Source of the DNA: Acholeplasma sp. | GTDB lineage: Bacteria > Bacillota_I > Bacilli_A > Acholeplasmatales > UBA5453 | Length of the DNA: 64,000 nucleotides | NCBI GenBank assembly: GCA_036677365.1 | Contig: JAVBWN010000015.1 | Span: 1 to 64,000, forward strand | Reading direction: 5' to 3' | In this document: positions 1-64,000 of the stretch, piece after piece | Position numbering within the stretch: the first letter of the stretch is position 1 | Layout of the letters: each line of letters starts with the position of its first letter | Notes under the pieces: generated by a model | The model's input: the letters and a program-made list of their open reading frames with translations, nothing else | Told to the model about the DNA's origin: nothing | Database searches by the model: none | Program-made: the position numbers and the translations under genes

Positions 1-111
1 ATATATAATTTTCACAATACGCGTATTTAATACCAAGTTTATAGTAGAATTATATAAAACTGATTGAAAGAACATTCGGAAAGCGAACAATAAAAGACGA
101 ACTTTCCTAGT

Positions 112-143
112 AAACAAAAAAGAGTTCAGTGATGAACTCTTTT
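112..143 (-). terminator. Intrinsic terminator downstream of pyk
   Basis: Inverted repeat AAAAGAGTTCA-gtga-TGAACTCTTTT with a T-tract on the minus strand, just past the pyk stop. Confidence 0.8.
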
Positions 144-156
144 ATTATCTATTCAA

Positions 157-1572
157 TTAGATTTCAATGATACGAAGGGTATTGGTTGATCCGTGTTGTT
201 GAGCCCAACCTGAAGTGATGATGATCTTATCACCCTTTTGGAACCCAAATTCTTTAGCCACATCAATCGCAACGCGGTCATAAGAACCCATGTCGGTAAA
301 GTCTCTACGATAGGCAGAGAACACACCCCAATAATAAGTCAATTGGTTGCAGGTAGCACGGTTATTTGAAACAGCGATAACGGGTACTGAAGGTCTAAAT
401 TTGCATAGACGTTTTGGTGTACCACCGGTTTCTGTAAAGGCGATGATCACTTTGACTTCAGGTAAAGTCAGTGCACTTAAGCTGACAGAGATTCCAATCG
501 CATCATTCACTGTGGATTGTGACGTTTGGATCGCTTTTTGAAGTTTTTCATAATAAGGAATGTTGTCTTCAATGGCTTTGGCAATCGTATCCATGGTCAA
601 TACAGATTCAACAGGGTATTCACCAGCAGCCGATTCACCAGATAACATGATTGCATCCGAGCCATCCAAGATGGCATTCGCAACGTCGGAAGCTTCCGCA
701 CGGGTTGGACGAGGGTTACTCATCATGGATTCTAGCATATGGGTAGCTGTAATGACTGGTTTACCTTTAGCATTGGCAACCGAAATGATTTTCTTTTGAT
801 AAAGTGGGACCAAAGCAGTTGAAACTTCAACGCCTAAGTCACCTCTAGCAACCATCACACCGTCACACACTTCAAGGATATTTTCAAGTTCATCGACACC
901 TTCTTGAGATTCAATCTTAGCGATGATTTCAATTTTTGGTGCTTTGAATTCTTTTAGGATTTCTTTGATTTCTAATACGTCTTCTTTACGTCTAACAAAA
1001 GACAACGCAATCATATCTACAGCCATTTCAGCGCAGAATTGCATATCTTCCTTATCTTTTTTAGATACGAATGGCATGGACAACTTAACGTTAGGTACGT
1101 TAACACCTTTTTTGGTTTTAATGACGCCATTATTAAAGATTTCACATGTCAATACGTCATTGGTAGCTTCAATGATATTTAAACGCATTTTACCATCGTC
1201 GATGAGTAAGAAATCGCCTACTTTGATGTCATCAAATAATTCTCTGCAATCGATATGGAAAGCTTCCTTAGTACCAACGATTTGTTCCTTATGGACCTTA
1301 ACAATGTCACCTTTTTTAAAGGATGCGAACCCATTTTCAAATACACCGGTACGAATTTCAGGTCCTTTGGTGTCAGCTAAAATACCGACAAAACGACCCA
1401 TTTTCGCAGCGACACGTCGAATGGTTTCGATACGGTTTCTATGTTCTTCATGAGAACCATGAGAGAAGTTCAAACGTGCAACGTTCATCCCTGCTTCAAT
1501 CATTTTTTCAATCATTACTTCATTTTCACTTGATGGTCCAATGGTACAAACAATCTTGGTTTTTCTTTTCAT
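157..1572 (-). CDS. pyk: Pyruvate kinase
   Basis: RKTKIVCTIGP, ARLNFSHG, DTKGPEIRTG, MVARGDLGVE, RPTRAEASDVANA and MLSGESA motifs. Confidence 0.98.
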   Translation of the reverse strand: MKRKTKIVCTIGPSSENEVMIEKMIEAGMNVARLNFSHGSHEEHRNRIETIRRVAAKMGRFVGILADTKGPEIRTGVFENGFASFKKGDIVKVHKEQIVGTKEAFHIDCRELFDDIKVGDFLLIDDGKMRLNIIEATNDVLTCEIFNNGVIKTKKGVNVPNVKLSMPFVSKKDKEDMQFCAEMAVDMIALSFVRRKEDVLEIKEILKEFKAPKIEIIAKIESQEGVDELENILEVCDGVMVARGDLGVEVSTALVPLYQKKIISVANAKGKPVITATHMLESMMSNPRPTRAEASDVANAILDGSDAIMLSGESAAGEYPVESVLTMDTIAKAIEDNIPYYEKLQKAIQTSQSTVNDAIGISVSLSALTLPEVKVIIAFTETGGTPKRLCKFRPSVPVIAVSNNRATCNQLTYYWGVFSAYRRDFTDMGSYDRVAIDVAKEFGFQKGDKIIITSGWAQQHGSTNTLRIIEI

Positions 1573-1758
1573 ACGATGCCTCCTATAATCGATTTTTCAT
1601 AGGAAAAATTGATTCAATTTATCCTGTTTTAACATCCATAAGTATTTTACCATATATTTCATAAAATGGTAGACAAAAGGACAAGTTTTTCACATTTTCA
1701 CAAAACCTTCCAAAAATCATATTAAACCCCATAATGGCGAAACAACGATGTAAAATCA

Positions 1759-1772
1759 AGAAAGCGCTTTAC
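1759..1772. promoter_or_regulatory. cre-like / LacI-family operator upstream of pyk
   Basis: Near-palindrome AGAAAGCGCTTTAC resembling the cre consensus TGWAARCGYTWNCW. Confidence 0.35.
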
Positions 1773-1785
1773 TGAAATTATTCAT

Positions 1786-1812
1786 AATAAAAAGCCTAGC
1801 ATGACTAGGCTT
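1786..1812 (-). terminator. Intrinsic terminator after asparaginase gene
   Basis: AAGCCTAG-catga-CTAGGCTT hairpin followed by a T-run on the minus strand. Confidence 0.75.
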
Positions 1813-1816
1813 ATCG

Positions 1817-2791
1817 TTAAAATTCAAAATATTTTTCAACTTTTGGATTCGATTGACTTAAAGCCAACATGAGTTTCAATCGCGCTTTTTGACTCGATAA
1901 ATCCCCAGCGAACAATACACCCAATTGTTTTAAGTGATAACCGCCACCTTCATACCCATACGTATCGCGTACGCGTCCTTTAGGACAGCGTGATGTGATG
2001 ACGACCTTGATACCTGAATCCAAAGCTCGTTTAATCGCGGGTACCATGGTTGGTGGCACATTCCCACGTCCAAAAGCCTCTAAAATGATGCCTTGAACTT
2101 TCTTTGAGTCCGTGAAGAAGTCAATGAGATCGCCATTTTGACCCGTAACCACTTTAACAATCTCCACATTCGCTGTCAGTTCACTTGGGGTTAAATGGTA
2201 TTTTTTCTTCGCAGAATCTCGGTAGTAAGTTACATCCTGTTCATCGACAATCCCAAGTGGACCAAACTCAAGTGACTTAAATGTGTCAAGCGCAAGTGTA
2301 TGTGTTTTGGTGACTTCAATAGCCGAGTTGATTTCATCATTTAAGACAACTAAGCACCCACGGTTGAAAGAGCTTGGGTTAGAAGCAACCAAAATACCAG
2401 ACAATAAATTACTGAATCCATCATAGCCAAGTTCAGAGAAATTTCTCATCGACCCTGTAACGACCACTGGCTTTTTGGTTTGGACAAATAAGTCTAAAAA
2501 GTACGCCGTTTCCTCCAAGGTATCTGTACCATGTGTGACAACAGCACCAACGAATTCATCGTCTGACATATGGGCATCAATGAGTTGGCCAATCAGTAAC
2601 ATATCATTTGGCGTGATCGAGGGTGATGGTTTCATTGAGTACAAATATGGCACCAATGAAAAATTATGAAAACGCTTACTGATTTTGCTGATTAAATCGG
2701 ATTCATTGTTAGATATGACCGACTTAGAAGTCTGATCATCGTTGGTCATCGAAATGGTACCACCGGTAAATACAATTAGGATTTTTTTCAT
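1817..2791 (-). CDS. ansA: L-asparaginase (cytoplasmic)
   Basis: FTGGTISM, VVTHGTDTLEETAY and GNVP motifs. Start moved to MKKILIV, which has a GGAG RBS. Confidence 0.92.
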   Translation of the reverse strand: MKKILIVFTGGTISMTNDDQTSKSVISNNESDLISKISKRFHNFSLVPYLYSMKPSPSITPNDMLLIGQLIDAHMSDDEFVGAVVTHGTDTLEETAYFLDLFVQTKKPVVVTGSMRNFSELGYDGFSNLLSGILVASNPSSFNRGCLVVLNDEINSAIEVTKTHTLALDTFKSLEFGPLGIVDEQDVTYYRDSAKKKYHLTPSELTANVEIVKVVTGQNGDLIDFFTDSKKVQGIILEAFGRGNVPPTMVPAIKRALDSGIKVVITSRCPKGRVRDTYGYEGGGYHLKQLGVLFAGDLSSQKARLKLMLALSQSNPKVEKYFEF

Positions 2792-3017
2792 AGTCATCAA
2801 CTCCGAATTCATTGTACCATGAAGCATGGGTTTTTGCATTTAAAAAAGATGGTCAAAAGAGAGTTTTTTTTCAGCATCTAAAGAGAAGCTAAACTTGAAT
2901 GCCTAAAAACACAAAAATACCCATAGCAACATTTGAGAAGGCCAAAATTCGATGATTAATAGTTTTAAACATTCCCACACAAAACCCATTGTCCGCACTA
3001 TAGTCGTTTTCTTATAT

Positions 3018-3045
3018 GGTTTACATAATATACATTATAGGTACA
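3018..3045 (-). other. dif site (Xer chromosome dimer resolution site)
   Basis: Minus strand reads TGTACCTATAA-TGTATA-TTATGTAAACC, an 11-6-11 layout close to B. subtilis dif (ACTTCCTAGAA-TATATA-TTATGTAAACT) and E. coli dif (GGTGCGCATAA-TGTATA-TTATGTTAAAT). It sits in a ~750-bp ORF-free gap near parEC. Confidence 0.85.
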
Positions 3046-3542
3046 AATACAAAATTATAATGGTAAACTTCTATCGATTAAATGATGTCAGTAAAATAGG
3101 TTTTATATTGTTTAATCGAGGTGTTTAGCGTCTATTTTTGCACTTAATTATACTCATGAATCAATTATTATATAATTAAATATAGGTGAGAGAGGTGTTT
3201 TGCGCGAATGACATCTGCTATCCTTAATATTTGTCCATCTAGGCCCTTTTTAGGGTATTTTTACCCATTTTGAGTATAGTTCAAGCAATCCCACTTCTCT
3301 TCTATTACTTCTTCTTTTTCTCATGGGTATATGTGTCATTTTTCATGTAGACAATATTTTCAAATGATCTTAAATTCACTTCTATATTCTGATGGTTGGT
3401 AGGAGTCGCATTCGTGGTTTATAGTGAATTGGATTCTAGACGAATTAATATGACGTTTTATTCATATTAGAAAATATGGTTACTATTGATGTTTAAATGG
3501 AAACAGTCTAAAATAAAAGTATACAAGAAAAGAGGTTAATTC

Positions 3543-3980
3543 ATGGCAGTTACTTTTAAACGCGTTGTTTTGAATCATACCCACTTGGCACAAGCCATGG
3601 GTAAATCCGCTTCTGAGGTACACGATATACTTCAAACTTATTTAGATCAAAATGGTGTTACCGATTTTGAACCATACACTTTTGAAATGGTCATTAAACA
3701 AGGGGGCGTCAAAAATGTCCTTTACGTTAAATATGCTTCAATACCTGCAAGCATGAAATCCGCTGGTGGTATCAAAGTTATTCCTTTGAAGCGAAATGAC
3801 TTCTTGGAATGTGAAATTCCTAAATCCGATTTCGAATCCTTCATGGATGGCAAATTCAATGAGGACTTGAATGAATACATGAAGGTCAATAACCTTCAAG
3901 GTGATTTAACAAGTGTGTTCGCGCTCGTTCAAGAAAAAGACACGCACATACGTGTACTTTTCCCTTACAAGTCAAAATAG
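3543..3980 (+). CDS. Hypothetical protein, possibly GyrI-like small-molecule-binding fold
   Basis: 145 aa, GAGG RBS, own terminator. The C-terminal pattern IKVIPLKRNDFLECEI...LNEYMKVNNL...IRVLFPY resembles GyrI-like domains by eye. Confidence 0.6.
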   Translation: MAVTFKRVVLNHTHLAQAMGKSASEVHDILQTYLDQNGVTDFEPYTFEMVIKQGGVKNVLYVKYASIPASMKSAGGIKVIPLKRNDFLECEIPKSDFESFMDGKFNEDLNEYMKVNNLQGDLTSVFALVQEKDTHIRVLFPYKSK

Positions 3981-4019
3981 AAAAAAAAACGCATATCGTT
4001 GTGATATGCGTTAATTTTT
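3981..4019. terminator. Bidirectional terminator between convergent genes
   Basis: AACGCATATC-gttgt-GATATGCGTT flanked by A and T tracts. Confidence 0.8.
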
Positions 4020-5088
4020 ATTCCATGTGATTGAATAGATCCAATTGTTGTGGATTGAATTTTTCTAGTTTGTCTGCAACCCTCAACCATTGAGCGGTTC
4101 GACCACTGCCAAGGGGACGAATCATCCCACGCTCTTTTAAGCTCATGAGGGTTCGATTGATGGTAGCGTCTGAGGCATACGGGTGTTTGACACGTATGTC
4201 TTTTTTACTGAATGTCGCAGGACCACTGAGAATGGTGCCCTCGATGCTGTTGGTTTTGTTCATTTTACGTTCAAACTCATACTCATGGGCCTTCGTCTCG
4301 ACATTTCGATGTAATGTCTCTAGGACATTGACAAAAATGCGTTGGATGGGTTCGATTTGTGAGAACCCTTCGCTCCAGTTGAATGAGGCTTGGATGAAAC
4401 CACTGTCGAATTGGGCTTGTAGCGGTAATAAGGCTTGGAAAAACGAATCGTAGCGGCATACCTTGAAGTATTTCGCTGCGAGGGTGTAAATCACCATCAA
4501 ACCAATCAAATCGTTCTTATCGGTAAATAAATTGAGTTTGACAAAATCAATATAGAAATTGGTCATGATTTGGACAATCTCGTATTTATTATTTCTACGG
4601 TGTTGGTGGAACAATTCAATGATTTTCTTCAGTTTATCTTCTGAATTCAATTCATCAAAGGATTTCGCCAATTTTTCTACTTTCGCTTTAGGGTCTTTGA
4701 CCAAACGGATATCTTCATAACCTCGAAAGAGTGTCAATGTGAGGTCTTTAATCTCATTGGTTGTCAAATCGAATGTATCTGCCAATTGTTGAACACGCGT
4801 AAGGATTTCTTTGATATTTTTAAGCAAAATTTCATCTCTGTTTTTAGAAACGAAATCTTTTCTTGGGTCAGACAGTAATTTGATTCTTGCAGGTGTTAAA
4901 TTGAGCTTTAGATAATAGGCTAAAGCTTGGGTATCGAGTTCGAGTGTGGTTCGCGCCATGACCTCGTCATCGCGGCTAAATAAGGCTTTGTAGTAATAGG
5001 ATTGACCTTTTTGTTCATAAAGCTTGAACAGTTGCATGACCAAGTCATTGGGTAAATGAAGTCTTTCCATGTTGCCTAAACATTTCAA
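4018..5088 (-). CDS. Fic-family protein with degenerate catalytic motif, C-terminal winged HTH and terminal QLDLF
   Basis: FVKLNLFTDKNDLIGLM aligns to the Fic motif HPFxDGNGRxxR but lacks the His and Arg residues. The C-terminus has an HTH-like segment (SKKDIR...SDATINRTLMSLKERGMIRPLGSGRTAQW). TTG start with GGAGGT RBS. Confidence 0.7.
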   Translation of the reverse strand: MKCLGNMERLHLPNDLVMQLFKLYEQKGQSYYYKALFSRDDEVMARTTLELDTQALAYYLKLNLTPARIKLLSDPRKDFVSKNRDEILLKNIKEILTRVQQLADTFDLTTNEIKDLTLTLFRGYEDIRLVKDPKAKVEKLAKSFDELNSEDKLKKIIELFHQHRRNNKYEIVQIMTNFYIDFVKLNLFTDKNDLIGLMVIYTLAAKYFKVCRYDSFFQALLPLQAQFDSGFIQASFNWSEGFSQIEPIQRIFVNVLETLHRNVETKAHEYEFERKMNKTNSIEGTILSGPATFSKKDIRVKHPYASDATINRTLMSLKERGMIRPLGSGRTAQWLRVADKLEKFNPQQLDLFNHME

Positions 5089-5107
5089 AGTAACACCTCC
5101 TTAAATC

Positions 5108-6745
5108 TTAGACGTGGAATACAGATCCACCGATGAATTCTCTTAATAATGAGTTATTTGGTACCAAATCGTCTTCAATGTCTTTGAAGTACTTCAAGAA
5201 CTTGATTAAACGGTTCGCGGTGATGAAGTGCTCAGAATCTCTTGGAATCGCATTTAAAGTTCTAAATGCATGTTTCTTCATGACGGCGAGTTCATATGTC
5301 AATTCAGAATTAAATACGTAATTCGCGGTTTCTTGGTATGGATAAATCCATTTAAATTCGCCACGTCTTACACTCGCCCACATCGCGATGGTTTCTTCCG
5401 CTGGTGAGTTTCTGAATTTTTGGTCACGGACGATACGTCTTAATAAACGGAGGTCCGTAAAACTGATTGGGTTATGGTTATCGATGTGCAATTGGGTTTG
5501 TGGGGCGATGAACACTTTGAATTTTTGATGGTGTGGAATCGATTCTGTCAATCGGTCATTCAATGCATGGATGCCTTCAATGATGATTGGTGTGGTTTCA
5601 CTGATTTTCACTTTACGGCCATCTTCACGTTTCCCAAGTTTAAAGTTAAAGTGTGGTAATGTGACCTCTTCGCCTTGAATCAACGCCAACATTTGTTCAT
5701 CAAACAGCTGAATGTCTAGTGCTTCAATGTGTTCTAGGTCTGGATTGCCAAATTCATCTTTAGGGGCTTGTGATTTAGGTTTGTAGTAATCATCGATGGA
5801 AATCATCAATGGCTTAATCCCTCTGGATAAGAGTTCGATTCTCAAGCGGGTTGAGAATGTGGTTTTACCCGAGGAGGATGGTCCTGCGATCGCAATCAAA
5901 CGAATTGAATCGATGTCGGATGCAATTTTGTCCCCAAGTTCAGCCATTTGTCGGTTGTGTTTGGTTTCACACATATTGATGAGTTCAACCTCAAGACCTT
6001 TTTCAACGTATTGGTTGAGTTTTGAGATGTATTCACCACCGATGAGTTTACCCCATTTGGTCGCTTCTTTGATTGTTTTGGAGAAAATAGGTGCATCGTC
6101 AAATGGCGGAATAACGCCACCAAGTTCACTTCTTGGGTATTGAATGATGAATCCTGGATGATACAAACTTAAAGCGTATTTAGTCAAATAGCCTGTGCTT
6201 GGTAACATGTAACCAAACATGTAGTTGAAGTATTGGTCACAGGTGTACATATTGACCTTATCTTCGTCGCGGTACTTCAAAATGGCGACTTTGTCCAAAT
6301 GCCCACTGGATTTGTATAACTCCATGGCTTCTTCTAAATCCATGTTCTTACGAATGATTGGTAAATCGAGTTCAACCAAACGTTTGATTTCCGAATCGAT
6401 GGATTTGATGATGTTTCGATCGATTTTTTGATCTAAGTTTTCCAAAACCCCCAAAATGGCTCTAGACACGCTATAGTTGAATTTTACGGTAACGTTTGGA
6501 TACAGATTTCTCACGGCCATCGCAATCACATATCGGAGGGTCGCTTCGTAAATTCTTACAGCGTCGCGGTCTTTTAGATCTAAGAAGACCACGTCCGAAT
6601 TTTTAGTTAACGGGAATGTTAACTCACGAATTCGGTTGTTGACGGTGGCAGCATAAGCTTCAATACCTAGTTGATTCTTAAGTGCTTCGAGGGTAATGCC
6701 TGGGTCAAGTTCTAAGACTTGATTTTTAACGGTAATTCTAATCAT
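5108..6745 (-). CDS. Nucleoside (uridine) kinase family protein with N-terminal TGS/ThrRS-like domains
   Basis: Walker A AGPSSSGKTT, ISIDDYY, EGIHALN and RLLRRIVRD motifs; ThrRS-like N-terminal region. Start MIRITVK has an AGGAG RBS. Confidence 0.85.
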   Translation of the reverse strand: MIRITVKNQVLELDPGITLEALKNQLGIEAYAATVNNRIRELTFPLTKNSDVVFLDLKDRDAVRIYEATLRYVIAMAVRNLYPNVTVKFNYSVSRAILGVLENLDQKIDRNIIKSIDSEIKRLVELDLPIIRKNMDLEEAMELYKSSGHLDKVAILKYRDEDKVNMYTCDQYFNYMFGYMLPSTGYLTKYALSLYHPGFIIQYPRSELGGVIPPFDDAPIFSKTIKEATKWGKLIGGEYISKLNQYVEKGLEVELINMCETKHNRQMAELGDKIASDIDSIRLIAIAGPSSSGKTTFSTRLRIELLSRGIKPLMISIDDYYKPKSQAPKDEFGNPDLEHIEALDIQLFDEQMLALIQGEEVTLPHFNFKLGKREDGRKVKISETTPIIIEGIHALNDRLTESIPHHQKFKVFIAPQTQLHIDNHNPISFTDLRLLRRIVRDQKFRNSPAEETIAMWASVRRGEFKWIYPYQETANYVFNSELTYELAVMKKHAFRTLNAIPRDSEHFITANRLIKFLKYFKDIEDDLVPNNSLLREFIGGSVFHV

Positions 6746-6746
6746 G

Positions 6747-9491
6747 TTACTCCTTCCAATCATCTTCTTCATCGAAGAGTGATAATTTTTTAATTTGGAT
6801 TTTTTTCGATTTAGACTCTTTTTCTACCGGTTTGGTTGGTGTGGTCTCAATCGTTGGACTGATTGCCGGTGATTGTTCGATCGGTTCAGTTTCAGCGGTG
6901 TGTTTAACTACAGGTTCGATTGGGGTTTCTTTGATGACGGTTTGAGCAATCACTTTAGGTTCTGGTTTTGGTTTTTCTACCTTGACCGGTTTCGCTTTTT
7001 GAACCGCGACCCCTTTTTCAACAATATCCTCATCGGAAGATTCATGTAGCGCAGCTTCAATCGTGATGAATAATGATTTACCAAAGGTATTGAAGTCGAC
7101 AAATGGTTTGCCATATTCTGCACTGCTCTTAATGTCTTCTACTTTAAGGGAAACGGAACCTTGTTTTGCTGTGATCAACACCGACACATTTTCTTTGATT
7201 TGTTCATTGGATAATCGAGATACGTCACGGATGAAGTGTGGGTTGCGTTTCTTCATAGCAAACAATTGGATTGGGTTTTTCAAACGCTTCGTCAATGGGA
7301 TGTTGCTTACTTTTTCACGTTTAATGTTGCCTAAAGAGGTTAAAATGACCAAGTCATCGGAGGATTTTGCATAAATTGCCTTGACGACTTTATCATCGCC
7401 AATGAGTGGTAAGGATTTGATGCCACTCGCTTGTGTCCCGTAAATAGGCACATCGTTCGCGCTGAATCGAAGGGCATACGCTTGTTTGGTAAATACGATG
7501 ATATTTTGTTTTGGACCAAGTTCTACGGATGTCAATTCATCGTTGTCATCGACTTTCATTGCACGGATTGGTTTTGTATACCTCGATACATTGAAATCTG
7601 CCAATTTGGTTTGCTTGATTTGACCGGTTTCGGTGATGAGTAAGAGGGTTTGGTCTTCATCAAAGTTGCTGATGCATAAAATTTTGATGATAAACTCATT
7701 TTTCTCAATTGGAATGATGTTGTTGATGAAAGAACCCAAATCTTTCCATTTGGTTTCTTCAATTTCAAACACTGGAATATATAAGTAGTTGCCTAAGGTG
7801 GTGAACATCAGTAGGGTATCTTTGGTTGACACTTCTTGGTCGAACAACATACCATCTTGTTCTTTCAATCCTGGTTGTTTAGAAGCCACATAGCTTCTGA
7901 GGTTTGAACGTTTGATGTAGCCATCTTTGGTTACACCAACCCTGACGCGCTCTTCACTGATGAGGTCAGATTTTTCAATCTTGATGGCTGAAATTTCTTC
8001 CTCAATTTGTGTTTTACGTTCAGTACCCACTTTAGAAGATACTTCTTTCAATTCTTTTTTAATGACCGATAACAATACTTGTTCATCGGACAAGACTTTG
8101 GTCAACCACTCGATTTTTTCAGAAAGTTCGTTTGACTCTTTGATTAAAGCATCAATATCCGTCGAGCTCAAACGATAGAGTTGTAAAGTCACGATGGCTT
8201 CGGCTTGTAACTCAGTGAATCCGAATGCATTCATGATGTTTTCTTTGGAATTTTGTTTGTTTTTGGATTGACGAATGATGTGAACGACTTCATCGACCAC
8301 ATCGACCATCTTAATCAAACCGTTGACGATATGCAATCGTTTCTCTGCACGATCCAATTCAAAGTTGGAACGATTGGTGATGACTTCTTTTTGGTGGTTA
8401 ATATACGCATCTAAGATGTCTAAAATACCCATTTGAACGGGTCTTTGATGGTGAATGGCCACCATATTGTAGTTATAAGTAATTTGTAAATCGGTATTTT
8501 TGAGTAAGTATGCCAAACATATGTCCGGATTGGAATCCTTTTTAAGTTCAATCGAGATTCTCATCCCTTCACGGTCGGATTCATCTCTCACTTCTTGAAT
8601 GTCTTCAAGTTTCTTATCAATTCGAAGCATGTCGATGGATTTCACCAATTCAGCTTTATTGACTTCAAACGGGATTTCGGAGACGACGATGCGGGTTTGG
8701 TCTTTATTAAAGGTTTCGAAAGACGTTTTGGAGCGGATGATGACTTTACCTGCCCCGGTTTCAAACGCTTGACGGATCCCTTCTTTACCTTGAACGATGG
8801 CCCCTGTTGGAAAATCAGGGCCTTGAACGATTTTTAAAATACGTTCGACGGTTAAATCCGGTTTGTCGATACGTTCAATGGTTGCTTTGATGATTTCTTT
8901 TAAATTGTGTGGTGGAATTTTGGTGGCGTAACCGGATGAAATCCCGTTTGCACCGTTGACCAAGAGGTTTGGAAACTTCGCTGGTAGAACAGTAGGTTCC
9001 AATTCTTCATCATCGAAGTTCGGAATGAATGGAACGGTCCTTTTATCAATATCAGCAATCAAAAATTCCGCTTCTTTAGACAAACGCGCTTCGGTATAAC
9101 GCATCGCTGCGGCAGAGTCGCCGTCGATCGAACCGTTGTTGCCGTGCATATCGATTAAGCATACGCCCATTTTGAAGTTTTGGCTCATACGTACCATGGC
9201 TTCATAAATCGATGAGTCGCCATGTGGGTGGTATTTCCCCATGACTTCTCCAGCGATACGGGCAGATTTTTTATAGGGTTTGTCATTGAACATACCCATT
9301 TTGTACATGGCAAAAAGAATGCGTCTTTGGACAGGTTTGAGGCCGTCACGCGCATCCGGTAATGCTCTATCTTGGATGATGTATTTGGAATAACGTCCAA
9401 AACGTTCCCCAACGATGTCTTCTAAACGTTCGCTGGTGATTTTCTCTTCGATAAAGGTATCAATGGCTTGGGAGACTGGTTTTTTACTCAT
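6747..9491 (-). CDS. parC: DNA topoisomerase IV subunit A
   Basis: YSKYIIQDRALPDARDGLKPVQRRI, YHPHGDSSIYEAMVRMSQ and AAMRYTEARL motifs. Directly follows parE; long C-terminal tail. Confidence 0.95.
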   Translation of the reverse strand: MSKKPVSQAIDTFIEEKITSERLEDIVGERFGRYSKYIIQDRALPDARDGLKPVQRRILFAMYKMGMFNDKPYKKSARIAGEVMGKYHPHGDSSIYEAMVRMSQNFKMGVCLIDMHGNNGSIDGDSAAAMRYTEARLSKEAEFLIADIDKRTVPFIPNFDDEELEPTVLPAKFPNLLVNGANGISSGYATKIPPHNLKEIIKATIERIDKPDLTVERILKIVQGPDFPTGAIVQGKEGIRQAFETGAGKVIIRSKTSFETFNKDQTRIVVSEIPFEVNKAELVKSIDMLRIDKKLEDIQEVRDESDREGMRISIELKKDSNPDICLAYLLKNTDLQITYNYNMVAIHHQRPVQMGILDILDAYINHQKEVITNRSNFELDRAEKRLHIVNGLIKMVDVVDEVVHIIRQSKNKQNSKENIMNAFGFTELQAEAIVTLQLYRLSSTDIDALIKESNELSEKIEWLTKVLSDEQVLLSVIKKELKEVSSKVGTERKTQIEEEISAIKIEKSDLISEERVRVGVTKDGYIKRSNLRSYVASKQPGLKEQDGMLFDQEVSTKDTLLMFTTLGNYLYIPVFEIEETKWKDLGSFINNIIPIEKNEFIIKILCISNFDEDQTLLLITETGQIKQTKLADFNVSRYTKPIRAMKVDDNDELTSVELGPKQNIIVFTKQAYALRFSANDVPIYGTQASGIKSLPLIGDDKVVKAIYAKSSDDLVILTSLGNIKREKVSNIPLTKRLKNPIQLFAMKKRNPHFIRDVSRLSNEQIKENVSVLITAKQGSVSLKVEDIKSSAEYGKPFVDFNTFGKSLFITIEAALHESSDEDIVEKGVAVQKAKPVKVEKPKPEPKVIAQTVIKETPIEPVVKHTAETEPIEQSPAISPTIETTPTKPVEKESKSKKIQIKKLSLFDEEDDWKE

Positions 9492-11442
9492 AATCTGCCT
9501 CCTTGATTTGATAATCGTCGTCATCGATGAATTCGACGTTGTGTTCAATCCATTCACGTCTTGGACCGACTTGGTCGCCCATCAAGATGGATACACGCTT
9601 TTCAGCTTCGCCTTCATCTTCTAAACGCACTTGAATGAGTGTTCTGGTTTTAGGGTCCATGGTGGTTTCCCACAGTTGATCAAAATTCATTTCCCCCAAC
9701 CCTTTGTAGCGTTGGATGGTGGTGTTGCCACCTTGGGTGAGGCGTTTTAATTCAATGTCATTCCACGCATAGTTGGAGATGAGTTTGCCACCCTTTTTCT
9801 GAGTGACTTTATATAAAGGTGGTAAAGCAATGTATAATTTGCCTGCTTCCACCAAGGGTTTCATATATCTAAAGAAGAATGTGATTAACAAGACTTGGAT
9901 GTGCGCACCGTCGGTATCCGCATCGGTCATGATGATGACTTTGTTATAATTACATTTACTGATGTCAAAATCGACACCAAAATCCGCACCAATGGTGTGA
10001 ATGATGGTATTGATTTCTTCATTTTTCAATATCGCATCCACATTGGCTTTCTCGGTGTTGATGACTTTACCACGCAAAGGTAAGATGGCTTGAAAGCGTC
10101 GGTCACGACCTTGTTTTGCTGACCCACCCGCGGAATCACCTTCGACTAAGAATAATTCGTTCTTCGTTTTATCTTTACCTTGAGCTGGGGTTAATTTACC
10201 CGATAATGAGACTTCTTTTTTATTTTTCTTTTTATCGCTTCTGGCTTCATCTCTGGCTTTACGTGCAGCTTCACGCGCTTTAAATGCATCGAAAGCACGT
10301 TTGATTAAGCCATAAGAAAAGTCCATGTTTTCTTCTAGGTAATAGGTTAATTTATCATAAATGATGGATTCCATCGCATTTCTTGCTTCAGGGGAACCCA
10401 ATTTGGATTTGGTTTGACCTTCAAATTCAAGGAATGCTTCAGGGATACGCACTGATATGACGGCAGTCATACCTTCACGGATATCTACGCCATCGAGGTT
10501 TTGGTCTTTTTCTTTCAATAGGCCATATTTTCTCGCATAATCATTGATGGCACGGGTCGATGCACTCTTGAACCCGGTTTCATGCGTACCGCCATCGCGG
10601 GTACGGACGTTATTGACAAATGAAATGATGGTTTCACTGTATTGGTTGGTGAATTGGAATGCTGTTTCAACTTCAATGGCATTGTTCTTATTGACAGTAT
10701 ATACACCCATCAAATCCTTAACAGGGTGGAATTCTTGTTTGCCTTTATTGAGAAATTCTACGTATTCAGAAATGCCACGTTCATATTGGAATACGTCGCT
10801 TTGATTGGTACGTTCGTCATTTAATGTAATCTTAAGATTGCGAATTAAAAAAGCACTCTCACGGAGTCGGTCTTTAATGGTATCATAGCTGTATAGTGTG
10901 GTTGAAAAAATCTTTGGATCTGGTTTAAACCAAACCGATGTCCCAGTTCGTCGTGTTTTACCGATTTCTTCTAATGGAGAAATGACTTTTCCACCTTCAG
11001 AGAAGCGTTGTTGCATGATGAGACCATCACGGTAAATGGTGACTTCAAGGAATGTCGATAAAGCGTTGACGACCGATGCACCAACCCCGTGCAAGCCCCC
11101 TGAAACCTTATAGCCACCTTCAGAACCAAACTTACCACCCGCATGTAAAACAGTAAAAATGATTTCTGTCGTTGGTCTGCCAGACTTATGTAACTTATAT
11201 GGCAAACCGCGACCAAAATCATTGATCACGATGCTATTATCATTTTTAATTACGACATTGATTTCAGACCCAAATCCAGATAGGGCTTCATCGATCGCGT
11301 TGTCGACAATTTCCCAAACCAAATGGTGTAAACCCCTGGTATCGGTAGACCCGATGTACATCCCAGGACGTTTCCTGACCGCTTCTAGTCCTTCTAGTAT
11401 CTGGATCGAATCTTCAGAATATGTCTTCTTCAATTCTTCCAT
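9484..11442 (-). CDS. parE: DNA topoisomerase IV subunit B
   Basis: LEAVRKRPGMYIGSTD, VEGDSAGGSAKQGRDR, PLRGKVIN, MTDADTDGAHI and QRYKGLGEM motifs; divergent from plsY. The ATG at 11466 sits 1 nt after a TGnTATAAT -10 box, so the start at 11442 (AGGA RBS) is preferred. Confidence 0.95.
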   Translation of the reverse strand: MEELKKTYSEDSIQILEGLEAVRKRPGMYIGSTDTRGLHHLVWEIVDNAIDEALSGFGSEINVVIKNDNSIVINDFGRGLPYKLHKSGRPTTEIIFTVLHAGGKFGSEGGYKVSGGLHGVGASVVNALSTFLEVTIYRDGLIMQQRFSEGGKVISPLEEIGKTRRTGTSVWFKPDPKIFSTTLYSYDTIKDRLRESAFLIRNLKITLNDERTNQSDVFQYERGISEYVEFLNKGKQEFHPVKDLMGVYTVNKNNAIEVETAFQFTNQYSETIISFVNNVRTRDGGTHETGFKSASTRAINDYARKYGLLKEKDQNLDGVDIREGMTAVISVRIPEAFLEFEGQTKSKLGSPEARNAMESIIYDKLTYYLEENMDFSYGLIKRAFDAFKAREAARKARDEARSDKKKNKKEVSLSGKLTPAQGKDKTKNELFLVEGDSAGGSAKQGRDRRFQAILPLRGKVINTEKANVDAILKNEEINTIIHTIGADFGVDFDISKCNYNKVIIMTDADTDGAHIQVLLITFFFRYMKPLVEAGKLYIALPPLYKVTQKKGGKLISNYAWNDIELKRLTQGGNTTIQRYKGLGEMNFDQLWETTMDPKTRTLIQVRLEDEGEAEKRVSILMGDQVGPRREWIEHNVEFIDDDDYQIKEADYE

Positions 11443-11584
11443 TAAATCAGTCCTTGCTTTAGTCATATTATACCAAATTTTAAACCGTTTTCACAATAAA
11501 AAATATAGTCATTTTGGATAAATGCGCTATTTTAATTGGAATTTCAAAATATATGATATAATATTGTCATTACGAGGTGAAAAG

Positions 11585-12256
11585 ATGGGCTTTATCGCAA
11601 TACAAATCGGTTTAATTTTATTCGCTTATCTGATTGGTTCAATACCGAATGGACTATGGATTGGCAAAGTTTTCTTAAAAATTGATTTAAGGGAACATGG
11701 TTCAAAAAATATCGGGGCTTCTAACGCCCTCAGAGTGATGGGACTCAAGCTTGGCATATTGACTTTTGCATTAGACGCACTCAAAGGTGCACTCCCAATC
11801 ATCATCGTTAGAATCTTGAAATCCACAATCGAACTTACAACCAATGTGGTTATATTTGATCAACCTTATGACTATGAAATCGTCTTTGGTGTGGTCGCAG
11901 TCTTAGGCCATACCTTCCCACTATTTAACCACTTTAAAGGTGGTAAAGCGGTGGCGTCATCTGCAGGTATCGTGTTGACGTTAACACCAATTGCCGGCAT
12001 TTTATGTATTTTCACTTACATCATCACTGTCATTTTAACGAAGTATGCCTCTTTGGGGTCGACTTTCGCTGCACTTACTGTATTCATCGCGGCACTCGCT
12101 GAATTTTGGATTAGAGACATCATGTTAGAACAATTGTTTGTGCTCATTGTCTATTCATTGATGATTCTATTCATATTCTACCGCCATCGTGAAAACTATA
12201 AGCGCTTATTAAAAGGCACTGAGAATAAGATGTCGTTTACAAAGAAAAAAGTGTAA
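11585..12256 (+). CDS. plsY: Glycerol-3-phosphate acyltransferase PlsY
   Basis: YLIGSIP, GSKNIGASN, DALKG, GHTFP, FKGGKAVA and HRENYKRL motifs. Confidence 0.95.
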   Translation: MGFIAIQIGLILFAYLIGSIPNGLWIGKVFLKIDLREHGSKNIGASNALRVMGLKLGILTFALDALKGALPIIIVRILKSTIELTTNVVIFDQPYDYEIVFGVVAVLGHTFPLFNHFKGGKAVASSAGIVLTLTPIAGILCIFTYIITVILTKYASLGSTFAALTVFIAALAEFWIRDIMLEQLFVLIVYSLMILFIFYRHRENYKRLLKGTENKMSFTKKKV

Positions 12257-12261
12257 TCCCC

Positions 12262-12292
12262 AAACCCTTCACCATTGGAGGGTTTTTATTTT
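12262..12292 (+). terminator. Intrinsic terminator after plsY
   Basis: AAACCCTTCA-ccat-TGGAGGGTTT followed by TTATTTT. Confidence 0.7.
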
Positions 12293-12330
12293 ACCCAAAT
12301 CGTGTTATCCTTGTCTTAGGAAGTGATACT

Positions 12331-13134
12331 GTGATTTTAAAATCGATTGAATTTATAAAAACCGATGAAGATGGTTATCCTTACAATCTACCTTTTTTTG
12401 GCCATAAAATTACCCTTACTACACCCATCACCATTTTGGTGGGTGAAAATGGGTCAGGTAAATCCTCTTTGCTTAAATTACTGAATGATGTCCTCAAATT
12501 ATACCGGATTGACGCCAATGATGCTATGAAGAAAAACCCTAAAGCGTTCAAGTCATCCTTACATTTACCTAGTGTTCAGTATGTAAGGACCAAACCCAAA
12601 GGTTTTTATTTCAGTGCTGAAGATTTCACCACATATATTCATAGTCTTGAACAAAATCGACAAGAGGCTTATCAAGCCCTCGATGACATTGAAACTGAAT
12701 ACGCTCATAAATCCGATTTTTCAAAATCATTGGCAAGGATGCCGCACATGCGTACCTTGAATGACATCGATCAAATGTATCAGAAAGATTTGTTGTCATC
12801 TTCCCATGGTGAGGCATACCTCGATTTTTTCAAGTCTCGATTGAGAACCCATGAACTCTATTTGCTTGATGAACCCGAAACCCCACTGTCGATTCAAAAT
12901 CAAATCACGATGTTATCGGTACTTGATGATGCGATCCTCCGTGGCAATCAGTTCATCATCGCCACACATTCACCCATTTTGATGTCTATCCCTGGCGCAA
13001 CCATATATGAAATCCATACCGAGGGCATTCGAAGCATCGAATACGATGACATTGAATCGGTCAAGTTACTCAAACACTTTTTAAATCACAAAGAACAATT
13101 TTTTAAACACTTATACGAAAAAAAGTCCGAGTAG
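12331..13134 (+). CDS. Stand-alone ABC/AAA-type ATPase (COG3910-like)
   Basis: Walker A GENGSGKS, SHGE signature, LLDEPE Walker B, ATHSPIL. Confidence 0.85.
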   Translation: MILKSIEFIKTDEDGYPYNLPFFGHKITLTTPITILVGENGSGKSSLLKLLNDVLKLYRIDANDAMKKNPKAFKSSLHLPSVQYVRTKPKGFYFSAEDFTTYIHSLEQNRQEAYQALDDIETEYAHKSDFSKSLARMPHMRTLNDIDQMYQKDLLSSSHGEAYLDFFKSRLRTHELYLLDEPETPLSIQNQITMLSVLDDAILRGNQFIIATHSPILMSIPGATIYEIHTEGIRSIEYDDIESVKLLKHFLNHKEQFFKHLYEKKSE

Positions 13135-13148
13135 GACTTTTTGTTTTT
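13118..13148. terminator. Bidirectional terminator overlapping the ATPase stop codon
   Basis: AAAAAGTCC-gagta-GGACTTTTT between convergent genes. Confidence 0.7.
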
Positions 13149-14028
13149 ATTCAGGGTCTGCTTCGATGATGGCTTTGGTTTCATCCAGCCATATTTTTGC
13201 GAAATGGTTGTTCGAAATAACAATTGGCATCGCTAGTACATAGAAAAGCGGTAAGATCAAATAGTAATCTAAGGATAAATCGAACACATCGATAAATACA
13301 GTCAAAAGCCCAATCGATAGAATTAATATCCCTACGGATACAAAGTTCCAAACGAAACGGTTCTTCTGGAGGTGCGGTTTTAATTTGTAGTGCAAATTGA
13401 ATACATGACGGTAAGTGAACGCTGAAATCAATAATCCGGCGATGGCAGCGAACCCAAGGAGAATCCCAGCCAATAAATGGTGATATTTCAGTATGGCCAA
13501 CACAGAGATGATGCCAAACAGTTCAAAAACCCCGGCGGTCAATAATTGAACAAGCGTTCTGGAATAATGGATGGCCTTCAAATACTTTTCTTGAATTTGA
13601 GCACTCTTTTTAGGGTGTTTTTGGGTTTCCTCAATCAGTTTGATATAAGAGGACTCAGGTTCTTTGGTATCTTCTAGCAATTTTTCATAATCCTTATACA
13701 TGAACCATTCCACCAAAATATCAGCAACAAACAAGGGTATTGTGATCATGTTGAATAAGATATAGCCTTGGGTATCCAGCCCACTTGCACGTAATACCAC
13801 AAAGATAATCGATATTTTCAACAAAAAATCGATCAATGTGTATCGTTTTAAATCTTTAAACGATTCTGAAAAACCGAATAAAGTCAAAATCACCGGGACA
13901 ACCATGGTAAAAATCCAAAACGGATGGATTGAATCTAGACCATCGGTATGGATTTGGTAATTTAAGAACAAAACATTCATATAGGAAAGGATTGATAATG
14001 CGATTAATAATCTTAAATACGTTTTCAT
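13147..14028 (-). CDS. Hypothetical multi-pass membrane protein
   Basis: 293 aa with about 8 hydrophobic segments in two blocks; GAGG RBS. Confidence 0.7.
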   Translation of the reverse strand: MKTYLRLLIALSILSYMNVLFLNYQIHTDGLDSIHPFWIFTMVVPVILTLFGFSESFKDLKRYTLIDFLLKISIIFVVLRASGLDTQGYILFNMITIPLFVADILVEWFMYKDYEKLLEDTKEPESSYIKLIEETQKHPKKSAQIQEKYLKAIHYSRTLVQLLTAGVFELFGIISVLAILKYHHLLAGILLGFAAIAGLLISAFTYRHVFNLHYKLKPHLQKNRFVWNFVSVGILILSIGLLTVFIDVFDLSLDYYLILPLFYVLAMPIVISNNHFAKIWLDETKAIIEADPE

Positions 14029-14085
14029 AGACTCAACCTCATGACTATTCTACCATAAAAAAATAAAAAGGTGATTACTCACCCA

Positions 14086-14301
14086 TTATTTAACTTGATT
14101 CATTGAGTTCATTACTTGACGAACTTGCTTTTCAGAAGGGGTTCTGCCCATTTGACGCATCATTTCGCGAATCATACGTTCGTTGACAGGTGGGTTTTTC
14201 TTTAAGTAGTTTTTAAACCAAGCCCTTGCAATAAAGAAACCTGCTGCGCCACCAACCAATAGACTTCCTAGACCAGTCAATAAATACCATAGCCATTCCA
14301 T
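14086..14301 (-). CDS. yneF: YneF / UPF0154 family membrane protein
   Basis: One TM segment followed by KNPPVNERMIREMMRQMGRTPSEKQVRQ. Confidence 0.9.
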   Translation of the reverse strand: MEWLWYLLTGLGSLLVGGAAGFFIARAWFKNYLKKNPPVNERMIREMMRQMGRTPSEKQVRQVMNSMNQVK

Positions 14302-14388
14302 TAAAAATCACTCCTTCAATAACAATAATATCATACTAAATCATCGGATTAAAAGCAAGCCAAAACGCGAATTCACTTAAATTGTGGG

Positions 14389-14417
14389 TTTACATTTTGC
14401 TTGACATATAATAAAAT
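14389..14417 (+). promoter_or_regulatory. Sigma-70-type promoter for ferredoxin
   Basis: TTTACA-17 bp-TAAAAT upstream of an AAGGAG RBS. Confidence 0.5.
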
Positions 14418-14438
14418 AAAGTATAAGGAGTGATGATT

Positions 14439-14606
14439 ATGCCAAGATGGATCGACGACAGCTGTATCGCATGCGGTAGCTGCCAATCTGTATGCCCGGT
14501 AGACTGCATTTCAGAAGGCGACATTTACGTGATTGATGAATCCGTATGTATCGACTGTGGGGCTTGCCAAGAAGTATGCCCAGTAGGAGCAATTTCAGAA
14601 CGCTAA
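14439..14606 (+). CDS. 2x[4Fe-4S] ferredoxin (55 aa, absent from ORF track)
   Basis: Translated by hand: [55 protein letters not shown], with two CxxCxxCxxxCP motifs. AAGGAG RBS and a downstream terminator. Confidence 0.95.
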
Positions 14607-14610
14607 AAAG

Positions 14611-14666
14611 AAAACGCACTCGCGAGAGTGCATTTTTTTTCGTTTAAAACCATCCTTAGGGTGGTT
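14611..14666. terminator. Two adjacent terminators (ferredoxin on +, rsmD on -)
   Basis: GCACTC-gcga-GAGTGC plus T-tract, then AACCATCC-tta-GGGTGGTT. Confidence 0.7.
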
Positions 14667-15201
14667 ATTTTTGATAAATTCCGATTCTTTTGATCCCATG
14701 AACACGGTCTTTATTGAGGGTGATGCCTGAAACAACTGGACATGGATTCGATGATTCGATTTCAATGATGATTTTGCCTTCTTTGCTCAATATCGAAAGC
14801 ACCCCTTTTAAAATGGGTTCGATGTCTATAGCATACGGTGGGTCTAGAAAGATATAGTCAAATTTAACCTGTTGTCTTTCATAGAAATGCAACGCTTCTT
14901 TGTAATCGAGTGCTGTAATGGTTGCCCCTGTGCTTAAATTGGCTTCATTCATCTTTAATGATTTGTATGCCAAGGGGTGATGGTCATTTAAATAAATTTT
15001 GGTTGCGCCACGTGAATAGGCTTCAAACCCATAAGCGCCAGACCCAGCGAATAAATCGAGTACAGTACCATCGATTTGAAACAACATATTGAACACAGCC
15101 CCCCGCACGAGTGAGGCCGTTTCTTTGGTGTCTTCACTCAAACTGATGAGGGTCTTACCTTTCAAAGTACCGGCAATGATTTTTAATTTGACCTGTTTCA
15201 T
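14665..15201 (-). CDS. rsmD: 16S rRNA m2G966 methyltransferase RsmD family
   Basis: KIIAGTLKG, LDLFAGSGAYGFEAYSRGA and FLDPPY motifs. Confidence 0.88.
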   Translation of the reverse strand: MKQVKLKIIAGTLKGKTLISLSEDTKETASLVRGAVFNMLFQIDGTVLDLFAGSGAYGFEAYSRGATKIYLNDHHPLAYKSLKMNEANLSTGATITALDYKEALHFYERQQVKFDYIFLDPPYAIDIEPILKGVLSILSKEGKIIIEIESSNPCPVVSGITLNKDRVHGIKRIGIYQK

Positions 15202-16271
15202 TCGAACAATTTTAAAATCGCCTTATTGTAATAGAGGTTATTAAAATAAGTGGTTTTCTTCGAAATCAAATCCAAATCCATCAAATCACGGTAACGTTTG
15301 ATGATGGTCTTCGATAATACACCAAAATGGGCTTGTAAAGGTTCATTTTCAAGGTAGATGACTCGGTGACTCACATGGATCATTTCAAGTAAACGACGCT
15401 TTTGATAGATTGTATGGTCGCTTTCTTCAATTTTTTCTTCTTGTTTCAATTTGATACGGTTGTAGCCCGTAATCATTCGATTGGCATCCTTAATGGCTGC
15501 TTTTAAACCTGTTAAGTAGTAAACGATGAAGCCATTGATGTCATCTTCAACCAGGGCTTTTTTGCGGACATCTTCAATTTGCTTTAAGTGTCTGGTTAAA
15601 GGAATGAAATGTTTAATGCCATCAAATTCAATCAAATAAAGCTGAGAAGCCATACGAGCGAGTTCCACATTCCCAATTAAAAATGGTAAGGACGTCGCGA
15701 TTTGATAATACAGTAACGCGGCACGGACATACACAGGAATGTCATCACGGTACATGAACAATTCCATTTCTTCCATGATGGTCACCATCGATTCTGGGTC
15801 TGGTGGAATGTAGGTTGCTTGTTCCATGGATGGCCCAACAAATGATTGGGTACGTCTAAATTCGCCTGGGTATTGGTTTTGATGTTTGGAAAATAAAGCG
15901 TAATGTAAATCTTTCAAGAATCGGTTCGCGTAACCGATTTTTTTCATGTGAGCAGGTGCTTCGTCATAGGTTTCTTGAAAACTGAGTAAGTCATTGTAAA
16001 ACAAGTTAAAACCGCTTGGTGCGTATAAATCACTGAAGTTATAATCACCAATCGATGTTCTCATCCAATCGAGCATTTCAGCGTCTTGAATCAGTCTGAA
16101 AAAGGCTTTATTGAGTGGGGATTCGAGTGGCAAAAGTCGATTGATGTCATCGACCAATTGATCGATGCGTGCATCTTTTTTAGAGGTTATGTAAAGACCA
16201 TTCAATGTGTATGGAACAAATACATTGATTTTCTTTACCCCGTAAGGCTTTTGTTCGTATGTACCTAGCAT
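15198..16271 (-). CDS. Fic-family protein with degenerate catalytic motif
   Basis: PGEFRRTQSFVG and YIPPDP are Fic-typical. The catalytic motif reads YQIATSLPFLIGNVELARM instead of HPFLDGNGRxxR. ATGA overlap with rsmD. Confidence 0.75.
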   Translation of the reverse strand: MLGTYEQKPYGVKKINVFVPYTLNGLYITSKKDARIDQLVDDINRLLPLESPLNKAFFRLIQDAEMLDWMRTSIGDYNFSDLYAPSGFNLFYNDLLSFQETYDEAPAHMKKIGYANRFLKDLHYALFSKHQNQYPGEFRRTQSFVGPSMEQATYIPPDPESMVTIMEEMELFMYRDDIPVYVRAALLYYQIATSLPFLIGNVELARMASQLYLIEFDGIKHFIPLTRHLKQIEDVRKKALVEDDINGFIVYYLTGLKAAIKDANRMITGYNRIKLKQEEKIEESDHTIYQKRRLLEMIHVSHRVIYLENEPLQAHFGVLSKTIIKRYRDLMDLDLISKKTTYFNNLYYNKAILKLFE

Positions 16272-16352
16272 ATTATCACCTACCTTAAATTATACCAAAA
16301 AACCGCGTAATTAAGCAATAAAAATGACAAAAAAAGGCATTATGGATGCCTT

Positions 16353-18011
16353 TTAAAGTTTCTTCAATTTGATGGTCTTGTTCTTGAAATTTTTACCGTT
16401 CAAGGCCATGACACGATTGACAGATTGCTTGTTCAATTGGAAAACAGTCTTGGTATCACCAATCGTGATGTCACCGACATTACCGGTATATAAATCTGCT
16501 TCTTTTTTGAATAAATCGAGTAAAGAGACCGCACGAATTTGATCCTGTTTACCGTAGTTGATCTCGAATTCAACGAATTCTTTTTGATTGGCTCTGGCTG
16601 GTCTCGCTTCACCCTCCGTTTTAGGACGTCTGGTGTCACCGCTGGCTTCACGTGGACGTCGATCGTTACGATCAAAGGTTTTCTTCTCACGTGGTTTATC
16701 GACTGGGATGTCACGGTATTCTTTTTCTTGATCATCGATTGACATGGTCATCAACGCGTTGATGATGTCAATCCCGTCGTAACCATCGGCCAAGAGTTTT
16801 TGAATTACAATTTCATACTTGTGTTCTTTCTTTTGGCTAATCATGTCAGCGATCTGGTTGTAAATCCCTTTGATGGTCACCGCGTGGATGTCTTCAACCG
16901 TTGGGATTTCTTTGAGTTCAAGGGGTTGTTTGGTGAAGCTTTCAAGTTCCTTGATACGACGTCTGTTCCAAGCGTTGGATAAGGTAATGGCATAACCACT
17001 CTTACCCGCACGGCCAGTACGACCAATACGGTGAACGTACACTTCCAATTCTTGCGGGATGTCATAGTTGATGATGGCTTCTACATCGTTGATGTCTAAT
17101 CCACGGGCTGCAACGTCTGTAGCCACTAAAATTTTGACATTTTTTGACCTAAAAGCATTCATGACACGGTCGCGTTGAAGTTGTTTCAAGTCCCCATGTA
17201 AAGCATCGGCGCTGTACCCTAAATTTTGTAGGTAAGCAACCAAATCATCCACGCCTGCTTTGGTGTTGGCGAAAATGATGATGGATTTAAAATGATAAAA
17301 ATCCAATAGTCTGACCAATAGGTCATCCTTATATTCTTTTTTCACTTCATAGTAGACTTGTTTGATTTTTTCTACCGTGAGTGTCTTCGCTTCAATTTTG
17401 ATATGAACAGGGTCCTGTTGATAGGTTGAAGCTACTTTTTTGATGAAAGGTGGGATGGTCGCGGAAAAAAGCACAGTTTGTCTTTCTTTCGGCGTGTCTT
17501 TCAAAATAATTTCCAAATCCTCTTGGAAACCCATTTTCAACATTTCGTCGGCTTCGTCCATAACGAGCATACGTAAGTTGTTGAAATCGAGTGTCTTTCG
17601 GGTCATGTGGTCGATGATACGACCCGGTGTCCCGATGATGATTTGTGGTTTTTCCTTCAAGCTCTTAATTTGTCTTTCAATCGATTGGCCACCGTATACC
17701 ACGGTTGCTCTTATTTGTCTAGAGAAGCGAATTAGTTTTAAGAATTCAGCGTAGACTTGGAGTGATAACTCTCTCGTTGGCAATAAAATAAGCGCTTGTA
17801 CATTCGGGTTATTCATATCAATCTTTTCGATGATTGGAATCGCGAAAGAGAATGTTTTCCCGGTACCTGTTTGGGCTTGCCCAATCATGTCTTTACCGTC
17901 ACGGACCACGGGGATCGATGCGGCCTGGATATCCGTCGGATAAACGAATCCCAATTTGTCTATCGCCTTCTGAATATCTTCCTGCAAGTTTAAATCTTTA
18001 AATGTAATCAT
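16353..18011 (-). CDS. DEAD-box RNA helicase (CshA/DeaD-like) with C-terminal DbpA-type RNA-binding domain
   Basis: AQTGTGKT, PTREL, TPGR, DEAD, SAT, ARGLD and HRIGRTGRAG motifs. Confidence 0.95.
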   Translation of the reverse strand: MITFKDLNLQEDIQKAIDKLGFVYPTDIQAASIPVVRDGKDMIGQAQTGTGKTFSFAIPIIEKIDMNNPNVQALILLPTRELSLQVYAEFLKLIRFSRQIRATVVYGGQSIERQIKSLKEKPQIIIGTPGRIIDHMTRKTLDFNNLRMLVMDEADEMLKMGFQEDLEIILKDTPKERQTVLFSATIPPFIKKVASTYQQDPVHIKIEAKTLTVEKIKQVYYEVKKEYKDDLLVRLLDFYHFKSIIIFANTKAGVDDLVAYLQNLGYSADALHGDLKQLQRDRVMNAFRSKNVKILVATDVAARGLDINDVEAIINYDIPQELEVYVHRIGRTGRAGKSGYAITLSNAWNRRRIKELESFTKQPLELKEIPTVEDIHAVTIKGIYNQIADMISQKKEHKYEIVIQKLLADGYDGIDIINALMTMSIDDQEKEYRDIPVDKPREKKTFDRNDRRPREASGDTRRPKTEGEARPARANQKEFVEFEINYGKQDQIRAVSLLDLFKKEADLYTGNVGDITIGDTKTVFQLNKQSVNRVMALNGKNFKNKTIKLKKL

Positions 18012-18110
18012 GTAATTCCTCAATTCTGTATAATACCTTAATACTATATCATATTTAGGCCATAAATCCTAAAGTTTTATCGACAATATTTGTAAAAGTG
18101 CTTACAAAGT

Positions 18111-18137
18111 AAAAGCCCATCAAAAATGGGCTTAAAA
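18111..18137 (-). terminator. Terminator downstream of the small RNA / galU
   Basis: AAGCCCAT-caaaa-ATGGGCTT followed by a T-rich tract on the minus strand. Confidence 0.7.
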
Positions 18138-18149
18138 TGGCGTATTTTA

Positions 18150-18292
18150 CCTAGAAAGGTGTGAGAACTAAAAGTGTTACAGTGGGTAAAATCGACCTTT
18201 ACTTCGTGATTCCTATATATATAGGCATTCTAACCCCGCAAGGACTCAATTCCCGTTTCGGATGGTTGGGTTCCACAGCTTACCTTCTAGGC
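18150..18292 (-). ncRNA. ssrS: 6S RNA-like small RNA
   Basis: Hand folding gives one long rod: closing stem CCUAGAAGG/CCUUUCUAGG, UGUG-GAAC/GUUC-U-CACA, a ~15-nt central bubble on each side, then GGG-AAUUGA/UCGAUU-UUA-CCC and an apical stem. Own promoter upstream and terminator downstream. Confidence 0.7.
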
Positions 18293-18298
18293 ACCTTC

Positions 18299-18328
18299 AT
18301 TGTATCACTGTATCAACCATTTTGTCAA
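18299..18328 (-). promoter_or_regulatory. Sigma-70 promoter of the small RNA
   Basis: TTGACA-18 bp-TACAAT with TGn extension on the minus strand; predicted start coincides with the 5' end of the hairpin. Confidence 0.75.
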
Positions 18329-18333
18329 ATGAC

Positions 18334-28035: not shown

Positions 28036-28776
28036 TTAATTTTTTAATAATATATCGAGTAACCCACGGAGGACCAAATGTTCATCCCGTTCAACTTCTG
28101 TATAACAGAGTGGTTTGATGATTTCCGATAACCCGCCAGTCATGATGACTTTAAAGTTGACACCCACTTCTTTTTGGATGCGTTCGATCAACCCATCGAC
28201 TTGAGCAGCTACCCCATGTGTCACACCCGATTGCATGCAAGCAATCGTGTTCGTTCCCAATACTTTGTTGGGTACTTCTAAATCAAATTCGGGTAATAAC
28301 GCGGTATTCGATACCATGGCACGCATCGAAATCATGACCCCAGGGGTGATGATGACGCCTTTGATGGTCGCTTTTTCCATGTAAATGTATTTCGTCGCTG
28401 TGCCTAAATCGACGATGAGCACTGGGGTAGGTTCATTTCTCGCCCCAGCGACCGCACAGATGAGGTCTGCACCTACTTCTTTCGGGTAATCGGTTTTCAC
28501 GTTGATGCCTGTTTTGATGCCAGGTCCAATCACCAAAGGTTGGATTTGATAATATTTGACAAAAAGCTCTTTTAAGGCTTTGGTCACAGGGGGGACAACA
28601 GATGCGATGGCTACTTTTTCAACCAAATCATTTTTGATGAATGGGTGTATTAAAAGATAATACGCATCGGCCGATAAATTCCGATCTGTGGCTAAGCGAA
28701 ATTTTTGTTCAATTTTTCCTCCAGAAGTGACACCAATTTTGACTTCGGTGTTCCCAACATCAATCAGTAATATCAT
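28036..28776 (-). CDS. coaX: Type III pantothenate kinase
   Basis: LIDVGNT, SVVP, EVGAD, VDLGTAT and TGG motifs. Confidence 0.95.
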   Translation of the reverse strand: MILLIDVGNTEVKIGVTSGGKIEQKFRLATDRNLSADAYYLLIHPFIKNDLVEKVAIASVVPPVTKALKELFVKYYQIQPLVIGPGIKTGINVKTDYPKEVGADLICAVAGARNEPTPVLIVDLGTATKYIYMEKATIKGVIITPGVMISMRAMVSNTALLPEFDLEVPNKVLGTNTIACMQSGVTHGVAAQVDGLIERIQKEVGVNFKVIMTGGLSEIIKPLCYTEVERDEHLVLRGLLDILLKN

Positions 28777-29702
28777 ACAAGTTCCTTTCTCGTGTAGTTA
28801 AGAATACCGACGATGATCGGTGTTCCAACCAAGACTGCAGCGAGTGCTTCCATAAGTCCATTGGTCATCGCGATACCATAGATGATCGAAATCACATCGG
28901 TGAATCCTGCACTGAAGATGACCGGTTTAAATATCGCAACCACGGATAACACCAAAACGGTATGGATGACGGTGGCTAATATAAATGACGATGGGATAAA
29001 TACATAACTGCCATGGTGTTTTTCAATAAACCAATAATAGGCTACTAAGAATGCTACCGTTAAGAACAATACCACTGGTGTGACGATGTTGCCAATACGC
29101 GTTTCTCTTTCGTTTGCTTCATCGGCCAACCCTGGTAAACTGAGTTCAATGACCAATGCTTCTGCGCGTTTCGCAGCCGCTTCCAATGGTTGTGCATCCT
29201 CAATGCTGTCCGCTTCGCCGTGGAGCACATAGATTTGTGCTTGTTTGGCATTGTAAGTAGACCAAGCATTCGCTGTGACGATGGCTTTAGACCCATAGAA
29301 TAAAGCGAATACCGTAACTAAAGATACCACGCCAAATAATATGACTTTACCCAATTTAACGGTTTCAATCTTTTTGAAGAGTTGAACCACTTCAAACGCT
29401 GCCCATGCGAACAACATTCTTGGTAAAATCGAAATCCATGGCAACTGGAATGCTAAGTCAAATGCGGTTGCGCCATAAATATAGGAAGCAATCATTGACC
29501 CCAATCCCATGAAAAATCCTAAAATGATCGCGTTTCGTCGATCCACTAAAAAAACACCAACAATCACTGGGATGTGCACTAAGGTAACAGATACCCCTGG
29601 CATCACGGTGATGAATCCGATTTGTGGTAACAATGACATGGTCAAAATAATCGTCACAAATACGGCTGTCAGTGTGAGTTGAAACAGTCTTTTATCTCTC
29701 AT
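28773..29702 (-). CDS. panT: ECF transporter S component, probably pantothenate (PanT-like), with insertion
   Basis: TLVHIPVIVG, SILPR and NGLMEALAA motifs; ATGA overlap with coaX. Confidence 0.7.
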   Translation of the reverse strand: MRDKRLFQLTLTAVFVTIILTMSLLPQIGFITVMPGVSVTLVHIPVIVGVFLVDRRNAIILGFFMGLGSMIASYIYGATAFDLAFQLPWISILPRMLFAWAAFEVVQLFKKIETVKLGKVILFGVVSLVTVFALFYGSKAIVTANAWSTYNAKQAQIYVLHGEADSIEDAQPLEAAAKRAEALVIELSLPGLADEANERETRIGNIVTPVVLFLTVAFLVAYYWFIEKHHGSYVFIPSSFILATVIHTVLVLSVVAIFKPVIFSAGFTDVISIIYGIAMTNGLMEALAAVLVGTPIIVGILNYTRKELV

Positions 29703-29806
29703 ATTTTCTCCTTTTTAGGCCACGAAGGGTCCCATAAGTACACCATCATTATAAAACTTTAGTGTTTATATTTCAACAAAAAAGGAACCCGAAGGTTCCA
29801 TTTGTT

Positions 29807-30580
29807 TTATCGTGCTAACCAGCCACCATCGACAGCCAGTGTAAAGCCATTGATATAAGCGGATGCTTCTGAGGCTAAAAAGACAATCGCACCCATCATG
29901 TCGCTTGGTAATCCCCAACGACCTGCAGGTATTCTTTCTAAAATTTGGCCTGCTCTAGTTTCATCGTCACGCAGTTGCTTGGTATTGTTGGTTGCCATAT
30001 ACCCTGGTGCAATCGCGTTGACGTTGATATTGTATTTTGCCCACTCATTGGCCATCGCCATCGTGATGCCTTTGACTGCCGATTTCGAGGCAGTATAGGA
30101 AGGCACACGGATGCCGCCTTGATAGGCCAACATGGAGGCTACCGAAATGATTTTTCCACCGGTTTGTTGTTTGACATACTGATTGGCACACGCTTGAGAT
30201 AAGAAAAATACCGTTCTGGCGTTGATATTCATTACGTCATCCCAGTTTTGTTCGGAAAACTCAAGGGCATCTTGACGTTTGATGATGCCTGCATTGTTCA
30301 CTAAAATATCGACATGTCCGAATGCTTTTACAGCCTCTTCAACCAACGCCACCAAATCGGCTTGTTTTGAGTTGATCAAGTCTTTTTTGATCCCGTAAAA
30401 ACGTTTGCCTAAAGCTTCAACGTGTGCTTTGGTTTCAGGCATATCGACATAATCGACACCGACCACATCTGCACCCGCATCGGCCAATCCTAAGCACATG
30501 CCTTGGCCTAACCCTGTGGATGCGCCAGTCACGATCGCGACTTTGCCTTTTAAACTAAATTGATCTAAGATTCCCATCAT
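29807..30580 (-). CDS. kduD: 2-dehydro-3-deoxy-D-gluconate 5-dehydrogenase
   Basis: SDR motifs TGASTGLG, NNAG, QGGIRVPSYTASKS and RIPAGRWG; follows kduI. Confidence 0.95.
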   Translation of the reverse strand: MMGILDQFSLKGKVAIVTGASTGLGQGMCLGLADAGADVVGVDYVDMPETKAHVEALGKRFYGIKKDLINSKQADLVALVEEAVKAFGHVDILVNNAGIIKRQDALEFSEQNWDDVMNINARTVFFLSQACANQYVKQQTGGKIISVASMLAYQGGIRVPSYTASKSAVKGITMAMANEWAKYNINVNAIAPGYMATNNTKQLRDDETRAGQILERIPAGRWGLPSDMMGAIVFLASEASAYINGFTLAVDGGWLAR

Positions 30581-30589
30581 TTTTCTCCT

Positions 30590-31426
30590 TTATTTTAAAT
30601 CTTTGGTTTGGATAAAATCCATGTCATCGTACGCTTGGTTTTCACCACACATGCCCCAAATAAACGTGTAATTGGTGGTTGCAACACCAGCATGGATGCT
30701 CCAACTTGGTGAAATCACGGCTTGTTCATTGGCGATGACGATGTGTCTGGTTTCATCGGGTTTTCCCATCATATGGAAAACGCGGTGTTCTGCTGGTAAA
30801 TTGAAATAAAAATACACTTCCATGCGACGCTCATGTGTATGACAAGGCATCGTATTCCAAGATGAACCCAATGCGAGTTCAGTCAACCCCATTTGAAGTT
30901 GACATGTCTCCAAAATTGCTGGATGTAAATACTGATAGATGACCCGCTTATTCATCGTGGATTCTGCCCCTACTGCACGCGGGTTGGTGATTGAAAACGG
31001 GATGTGTTTGTTTGGATATGTCTTATGTGCTGGCGAAGAGTTGATGTAAAATTTGGCTGGATTTTTAGGATCTACTGAACCAAATTCAATCGATTTTACC
31101 CCTCTACCCAAATATAAGCCATCTTTGTGAGCCATGTCTTGTTTGAAACCATCATAGGTGATATACCCTTCACCACCAATATTGATGATGCCAAGCTCGC
31201 GGCGCTGTAAGAAATATTCACTCGCCACATCTTTAGGTGCATCTAATGTCAACGTTTGATTGACTGGGTATACACCCCCGGCAATGATTCGATCAAAATG
31301 CGAATAGGTCAAAACAATGTCATTTTCGACGAATACCTCTTCAATCAAATACGTTTTTCTCAATTGGGTGGTGTCATAGTGTTTTGAATCTTCTGGGCTG
31401 GTTGAATAACGAACATTGAATTTCAT
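30590..31426 (-). CDS. kduI: 5-dehydro-4-deoxy-D-glucuronate isomerase
   Basis: RRELGIINIGG, WNTMPCHTHERRMEVY, SPSWSIH and WGMCGENQ motifs. Confidence 0.96.
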   Translation of the reverse strand: MKFNVRYSTSPEDSKHYDTTQLRKTYLIEEVFVENDIVLTYSHFDRIIAGGVYPVNQTLTLDAPKDVASEYFLQRRELGIINIGGEGYITYDGFKQDMAHKDGLYLGRGVKSIEFGSVDPKNPAKFYINSSPAHKTYPNKHIPFSITNPRAVGAESTMNKRVIYQYLHPAILETCQLQMGLTELALGSSWNTMPCHTHERRMEVYFYFNLPAEHRVFHMMGKPDETRHIVIANEQAVISPSWSIHAGVATTNYTFIWGMCGENQAYDDMDFIQTKDLK

Positions 31427-32247
31427 CGGTGAACCTCCTTTATTTTTTGAATAAAAGCCATACTTTCGGCGATGTCTTCGCCAGTGATTCCTTCAAAGAT
31501 GAAATAAGCATCTGGGTTGCTTTTTAACATCATGGGTAATAATTGTTCATAATCGAATAGGCCTTTGTTGAGCCCAACTTGAACCAATTTACCTTCTTTA
31601 AGTTGGTAGTTTTTTAAATGAAATACAGCGATATCATCTTTCAACAAATGCAGTGCTTCTTGTAAGATTTGGGTATGTTGACGATGGTTTCGTGTATTGA
31701 GTAAATTGTATAAATCAATGATGACTTTAACGTGTGTACTGTTTAAGTCATGGATAAAGCGTTTTAATGCATGAGGTGAAAAAATCACATGACCATAGGC
31801 TGCTTCTACGAGCACTGTTTTGTCGACTTTTTCAGCGGTTTCAACCAATGGCTTGAACACAGATAATACGTGTTCATAGGCCATTTGGGTATGATTTTGT
31901 TCGTGGTATGTCCATTGGTCATCGTTGTAAGAACCCGTTTCTGATGCGACATAAGGTGTGTTAAGGATGTGTGCGAGCTCTAATTGTTTTTGGAACCGAA
32001 ATACACCTTCATTGACTTTATTTTGATTGCTATGAATGGGATTAAAATAACTGCCTAACAGTAAAACCGCCACCCCTTGTTGTTGTGTGGCTATGGATTT
32101 AAATGCCTCTACAGTGAGGGGTGGTTCTGGGATTAAGGCTTTATTAACGACCAATTGGATCCCATCAAAACCATACGATTGAGCACGTTGAAACAGTGTT
32201 TTTGCATCCATTTTACCCATATCATGTGCTCGAATCCCAATTTTCAT
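31423..32247 (-). CDS. Sugar phosphate isomerase/epimerase (xylose-isomerase-like TIM barrel)
   Basis: IGIRAHD, YFNPIH, SETG, DLYNL and FHLKN pattern. Confidence 0.8.
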   Translation of the reverse strand: MKIGIRAHDMGKMDAKTLFQRAQSYGFDGIQLVVNKALIPEPPLTVEAFKSIATQQQGVAVLLLGSYFNPIHSNQNKVNEGVFRFQKQLELAHILNTPYVASETGSYNDDQWTYHEQNHTQMAYEHVLSVFKPLVETAEKVDKTVLVEAAYGHVIFSPHALKRFIHDLNSTHVKVIIDLYNLLNTRNHRQHTQILQEALHLLKDDIAVFHLKNYQLKEGKLVQVGLNKGLFDYEQLLPMMLKSNPDAYFIFEGITGEDIAESMAFIQKIKEVHR

Positions 32248-32966
32248 TACAAGATATCTCCTAAATAGCCAAGGCGACGTGAGATTTGTTTACCCACTTC
32301 AATGAATTGTTTTGCTATGCTTTGAGTATCTTCAATCGAGGTGTGTAGTCTTGAAATCGCGACCACACCACAAACACGGTTCTCAAAATTATATACAGGA
32401 ATGGCAATATTCATGACGTGGTTGAGTTCACCACCCAATTCACAACTATAGCCCTTGCTGATGATTTCTTTTTTACGTGGTTCTTCGATTCGGACCAAGC
32501 CTTCAATTTTCTTATCGAAAGCAACGTAACATTCACCGATGAAGTTATCGGTAAAACTGGTATAAATTTGACCCACTTCAACATGAGAAACGATTTGGCT
32601 TTGTGGCGACTGATACGCATGGACAAACACGATTTTATCCCCATTGATGCGTTTGGTTGCGAATGCGTTGCAACCGAATTCGTCAGAAAATTGCTTTAAA
32701 AGCGGTGCAGACGTGGTAATAAAATTCGAGTTTTTGGTATAAACCGAGCCAATGGCATACATTTTAGACCCAATGACGTATGTCTTTCTAAATGGGTCTT
32801 TATAATAGATGGCATCCGCTTTATATAATGTCTGTAAGAAATCATAAGCGGTGGCTTTAGGCATATCGAGTTCACGATAAATCTCGCCTAAAGTCAATCC
32901 ATCTGGATTTTTGGAAATCAATTCTAGTATGGCCAAAATACGGTTTACTGAACGGTTGTCTTTCAT
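32247..32966 (-). CDS. IclR-family transcriptional regulator (KdgR-like role)
   Basis: RSVNRILAILELI...LTLGEIYRELDMPKATAYDFLQTL HTH; IAIPVYN...AISR C-terminal domain. Confidence 0.9.
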   Translation of the reverse strand: MKDNRSVNRILAILELISKNPDGLTLGEIYRELDMPKATAYDFLQTLYKADAIYYKDPFRKTYVIGSKMYAIGSVYTKNSNFITTSAPLLKQFSDEFGCNAFATKRINGDKIVFVHAYQSPQSQIVSHVEVGQIYTSFTDNFIGECYVAFDKKIEGLVRIEEPRKKEIISKGYSCELGGELNHVMNIAIPVYNFENRVCGVVAISRLHTSIEDTQSIAKQFIEVGKQISRRLGYLGDIL

Positions 32967-32990
32967 AATAATGCCTTCTTTCGCTATTTT

Positions 32991-34007
32991 TTAGCGTTGA
33001 ACACGACCAGAGGCGTCTCCTTTAGCCAGTGTTTCAACTTCTTTTTCATCCACTAAGTTATAATCACCAAAAATGGTGTGTTTGAGGGCACTGGCAGCCA
33101 CAGCAAATTCCAATGCTTCCCCTTGGGTCTTCTTTGTCAATAAACCATGGATCAAACCACCTGAGAATGAATCCCCACCACCCACACGGTCAACGATTCG
33201 AATATCATATGACTTGGAGTAATAGAATGCATTGCCATCATAAATCAGCGCACTCCAACCATTGTCAGATGCTGAATGCGATTCTCTCAATGTGGTTGCG
33301 ACATATTTAAACTTGAACGTTTCCAACATTTCTTTGAATATGCGTTCATAGCCTTGGTGGTCAAGTTCACCTTTAGTGACATCGCCACCGGGTTTGAATC
33401 CCAATGTCAATTCTGCATCTTCTTCATTACCGATGCATACATCCACATATTGCATGAGGTCTCTCATGACTTTTTGAGCTTGTTCAGGGGTCCATAATTT
33501 CTTGCGGTAATTGAGGTCAACTGAGACAGTTACACCATGTTTTTTCGCTGCGATGCAGGCAGCTTTAGTGATGGCTGCACCATTTTGTGAGATGGCTGGG
33601 GTAATACCTGAAAAATGGAACCATTGGGCATCTTTGAAAATCTCATCCCAATTGAATTCTTCTGGTTTTGCCAGTGCGATGGCACTGTCTGCCCTGTCAT
33701 ATATGACTTTGGATGGACGCATGGAAGCGCCATGTTCTAAATAATATATCCCAATGCGTTCCCCACCACGAAGGATGAAATTGGTATGAACGCCAAATTT
33801 TCTCAATGAATTCACTGCTGCTTGCCCAATTTCATGCTTAGGCAATTTTGAAACAAAATAGGCATCGTGACCATAATTGGCCAAGGATACCGCGACGTTG
33901 GCTTCACCACCGCCATAAACCACATCGAAACCATCCGCTTGAACAAAACGATTTTTATCCACTGGGGATAAGCGTAACATGATTTCACCTAATGTAACAA
34001 TTTTCAT
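32991..34007 (-). CDS. kdgK: 2-keto-3-deoxygluconate kinase
   Basis: GEIMLRLS, GGGEANVA, DLNYRKKLW and DRVGGGDSF (PfkB family). Confidence 0.93.
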   Translation of the reverse strand: MKIVTLGEIMLRLSPVDKNRFVQADGFDVVYGGGEANVAVSLANYGHDAYFVSKLPKHEIGQAAVNSLRKFGVHTNFILRGGERIGIYYLEHGASMRPSKVIYDRADSAIALAKPEEFNWDEIFKDAQWFHFSGITPAISQNGAAITKAACIAAKKHGVTVSVDLNYRKKLWTPEQAQKVMRDLMQYVDVCIGNEEDAELTLGFKPGGDVTKGELDHQGYERIFKEMLETFKFKYVATTLRESHSASDNGWSALIYDGNAFYYSKSYDIRIVDRVGGGDSFSGGLIHGLLTKKTQGEALEFAVAASALKHTIFGDYNLVDEKEVETLAKGDASGRVQR

Positions 34008-34017
34008 TGGTTTCTCC

Positions 34018-34476
34018 TTATAATTTCACTTTAAATACGGCTTTTTTGACCATATCTTGTGTCCCATTGGACAACTTAGGCATGTGAAGTTCATCTTTGA
34101 AAACCATCGCGAACATGCCTTTGGTCAATAATACAGTTGAAAAATAGCCGAGGGATTGTCCCTTTTTGACATCTTTTTCAGGGTTATAAGCTTCCGTGAC
34201 TTGAAATTTTAAGTCATCTGCTTCGAGGTAACCCAATATTTCAGTGCCTTCCAAGACAAGTTGAATATCCCCATAGACTTGGTGAGATTCAAAATAACAC
34301 TGCATCAACGGTTTTGGTATGTAGTCTTCTCGAATCAAACGGACTTGATCCGTGATGACGTGGTTGCCCACAGGCAAATCTTTGATGTCATGTGCATGGA
34401 TATAATCAATCACGGTTTGAATATTCGAATTGAGCGATACATATTTATGCAAGTTTTTGATATGATCAACAATCAT
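34018..34476 (-). CDS. YhcH/YjgK/YiaL family protein
   Basis: FESHQVYGDIQLVLEGTE, YNPEKD, ELHMP and VKKAVFKV motifs. Confidence 0.88.
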   Translation of the reverse strand: MIVDHIKNLHKYVSLNSNIQTVIDYIHAHDIKDLPVGNHVITDQVRLIREDYIPKPLMQCYFESHQVYGDIQLVLEGTEILGYLEADDLKFQVTEAYNPEKDVKKGQSLGYFSTVLLTKGMFAMVFKDELHMPKLSNGTQDMVKKAVFKVKL

Positions 34477-34479
34477 CGT

Positions 34480-35124
34480 TTAAACCCCTTTTCTGGCTGC
34501 TTTCACGGCTTCAACAAAAGCCCTAGCATTATCTGTAACGGCCTTGAAGTCGCCTTTTTTGGCCGGTCCGGTGAGTTCTCCACCGACACCTACAGCAACC
34601 ACGCCATTTTTAATCCATTGTCCGACATTATCTAAAGATACCCCACCTGTTGGCATGATTTGAATGTTTGGTAGCGGGCCTTTCACTGCTTTTATAAATT
34701 CCGGACCAAAAACCGACCCAGGGAATAGTTTAATGATTTGAACGCCTGCTTTTAGGGCGGTTAACATTTCTGTGATTGTCATACAACCCGGCATGTAAGG
34801 TATACCGACCGAGTTACAATACTGTGCGGTGGCTAAATCAAACCCTGGGCTAACGATGTATTTCGCACCGGCTTCTATGGCTAGTTTCGCGGTAGCTTCA
34901 TCGAGTACTGTACCAGCCCCTAATATCAATTTTTCTGCAGGGATGCTTTCTGCCAAATGTTGGATGACTTCATCGGCTTTTGGTACGGTGAATGTCAATT
35001 CGATGGCTTTAAGTCCGCCTTCGATGCATGCTTCTGCAATTTTGGTCGCTTCTTCTTTGGTTTGAGCTCGTACGACGGCGACCACGCCTACCGCTTTGAT
35101 TTGTTCTAAAATGGGGTTTTGCAT
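34480..35124 (-). CDS. eda: KDPG/KHG aldolase
   Basis: VAVVR, IELTF, GAGTVLD, IVSP, IKLFPG and MPTGGV motifs. Confidence 0.95.
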   Translation of the reverse strand: MQNPILEQIKAVGVVAVVRAQTKEEATKIAEACIEGGLKAIELTFTVPKADEVIQHLAESIPAEKLILGAGTVLDEATAKLAIEAGAKYIVSPGFDLATAQYCNSVGIPYMPGCMTITEMLTALKAGVQIIKLFPGSVFGPEFIKAVKGPLPNIQIMPTGGVSLDNVGQWIKNGVVAVGVGGELTGPAKKGDFKAVTDNARAFVEAVKAARKGV

Positions 35125-35185
35125 ATCATAATCTCCGTTCAATATGATAGACACCTATCATCATTGTATTGCATTGGTATTTGTT

Positions 35186-36736
35186 TTACAAGGTACTATC
35201 GATAATTTCTTGTTTTTTAACGTGGATCAATTCGATGGGTTTGGTTGCTGCACCACGGATCGACACGTTTTTGATTTTAACTTCATCGACATGGTTAAAG
35301 TATAACCCTTGCTTGGTGCGTGGTTCTTCAAAACTCATCATGGCAGGTATGCCTGCTTCTGGGTTTTCTGCATACGTAAATTGGATATTTTCCAGTTCGA
35401 TGCTTTTAATGGGCTGTTCTGGGAGTCCATAGAAAAAGCCTGCTGCCACATGAACATCCTCACAAATCATATTTTTAAATCCGAATCGCCCCAAATAAGG
35501 TGTTCGGTCATCGATCGGTAAAGCTTCTTTTGACCACACATATTCGGTCTTGCCATCGTCATCACAGAAATAATACATATTCATCACCAAAGGGGTCAAA
35601 ACACCTTTCATGTAGATGTTATTGAACGTGATGCCATCGATGACGGCGTCTTTACCTCGGCCACGTCTGGTTTTGATACGTAACCCACGGTCGGTATCTA
35701 AAAAGTAACATTGCGACACTTGAATGTCTTTCATCCCACCAGACATTTCCGAACCCAACACCACAGCCCCGTGGCCATACTTCATCATGCAATTACGAAT
35801 GACGACACGTTCGCAGGGTTGTTTATATGTTTTACCGAGTTCAATTTTACCGGATTTCAAGGCGATACAGTCATCACCTACAGAAAAATCGATGCCAATG
35901 ATTCTGACGTCTTTACAAGACTCTGGGTCACACCCATCGGTGTTCGGTGAGTCTTTAGGTGATTCAATCTTTAAATCAATAAAATCAATGTGTTCTGAAA
36001 AATAAGGGTGTAAATTCCAAGAAGGTGTATTTTTAACCGTGACGCCTTGGAGTGCGACGTGTTTCGAATGGACTAAAAACAACCCATTTGGACGCCATGC
36101 ACCACGCATGACTTTGTGTTTTACCCACCAATCACCGTGTTGTGCATTGCCATCAAACACCCCTTGACCAATGATTTTCACGTGTTCAACGTTTAAACCG
36201 GTAATCATCGAAGCGTATTGTGGGGCTGCTACCCCTTCCCAAGATGCCAGTTCATAAAATGAACCATCGGGCTTGGTGAAACGGGCAGGTAAAATTGGGT
36301 ATTGTGCTCGATCCGTGAGGTATACCAAGGTTGCACCTTGGGCCAATTCAATCGTTAAGTGACTCTTTAAGAATATTGGACCCACGATGTAGGTGCCTTT
36401 GGGGATATAGACTCTAGCATAAGCTGGTGCAGATAAAATGGCGGTTTGAATGGCCATCGTATCGTTTGAAATACCGTCGCCTTTGGCACCAAAATCCATA
36501 ACATTCATCGATAAGGATTCAGACTCCGTTTCAAATGAAGCTTCATGGGTGCCAATACGAACGCGATAAGTTTGATTGGGTATCAAGTCATAAATAGAAA
36601 ACACATTGGTTTTTACGTTCTGTAAAACCAACGTGTCATTCAAAAACACGTCATACGCGCTCGAGCTATAATAAATATCTTGATTGTCCAACTCAAATGT
36701 AAAACTTCTTGAGGATTTAAATATGAGTTTAAACAT
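35186..36736 (-). CDS. GH28 polygalacturonase (no signal peptide; FN3-like N-terminus)
   Basis: GH28 catalytic motifs NTDG, GDD, GHG and RIKT all present. Confidence 0.93.
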   Translation of the reverse strand: MFKLIFKSSRSFTFELDNQDIYYSSSAYDVFLNDTLVLQNVKTNVFSIYDLIPNQTYRVRIGTHEASFETESESLSMNVMDFGAKGDGISNDTMAIQTAILSAPAYARVYIPKGTYIVGPIFLKSHLTIELAQGATLVYLTDRAQYPILPARFTKPDGSFYELASWEGVAAPQYASMITGLNVEHVKIIGQGVFDGNAQHGDWWVKHKVMRGAWRPNGLFLVHSKHVALQGVTVKNTPSWNLHPYFSEHIDFIDLKIESPKDSPNTDGCDPESCKDVRIIGIDFSVGDDCIALKSGKIELGKTYKQPCERVVIRNCMMKYGHGAVVLGSEMSGGMKDIQVSQCYFLDTDRGLRIKTRRGRGKDAVIDGITFNNIYMKGVLTPLVMNMYYFCDDDGKTEYVWSKEALPIDDRTPYLGRFGFKNMICEDVHVAAGFFYGLPEQPIKSIELENIQFTYAENPEAGIPAMMSFEEPRTKQGLYFNHVDEVKIKNVSIRGAATKPIELIHVKKQEIIDSTL

Positions 36737-36745
36737 GGCTTGCTC

Positions 36746-37273
36746 CTATTTTTTTATTTTTGTTATGATCAGATTTTTTGCAGTAATCCAAAGGTAATCC
36801 ATGAAGAGGTACACCAACCCAAATGTGATTGGGTCAATCCCACGGTTTTCAAAACCAAACATCAACATCCCAATGGAAGGGATTCCTATAAGCATCATCA
36901 ATTCAACAAAATAAACACTGGTGACCACCATGATGATGACAAACCCCAACGAAGCAAGGATGCTTAGGATTGAACTGCGCTTGATGTAAAATGGTAAATA
37001 TTTTAGTGTTGGTGTTTTATCGTTATGCATCCATACGATGACTTTATTCGAAATGAATTCTACAGCCAATGTGAGTATGAGTACCAATAAAACAAATCGG
37101 TCTAACACATCATAAGTATCGATCGATAGTGCCGTAAATGTGACGAAGAATGCTGCCCCTGAAAACCAAAATTTCATGAAGCCAATTTTGACACCTGGTT
37201 TAATATTGGCCAGTTTGTCAATCCCATAAGGGTTGAACCCCTCGTGGTCAGGCTTATTCTTCAATTTTGACAT
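36746..37273 (-). CDS. Hypothetical membrane protein
   Basis: About 4 TM segments; overlaps the upstream gene. Confidence 0.7.
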   Translation of the reverse strand: MSKLKNKPDHEGFNPYGIDKLANIKPGVKIGFMKFWFSGAAFFVTFTALSIDTYDVLDRFVLLVLILTLAVEFISNKVIVWMHNDKTPTLKYLPFYIKRSSILSILASLGFVIIMVVTSVYFVELMMLIGIPSIGMLMFGFENRGIDPITFGLVYLFMDYLWITAKNLIITKIKK

Positions 37274-37754
37274 ATTTCCAGTCCACATAAGCCCACGCAA
37301 ATAGCGTAGCAATCACATAAAACACAAATCCTGTCGCCATGATGCCCATCGACATGATGCTGTAGTTTTTCAAAGTATAATCTGTTCGGGTAGCGGCTTC
37401 AACCAAAAATGCATTCGAATACAAATAAACAAACAGCCCTTGAATCACATTCAACACCGTGAATAAAATCAAAGATATGGGTGAACGTTTTCTTGAAAAA
37501 GACATTGAATTGAAGATTTGTACCATCGCAATGATGTACATGGCGAATAAGTAGAAACCAACTTCTTTGGAGGTGAGTTCGTTGATTGCTGAGATGTGCG
37601 AACGGAAGACAAATCCGTTGGTTCTAAAATCGAGGAATAAGGTATAAATGAGTGACCCAATCACAGTGAACATCACAGGGATTTTGTATTTATTATAGCT
37701 GTACCAACGTTTAGTGAACTGTTGGAACGTTTCTTTTGGTTTTACACTATTCAT
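37254..37754 (-). CDS. Hypothetical membrane protein
   Basis: About 4 TM segments; start MNSVKP overlaps the ATPase stop. Confidence 0.7.
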   Translation of the reverse strand: MNSVKPKETFQQFTKRWYSYNKYKIPVMFTVIGSLIYTLFLDFRTNGFVFRSHISAINELTSKEVGFYLFAMYIIAMVQIFNSMSFSRKRSPISLILFTVLNVIQGLFVYLYSNAFLVEAATRTDYTLKNYSIMSMGIMATGFVFYVIATLFAWAYVDWKYVKIEE

Positions 37755-38850
37755 AAATGCTTTGCTCCGTTTCTTTGTCAAAGAAATATAAATGAGATTG
37801 GTCAAAAGAAACGACAACCTCATCCCCGACTTGATATATGTGACGGGCATTGATTTTTAAAATCACATTTTTGCCTCCAAAACGGACATGCACCAACGCT
37901 TCAGCACCTAATAATTCATACAATTGTACGGTGGTATTGAAACCTTCGATGTCTTTCGCATCACATTGTTTGCAAATACGGAAATGTTCAGGTCTCAAAC
38001 CGACAATGATTTCTTTTCCAAAATACCCTTTGGCTTTTAATGTTGAAAATGGTTTGGATTGGTTAATGTGCATTTTAACACCATCAATTTCCAATAAACC
38101 ATCCGCATCGATATCGCCTCTAAAGATATTCATTGGCGGTGTCCCAATAAAATTTGCAACAAATAAATTATTGGGTTTATTGTAGACTTCTACCGGGGTA
38201 CCGATTTGTTGGACATAGCCATCTTTCATGACAACCATGCGGTCCGCTAATGTTAGAGCTTCGATTTGGTCATGGGTCACATAAACCATGGTCGTCCCTA
38301 GACGGTGGTGTAATTCCTTCAATTCTTTACGCATGATCCCTCTGAGTTTCGCATCCAAATTGGATAATGGTTCATCGAGTAAGAATACTTTTGGGTCACG
38401 TACAATCGCACGGCCTAAGGCAACACGTTGACGTTGACCACCCGAGAGCTCACGTGGTTTTCGATTCAAATAAGGCTTTAAACCTAAAATATTGGCAGCC
38501 CACATGACACGTTCATGGATGTGGTCAGAATTGACTTTTCGAAGTGTCAATGAGAAAGCCATGTTATGATAAACCGTCATGTGTGCATACAATGCGTAGT
38601 TTTGGAATACCATGGCGATATCGCGGTCTTTGGGTGCTAGATTATTGACATTCGCACCATCAATCAAAAGATTTCCTGTAGAGATTTCTTCTAATCCAGC
38701 GATCATTCTTAGGGTCGTAGATTTACCGCACCCCGAAGGTCCAACCAAGACGATGAACTCACCGTGTTCGATATCGATATTAAAATCAAATACCGCTTGT
38801 ACCCCATTTAAATAGATTTTATTGACATGTTGTAGTGACATCGTTGACAT
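37747..38850 (-). CDS. Carbohydrate ABC transporter ATP-binding subunit (MsmK/UgpC family)
   Basis: GPSGCGKST, VFQNYALY, LSGGQRQRVALGRA and DEPLSNLDAKLR motifs; TOBE-like tail. Confidence 0.95.
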   Translation of the reverse strand: MSTMSLQHVNKIYLNGVQAVFDFNIDIEHGEFIVLVGPSGCGKSTTLRMIAGLEEISTGNLLIDGANVNNLAPKDRDIAMVFQNYALYAHMTVYHNMAFSLTLRKVNSDHIHERVMWAANILGLKPYLNRKPRELSGGQRQRVALGRAIVRDPKVFLLDEPLSNLDAKLRGIMRKELKELHHRLGTTMVYVTHDQIEALTLADRMVVMKDGYVQQIGTPVEVYNKPNNLFVANFIGTPPMNIFRGDIDADGLLEIDGVKMHINQSKPFSTLKAKGYFGKEIIVGLRPEHFRICKQCDAKDIEGFNTTVQLYELLGAEALVHVRFGGKNVILKINARHIYQVGDEVVVSFDQSHLYFFDKETEQSIYE

Positions 38851-38851
38851 A

Positions 38852-39298
38852 TTATTCACCTGATTCCTTTAAATGTGCCATCAATGCACGATGTTTTTTA
38901 ATGGTAATTATTGCTGCAATCAAAAGTAAAATGATCGAACCAATAATCAAATCGATAATTATGAAGTATTGACGCCCTGAAATTTGCCCTAAGCGGAATA
39001 ATTTCAATGGTTCATAAAAGATTCTAAGTAAGTGTAAAAATGCGATAACGAACAAACCATAGCCCCATTTGATGTTGTAAGCTTTGACTTTTTCAGCCGC
39101 TAGAAATGTAAATAGCATTAATGTAATGTTGATTAATATTTCCATAGCGGTAGTAAACGATGGTACAACCATACGCGGGATGATGGTTGAAAACAATGAA
39201 CCAACCTGATTTACCATGGCCAACAATACCAACCAATAGGCTAACTTATTTTGTTGGTAACGCATCTTATCGACACGGATATTTTTAATGGTTGCCAT
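38852..39298 (-). CDS. Hypothetical membrane protein
   Basis: 148 aa, about 4 TM segments, coupled to neighbours. Confidence 0.7.
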   Translation of the reverse strand: MATIKNIRVDKMRYQQNKLAYWLVLLAMVNQVGSLFSTIIPRMVVPSFTTAMEILINITLMLFTFLAAEKVKAYNIKWGYGLFVIAFLHLLRIFYEPLKLFRLGQISGRQYFIIIDLIIGSIILLLIAAIITIKKHRALMAHLKESGE

Positions 39299-39854
39299 AG
39301 GATGTCACCGCCTTTTGAATGAGTTGGGCACGTTCTTTTTGAGCACGCACTTTATATACTAAGAATACCACGACTGTGATTGACACCACAATCATCAAAA
39401 TTGCGTATAAGTTACCAAATTCAAAGACGATATAGTTTTTAACTGTACGTCTGATTTGATACAAATGTTCAGGGACTTCTAATGGACTGATGTTTCGATA
39501 CATCGGTTCTAATACACTGTTATAATAAAGCGTTAAAACAGCGGAAACAAGCAATGTGATCGATGAAAGTACGCTTAAAACAATATTACTTAGATAGAAT
39601 TTTTTACGTGTAAATGATGCTGTAAAAACAAGTAATAGTAATAAAATCACACCAATAAAACCGACTTGTGATAACACACGATTGGCGGTTTGGGAGGCAA
39701 GATAGAATTGTGAAGCACGGGTTTCGGAAACGATATAAGCCCAGTTTGTACTGTAACCTAAAGTATATACATAGAACCCTGATGCAGTGAGGATCAATAA
39801 CGTATAAACGATGGGTTGGATGTGCTTGCCGATTGTTTTAAGAATATTTTGCAT
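39285..39854 (-). CDS. Hypothetical membrane protein
   Basis: 189 aa, about 4 TM segments. Confidence 0.7.
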   Translation of the reverse strand: MQNILKTIGKHIQPIVYTLLILTASGFYVYTLGYSTNWAYIVSETRASQFYLASQTANRVLSQVGFIGVILLLLLVFTASFTRKKFYLSNIVLSVLSSITLLVSAVLTLYYNSVLEPMYRNISPLEVPEHLYQIRRTVKNYIVFEFGNLYAILMIVVSITVVVFLVYKVRAQKERAQLIQKAVTSYGNH

Positions 39855-39889
39855 AAAATCACTTCTACTTTCATTTAAGTTTAGTTAGG

Positions 39890-39927
39890 TTGGACCCGAG
39901 AAGGGCGAGTTGCCCTTCTCGTTCCAA
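39890..39927 (-). other. Strong intercistronic stem-loop without U-tract
   Basis: Perfect 10-bp stem CGAGAAGGGC/GCCCTTCTCG plus a TTGGA/TCCAA extension just after the SBP stop. Confidence 0.7.
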
Positions 39928-39936
39928 TCATGTTAA

Positions 39937-42495
39937 TTATTTATTAACCCTTGCGTAAGCCGCTTCTAATGCAGCTTTATAAATCACTTGGTAAGTATTG
40001 ATGCCATCTTTTGTAACATAAGTACTGAAATATACTTGTGCAGTGACAGTATTACCATTACCAGAGAAACCGTATCTAACGAGTTTAGCCAATTGTGCAT
40101 CTGCCCAAATGTCATCGTAAGTTAAGGTTTGCATATCAGCAAGTTCATCGGCAGTAAGTGCGAATAGGGACGGCGCTAATCTGTACCATGGGTTTTCAGA
40201 TTGATAAACACCCGCTAATCTAAATGTACCTGCTTGAACTGCGGTATTGATTCTTTGGATACCAGCGATACCTTGGCTAGACAATGTTTGGAATTCAAGA
40301 CCTAGACCACGGATGTGTCCAATTGGCATGGTTGCGCCAACATAACGTCTTAGGTAGTTGATCATATTACCAGAAGCCAGTGTTTGCATTTCAGCGAGTG
40401 CTGCTGCAGAAATCGCAGGAATCATTTCACCATTATAGGAGATTTGTCCATCGATGAAGCCTTGAGGACCATATAAGTGGATGTTACCAACAGAATCATT
40501 GGATGAATAATCATACATACCATCGACTAAAGTCAAGACTCTAGCCAATTTCGCTGTATCGTTTGCCACGTGTGCTGGGATACCCCATGCTTCATTCTTA
40601 AGGGATCTGACACCTTCAGAGAAGTGGAAATATTCACCTGTTCCTAACCAGTCATTGACAGGAGGTAAAATGGCTTCAAAACGGAATGTAGGGTCTAATG
40701 CTTGAGCGGCTGTGATATAACCGTTTGGTGTTGAAGATGCATTGTAATCATAAGTGATGAAACCATATGAACCTTGTAACAATTGTGCTCTGTGGTCAGT
40801 GTTTGAACCAGAGTCAAATGTTTGAATGATCAATTGGTCAGCAAACATGTTGGTAAGTTGTGTAACACCATCGATGGTCTTCTGTTCTGCTCTCGCATCC
40901 ACAATACCACCTTGTTCATTGAAGTATGCCCAGTCATATCTGGAGAACATACCACGTAGACCAAACATTTCAAGACCACGGAATAAGTTACGAATGCGTG
41001 CAGCTTGTGATGTTCTTGGGAACATAACTTCAACCGCTGTCTTCGGTGTAGATAATTCTCTAGTTAAGAATTGTGGGTTCGCTTTAACAACATACATCAA
41101 TGCCAATAATTCATCGACATCGTATGCTGCGTCTGTACCGACGAATACGTCAGAAAGTTTCGCATAACCTTGGCTACCATAGGTTGCTTGCATATAAGAT
41201 CTGAATGCGTTTGCCATCGATGCACCAGTCTTATTAGGTAAGTTTTGAAGGGTAGTTAAGATGTTTGCTGTGTGTGCTTTGGTTACATTACGGGTTGTAC
41301 CATCCGGATTAGCAACTTGAACAACAACGTTTAAGTTTTCAGGGGTCGTTCTAGTTACTGTGAATGAACCGGTATAAGCGGTTGTATCAAATGCAGGGGA
41401 TGCAACATCAAGGATATCTTGAACCCAGTCAATACGAACTAAGAACATTTGTTCGATTTCACCGAAACCATCGAAATAAGGGGTATAGTAGATACCACCA
41501 TTGGCAGCGGTCATGGAAGCTCTAACTGAAGGGTTGTCTGTTAAGAACTTGTTTAAGTTAGGCATCGAGTTTAAATACTTGGATAAGTCAACAAAGTTGT
41601 TACCAGAAACACCATATTGTGTGAGTTGTGCACCAGTAGCGTTTACTAAATCCACTGTGGAGAAACTATTGGTTAATAATTCGTTGAATTGGTTGGTGGT
41701 AGTATTGCTGACTTTAGCATCTTGGAATGTGATGTTTAATTTTTGTCCAAGGGCTTCCCACACTGGCATCAACATACCATTGGTATAGGTTTTACCATTT
41801 AAAGAAACATATGGGTTTGCTTCTTGGTAGGAAATACCTCTACCTTCGTAGTTAATAGCGACTTTCAATGTGATTGCTTTTGAAGGGTCATCTTCAACCA
41901 ATGTACCAGACACGTTTACTTGGAATTGTGCGGTTTGTGATTGATATGTCACAGTGATCACTTTTAGACCAGCAGACAATGAATCAAATCCAGCCACTGT
42001 CAATTCTGCATGTGGTATAGCGACTTTAGAACCATCTGAGTATAAAGCTTCAACGACTAATCCATTTAAGCTTAATACACCATTTAGACCATACGTGGTC
42101 TTTGAAGGTAATGTCTTCACTTGAATTGCAAGTAAAGTTACTGGGGCATCCGGGTCATTGACAACAACCACAAATGTAGTCGTTAATGTACCCACAGTTA
42201 CAGTGATGGTCTTTAGACCTGGTGTAGCTGCAGAGAATCCAGATACTTGGTATTGGTTCGCACCCGTACCTTGAGTTAGAATCACGCTGGAAGCATCGTT
42301 ATAGATACCTTCAACTTGAAGTCCTGTTAAGTCAAGCGCTGTGTCGTTGACTTCATAAGCTGTTTTAGTAGGTGCGACTTTAACGTTGATTGCGACCAAC
42401 ACTTTTTCCGGTTCAGGTTCATTACCGCCACCGATACAGCCTGCTAAAACGAATAGTGATAATACCGTTAGGATTATCCCAAACATTTTTTTCAT
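39937..42495 (-). CDS. ABC solute-binding lipoprotein with two N-terminal Ig-like (Big_3-type) repeats
   Basis: Lipobox VLAGC; two repeats (APTKTAY..LDLTGLQVEGIY..GLKTITVT and LPSKTTY..LSLNGLVVEALY..GLKVITVTY); SBP motifs DLSKYL..MPNL..GGIYYTP..VRIDW. GGAGG RBS at MKKMFG. Confidence 0.85.
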   Translation of the reverse strand: MKKMFGIILTVLSLFVLAGCIGGGNEPEPEKVLVAINVKVAPTKTAYEVNDTALDLTGLQVEGIYNDASSVILTQGTGANQYQVSGFSAATPGLKTITVTVGTLTTTFVVVVNDPDAPVTLLAIQVKTLPSKTTYGLNGVLSLNGLVVEALYSDGSKVAIPHAELTVAGFDSLSAGLKVITVTYQSQTAQFQVNVSGTLVEDDPSKAITLKVAINYEGRGISYQEANPYVSLNGKTYTNGMLMPVWEALGQKLNITFQDAKVSNTTTNQFNELLTNSFSTVDLVNATGAQLTQYGVSGNNFVDLSKYLNSMPNLNKFLTDNPSVRASMTAANGGIYYTPYFDGFGEIEQMFLVRIDWVQDILDVASPAFDTTAYTGSFTVTRTTPENLNVVVQVANPDGTTRNVTKAHTANILTTLQNLPNKTGASMANAFRSYMQATYGSQGYAKLSDVFVGTDAAYDVDELLALMYVVKANPQFLTRELSTPKTAVEVMFPRTSQAARIRNLFRGLEMFGLRGMFSRYDWAYFNEQGGIVDARAEQKTIDGVTQLTNMFADQLIIQTFDSGSNTDHRAQLLQGSYGFITYDYNASSTPNGYITAAQALDPTFRFEAILPPVNDWLGTGEYFHFSEGVRSLKNEAWGIPAHVANDTAKLARVLTLVDGMYDYSSNDSVGNIHLYGPQGFIDGQISYNGEMIPAISAAALAEMQTLASGNMINYLRRYVGATMPIGHIRGLGLEFQTLSSQGIAGIQRINTAVQAGTFRLAGVYQSENPWYRLAPSLFALTADELADMQTLTYDDIWADAQLAKLVRYGFSGNGNTVTAQVYFSTYVTKDGINTYQVIYKAALEAAYARVNK

Positions 42496-42517
42496 ACTTT
42501 TTCTTCCTCCTCTTTCT

Positions 42518-43381
42518 TTATTCTTTAACCCCACCAACGTTGACACCGCGTGCGAAATACTTTTGTAAGTACGGGTAGACAACGATGATTGGGATAATAG
42601 ACATGACTATCATCGCATACATGTACGAATACGGTGAATAAGGGGTATTCGTGATCGATGCGTTTTCGTCCATCAAGTATTCACTCAAATACTTACGAAG
42701 ATGGACTTGAAGCGGGTGTTCGACGTTCCAGTTGACCAAGACTAAGTTCCAGAAATAACCATTCCAACGCGATAACGCATAGAACAGCGTGACGGTAGCC
42801 AAGGCACTTTTAGACATCGGTAAGTATACATTGGTGAGGACTTGGAATTCGTTTGCACCATCGACGATGGCCGCTTCTTCGATTTCTTTTGAGACCCCAC
42901 TAAAATAGTTTCTAAGTAAAATGACATTGAATGCTTGAACCCCAAAACCGTAGATGATCCCCCAGCGGAAATCGACCCCAAACATCTTATAGTTCAAGAA
43001 GGTCGGAATCATCCCTGCAGAAAACCACATGGTAAATACGATTAAGAAGTTGATTTGTCTTCTAAATACCAAACGGGATTTGGACAGTGCATACGCAGCA
43101 GCAATCGACATCACCATCGAGAAGATGGTTCCAAAGAAGGTATAGAACAGGGTATTGGTATACGCAATCCAAAATCCTTTATCGGAAATGACGGCGATCA
43201 ACGCGTCTAATTGAAAATCCACAGGCCAAAATATGACTCGACCTTGCTCAAAAGCGAGTTTGCCCGATACCGATGCAGATAGTGTGTAAATGAATGGGTA
43301 TAAAGCTGCGATAGCGAATAAGGTAACCAACACATACGCTATGACTTTGAAAATGACTTCAGATATATCTAATCTTCGCAT
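42518..43381 (-). CDS. Carbohydrate ABC permease (LplC-like)
   Basis: EAA loop EIEEAAIVDGAN, WNGYF and YPYLQKYFARGVNVGGVKE. Confidence 0.93.
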   Translation of the reverse strand: MRRLDISEVIFKVIAYVLVTLFAIAALYPFIYTLSASVSGKLAFEQGRVIFWPVDFQLDALIAVISDKGFWIAYTNTLFYTFFGTIFSMVMSIAAAYALSKSRLVFRRQINFLIVFTMWFSAGMIPTFLNYKMFGVDFRWGIIYGFGVQAFNVILLRNYFSGVSKEIEEAAIVDGANEFQVLTNVYLPMSKSALATVTLFYALSRWNGYFWNLVLVNWNVEHPLQVHLRKYLSEYLMDENASITNTPYSPYSYMYAMIVMSIIPIIVVYPYLQKYFARGVNVGGVKE

Positions 43382-43392
43382 AGGGGTTCTCC

Positions 43393-44430
43393 TTAGAATA
43401 ATGACGTGTCAGATACACGTTTCGAGATGAAGTTCGCACCTAAGACCAAGAACATCGCGATGATCGAGTTGAATAAGTCTGCGGCTGCGGCGGTATTGAG
43501 TGAAATCGATTGTCCGCCCATCAACCCACCAATTCTGGTAACAAAGGTTGAGATGACATCGGCCGTTTCATACGTTTGAACGTTATATAACAAAATGATT
43601 TTTTCATAGCCAACCGATAATATTTCGCCGATACGCAAGATGAGCATGATGGTTAAGGTTGGTGCCATCCCTGGCAAGGTAACATATCGGATTTGAGCCA
43701 ATTTGTTCGCCCCATCGATTCTAGCGGCTTCATAGTTGGTTGGGCTGATGGCCATGATCGCTGCGAAATACACAATCGACCCGTAACCTGCGCCTTCCCA
43801 AATCCCTGAAATGATATAAATCGATCTAAAATATTGAGGCTCATGTAACATACGGGTATTTTCACCAATCAGTCCAAACATTTGGAATAAGGAGGTTAAA
43901 ACCCCTGGGGCTTGGTGCGGTTCATTGCCTTCAAATAACATCAACGTGATGATGGAGGTGATGACTACGGTACTGATGAATTTCGGTAAATAAGTTAGGA
44001 TTTGTGTTAAGCTTCGGTAGAAATCCGATTTGATTTCCGAGAAAAACAATGCGAGGATGATGGGTACAGGGAAACCGAAAATCAAGCCATACATGGAAAT
44101 CGCGAATGTATTTCTAAACGCTTGCCAGAACTCTTTTGCGTAGTCACCAGCAATCAGCGATCTAAATGCGTAAAATCCAGCAAATGGGGCCTGACCAACC
44201 GATAGTGTTAGATCGTTTTGGTTTTTAAATGCTGCCAAGATACCATAAATCGGCATGTATCTAAAAATGAAGAAATATAAGATGACGGGGATGAGCATGA
44301 CGTATAATGGCCAGTCTTTTTTGATCGAAACCCAATAGCGATGCCACTTGTTTTTCTCCAATGACTCCATTAAGAGTTCATGTTTCAGTTCATCTAAACT
44401 CATGTTTTTAACGTCGTTGTTAACTTTCAT
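43393..44430 (-). CDS. Carbohydrate ABC permease (LplB-like)
   Basis: YMPIYG, YLPKFIS, GYGSIVYFAA, YEAARIDGA and ADVISTFV motifs. Confidence 0.93.
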   Translation of the reverse strand: MKVNNDVKNMSLDELKHELLMESLEKNKWHRYWVSIKKDWPLYVMLIPVILYFFIFRYMPIYGILAAFKNQNDLTLSVGQAPFAGFYAFRSLIAGDYAKEFWQAFRNTFAISMYGLIFGFPVPIILALFFSEIKSDFYRSLTQILTYLPKFISTVVITSIITLMLFEGNEPHQAPGVLTSLFQMFGLIGENTRMLHEPQYFRSIYIISGIWEGAGYGSIVYFAAIMAISPTNYEAARIDGANKLAQIRYVTLPGMAPTLTIMLILRIGEILSVGYEKIILLYNVQTYETADVISTFVTRIGGLMGGQSISLNTAAAADLFNSIIAMFLVLGANFISKRVSDTSLF

Positions 44431-44992
44431 AAATGCGTTCCTCTTCTTGTCTTTCCTTGATTTGTTTCAGTAGATATGCTTTCATATCGACCATAAAATC
44501 TTCTTGGTGACGTGCAATCATGAGAATGACCCACCCTAAGATGATGTTGAATCCATGTCTGGTGATGAGTACGACCCATTCAACGGTATCAAATAACCAC
44601 CATTGAATCAGTACTTGGGTGAAAAACAGTGCTAAGTACCCTGTGAGAAAATATAATGTAACCAGCAAGACCTCACTGCGAATATGACTTTTATTGGTGA
44701 TTTTAAACCACACCATGGCACTACTTAAGGTGAAAATCGATGCGATGTATCCCAACATCGGTAATAAATCAAAATTTCGATACAGTATCGTGTGTAATAA
44801 GGCAATCACACCATTGACATATAGTCCGTAAGCACCCCATCGAAAATAGATGATCATCAAGATGGGTGTTGAGAGTGTGACATATAAGAAAATCAATTCT
44901 TTTTGACTGGCAAAAAATCCAACAAGGTCTACAAGGACAGCCACTGCACCTAGTACAATCAAATCGATGAGACGGTATTTCGCTATTGTCAA
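44420..44992 (-). CDS. Hypothetical membrane protein
   Basis: About 6 TM segments; TTG start at 44992 with AAAGGAGG RBS. Confidence 0.7.
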   Translation of the reverse strand: MTIAKYRLIDLIVLGAVAVLVDLVGFFASQKELIFLYVTLSTPILMIIYFRWGAYGLYVNGVIALLHTILYRNFDLLPMLGYIASIFTLSSAMVWFKITNKSHIRSEVLLVTLYFLTGYLALFFTQVLIQWWLFDTVEWVVLITRHGFNIILGWVILMIARHQEDFMVDMKAYLLKQIKERQEEERIYES

Positions 44993-45014
44993 AGTAAGAC
45001 CTCCTTTATATAAT
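44986..45014 (+). promoter_or_regulatory. Promoter of the pectinesterase gene, overlapping the start codon and RBS of the divergent gene
   Basis: TTGTCA-17 bp-TATAAT on the + strand. Confidence 0.7.
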
Positions 45015-45034
45015 AGATTTACGCGAGGTGTTTT

Positions 45035-45925
45035 ATGAAAACAATTGAACTGACCCCTAAAGATGATATTCAAGCCATTTTGGATGGTTATCCACTCGAG
45101 ACCAAACTCGAAGTACACCTGTCTAATGGTTTTTACAAACAAAAATTAACCTTGAGACACCCACATTTAAAGTTGATTGGTGAATCTCACGATACGATCA
45201 TCTCATTCGACGACCACGCTTTGAAGTTCCACGCCGATGGTTTACTGATGAATACGTTTAGAACCCAAACGGTCTTGGTTTTGGCTGACCATGTGACTTT
45301 AACTAACCTTACCATTGAAAACACAAGTGGTACCGGTCCTAAAATTGGTCAAGCGATAGCGCTTTCTTCATACGGTGATGATACATTGATTCAAAATTGT
45401 ATCCTCAAATCCACCCAAGATACCGTGTTCTTTGGGCCTCTGCCATCGGATTTGATATTGCGTTATGATCATATATTATCTGATTTGGAACTTTTGAATC
45501 GTCCACTTAAACAATTCATCTTCAATTCCACCATCATCGGAAACATTGATTTCATTTTTGGTGGTAGTGATGCGTTTTTCGATCACTGTACGATCATTTC
45601 GAATGGTAGTGGCTATATTGCAGCCCCATCTACACATCCCAAATCATCGTTCGGGCTGGTTTTCAATGGTTGTCGCTTCCAATCCCTTGGACAGTACAAC
45701 ATCGTTCTAAGTCGACCTTGGCGATCTGGAGGAAAAGCCATTTTTATCGATTCAACATTTACTATGCCGATATCGACCGAACGATATATGGATTGGGATA
45801 AACCGTATTTCGAGAATTACGAAACACCGTATGTACCACACCCATGGTCAAAACCTTTGCCCGAAACCATGAAATTAAAGATTTCGGAAATCATCGCTGA
45901 AAAGCGATTTTTTTTTACATGTTGA
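45035..45925 (+). CDS. Pectin methylesterase (CE8), no signal peptide
   Basis: GQAIAL, QDT, GNIDFIFG and LSRPW motifs. Confidence 0.9.
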   Translation: MKTIELTPKDDIQAILDGYPLETKLEVHLSNGFYKQKLTLRHPHLKLIGESHDTIISFDDHALKFHADGLLMNTFRTQTVLVLADHVTLTNLTIENTSGTGPKIGQAIALSSYGDDTLIQNCILKSTQDTVFFGPLPSDLILRYDHILSDLELLNRPLKQFIFNSTIIGNIDFIFGGSDAFFDHCTIISNGSGYIAAPSTHPKSSFGLVFNGCRFQSLGQYNIVLSRPWRSGGKAIFIDSTFTMPISTERYMDWDKPYFENYETPYVPHPWSKPLPETMKLKISEIIAEKRFFFTC

Positions 45926-47306
45926 AGTACTTCTTCGCGTTGTTGTATGCGATGTCTTCAACGATTCTACCCAGCACATCATAATCTTCTGGGAATAAAC
46001 CTTGTTCCACCCAACGACCTATTTTATCACAGAGTAGGCGTCTGAAGTATTCGTGTCTTGGATAACTTAAGAAGGAACGAGAATCGGTGAGCATACCCAC
46101 AAATCTCGAAAGTAAACCATTGTTCGCTAAAGCATCCATTTGTCGGCTCATCCCGTCAATCGTATCATTGAACCACCAAGCGGACCCACATTGGAGTTTA
46201 CCTGGGGTTTTACCATCTTGGAACGCTTGCATCAGTGTCACAACGACTTCGTGGTCGCGGGGATTGAGGGCATAGATGATGGTTTTTGGCAATTGATCAT
46301 GATGGTCTAAAGCATCTAAAATGCGTGATAAGGGTTTAGCAATCAATTCATCATTGATGGCATCATAACCCGTATCCGGCCCTAAGGTTTGTAACATGCG
46401 TTTGGAGTTATTTCTGAGTGCCCCAATGTGGTATTGTTGTACCCAACCACGTTGGTGGTATGCTTTGCCTAAAAATACGAGCATATACCCTTTATATTTT
46501 TCAACTTCATCTTTGCTCAAGGTCACTTTGGCTCTGGCACGTTTGAATATCAGGTCAATTTCTTCATCATTGGTATCTTGGAAATGGATTGAATCTAACC
46601 CGTGGTCCGATAAACGGCAGCCATGGTCATGGAAATAATCCATACGTTGGTTCAATGCACGCATCAAATCTTCGATTGTATCGATAGCAAACCCCACAAC
46701 TGCACCCAATTGATTCAACCATTCGTTAAACCATGAAAGTTCAATATTGATGGCTTTATCAGGTCTGAATGCTGGTTTCACTTTGAAATTGTTCGATTCT
46801 TTTTCTAATAACTCGTGGTATTTCAAATCATCGATGGGGTCGTCTGTTGTACAAACCAATTTAACGTTGCTCATTTCGATGAATTTTTTTGGTGTCATGT
46901 GCTTCAATTGAAGGTTGGCTTCATCGTAAATCGCTTTGGCGGTTTTTGGCGATAACAGCGTTTCAATGTTGAAGAAGCGACGTAATTCTAAGTGACTCCA
47001 ATGGTACAGTGGGTTACCGACCAAATAAGGCATCACTTCTGCGTATTTGTAAAATTTATCAAAATCCGGCTGATTGCCTGTAATAAAGGATTCATCTACC
47101 CCATTGGCACGCATCAAACGCCATTTGTAGTGGTCACCACCCAACCAAACCTTCGATAAATTATCAAATGGTTTGTTTTCATAAATCTCTTTTGGGTTTA
47201 AATGACAGTGATAGTCGATGATGGGCATGTTTGAAGCATATTCATGATAAAGCTTTTTCGCGACCGCATTGCTGAGCATGAAGTCTTTATTCATAAATGT
47301 ATTCAT
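45915..47306 (-). CDS. uxaC: Uronate isomerase
   Basis: PIIDYHCHL, GDHYKWRLMR, GNPLYHW, GSAWWFND and GMLTDSRSFLSYPRHEYFRR motifs. Confidence 0.97.
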   Translation of the reverse strand: MNTFMNKDFMLSNAVAKKLYHEYASNMPIIDYHCHLNPKEIYENKPFDNLSKVWLGGDHYKWRLMRANGVDESFITGNQPDFDKFYKYAEVMPYLVGNPLYHWSHLELRRFFNIETLLSPKTAKAIYDEANLQLKHMTPKKFIEMSNVKLVCTTDDPIDDLKYHELLEKESNNFKVKPAFRPDKAINIELSWFNEWLNQLGAVVGFAIDTIEDLMRALNQRMDYFHDHGCRLSDHGLDSIHFQDTNDEEIDLIFKRARAKVTLSKDEVEKYKGYMLVFLGKAYHQRGWVQQYHIGALRNNSKRMLQTLGPDTGYDAINDELIAKPLSRILDALDHHDQLPKTIIYALNPRDHEVVVTLMQAFQDGKTPGKLQCGSAWWFNDTIDGMSRQMDALANNGLLSRFVGMLTDSRSFLSYPRHEYFRRLLCDKIGRWVEQGLFPEDYDVLGRIVEDIAYNNAKKYFNM

Positions 47307-47317
47307 ATGATTCCTCC

Positions 47318-48802
47318 TTATAGGATGACGCCTGTTTTAAAAATACCTATTTCTCTAAAATGATTGATTTCGTTTCTTGTTTTTTGGCCGTTGACTACTG
47401 AAACGATGAAATCGATGAATTGTTCTAATAAGGTATCCATATCGACCCCTTCAGTCAAACTACCGGCATTGAAGTCGATCCAATTGGGTTTTTTCTTATA
47501 AATTTCTGAGTTGGTTGATACCTTGATGGTTGGAATGAATCCACCAAATGGGGTGCCACGTCCAGTGGAGAATAAGACGAGTTGGCAACCACTCATGCCT
47601 AAGGTAGTGACCGATACTAAGTCATTCCCTGGGGCACTGATGAGGTTTAAGCCTTTGGTTTTGAGTCTTTCCGTTTGACCTAAGACATCACAAACCATCG
47701 ATAATCCCGCTTTTTGTGTACAACCCAGCGATTTATCTTCTAAAGTAGAAATCCCACCATTTTTATTGCCCGGTGAAGGGTTATCATAAATGACTTGGTT
47801 GTTCTTCTTGTAATAAGCTTTGAAGTCGTTGATGAGTTTGACGGTTTTTTCAAAGACGGTTTGGTCTTTGGAACGTCTCATCAAAATTTTTTCTGCACCA
47901 AACATTTCAGGCACTTCCGTCAACACGGTGGTGCCACCATGGTGGGTGATGTAATCGGAAAGTTTACCCAATAAAGGGTTCGCTGTGATGCCTGATAAAC
48001 CATCAGACCCACCGCATTTGAGACCAATGCGTAATTCAGAGATATCCGCCTTCACGCGTTGATCGTCTTTCATCGCGTTGTAAAGTTCTTTTAGCACTGC
48101 CAATCCCGCTTCGAGTTCATCTTCTACGTCTTGCATGACTAAAAATTTCACACGGTTCGGATCATAGTTGCCATAGGATTCTCTAAATGCTTTGACTTGG
48201 TTGTTTTCACAACCCAAACCCAACACCAAGACTGCGCCGGCATTCGGGTGTTTCGAGATGTTCTGTAACGTCTCTTTGGTATTTTCATGGTCATCGCCCA
48301 TTTGAGAACAACCAAATTGGTGTCCAAATAGGTGTATGCCATCGAATTCTGGTCCTGGATTGACTTCTTTCATGAATAAATCCGCGAGTTGTTTGGTTTG
48401 TCCAACGATACAACCTACGGTCGGAACAATCCAAAGCTCATTACGAATGCCAACTTCACCATTTGCTCTGCGATAAACGTATATATCGCGATTTTTAGGT
48501 TTTACTTCATAAGATTCATATTGTGGGGTGTACTGATAATCGAGGACATCGTTTAAATTGGTGGCTAAATTATGTACGTGTACATGCGCCCCTGTTTTTA
48601 TATCTTTTGTAGCATGTCCAATCGGGAAGCCATATTTGATGATGTCTTCACCCGCTTGGATATCTTTAAGTGCGATTTTGTGGCCTTTTAAAACATCTTC
48701 GGTCAAGGTGATGTCATTCACGATTTGACCTTGTTTTAAATCCATCAAAGCAATCATCACATTGTCATCGTTGTGGATGATTAGAAATGGTGTTTGTTTC
48801 AA
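47318..48802 (-). CDS. uxaA: Altronate dehydratase
   Basis: SAF domain (GHKIAL..IIKYG..HVHVHN), GCSQMGDD, LGLGCENN, KCGGSDG and NPSPGNK motifs. Confidence 0.95.
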   Translation of the reverse strand: MKQTPFLIIHNDDNVMIALMDLKQGQIVNDITLTEDVLKGHKIALKDIQAGEDIIKYGFPIGHATKDIKTGAHVHVHNLATNLNDVLDYQYTPQYESYEVKPKNRDIYVYRRANGEVGIRNELWIVPTVGCIVGQTKQLADLFMKEVNPGPEFDGIHLFGHQFGCSQMGDDHENTKETLQNISKHPNAGAVLVLGLGCENNQVKAFRESYGNYDPNRVKFLVMQDVEDELEAGLAVLKELYNAMKDDQRVKADISELRIGLKCGGSDGLSGITANPLLGKLSDYITHHGGTTVLTEVPEMFGAEKILMRRSKDQTVFEKTVKLINDFKAYYKKNNQVIYDNPSPGNKNGGISTLEDKSLGCTQKAGLSMVCDVLGQTERLKTKGLNLISAPGNDLVSVTTLGMSGCQLVLFSTGRGTPFGGFIPTIKVSTNSEIYKKKPNWIDFNAGSLTEGVDMDTLLEQFIDFIVSVVNGQKTRNEINHFREIGIFKTGVIL

Positions 48803-48805
48803 TGC

Positions 48806-50239
48806 TTAAGCCTCCAATACGTGTTGTAAAGCGTTTCTCATACCCAGTGATAGGATGGCTTCTACGTTTTGATTCACATAGTTCACAACATCGGTTTGAA
48901 CCAAACGGCTGGTTTCCCAGTGAGATAAACCTAAGACCGTTTGAACCACTTCAGTGACATTGCCTTTAGACCATAGTTGTTGGTAGAGTTCTAAGAATTG
49001 CGGGTCATCTTGAAGTTTGATCGATTCATCGTTGCGTTTACCACGATAGAATACGATGTTGGCTGCCAAACTGAATAATTGTAACTTAGGGAACTTACCA
49101 TGGTCGAGTTGAGTCAACACACTCGGTAAAATTCTCGATTTATATTTGCTCATCGAGTTCAATGCGATACTCATGAGTTCATGTCTAACAAAAGGGTTTA
49201 AATAGCGTTCCAAAACCGCTTGAGCGAATTTTTCCATATCGGCTTTAGGTAAATCGATGGTTGGAATCACTTCTTGCCAAATGAGATTTTGAATGAATTT
49301 GCCCACTTGCGGGTCAGTTACGGCTTCTTTGACCGTGTCGATGCCACAAAGATAAGCAATCGGAACCAATGCGGTATGAGAACCATTTAAGATTTTCACT
49401 TTGCGTTCTTTATAAGGTTTGAGCACATCTACAAAGTACACATTCAAGCCCGCTTGATCAAAAGGTAATCTTTGATTTAAGCCTTTTTCACCTTCAATGA
49501 CCCATAAGTGGAAGATTTCCCCTTTGACCATGGAATGATCTAAATACCCAAATTCAGATTCCAAGCGTTGTGCATCTTGTTTTGGATAACCTGGAACAAT
49601 ACGGTCAACCAAGGTGTTATAAAAGCGATTGGCTGTCGTCATCCAGTGAATGAATGTTTCACTCATGTTGTTGTAACGGGCCATTTCAACCAACACTTTT
49701 TTAAGGGTTTGACCGTTATCGTCGATGAGTTCACATGCCAAGATATCTAATCCCGCTTCTTTTGCACCAGCGAATACTTCAAAGCGCATGCGTAGGAAGG
49801 CGAGTAGTTTGCCAGGGAATGAGGTTGGGCATTGATTGAAATGGATGGTTTCAGCCATGAATGCGATGCCCGCTTCAGTGGTATTGGAAACCACCGTGGT
49901 TAAGATGGGTGATGCTGCTAAATCCAAATAGTTTTGATATTGTGTGTATGGGTCGATGAATTCAGATAAAACATCGATGATTTTGTGTTCAGAGATGACT
50001 TTACCTTGTTCAAGGCCTTCTAAAATCAATGTGTATAAACCGTCTTGTTGTTCTAAATCTCTAACTCTGCCTTGTGGCATCGGTTGGATGACAGCGACAT
50101 TGCCATCAAACAAACCTTGTTCATTCAGTGTTTGAATAAAAGGGTCTACGAAAGCACGTAGAAAATTACCTTCTCCAAATTGAACAACCTTGATTGGTCG
50201 TTTTGGAAAAGGTCGAATGACCCTAGATAATCTATCCAT
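48806..50239 (-). CDS. uxaB: Tagaturonate reductase (altronate oxidoreductase)
   Basis: QFGEGNFLRAF, SNTTEAGI, CELIDDNG, LVDRIVPGYP and ILNGSHT motifs. Confidence 0.95.
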   Translation of the reverse strand: MDRLSRVIRPFPKRPIKVVQFGEGNFLRAFVDPFIQTLNEQGLFDGNVAVIQPMPQGRVRDLEQQDGLYTLILEGLEQGKVISEHKIIDVLSEFIDPYTQYQNYLDLAASPILTTVVSNTTEAGIAFMAETIHFNQCPTSFPGKLLAFLRMRFEVFAGAKEAGLDILACELIDDNGQTLKKVLVEMARYNNMSETFIHWMTTANRFYNTLVDRIVPGYPKQDAQRLESEFGYLDHSMVKGEIFHLWVIEGEKGLNQRLPFDQAGLNVYFVDVLKPYKERKVKILNGSHTALVPIAYLCGIDTVKEAVTDPQVGKFIQNLIWQEVIPTIDLPKADMEKFAQAVLERYLNPFVRHELMSIALNSMSKYKSRILPSVLTQLDHGKFPKLQLFSLAANIVFYRGKRNDESIKLQDDPQFLELYQQLWSKGNVTEVVQTVLGLSHWETSRLVQTDVVNYVNQNVEAILSLGMRNALQHVLEA

Positions 50240-50282
50240 AAAATCCTCCCAGAAATGGTGATCAGTATTCGTTCAATTTATC

Positions 50283-50298
50283 GTCCGTATATGCGGAC
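50283..50298. promoter_or_regulatory. IclR-family operator
   Basis: Palindrome GTCCGT-ATAT-GCGGAC just downstream of the promoter; fits GTNCG-N6-CGNAC IclR-type sites. Confidence 0.7.
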
Positions 50299-50316
50299 AC
50301 CGTTTAAATACACCTA

Positions 50317-50345
50317 ATTTTATCATGGAAAATAAAACCTGTCAA
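50317..50345 (-). promoter_or_regulatory. Promoter of the uxaB-led pectin operon
   Basis: TTGACA-17 bp-TAAAAT with TGn extension. Confidence 0.8.
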
Positions 50346-50353
50346 CGGTTTCA
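50340..50353. promoter_or_regulatory. cre-like site overlapping the -35 box
   Basis: TGTCAACGGTTTCA matches TGWAANCGNTNWCA at 13 of 14 positions. Confidence 0.55.
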
Positions 50354-50516
50354 GAGCAAATTTTGTAACCGTTTTTTGGAAAGTTTGAAAAAGCGTTTAT
50401 AAATACCCGTAAAAACACAGGTATTTTTAAGGTGCTTCTTTAGAAGGGGTCATTTTATAAACACCATACACACTTTTTATGAAAAAAGCCAAAAAAAATG
50501 CACCGCTTGGGTGCAT

Positions 50517-51362
50517 TTAGCTTTGTTTTACAAATGAATTGTTGTCTGGGTCAGTGTATACACGACGGCCACGATTGAGTTGATTGATCGATGCCAGTTC
50601 TTCTACGGTCAACTTCAAATCTTTGGCTTCAAAATTCTCTTTTAAGCGTTTTGGGGTCACCGATTTTGGGATCATTAAGATTCCGCGTTGTAATCCCCAA
50701 GCGATGATGACTTGTGCAATGGATTTTTGGTACTTATCTGCAATCCCTTTAAGTACGGCATAATAAGGCCCTTCTTCACTAAATACTTCACCCTTCATGA
50801 ATGGACCATACGAAATCAATGCGATGTGCTTTTCATTTAAGTACACTTGGGTAGGTAATTGATAGAGCCCTGGGTGTAATTCAATTTGATTGGCCATTGG
50901 CACAATCTTGGCTGTTTTCAATAAAGCATCCATGTGATGAATCTTGAAATTGGATACCCCGATGGCTCTGGCTAATTTTTGTTCATACACTTCTTCCATA
51001 CCACGCCAAGTCGCTTGATTTAAGGCATTCGACGGGCTAGGCCAGTGGATTAAGTATACGTCCACGTAATCTAAACCCAATTTTTCCAATGAAATCTTGA
51101 GTTCTTTTTTCGCTTCTTCATAACCTAGGTTGATGGGTGATAATTTGGTTGTTACAAAGATATCTTCCCTTGGGATGCCAGAGTCATGAATGGCTCTACC
51201 GACTGAAGCCTCATTCCCATAAATTTGAGCGGTATCGATGTGACGGTATCCCAGTTTAAGTGCTTCTAAAACCGTATCATAGGCTTCACCTTCGGATACT
51301 TTAAATGTCCCTAAACCAAGCATCGGCATTTTCACGCCGTTGGATAGTATTTTGTATTCCAT
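50517..51362 (-). CDS. Aldo/keto reductase
   Basis: GLGTF, GYRHIDTAQIYGNE, YLIHWP, IGVSNF and IPKS motifs. Confidence 0.93.
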   Translation of the reverse strand: MEYKILSNGVKMPMLGLGTFKVSEGEAYDTVLEALKLGYRHIDTAQIYGNEASVGRAIHDSGIPREDIFVTTKLSPINLGYEEAKKELKISLEKLGLDYVDVYLIHWPSPSNALNQATWRGMEEVYEQKLARAIGVSNFKIHHMDALLKTAKIVPMANQIELHPGLYQLPTQVYLNEKHIALISYGPFMKGEVFSEEGPYYAVLKGIADKYQKSIAQVIIAWGLQRGILMIPKSVTPKRLKENFEAKDLKLTVEELASINQLNRGRRVYTDPDNNSFVKQS

Positions 51363-51384
51363 TTTTAAATCCTCCTATAGTTTA

Positions 51385-52449
51385 TTATAACAGTGGATTT
51401 TGAAGTTTTGCAATTTTCTCGTTGGTCAAGTCTTTAAGTAAAGCGCGTACCATCAGCCATGCAGATTGGTGGTCGGATAGATCAAACATCGCCACTGTAG
51501 AGTGAATGTAGCGCGCAGGTAAGCCAATGGTGGTTGCGATAATACCATCGTTGGAATCCAGTGCTCTTGCCGCGTCTGTTCCGCCTTTAGCAATATACAC
51601 TTGGTGTTTAATGGATTGTGATGCTGCCAAATCTTTAAAATAATTAAATAGACGTGGTGCCATGATGTTTCGTGGGTCAAATAGGCGAATGAGGAAACCA
51701 TCCCCCATTTTACCAGAGGCTTTAGGGTCAGCCAAATCGTTTAAAGGTGAAGCGTCCAATGCAAGGAAAAAATCAGGTTTGAATTTAAAAACTGAAGTCC
51801 CTGCTCCCCTTAAGCCCACCTCTTCTTGAACGGTTGCACCGACAACCAAATTAAACGGCAAATCGATGTCGTGGAAATCACGGATGATTTCTAAAGCCAT
51901 GCCACAACCCCAACGGTTATCGACAGCTTTAGACATCGCTTTTGTGCCATCAAAATTGAGTTCAAAATCGTTTTTTGGTAATACCATGTCACCCACAGCA
52001 ATACCTGCTTGCAAGACGTCTTCTTTGGATTTAGCGCCAATATCAAAAATCAAATCGGGAAAGTCCGCTGCTTGATTTTTAGATAAATGGGGTGGTACAG
52101 AACCAATGATGCCAGGAATCAAGCCTTTTTTGGTTTCAGCATACAATTTTTGTGAAATGAATACTTCAGCAACCAACCCGCCAATCGGGATCACCTTGAT
52201 GGCTCCATTTTGTAAAATATCTGAAATCATTAAACCGACTTCATCCATATGGCCTGCTACCATCACGGTTTTCGCATCAGCAACTTTGGATTTTTTGACT
52301 GCGAAAATCGAACCCAAATTATCGACTTCAATGTCATATTTTGGGTACTTACGCATCTCATTCACGATGATTTGGAAGACATTGTGTTCATACGCTGAAA
52401 TCCCAAATGCATTCATCAATTTTTCATAAATCGGATCAATTTTCATCAT
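51385..52449 (-). CDS. M42 family (glutamyl) aminopeptidase
   Basis: AGHMDEVG, KAVDNR, VQEEVGLRGA, GGTDA and RYIHS motifs. Confidence 0.92.
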   Translation of the reverse strand: MMKIDPIYEKLMNAFGISAYEHNVFQIIVNEMRKYPKYDIEVDNLGSIFAVKKSKVADAKTVMVAGHMDEVGLMISDILQNGAIKVIPIGGLVAEVFISQKLYAETKKGLIPGIIGSVPPHLSKNQAADFPDLIFDIGAKSKEDVLQAGIAVGDMVLPKNDFELNFDGTKAMSKAVDNRWGCGMALEIIRDFHDIDLPFNLVVGATVQEEVGLRGAGTSVFKFKPDFFLALDASPLNDLADPKASGKMGDGFLIRLFDPRNIMAPRLFNYFKDLAASQSIKHQVYIAKGGTDAARALDSNDGIIATTIGLPARYIHSTVAMFDLSDHQSAWLMVRALLKDLTNEKIAKLQNPLL

Positions 52450-53042
52450 TTTAATCTTGCCTTAAACCCATAGATCGGGCTTTCCTTTCGTTTCTTTTCT
52501 TCGTATTCAGAGACAGCTTCACGACAATCACATTGGGTGTTGGCCCAAAAGACTTCAAATCGTGAAGACATCAAGTATTCTAAGGAATCTAAATAAAGTG
52601 GTTCAAAATCAGATCTAAACTCCAATTCCCCACCGTCTATCAAAATGGTTTCATACATACGTAAATAGGTTTCAGCCGTCAATCGTCTCTTATGGTGGCG
52701 TTTTTTCGGCCACGGGTCACTAAAGTTTAAGTATATTTTCGATACTGACTTGGGATTAAAATATTCTAGCAACGCATTGGCATCATCTTGGACAATGGTT
52801 AAATTGGGCAACATTAAAGCTTCTTGTTTTTCCAAAATACGGTAACACACATTGATGTCTTTTTCAAACGCCACAAAGTGTATGTTTGGGTACAATTTCG
52901 CCAATTCTGTAATGAATTTACCTTTTCCACTGCCTACTTCCAATACGATGGGTAGGTCAGCGGTGATTATTTTGGGTTCAGTTAAGATTAAGTTGGATTC
53001 ATGAATGGCGTCATACGCCTGTTTGACTTTTTTAGTTCTCAC
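52446..53042 (-). CDS. trmB: tRNA (guanine-N7)-methyltransferase
   Basis: LEVGSGKG and LNFSDPWPKKRHHKRRL motifs. Confidence 0.95.
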   Translation of the reverse strand: MRTKKVKQAYDAIHESNLILTEPKIITADLPIVLEVGSGKGKFITELAKLYPNIHFVAFEKDINVCYRILEKQEALMLPNLTIVQDDANALLEYFNPKSVSKIYLNFSDPWPKKRHHKRRLTAETYLRMYETILIDGGELEFRSDFEPLYLDSLEYLMSSRFEVFWANTQCDCREAVSEYEEKKRKESPIYGFKARLK

Positions 53043-53889
53043 TGTTTTTAATGATCACATACGACCCGTATGCGGCTCCTATACTTAAAATAATGCCTAA
53101 AAGAATTTCTACCCATCCAAAATATTGGAGGGGTTTGGTTTGGTGTAACATGGTTAAAACTGAAATTGGGCTCGATAACAATAAGCCCAAAATGCCTGCA
53201 TAAAACAAAGATTCATACGTTTTCATGATGATTGAAATGACTTTTGAGAAAACGATTAAACCGATCAGTGCACCGATTAAAAATACCATGATTGCCGGTA
53301 ATAACTCAAATAAAGTGACGAAATCTAGGCTAAATACGGCTTCAATCGCACCTTTTGCAAGCGACAACACATGGGCATAATACCCCAATAACAATAAGAC
53401 CAAAGACCCACTGATGCCTGGTGCAATCATCGTGCCTGCAGCGATGAATCCCACCAAGAGTAACATCAAGTAATACACCCATCCGGTGTGTACGGTGATA
53501 TTGGACTTCAAGATTGGTAATAATACCATCAACACAAACGCAATCCCAAATATTAGGGCATGGGCAACATCTTTATGTTGGATTTTCTTATAAATGGATT
53601 CAACCCCACCGAGAATCAAACCGATGAATATTAACGTGGTGAGTAAGGGTACTTCACGATACCCCAAATCGATAACAAAAACCCCAAAGACAATCCCTAG
53701 CGCCAATCCTATAAGGATGGGATAAAGTGCTTTGATGGTTTTAAGTGGCGTTTTAAATATCGATAATATCCCGTTGATAAGCGTTTCATAGATACCAAAA
53801 ATGACGGCCATGGTACCACCGCTTACCCCTGGGATAATGTTGGCCAATCCAATGAAGAACCCGCCAACAACTGTTTTAAACTTAGACAT
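53032..53889 (-). CDS. DUF368 family membrane protein
   Basis: Repeated IPGVSGGT / APGISGS motifs. Confidence 0.88.
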   Translation of the reverse strand: MSKFKTVVGGFFIGLANIIPGVSGGTMAVIFGIYETLINGILSIFKTPLKTIKALYPILIGLALGIVFGVFVIDLGYREVPLLTTLIFIGLILGGVESIYKKIQHKDVAHALIFGIAFVLMVLLPILKSNITVHTGWVYYLMLLLVGFIAAGTMIAPGISGSLVLLLLGYYAHVLSLAKGAIEAVFSLDFVTLFELLPAIMVFLIGALIGLIVFSKVISIIMKTYESLFYAGILGLLLSSPISVLTMLHQTKPLQYFGWVEILLGIILSIGAAYGSYVIIKNSEN

Positions 53890-54157
53890 CGAGAGGTAAC
53901 CCTAAATTATCCTTAATCAATAAATCGGTTAACGCTTCGATTGCAACGGCTTCATCTTCGCCAATGACACGAATGGTAAATTCTGCATGGCGATAGATGC
54001 CTAAAGACATCACGCCCATGATGGATTTCATGTCTACGGCTTTTTGGTTAGCAATCAACCAAACATCGGATTTGAAGCGGTTGGCTAAAGTGACTAAATT
54101 GGTGGCAGGTCTGGCATGAATGCCATTTTCTGCGATGACTCTAAATGATTTTTCCAT
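53882..54157 (-). CDS. ptsH: Phosphocarrier protein HPr
   Basis: GIHARPA (His15) and KSIMGVMSLG (Ser46) motifs; AAGGAG RBS at MEKSF. Confidence 0.93.
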   Translation of the reverse strand: MEKSFRVIAENGIHARPATNLVTLANRFKSDVWLIANQKAVDMKSIMGVMSLGIYRHAEFTIRVIGEDEAVAIEALTDLLIKDNLGLPLDV

Positions 54158-54161
54158 CGTA

Positions 54162-54524
54162 TTAAGCTCCTTTTTCCAATTGTTTTTTAATGAGTTTTGG
54201 TTCGTAATCAAAGGTCATGGTAATCTCTTTCCCTTTGACAAAAACCCCTGTATTTGACAACGCCTTTAATGCATCAAAATTCACAGCTTTGATGTTTCCA
54301 ACAGTGAATTTTACCCGTTCATGTTCAACTGTGATTTGAACTAAATTGTCAAATCCAAATGCGTTTTTAAGCGATAAAATGAATGTGGGTTCAATCGCAT
54401 GACGGTCAAATGATTTGGGTTTACGTTTTTTTAAATAAGCATTGAGACTGATCAATACCACCAGTGATGCAATCGCAATCACACCGATGATGGTAAATGT
54501 ATCGAACTGATAAGTGGCTAACAT
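54162..54524 (-). CDS. Single-TM protein with PTS EIIB-like domain lacking the catalytic Cys
   Basis: AFGFDNLVQITVEHERVKFTV..VNFDALKAL..GVF aligns to the glucose-family EIIB pattern; adjacent to ptsH. Confidence 0.6.
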   Translation of the reverse strand: MLATYQFDTFTIIGVIAIASLVVLISLNAYLKKRKPKSFDRHAIEPTFILSLKNAFGFDNLVQITVEHERVKFTVGNIKAVNFDALKALSNTGVFVKGKEITMTFDYEPKLIKKQLEKGA

Positions 54525-54630
54525 GCAAACACCCCTTCATTATGATTATACGTGGAGAACCTTTTTTTTACAAGCAATTATACGTTTTGTGTGGTATATT
54601 TATTATGTACATTTTTTTGAGGTGTTGCAC

Positions 54631-55443
54631 ATGATTATAGACTGGATTAAATACATTTTATTGGGTATTATTCAAGGCATTACCGAGATATTACCCATTT
54701 CTTCTTCGGGCCATTTGGTTTTATTTCAATATATTTTGGATTTAAAACAACCCGGTTTGGCATTTGAAATGTTCACAAACATGGCTTCTCTCATCGCGAT
54801 GGTGTTGTTATTTTACAAAGATATTTGGCACTTAATTTCACAAACATGGCGTTTTATTTTTAAAAAAGACGAAACTGCGAAAGAGGATTTCTTGTATGTC
54901 ATCAAATTACTGATTGCGGTCATTCCAATCGGAATATTTGGCTTCATCCTTAAAGATTGGGTCGGCTCAATCAAAAGTTTATGGTTTGTGGGGTTAGCTT
55001 TAATCCTTACAGGTACCTTCTTATTGATCATTTTTAAGTCTAGAAATCAAGTGGAATCCCACGATGATGTCCGATATAAAGATGCCTTATTCATTGGGTT
55101 GGTACAAGCCATCGCCATTTTCCCTGGTGTTTCACGCAGTGGGTCAACCATCATTGGTGGACTATCACAAAGACTTTCCTTGAAATCCTTGTTAAAGTTT
55201 TCATTCCTTTGTTATATCATCGTTTCGATTCCAGCATCCATGCTGTCAATCATCGATCTGGCTGAACAAGCCGAATCCATCGATGTGATTGGTTATGGGT
55301 TGGCTTTCATCTTTACACTCCTCACAACTTATCTTGCTGCATACTTTGTCATGAAACGCCTTCAAATCAAACATTTATTGTATTTTGGCGTCTATTGTGT
55401 GAGCGTTGGTTTGATGGCTTTCATCACACACTTCATCCTATAA
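54631..55443 (+). CDS. uppP: Undecaprenyl-diphosphate phosphatase (BacA)
   Basis: GIIQGITEILPISSSGHL and PGVSRSGSTI motifs; GAGG RBS. Confidence 0.93.
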   Translation: MIIDWIKYILLGIIQGITEILPISSSGHLVLFQYILDLKQPGLAFEMFTNMASLIAMVLLFYKDIWHLISQTWRFIFKKDETAKEDFLYVIKLLIAVIPIGIFGFILKDWVGSIKSLWFVGLALILTGTFLLIIFKSRNQVESHDDVRYKDALFIGLVQAIAIFPGVSRSGSTIIGGLSQRLSLKSLLKFSFLCYIIVSIPASMLSIIDLAEQAESIDVIGYGLAFIFTLLTTYLAAYFVMKRLQIKHLLYFGVYCVSVGLMAFITHFIL

Positions 55444-55449
55444 AAATTC

Positions 55450-55478
55450 AAATCCATGCTTTCACGGCATGGATTTTA
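55450..55478. terminator. Bidirectional terminator between uppP and queA
   Basis: AAATCCATGC-tttcacg-GCATGGATTT. Confidence 0.75.
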
Positions 55479-56495
55479 TTATTTGATGAACATCGCATCT
55501 CCGAATGAAAAGAAACGGTATTGTTGTTTAACTGCTTCGTTATAAGCTTTTAATATCAATTCTCGATTGGAAAAAGCGGATACCAACATGATCAAAGTCG
55601 ATTTTGGTAAGTGAAAATTGGTTATCAATGCACCAATTGTTTTAAACGTATACCCTGGATAGATAAAAATGCTCGTACGATAAATCCCTGGATTGAACTG
55701 TGTGGTATAGTTACTTTCAAGTGTTCTGACGGTGGTAGTACCCACAGCGACAATGCGTTTTTGTTTTTTAATCGCATCATTTAGACGCTCTGCTGCTTTT
55801 TCAGTAATTTGATATAATTCTTCATGCATGTGGTGGTCTTCGATGGTATCTGTGGAGGTTGGTCTAAATGTCCCCAAACCAACATGCAAAGTGATCTCAA
55901 TGATTTCTACCCCTTTTTGTCTAATTTTTTCTAACAAAGGTTGGGTAAAATGGAGCCCTGCAGTCGGTGCCGCAGCACTGCCAATTTCTTTCGCATAAAC
56001 GGTTTGATAACGGTCTTTTTCTTCAAGTTTTTCATGGATATACGGAGGCAGTGGCATTTCACCGAGTTCATCTAAAACCTCGTAAAATATGCCCTCATGT
56101 GTGAAGATGAACGATTTGATGCCTTCTTCTTTTTCCATAACACATGTCGCAATCAATTTCCCGCCACCAAAACTGATTTTGGTTCCGACTTTGACACGTC
56201 GACCCGGTTTGACTAAAGCGTCCCACATCGATTCGTGTTGTTCTAATAAAAGTAGCTCGATGACCGCGTTGGTATCCACTTTTAACCCAATCAATCGTGC
56301 CGGCATGACCTTGGTATTGTTGACCACCAGCACATCGTGGTCGGTGAGTTCATCGATGATTTGGCTGAATTTGGTATGGGTAAATGCGTTGGTTTTTCGG
56401 TTAACCATAAAAAGCCGTGACTCGTCACGGTTTTTCAAGGGGTGTTGTGCAATTAATCGTTCAGGTAATTCAAAATCAAAATCCGCTGTTCTCAT
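55479..56495 (-). CDS. queA: SAM:tRNA ribosyltransferase-isomerase
   Basis: [37 protein letters not shown] and [10 protein letters not shown] motifs. Confidence 0.97.
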
Positions 56496-57505
56496 TCTTC
56501 GAATAATCCTTTTAAATATTTTTTGCCTAAGGCATCGTAACTTTTTTGCATGGCAATTCGACCACGTGCGGTTCGCTTGATGAAGCCTTCTTGTAAAAGA
56601 TAAGGTTCATACACATCTTCCACCGTGGTGATTTCTTCACCGATGGTCGCTGCAATCGATTCAAGTCCCACGGGTCCACCCGCAAACTTGTCGATGATGG
56701 CGGATAAATAGCGCTTATCGGTATGGTCTAACCCGTTGGATGATATGCCTAGTTTTTCCAAAGCATGATTCGTTATCTCTAATGTGATGGTGCCATCACC
56801 GATGATTTCAGCGAAATCTCTCACACGTCTGAATAAACGGTTCGCAATACGTGGTGTACCACGGGAACGCTTCGCAAGTTCAAGAATCGCGTTGGTTTTA
56901 ATCTCTGTTTTATACACACTTGAGGTGCGTTTGATGATTTGGCCAAGCTCTTCTTGGTTGTAAAAAGATAGTCTCATTACCACGCCAAAACGATCGCGCA
57001 ATGGGGCGGATAAATCACCAAAACGCGTGGTTGCGCCAATTAAAGTAAATGGGGGTAAATCAATTCTGATGGAGCGGGATTGTTGGTCTTTTCCTATCAC
57101 AATATCGATGACATAATCTTCCATCGCTGCGTATAAGACTTCTTCGACGACGCGAGGCAACCGGTGAATTTCATCGATGAATAATACATCCCCCGGTTCC
57201 AAGGATGTCAAAATCGCCGCGAGGTCACCACTGCGTTCAATCGCTGGTCCAGAGGTGACTTTCATATTCACACCCATCTCATTCGAGACGATTTGGGCGA
57301 GGGTCGTCTTACCTAAACCAGGGGGGCCATAAAACAAAATATGGTCAATGGTTTCTTCACGCTTCAAAGCGGCTTTGATATAAACATCCAACATTTCTTT
57401 GATGTCTTTTTGTCCGATATATTCATTTAATTTTTGGGGTCTTAACGTTTGATCTTCATCCTCTTTCATCGCAAGTGAGGAGATGATGCGTTCATCGTTT
57501 TTCAT
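56492..57505 (-). CDS. ruvB: Holliday junction branch migration helicase RuvB
   Basis: [39 protein letters not shown] and EPYL motifs. Confidence 0.98.
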
Positions 57506-57512
57506 ATAATAC

Positions 57513-64000: not shown

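Follow-up and report, generated by a model that had tools for sequence, protein, structure and literature searches.

A non-catalytic Fic-fold protein encoded with topoisomerase IV in Acholeplasma and its candidate role as a clamp-docked accessory factor

Background

What can a Fic-like protein deprived of its catalytic residues be doing in the operon of topoisomerase IV (Topo IV), close to a dif-like site? The targeting of Topo IV is understood mainly in Escherichia coli, through MukBEF and SeqA, and most bacteria are devoid of these. The question arose from a window of 64,000 nucleotides of Acholeplasma sp. (contig JAVBWN010000015.1; the window is the whole stretch of DNA that was analysed). 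A preliminary description of this window had proposed that the protein, called pFic here, links Topo IV, DNA and the sliding clamp, and held that no such system had been described. Our literature search agrees with the latter statement: it found no published description of pFic or of its link to Topo IV, and no Fic-fold clamp client or Topo IV subunit with a clamp motif.

Results

On the minus strand, parE, parC, a TGS/uridine-kinase-like gene and the 356-aa pFic gene make up one promoter-to-terminator unit. A promoter-like site (11467..11496, minus strand) consists of TTGTGA, 18 nt and an extended -10 box TGGTATAAT, with 10/12 matches and a TG ahead of the -10; its TTG..TTTGGTATAAT block is kept in the aligned regions upstream of parE in relatives. 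The gene of subunit B, parE (9484..11442, minus strand), reaches 987 bits with NCBIfam TIGR01058 parE_Gpos, for a cut-off of 900. Its longest open reading frame extends to an upstream ATG at 11466, but the extended -10 box TGGTATAAT abuts this ATG while relatives keep an AAGGA-N9-ATG arrangement, and the start at 11442 is therefore the most likely one. The gene of subunit A, parC (6747..9491, minus strand; TIGR01061 parC_Gpos, 972 bits, cut-off 813), is preceded by AAGGAGG, and its ATG (9491) lies in an 8-nt overlap with the parE stop codon (9484-9486; ATGAGTAA). One nucleotide separates the parC stop (6747-6749) from the ATG (6745) of a 545-aa gene with GGAAGGAG upstream (5108..6745, minus strand), whose product combines a TGS/ThrRS-N-like part with a uridine-kinase-like P-loop part (E 5e-17 with Pfam PRK; below the cut-offs with the NCBIfam udk models). 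The stop of this gene at 5108 is followed after 19 nt by the TTG start (5088) of pFic (4018..5088, minus strand), with AGGAGG 7 nt upstream of the TTG. An intrinsic terminator (3988..4012, minus strand), made of a 10-pair stem followed by T8, closes the unit and is the only strong hairpin with a T-run after its last gene. The overlap, the two gaps and the single terminator first reported for this locus are thus all present.

Three studies provided four RNA libraries with contigs matching the locus at 99% or more. These contigs bridge the parE/parC junction (X15, X16 and X18), the parC/kinase junction (X18, 6538-6788) and the kinase/pFic junction (X17, 4523-5607; X16, 4624-5296), which does not by itself prove a single transcript, as DNA carry-over is possible throughout. 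Two further observations concern this coverage: the stretch 3400-3953 is uncovered by contigs in three of the four runs, and the stretch 9494-10047 has a high depth and joints with many loose ends, which resemble the parE of other organisms.

That pFic has a Fic fold, as had been claimed, was borne out by profile and structure comparisons, though Pfam and NCBIfam miss the protein: neither gave a Fic match at E<=0.1, and the gathering threshold of Pfam PF02661 is not reached. A sub-threshold match to MtrB in the same scans was discarded as spurious. The profile of pFic matches the Fido protein of PDB entry 8uqu over residues 25-335 with an E-value of 1.8e-16. The protein comprises an N-terminal helical part, a degenerate Fic core, a winged helix and a disordered tail, and its AF2 model has a pLDDT of 85. 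With this model, all 16 Foldseek matches listed at E<=0.001 were Fic proteins; the probability was 1.00 for 4rgl, 8uqu, 7xux, 8cil and 3eqx, TM was at most 0.85 when normalised to 8uqu, and the top matches include the full-length, wHTH-bearing SoFic (3eqx), CbFic2 (8cil) and 7xux. In the protein atlas only "hypothetical protein" clusters lie near pFic, and clusters of Fic, DUF4172 or HTH_DeoR proteins lie further off. A second protein with a Fic domain is encoded in the window (15198-16271); hhalign with the pFic profile gave no relationship to it (probability 0.14). No fused, longer form of pFic came up at E<=1e-10, in a search which is weak as evidence.

The degenerate Fic motif LNLFTDKNDLIGL (residues 185-197; 4498..4536, minus strand) was located by HMM alignment to 8uqu (IHPFPDGNGRMSRLL). 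In it, N186 occupies the place of the catalytic His, and L194 and L197 those of the two Arg: pFic reads N-L-F-T-D-K-N-D-L where Fic enzymes have HxFx(D/E)GN(G/K)R, which means that the catalytic motif is absent. In a broad alignment with four active relatives, which retain IHPFxDGNGRxxR, other residues stand in place of the catalytic His and of both Arg in all 33 pFic homologues, and the loss of these residues initially noticed in one sequence is hence general among them. The inhibitory (S/T)xxxE(G/N) motif is missing as well, the Glu of SNRLEG in 8uqu being aligned to a hydrophobic position. The best explanation is that pFic is a Fic-fold protein without AMP-transfer chemistry, retained as a binding protein.

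Towards the C-terminus, the winged helix-turn-helix suspected at the outset (residues ~282-337; 4078..4245, minus strand; pI ~11) is confirmed by AF2 secondary structure (H282-288, H295-301, H307-319, E323-326, E333-336) and by the residues S306, T309, I310, R312, G327, G329, R330 and W334, conserved in pFic and in active relatives. The alignment to 8uqu runs up to GKGRGAKW, and the winged helix comes after a long connecting helix, as in class II Fic proteins. According to the available text of PMC10628234, CbFic2 uses its winged-helix domain to bind DNA, and CccR acts on the promoter of its own gene. We predict that the winged helix of pFic binds DNA likewise.

The disordered tail carries QLDLF (residues 348-352; 4033..4047, minus strand), a motif of the clamp-binding type; pLDDT is below 50 at residues 340-345 and 348-356. 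In 19 of 19 pFic sequences Q348, L349 and F352 are invariant, and residues 337-347 do not contain any invariant column. The motif singled out in the preliminary description holds well among 80 relatives, 72 of which have a pentapeptide Q[LIMV]x[LIMF]F (68) or a hexapeptide QLxLx[LI] (4), 6 having no Q and 2 no motif. Within the genome, Q[LIM]x[LIMF]F occurs among the final 14 residues of only 2 of 2619 ORFs of at least 80 aa. pFic stops right after the winged helix in families f9, f14 and f28, yet adjoins parC; in family f21 it has another tail and lies 22-77 kb away from parC, not adjacent to it. The clamp-binding consensus is QL[S/D]LF, more generally QxxLF, and PolC of Bacillus subtilis ends in QLSLF (PMC12309361, from the text available).

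We predicted the complex of DnaN with residues 282-356 of pFic from alignments of our own. The score was 0.33 (0.33, 0.26 and 0.40 in separate runs), the best of three controls giving 0.00; as clamp-peptide complexes have already been solved, this pass may come from memorised structures. The runs have at least 81% of their contacts in common, with a partner pLDDT of at least 69. When the tool was calibrated, 116 of 157 solved complexes and 2 of 215 mismatched pairs passed its mark, scores of 0.60 or less being found in only 18 of the 157 solved complexes and in both passing mismatches. The tail of pFic may thus dock on the clamp, as this model tentatively suggests.

Of 151 sampled genomes of the order, 127 have pFic, with one match in nearly all of them, and it occurs in 34 of the 36 genera. 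In the class as a whole it is found in 91 of 200 genomes at E<=1e-8, the weakest matches of which may be ordinary Fic proteins. Among 72 loci with enough upstream DNA, 63 have the order parC-kinase-pFic and 4 the order parC-pFic, so that pFic directly follows parC or parC-kinase in 67; the order parE-parC-pFic recurs in 16 of 20 hand-picked loci from other families. The adjacency of pFic and parC extends over at least 8 sampled families, at 25-35% identity. The intervening kinase gene is restricted to Acholeplasmatales-like loci, being absent from four other-order loci and from all 20 far loci. Compared with the closest relative (L001), the only one for which dN/dS is usable as dS is saturated beyond it (value -1), pFic has a dN/dS of 0.021, and the neighbouring genes 0.008-0.039; two ParC values (L003 and L006, omega ~1 with dN >2.7) are alignment artefacts and were left out. 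Hence pFic is a core, nearly always single-copy gene under strong purifying selection. Decay or a loss of synteny would have spoken against the first proposal; instead, the synteny is kept across several bacterial families, and a dN/dS of 0.02 does not indicate any decay.

The genomes without pFic are also informative. In genus g27 it was found in 0 of 14 genomes, and in 11 of 11 of those tested the ParC model gives a match below its cut-off, at GyrA level only. In another genome (G024, 100% complete) neither pFic nor a ParC-grade match was found. Eight genomes of the order negative for pFic at a threshold of E<=1e-20 have ParC, with parC near a contig end in several, and one genome (G253) has pFic with a single ParC-model match, at GyrA level.

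ParC itself ends in a Pro/Glu/Lys-rich extension of ~95 aa, in which KLSLF (6774..6788, minus strand) is followed by DEEDDWKE and the stop. Related loci have tails of the type [KR][LF][SD]LF-acidic: read from the HSP end, 69 of 69 ParC tails contain [LIFM][SDNTEK][LIM]F or Qxx[LIM]F within their last 16 residues. In other families the tail motif of ParC is QLELF, QMSLF, QQKLF, QLSIF or QISIF, including in families mostly without pFic. Since ParC bears its own conserved clamp-type tail, Topo IV would be able to reach such a partner without pFic. The idea that pFic is the adaptor linking Topo IV to the clamp is therefore unsupported as stated.

A dif-like site with the core TATAATGTATATTATGTAAAC (3016..3043, minus strand) lies 975 nt downstream of pFic. 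It was recognised with a 22-nt core which we take to be that of dif: the search gave 1 match with at most 3 mismatches, against 0 in 100 shuffles, and the 16-nt core of the site is unique in the 1.97-Mb genome. Of 80 related loci, 21 share this core (at most 2 mismatches, same orientation) at a distance of 268-2021 nt downstream of pFic, including L047 and L048, where parC does not adjoin pFic; it was not found within 10 kb of pFic in most loci of the largest clade. The GC-skew profile at the scale of the window does not show any clear switch at dif, and we judged the chromosomal position from dnaN-to-pFic distances in complete relatives: in 8 of the 10 relatives assembled as a single contig, dnaN and the operon are 0.46-0.54 of a chromosome apart. 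The proximity to dif pointed out earlier is real, and some clades do not show it. It is most simply explained as the result of an old terminus-proximal position of parEC.

Discussion

We consider that pFic assists Topo IV as a non-catalytic, clamp-docked accessory factor which binds DNA, a reading for which we judge the chances to be about even, and in which it probably works with Topo IV on newly copied DNA; any contact with Topo IV, or effect on it, is presumed. The following mechanism can be imagined. pFic and Topo IV would be translated from one transcript; the basic winged helix of pFic would bind DNA, and the flexible QLxLF peptide at its C-terminus would insert into the hydrophobic cleft of DnaN, the sliding clamp. 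pFic would assist or regulate Topo IV on newly replicated DNA marked by clamps, and in termination near dif. Because ParC carries a similar tail, Topo IV and pFic might occupy one cleft each of a single clamp dimer, or be in competition there, and pFic would tune the site or the timing of decatenation rather than be the sole bridge.

Four other readings have to be weighed against this one. pFic could be a clamp-docked DNA-binding factor with no role in Topo IV, serving replication termination, dimer resolution or replication control, and residing in the parEC operon only as an old fellow of the terminus region. The distance of the operon from dnaN, the dif-like sites downstream of pFic even at the two loci without adjacent parC, and the separation of pFic from parC in family f21 all suit such a factor. 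However, adjacency to parC has been held across the sampled families despite their low identity, pFic was not found precisely where no ParC-grade match was seen (g27, G024), in reduced genomes which must still terminate replication, and in most loci of the largest clade the search for the dif-like core found none within 10 kb; we hold this reading to be unlikely. As for the obligate bridge between Topo IV and the clamp and DNA at dif, as first put forward, it draws on the operon linkage, on the joint absence of pFic and ParC-grade matches, on the clamp-type tail of pFic and on the known recognition of ParE by Fic enzymes (PMC7479194). The tails present on every ParC read, in canonical forms even where pFic is mostly lacking, and the tailless pFic which still adjoins parC in three families, make it very unlikely.

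An autoregulator of the parE-parC operon resembling CccR, with the dead Fic domain serving dimerisation or sensing, would account for the conserved and basic winged helix, for the DNA binding of CccR and CbFic2, which have the same architecture (PMC10628234), and for the blocks conserved within each clade ahead of the -35 box in the promoter of parE. The clamp-docking type of tail kept in most relatives would have no role in a plain repressor, and the promoter alignments of two clades do not have any palindrome in common (by eye, not by a formal motif search), so that we regard this as quite unlikely. Finally, pFic could still be an enzyme without the canonical His and Arg, acting on Topo IV or on a nucleotide from the adjacent kinase: N177, D181, N192, Q244, R250, H268, N277 and K278 are invariant polar residues round the old active-site and connecting helices, and 29 of 33 sequences retain the Asn of the GNG motif. 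However, neither the general base nor either of the phosphate-binding Arg survives in any of the 33, and pFic stays in the operon outside the one order that has the kinase; this is the least likely reading of all.

A wider reading is more doubtful than the accessory factor which we favour over these: in a large block of wall-less and related Bacilli, made up of Acholeplasmatales, Izemoplasmatales-like bacteria and several further families, Topo IV might be a clamp client through its C-terminal ParC peptide, with pFic as a dedicated third partner. If so, pFic would either have the clamp ring in common with Topo IV or contend for it, its winged helix would read DNA, decatenation would be aimed at fresh DNA and at the terminus, and a clamp-based counterpart of the targeting by SeqA and MukBEF in E. 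coli would have been built round a retired AMPylase fold. The locus is a conserved and genetically compact candidate for the targeting of Topo IV, in which ParC and the operon-encoded pseudo-Fic each have a clamp-type tail. With pFic the Fic superfamily gains a pseudoenzyme of the housekeeping type, and a name and a hypothesis are now attached to a family missed by the present Pfam and NCBIfam models.

Comparison with known systems

The closest active relatives of pFic are those of the DUF4172-Fic-wHTH class, not FicT. With these class II Fic proteins (SoFic 3eqx, CbFic2 8cil, CccR, and Bordetella Fido 8uqu) it has in common the three-part architecture, the fold and the winged-helix residues S/T-I-x-R-x-L and GxGRxxxW/Y. 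It differs from them in having neither HxFx(D/E)GN(G/K)R, nor the inhibitory Glu, nor a Pfam Fic match, and in its added clamp-type tail; pFic is core, mostly single-copy and fixed beside parC, and is no effector or toxin.

GyrB and ParE/GrlB are modified at Tyr109 by Fic AMPylases, those of the FicT type among them. This likeness, a Fic fold functionally tied to Topo IV, had been invoked from the start, and active Fic enzymes do target ParE/GrlB (PMC7479194); the precedent is nonetheless a loose one. pFic is not close to class I FicT. Unlike FicT, pFic cannot AMPylate by the known mechanism and is vertically inherited, and its contact with ParE is only presumed. FicTA modules pair an active toxin with a small antitoxin gene next to it and have a patchy, mobile distribution. 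Compared with them, pFic has a dead motif and no adjacent antitoxin-like gene, its neighbours being the 545-aa kinase gene upstream and the terminator downstream, and it is core and mostly single-copy in 34 of 36 genera.

Like the beta-clamp clients PolC, Pol IV, MutS/L and Hda, pFic has a flexible tail at its C-terminus with a consensus pentapeptide, and QLSLF, the majority form in its family, is identical to the motif of B. subtilis PolC (PMC12309361); as a pseudoenzyme with a winged helix it stands apart from these clients. SeqA and MukBEF place E. coli Topo IV behind forks or at certain chromosome regions (PMC11253446, in the text available) and offer a possible functional parallel, if pFic is indeed a non-catalytic, DNA-associated partner of Topo IV. 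There is no homology between them, and pFic is proposed to have its landmark in the sliding clamp instead of hemimethylated GATC or an SMC complex. In Bartonella effectors, degenerate FIC domains illustrate, as far as the accessible text of the two sources goes (10.1101/2020.04.17.046482, PMC8401265), that Fic folds can persist as binding modules without the canonical motif; those effectors are secreted, host-targeting and derived from FicTA, whereas pFic is a housekeeping-type chromosomal gene.

The operon of topoisomerase IV and pFic

The window, which is the initial 64 kb of contig C15, belongs to a 1.97-Mb, 99.9%-complete genome; among named records, its nearest relatives are those of Paracholeplasma and Acholeplasmataceae. 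Four minus-strand genes make up the operon: parE (to 11442, its likely start; NCBIfam parE_Gpos, 987 bits), parC (ATG at 9491; NCBIfam parC_Gpos, 972 bits), a kinase-like gene (ATG at 6745) whose product joins an N-terminal part weakly resembling the N terminus of ThrRS to a uridine-kinase-type P-loop (Pfam PRK, E = 5e-17), and the 356-aa ORF pFic (TTG start at 5088), for which Pfam and NCBIfam scans gave no credible match. The gene junctions are those of the preliminary description: the parE stop overlaps the parC ATG by 8 nt, with AAGGAGG ahead of this ATG; one nucleotide separates the parC stop from the kinase ATG, which is preceded by GGAAGGAG; the pFic TTG lies 19 nt past the kinase stop and 7 nt past AGGAGG; and a single terminator-type hairpin (4012-3988, minus strand, 10-pair stem and T8 run) follows pFic. 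The best promoter-like site (11496-11467, minus strand, TTGTGA-18-TGGTATAAT) has a -10 box which abuts an ATG at 11466, and the relatives keep the arrangement AAGGA-N9-ATG found at 11442. Hence, the start of parE is most likely 11442.

Four RNA-library runs, which come from three studies, contain contigs that match the operon at no less than 99% and span the kinase/pFic, parC/kinase and parE/parC junctions. This fits expression and co-transcription of the operon, with the reservation that such contigs cannot prove one transcript and may reflect DNA carry-over.

Upstream of the parE -35 box (window 11497-11600; related loci L001-L066) one can notice clade-specific conserved blocks: the near clade has GCAAATTAAAT and the larger one TAAAACAT..TC-AAA. 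These blocks could be operator or UP elements.

A Fic fold that has lost its active site

A first homologue search with pFic returned 23 clusters, none of them annotated, at 37-91% identity. We built alignment A1 from the window's pFic and 18 of these clusters, five near-duplicates being left out. Its profile has one significant match of solved structure, 8uqu (E = 1.8e-16), a Fido-domain protein from Bordetella bronchiseptica, pFic residues 25-335 being aligned on residues 45-363. The AlphaFold2 model computed on A1 has a mean pLDDT of 85 and a pTM of 0.72; when it is compared to the PDB with Foldseek, Fic proteins occupy every listed rank, among them the full-length DUF4172-Fic-winged-helix proteins SoFic, CbFic2 and 7xux. 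This means that the Fic-like character first proposed for pFic was correct.

The profile alignment sets 8uqu IHPFPDGNGRMSRLL on pFic LNLFTDKNDLIGLMV, and places the inhibitory Glu of 8uqu at a hydrophobic position. A wider alignment brings together 33 pFic sequences, 13 near ones and 20 belonging to other families, and four active relatives which the profile search had returned. Each of the 33 has other residues in place of the catalytic His and of both Arg; the Asn of GNG (29/33) and parts of P-F are the only remnants of the Fic motif. The loss of His and Arg, initially noticed in one protein, is thus a conserved one. Since His, both Arg and the inhibitory Glu are all replaced, pFic fails every enzyme-defining feature, and its sequence describes a Fic fold deprived of each of them. 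When 1.84 billion cluster representatives were scanned with the pFic profile, 896 matched at E<=0.001, 115 of them reaching E<=1e-30, the intact Fic motif being first seen around E 1e-22.

The window contains a second Fic-domain protein (15198-16271, minus strand, 357 aa, Pfam Fic E = 2e-10), the catalytic His of which is also lost (motif LPFLIGNVELAR); the gene upstream of it encodes, judging by eye, what we take to be an RsmD-like methyltransferase. A comparison of this protein with pFic by hhalign detected no relationship. Contigs C37 and C12 of the genome carry two more ORFs with a Fic domain.

The winged helix and the clamp-type tail

Residues 282-337 of the pFic model form a winged helix with a pI of about 11, which bears out the winged-HTH-like part noticed before; S306, T309, I310, R312, G327, G329, R330 and W334 are conserved in it and common to active relatives. 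The winged helix of this class is described as binding DNA in CbFic2, and the Fic-wHTH protein CccR as acting at its own promoter (PMC10628234).

After the wing, the pLDDT falls below 50. No residue is invariant between the wing and Q348, and then Q348, L349 and F352 are identical in 19/19 sequences. We surveyed the last 16 residues of pFic in 80 related loci, kept from 238 confirmed stretches. The form Q[LIMV]x[LIMF]F is present in 68 of them (QLSLF in 44), QLDL[KN][IL] is found in 4, six have the same spacing without Q (SLNLF, ELPLF) and two have nothing recognisable; the QLDLF of the window (4033-4047) is of the first form, and the clamp-type tail is conserved in most of the loci. The clamp-binding consensus is given as QL[S/D]LF, more broadly QxxLF, with positions 1, 4 and 5 critical, and B. 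subtilis PolC as carrying QLSLF at its C terminus (PMC12309361). Of the 2619 ORFs with 80 aa or more in this genome, only 2 carry a clamp-type motif within their last 14 residues.

The other one is a PgpA-like ORF of 183 aa (contig C14 of the same genome, G000, 97902-98453, plus strand, Pfam PgpA E = 4e-15) ending in KQMSLFD. The presumed PolC (a 1482-aa ORF on contig C11, assigned by size and tail only) ends in ...IEHGLFAL, versus the QLSLF reported in B. subtilis, so that the tail of pFic is nearer the consensus than that of the presumed replicase. The pFic homologues which are not next to parC (L155-L158 of family f21; representatives P0090, P0095, P0117, P0121) have a different conserved tail, of the type ~DDPRxxFG, which may be another docking peptide.

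We predicted a complex between pFic 282-356 and the DnaN of this genome, the latter with an alignment of 16 rows selected among 24 loci. The score was 0.33 (runs 0.33, 0.26 and 0.40), the best of three controls being 0.00; the runs have at least 81% of their contacts in common, with a partner pLDDT of at least 69. Of the 157 solved complexes used to calibrate the tool, 116 attained the mark, only 18 of them with a score of 0.60 or less; of the 215 mismatches 2 attained it, both in that low range. The model lends weak support to a docking of the pFic tail on DnaN and, clamp-peptide complexes having already been solved, shows likeness rather than binding.

Selection, distribution and association with ParC

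The dN/dS of pFic against its closest relative, L001, is 0.021 (dN 0.013, dS 0.63), compared to 0.008-0.039 for the three neighbouring genes; more distant pairs are saturated for dS. Hence pFic is under strong constraint rather than in decay. In the order sample, its profile matches 127/151 genomes, 110/131 good-quality genomes and 34/36 genera, nearly always once. In the class sample, 91 of 200 genomes match at E<=1e-8 and are concentrated in some ten families; the weakest matches may be ordinary Fic proteins.

Upstream DNA was sufficient to judge synteny in 72 of the 80 loci. The order parC-kinase-pFic is found in 63 and parC-pFic without the kinase in 4 (Izemoplasma-like records), which makes 67/72 where pFic directly follows parC or parC-kinase; an insertion separates parC from the kinase in 2, and pFic is non-adjacent in 3. 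In 20 loci of seven further families, hand-picked from class-level matches and not random, parE-parC-pFic is kept in 16, at 25-37% identity and always without the kinase; all four exceptions belong to f21, in which pFic and parC share a contig but are 22-77 kb apart.

Genus g27 (0.6-0.9 Mb genomes), one genus of the order without pFic (0/14), has matches to the ParC model only below the cut-off, at GyrA level, in 11/11 genomes tested. In the sister genus, g28, 8/8 genomes have pFic, and ParC-grade as well as GyrA-grade matches are present in 5/5 tested. Neither pFic nor a ParC-grade match was found in genome G024, which is 100% complete. As counter-examples, eight genomes negative for pFic at E<=1e-20 have ParC, several of them with parC near a contig end. 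In genome G253 (family f14), pFic is matched at C70:2764-3768, interrupted by one in-frame TAA, and the ParC model has a single match, at GyrA level; either the assembly has a gap or the co-occurrence has here a real exception.

A clamp-type tail on ParC itself

The ParC of the window is extended by some 95 aa rich in Pro, Glu and Lys, which end in KKLSLFDEEDDWKE (tail motif 6774-6788); the conserved docking-type peptide thus comes behind a disordered linker. We surveyed the last 16 residues in the 69 related loci where the end of ParC could be read: 64 have [KR][LFI][SD]LF followed by acidic residues, and 5 the form Qxx[LIM]F (e.g. QQKLF, QLSLF). The usual Acholeplasmatales tail is thus without the canonical Gln. 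Other families have QLELF, QQKLF, QQSLF and QQTLF. Among 20 genomes picked from those without pFic, ParC ends in QMSLF, QMDLF, QISIF or QLSIF in families f8, f12 and f15, and has no extension in f18. The distribution of the ParC tail is therefore wider than that of pFic. One operon encodes two products with the same kind of docking-type peptide, and in many Bacilli outside the Bacillales the clamp may have Topo IV among its clients.

In other families of these 20 genomes, the end of ParC shows (I/L)x(I/V)(D/E)DFL. This conserved motif, of the type (I/L)x(I/V)(D/E)DFL(D), replaces the LF-type tail of ParC in several families with small genomes (L168-L174, L182, L185; families f10, f11, f17, f23, f26).

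Position relative to dif and the terminus

The site at 3016-3043 (minus strand), which we call dif-like since it was found with a dif motif, is unique in the genome. The same core lies in the same orientation 268-2021 nt downstream of pFic in 21/80 loci; in most loci of the largest clade it was not found within 10 kb with up to 4 mismatches. The proximity to dif initially proposed for pFic thus stands for the window and for a minority of the loci. We also measured how far pFic lies from dnaN in 10 relatives assembled as a single contig: 8 of them give 0.46-0.54 of the (rounded) chromosome and the other two 0.27 and 0.31, so the operon is usually terminus-proximal. We regard this as context, not as proof of action at dif.

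Between the terminator and this site, a 145-aa ORF without family match (3543-3980, plus strand) is convergent with pFic; its protein was matched in 1 of the 80 related loci only (L001, 85%).

Possible role of pFic and comparison with known systems

Starting from the features established for pFic (dead Fic fold, conserved basic winged helix, clamp-type tail, strong constraint, place in the Topo IV operon, absence together with ParC), we infer that it would bind DNA through this winged helix and the clamp through its tail, and would modulate or position Topo IV on clamp-marked, newly replicated DNA; pFic and ParC might share or contest the two clefts of the clamp. We give this reading, taken as a whole, about an even chance. 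The preliminary description made of pFic an adaptor or regulator linking Topo IV, DNA and the clamp at the terminus. ParC carries its own clamp-type tail (69/69 loci), so that a bridge formed by pFic is dispensable for Topo IV, and we consider the version with an obligate adaptor very unlikely.

The tail would also suit a clamp-bound factor unrelated to Topo IV, which would leave aside the synteny with parC and the shared absence; this is unlikely, if less so than the other alternatives. An autoregulator of the operon, for which the winged helix would suffice and the clamp-type tail would be superfluous, seems quite improbable. Finally, a cryptic enzyme would have to work without the canonical His and Arg; we hardly believe in it. 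Modulation or positioning of Topo IV by clamp- and DNA-bound pFic is the reading we retain.

In E. coli, SeqA and MukBEF target Topo IV (PMC11253446), and ParE/GrlB is recognised by active Fic enzymes (PMC7479194); the likeness of both to pFic is only an analogy. The full-text literature yielded no clamp motif of ParC and no clamp client with a Fic fold, which does not prove their absence, most subscription journals being outside its coverage. Degenerate FIC domains are already known from Bartonella effectors (10.1101/2020.04.17.046482 and PMC8401265). Hence, degenerate FIC domains and clamp clients both have precedents, and in pFic the link to Topo IV is unusually clear and testable.
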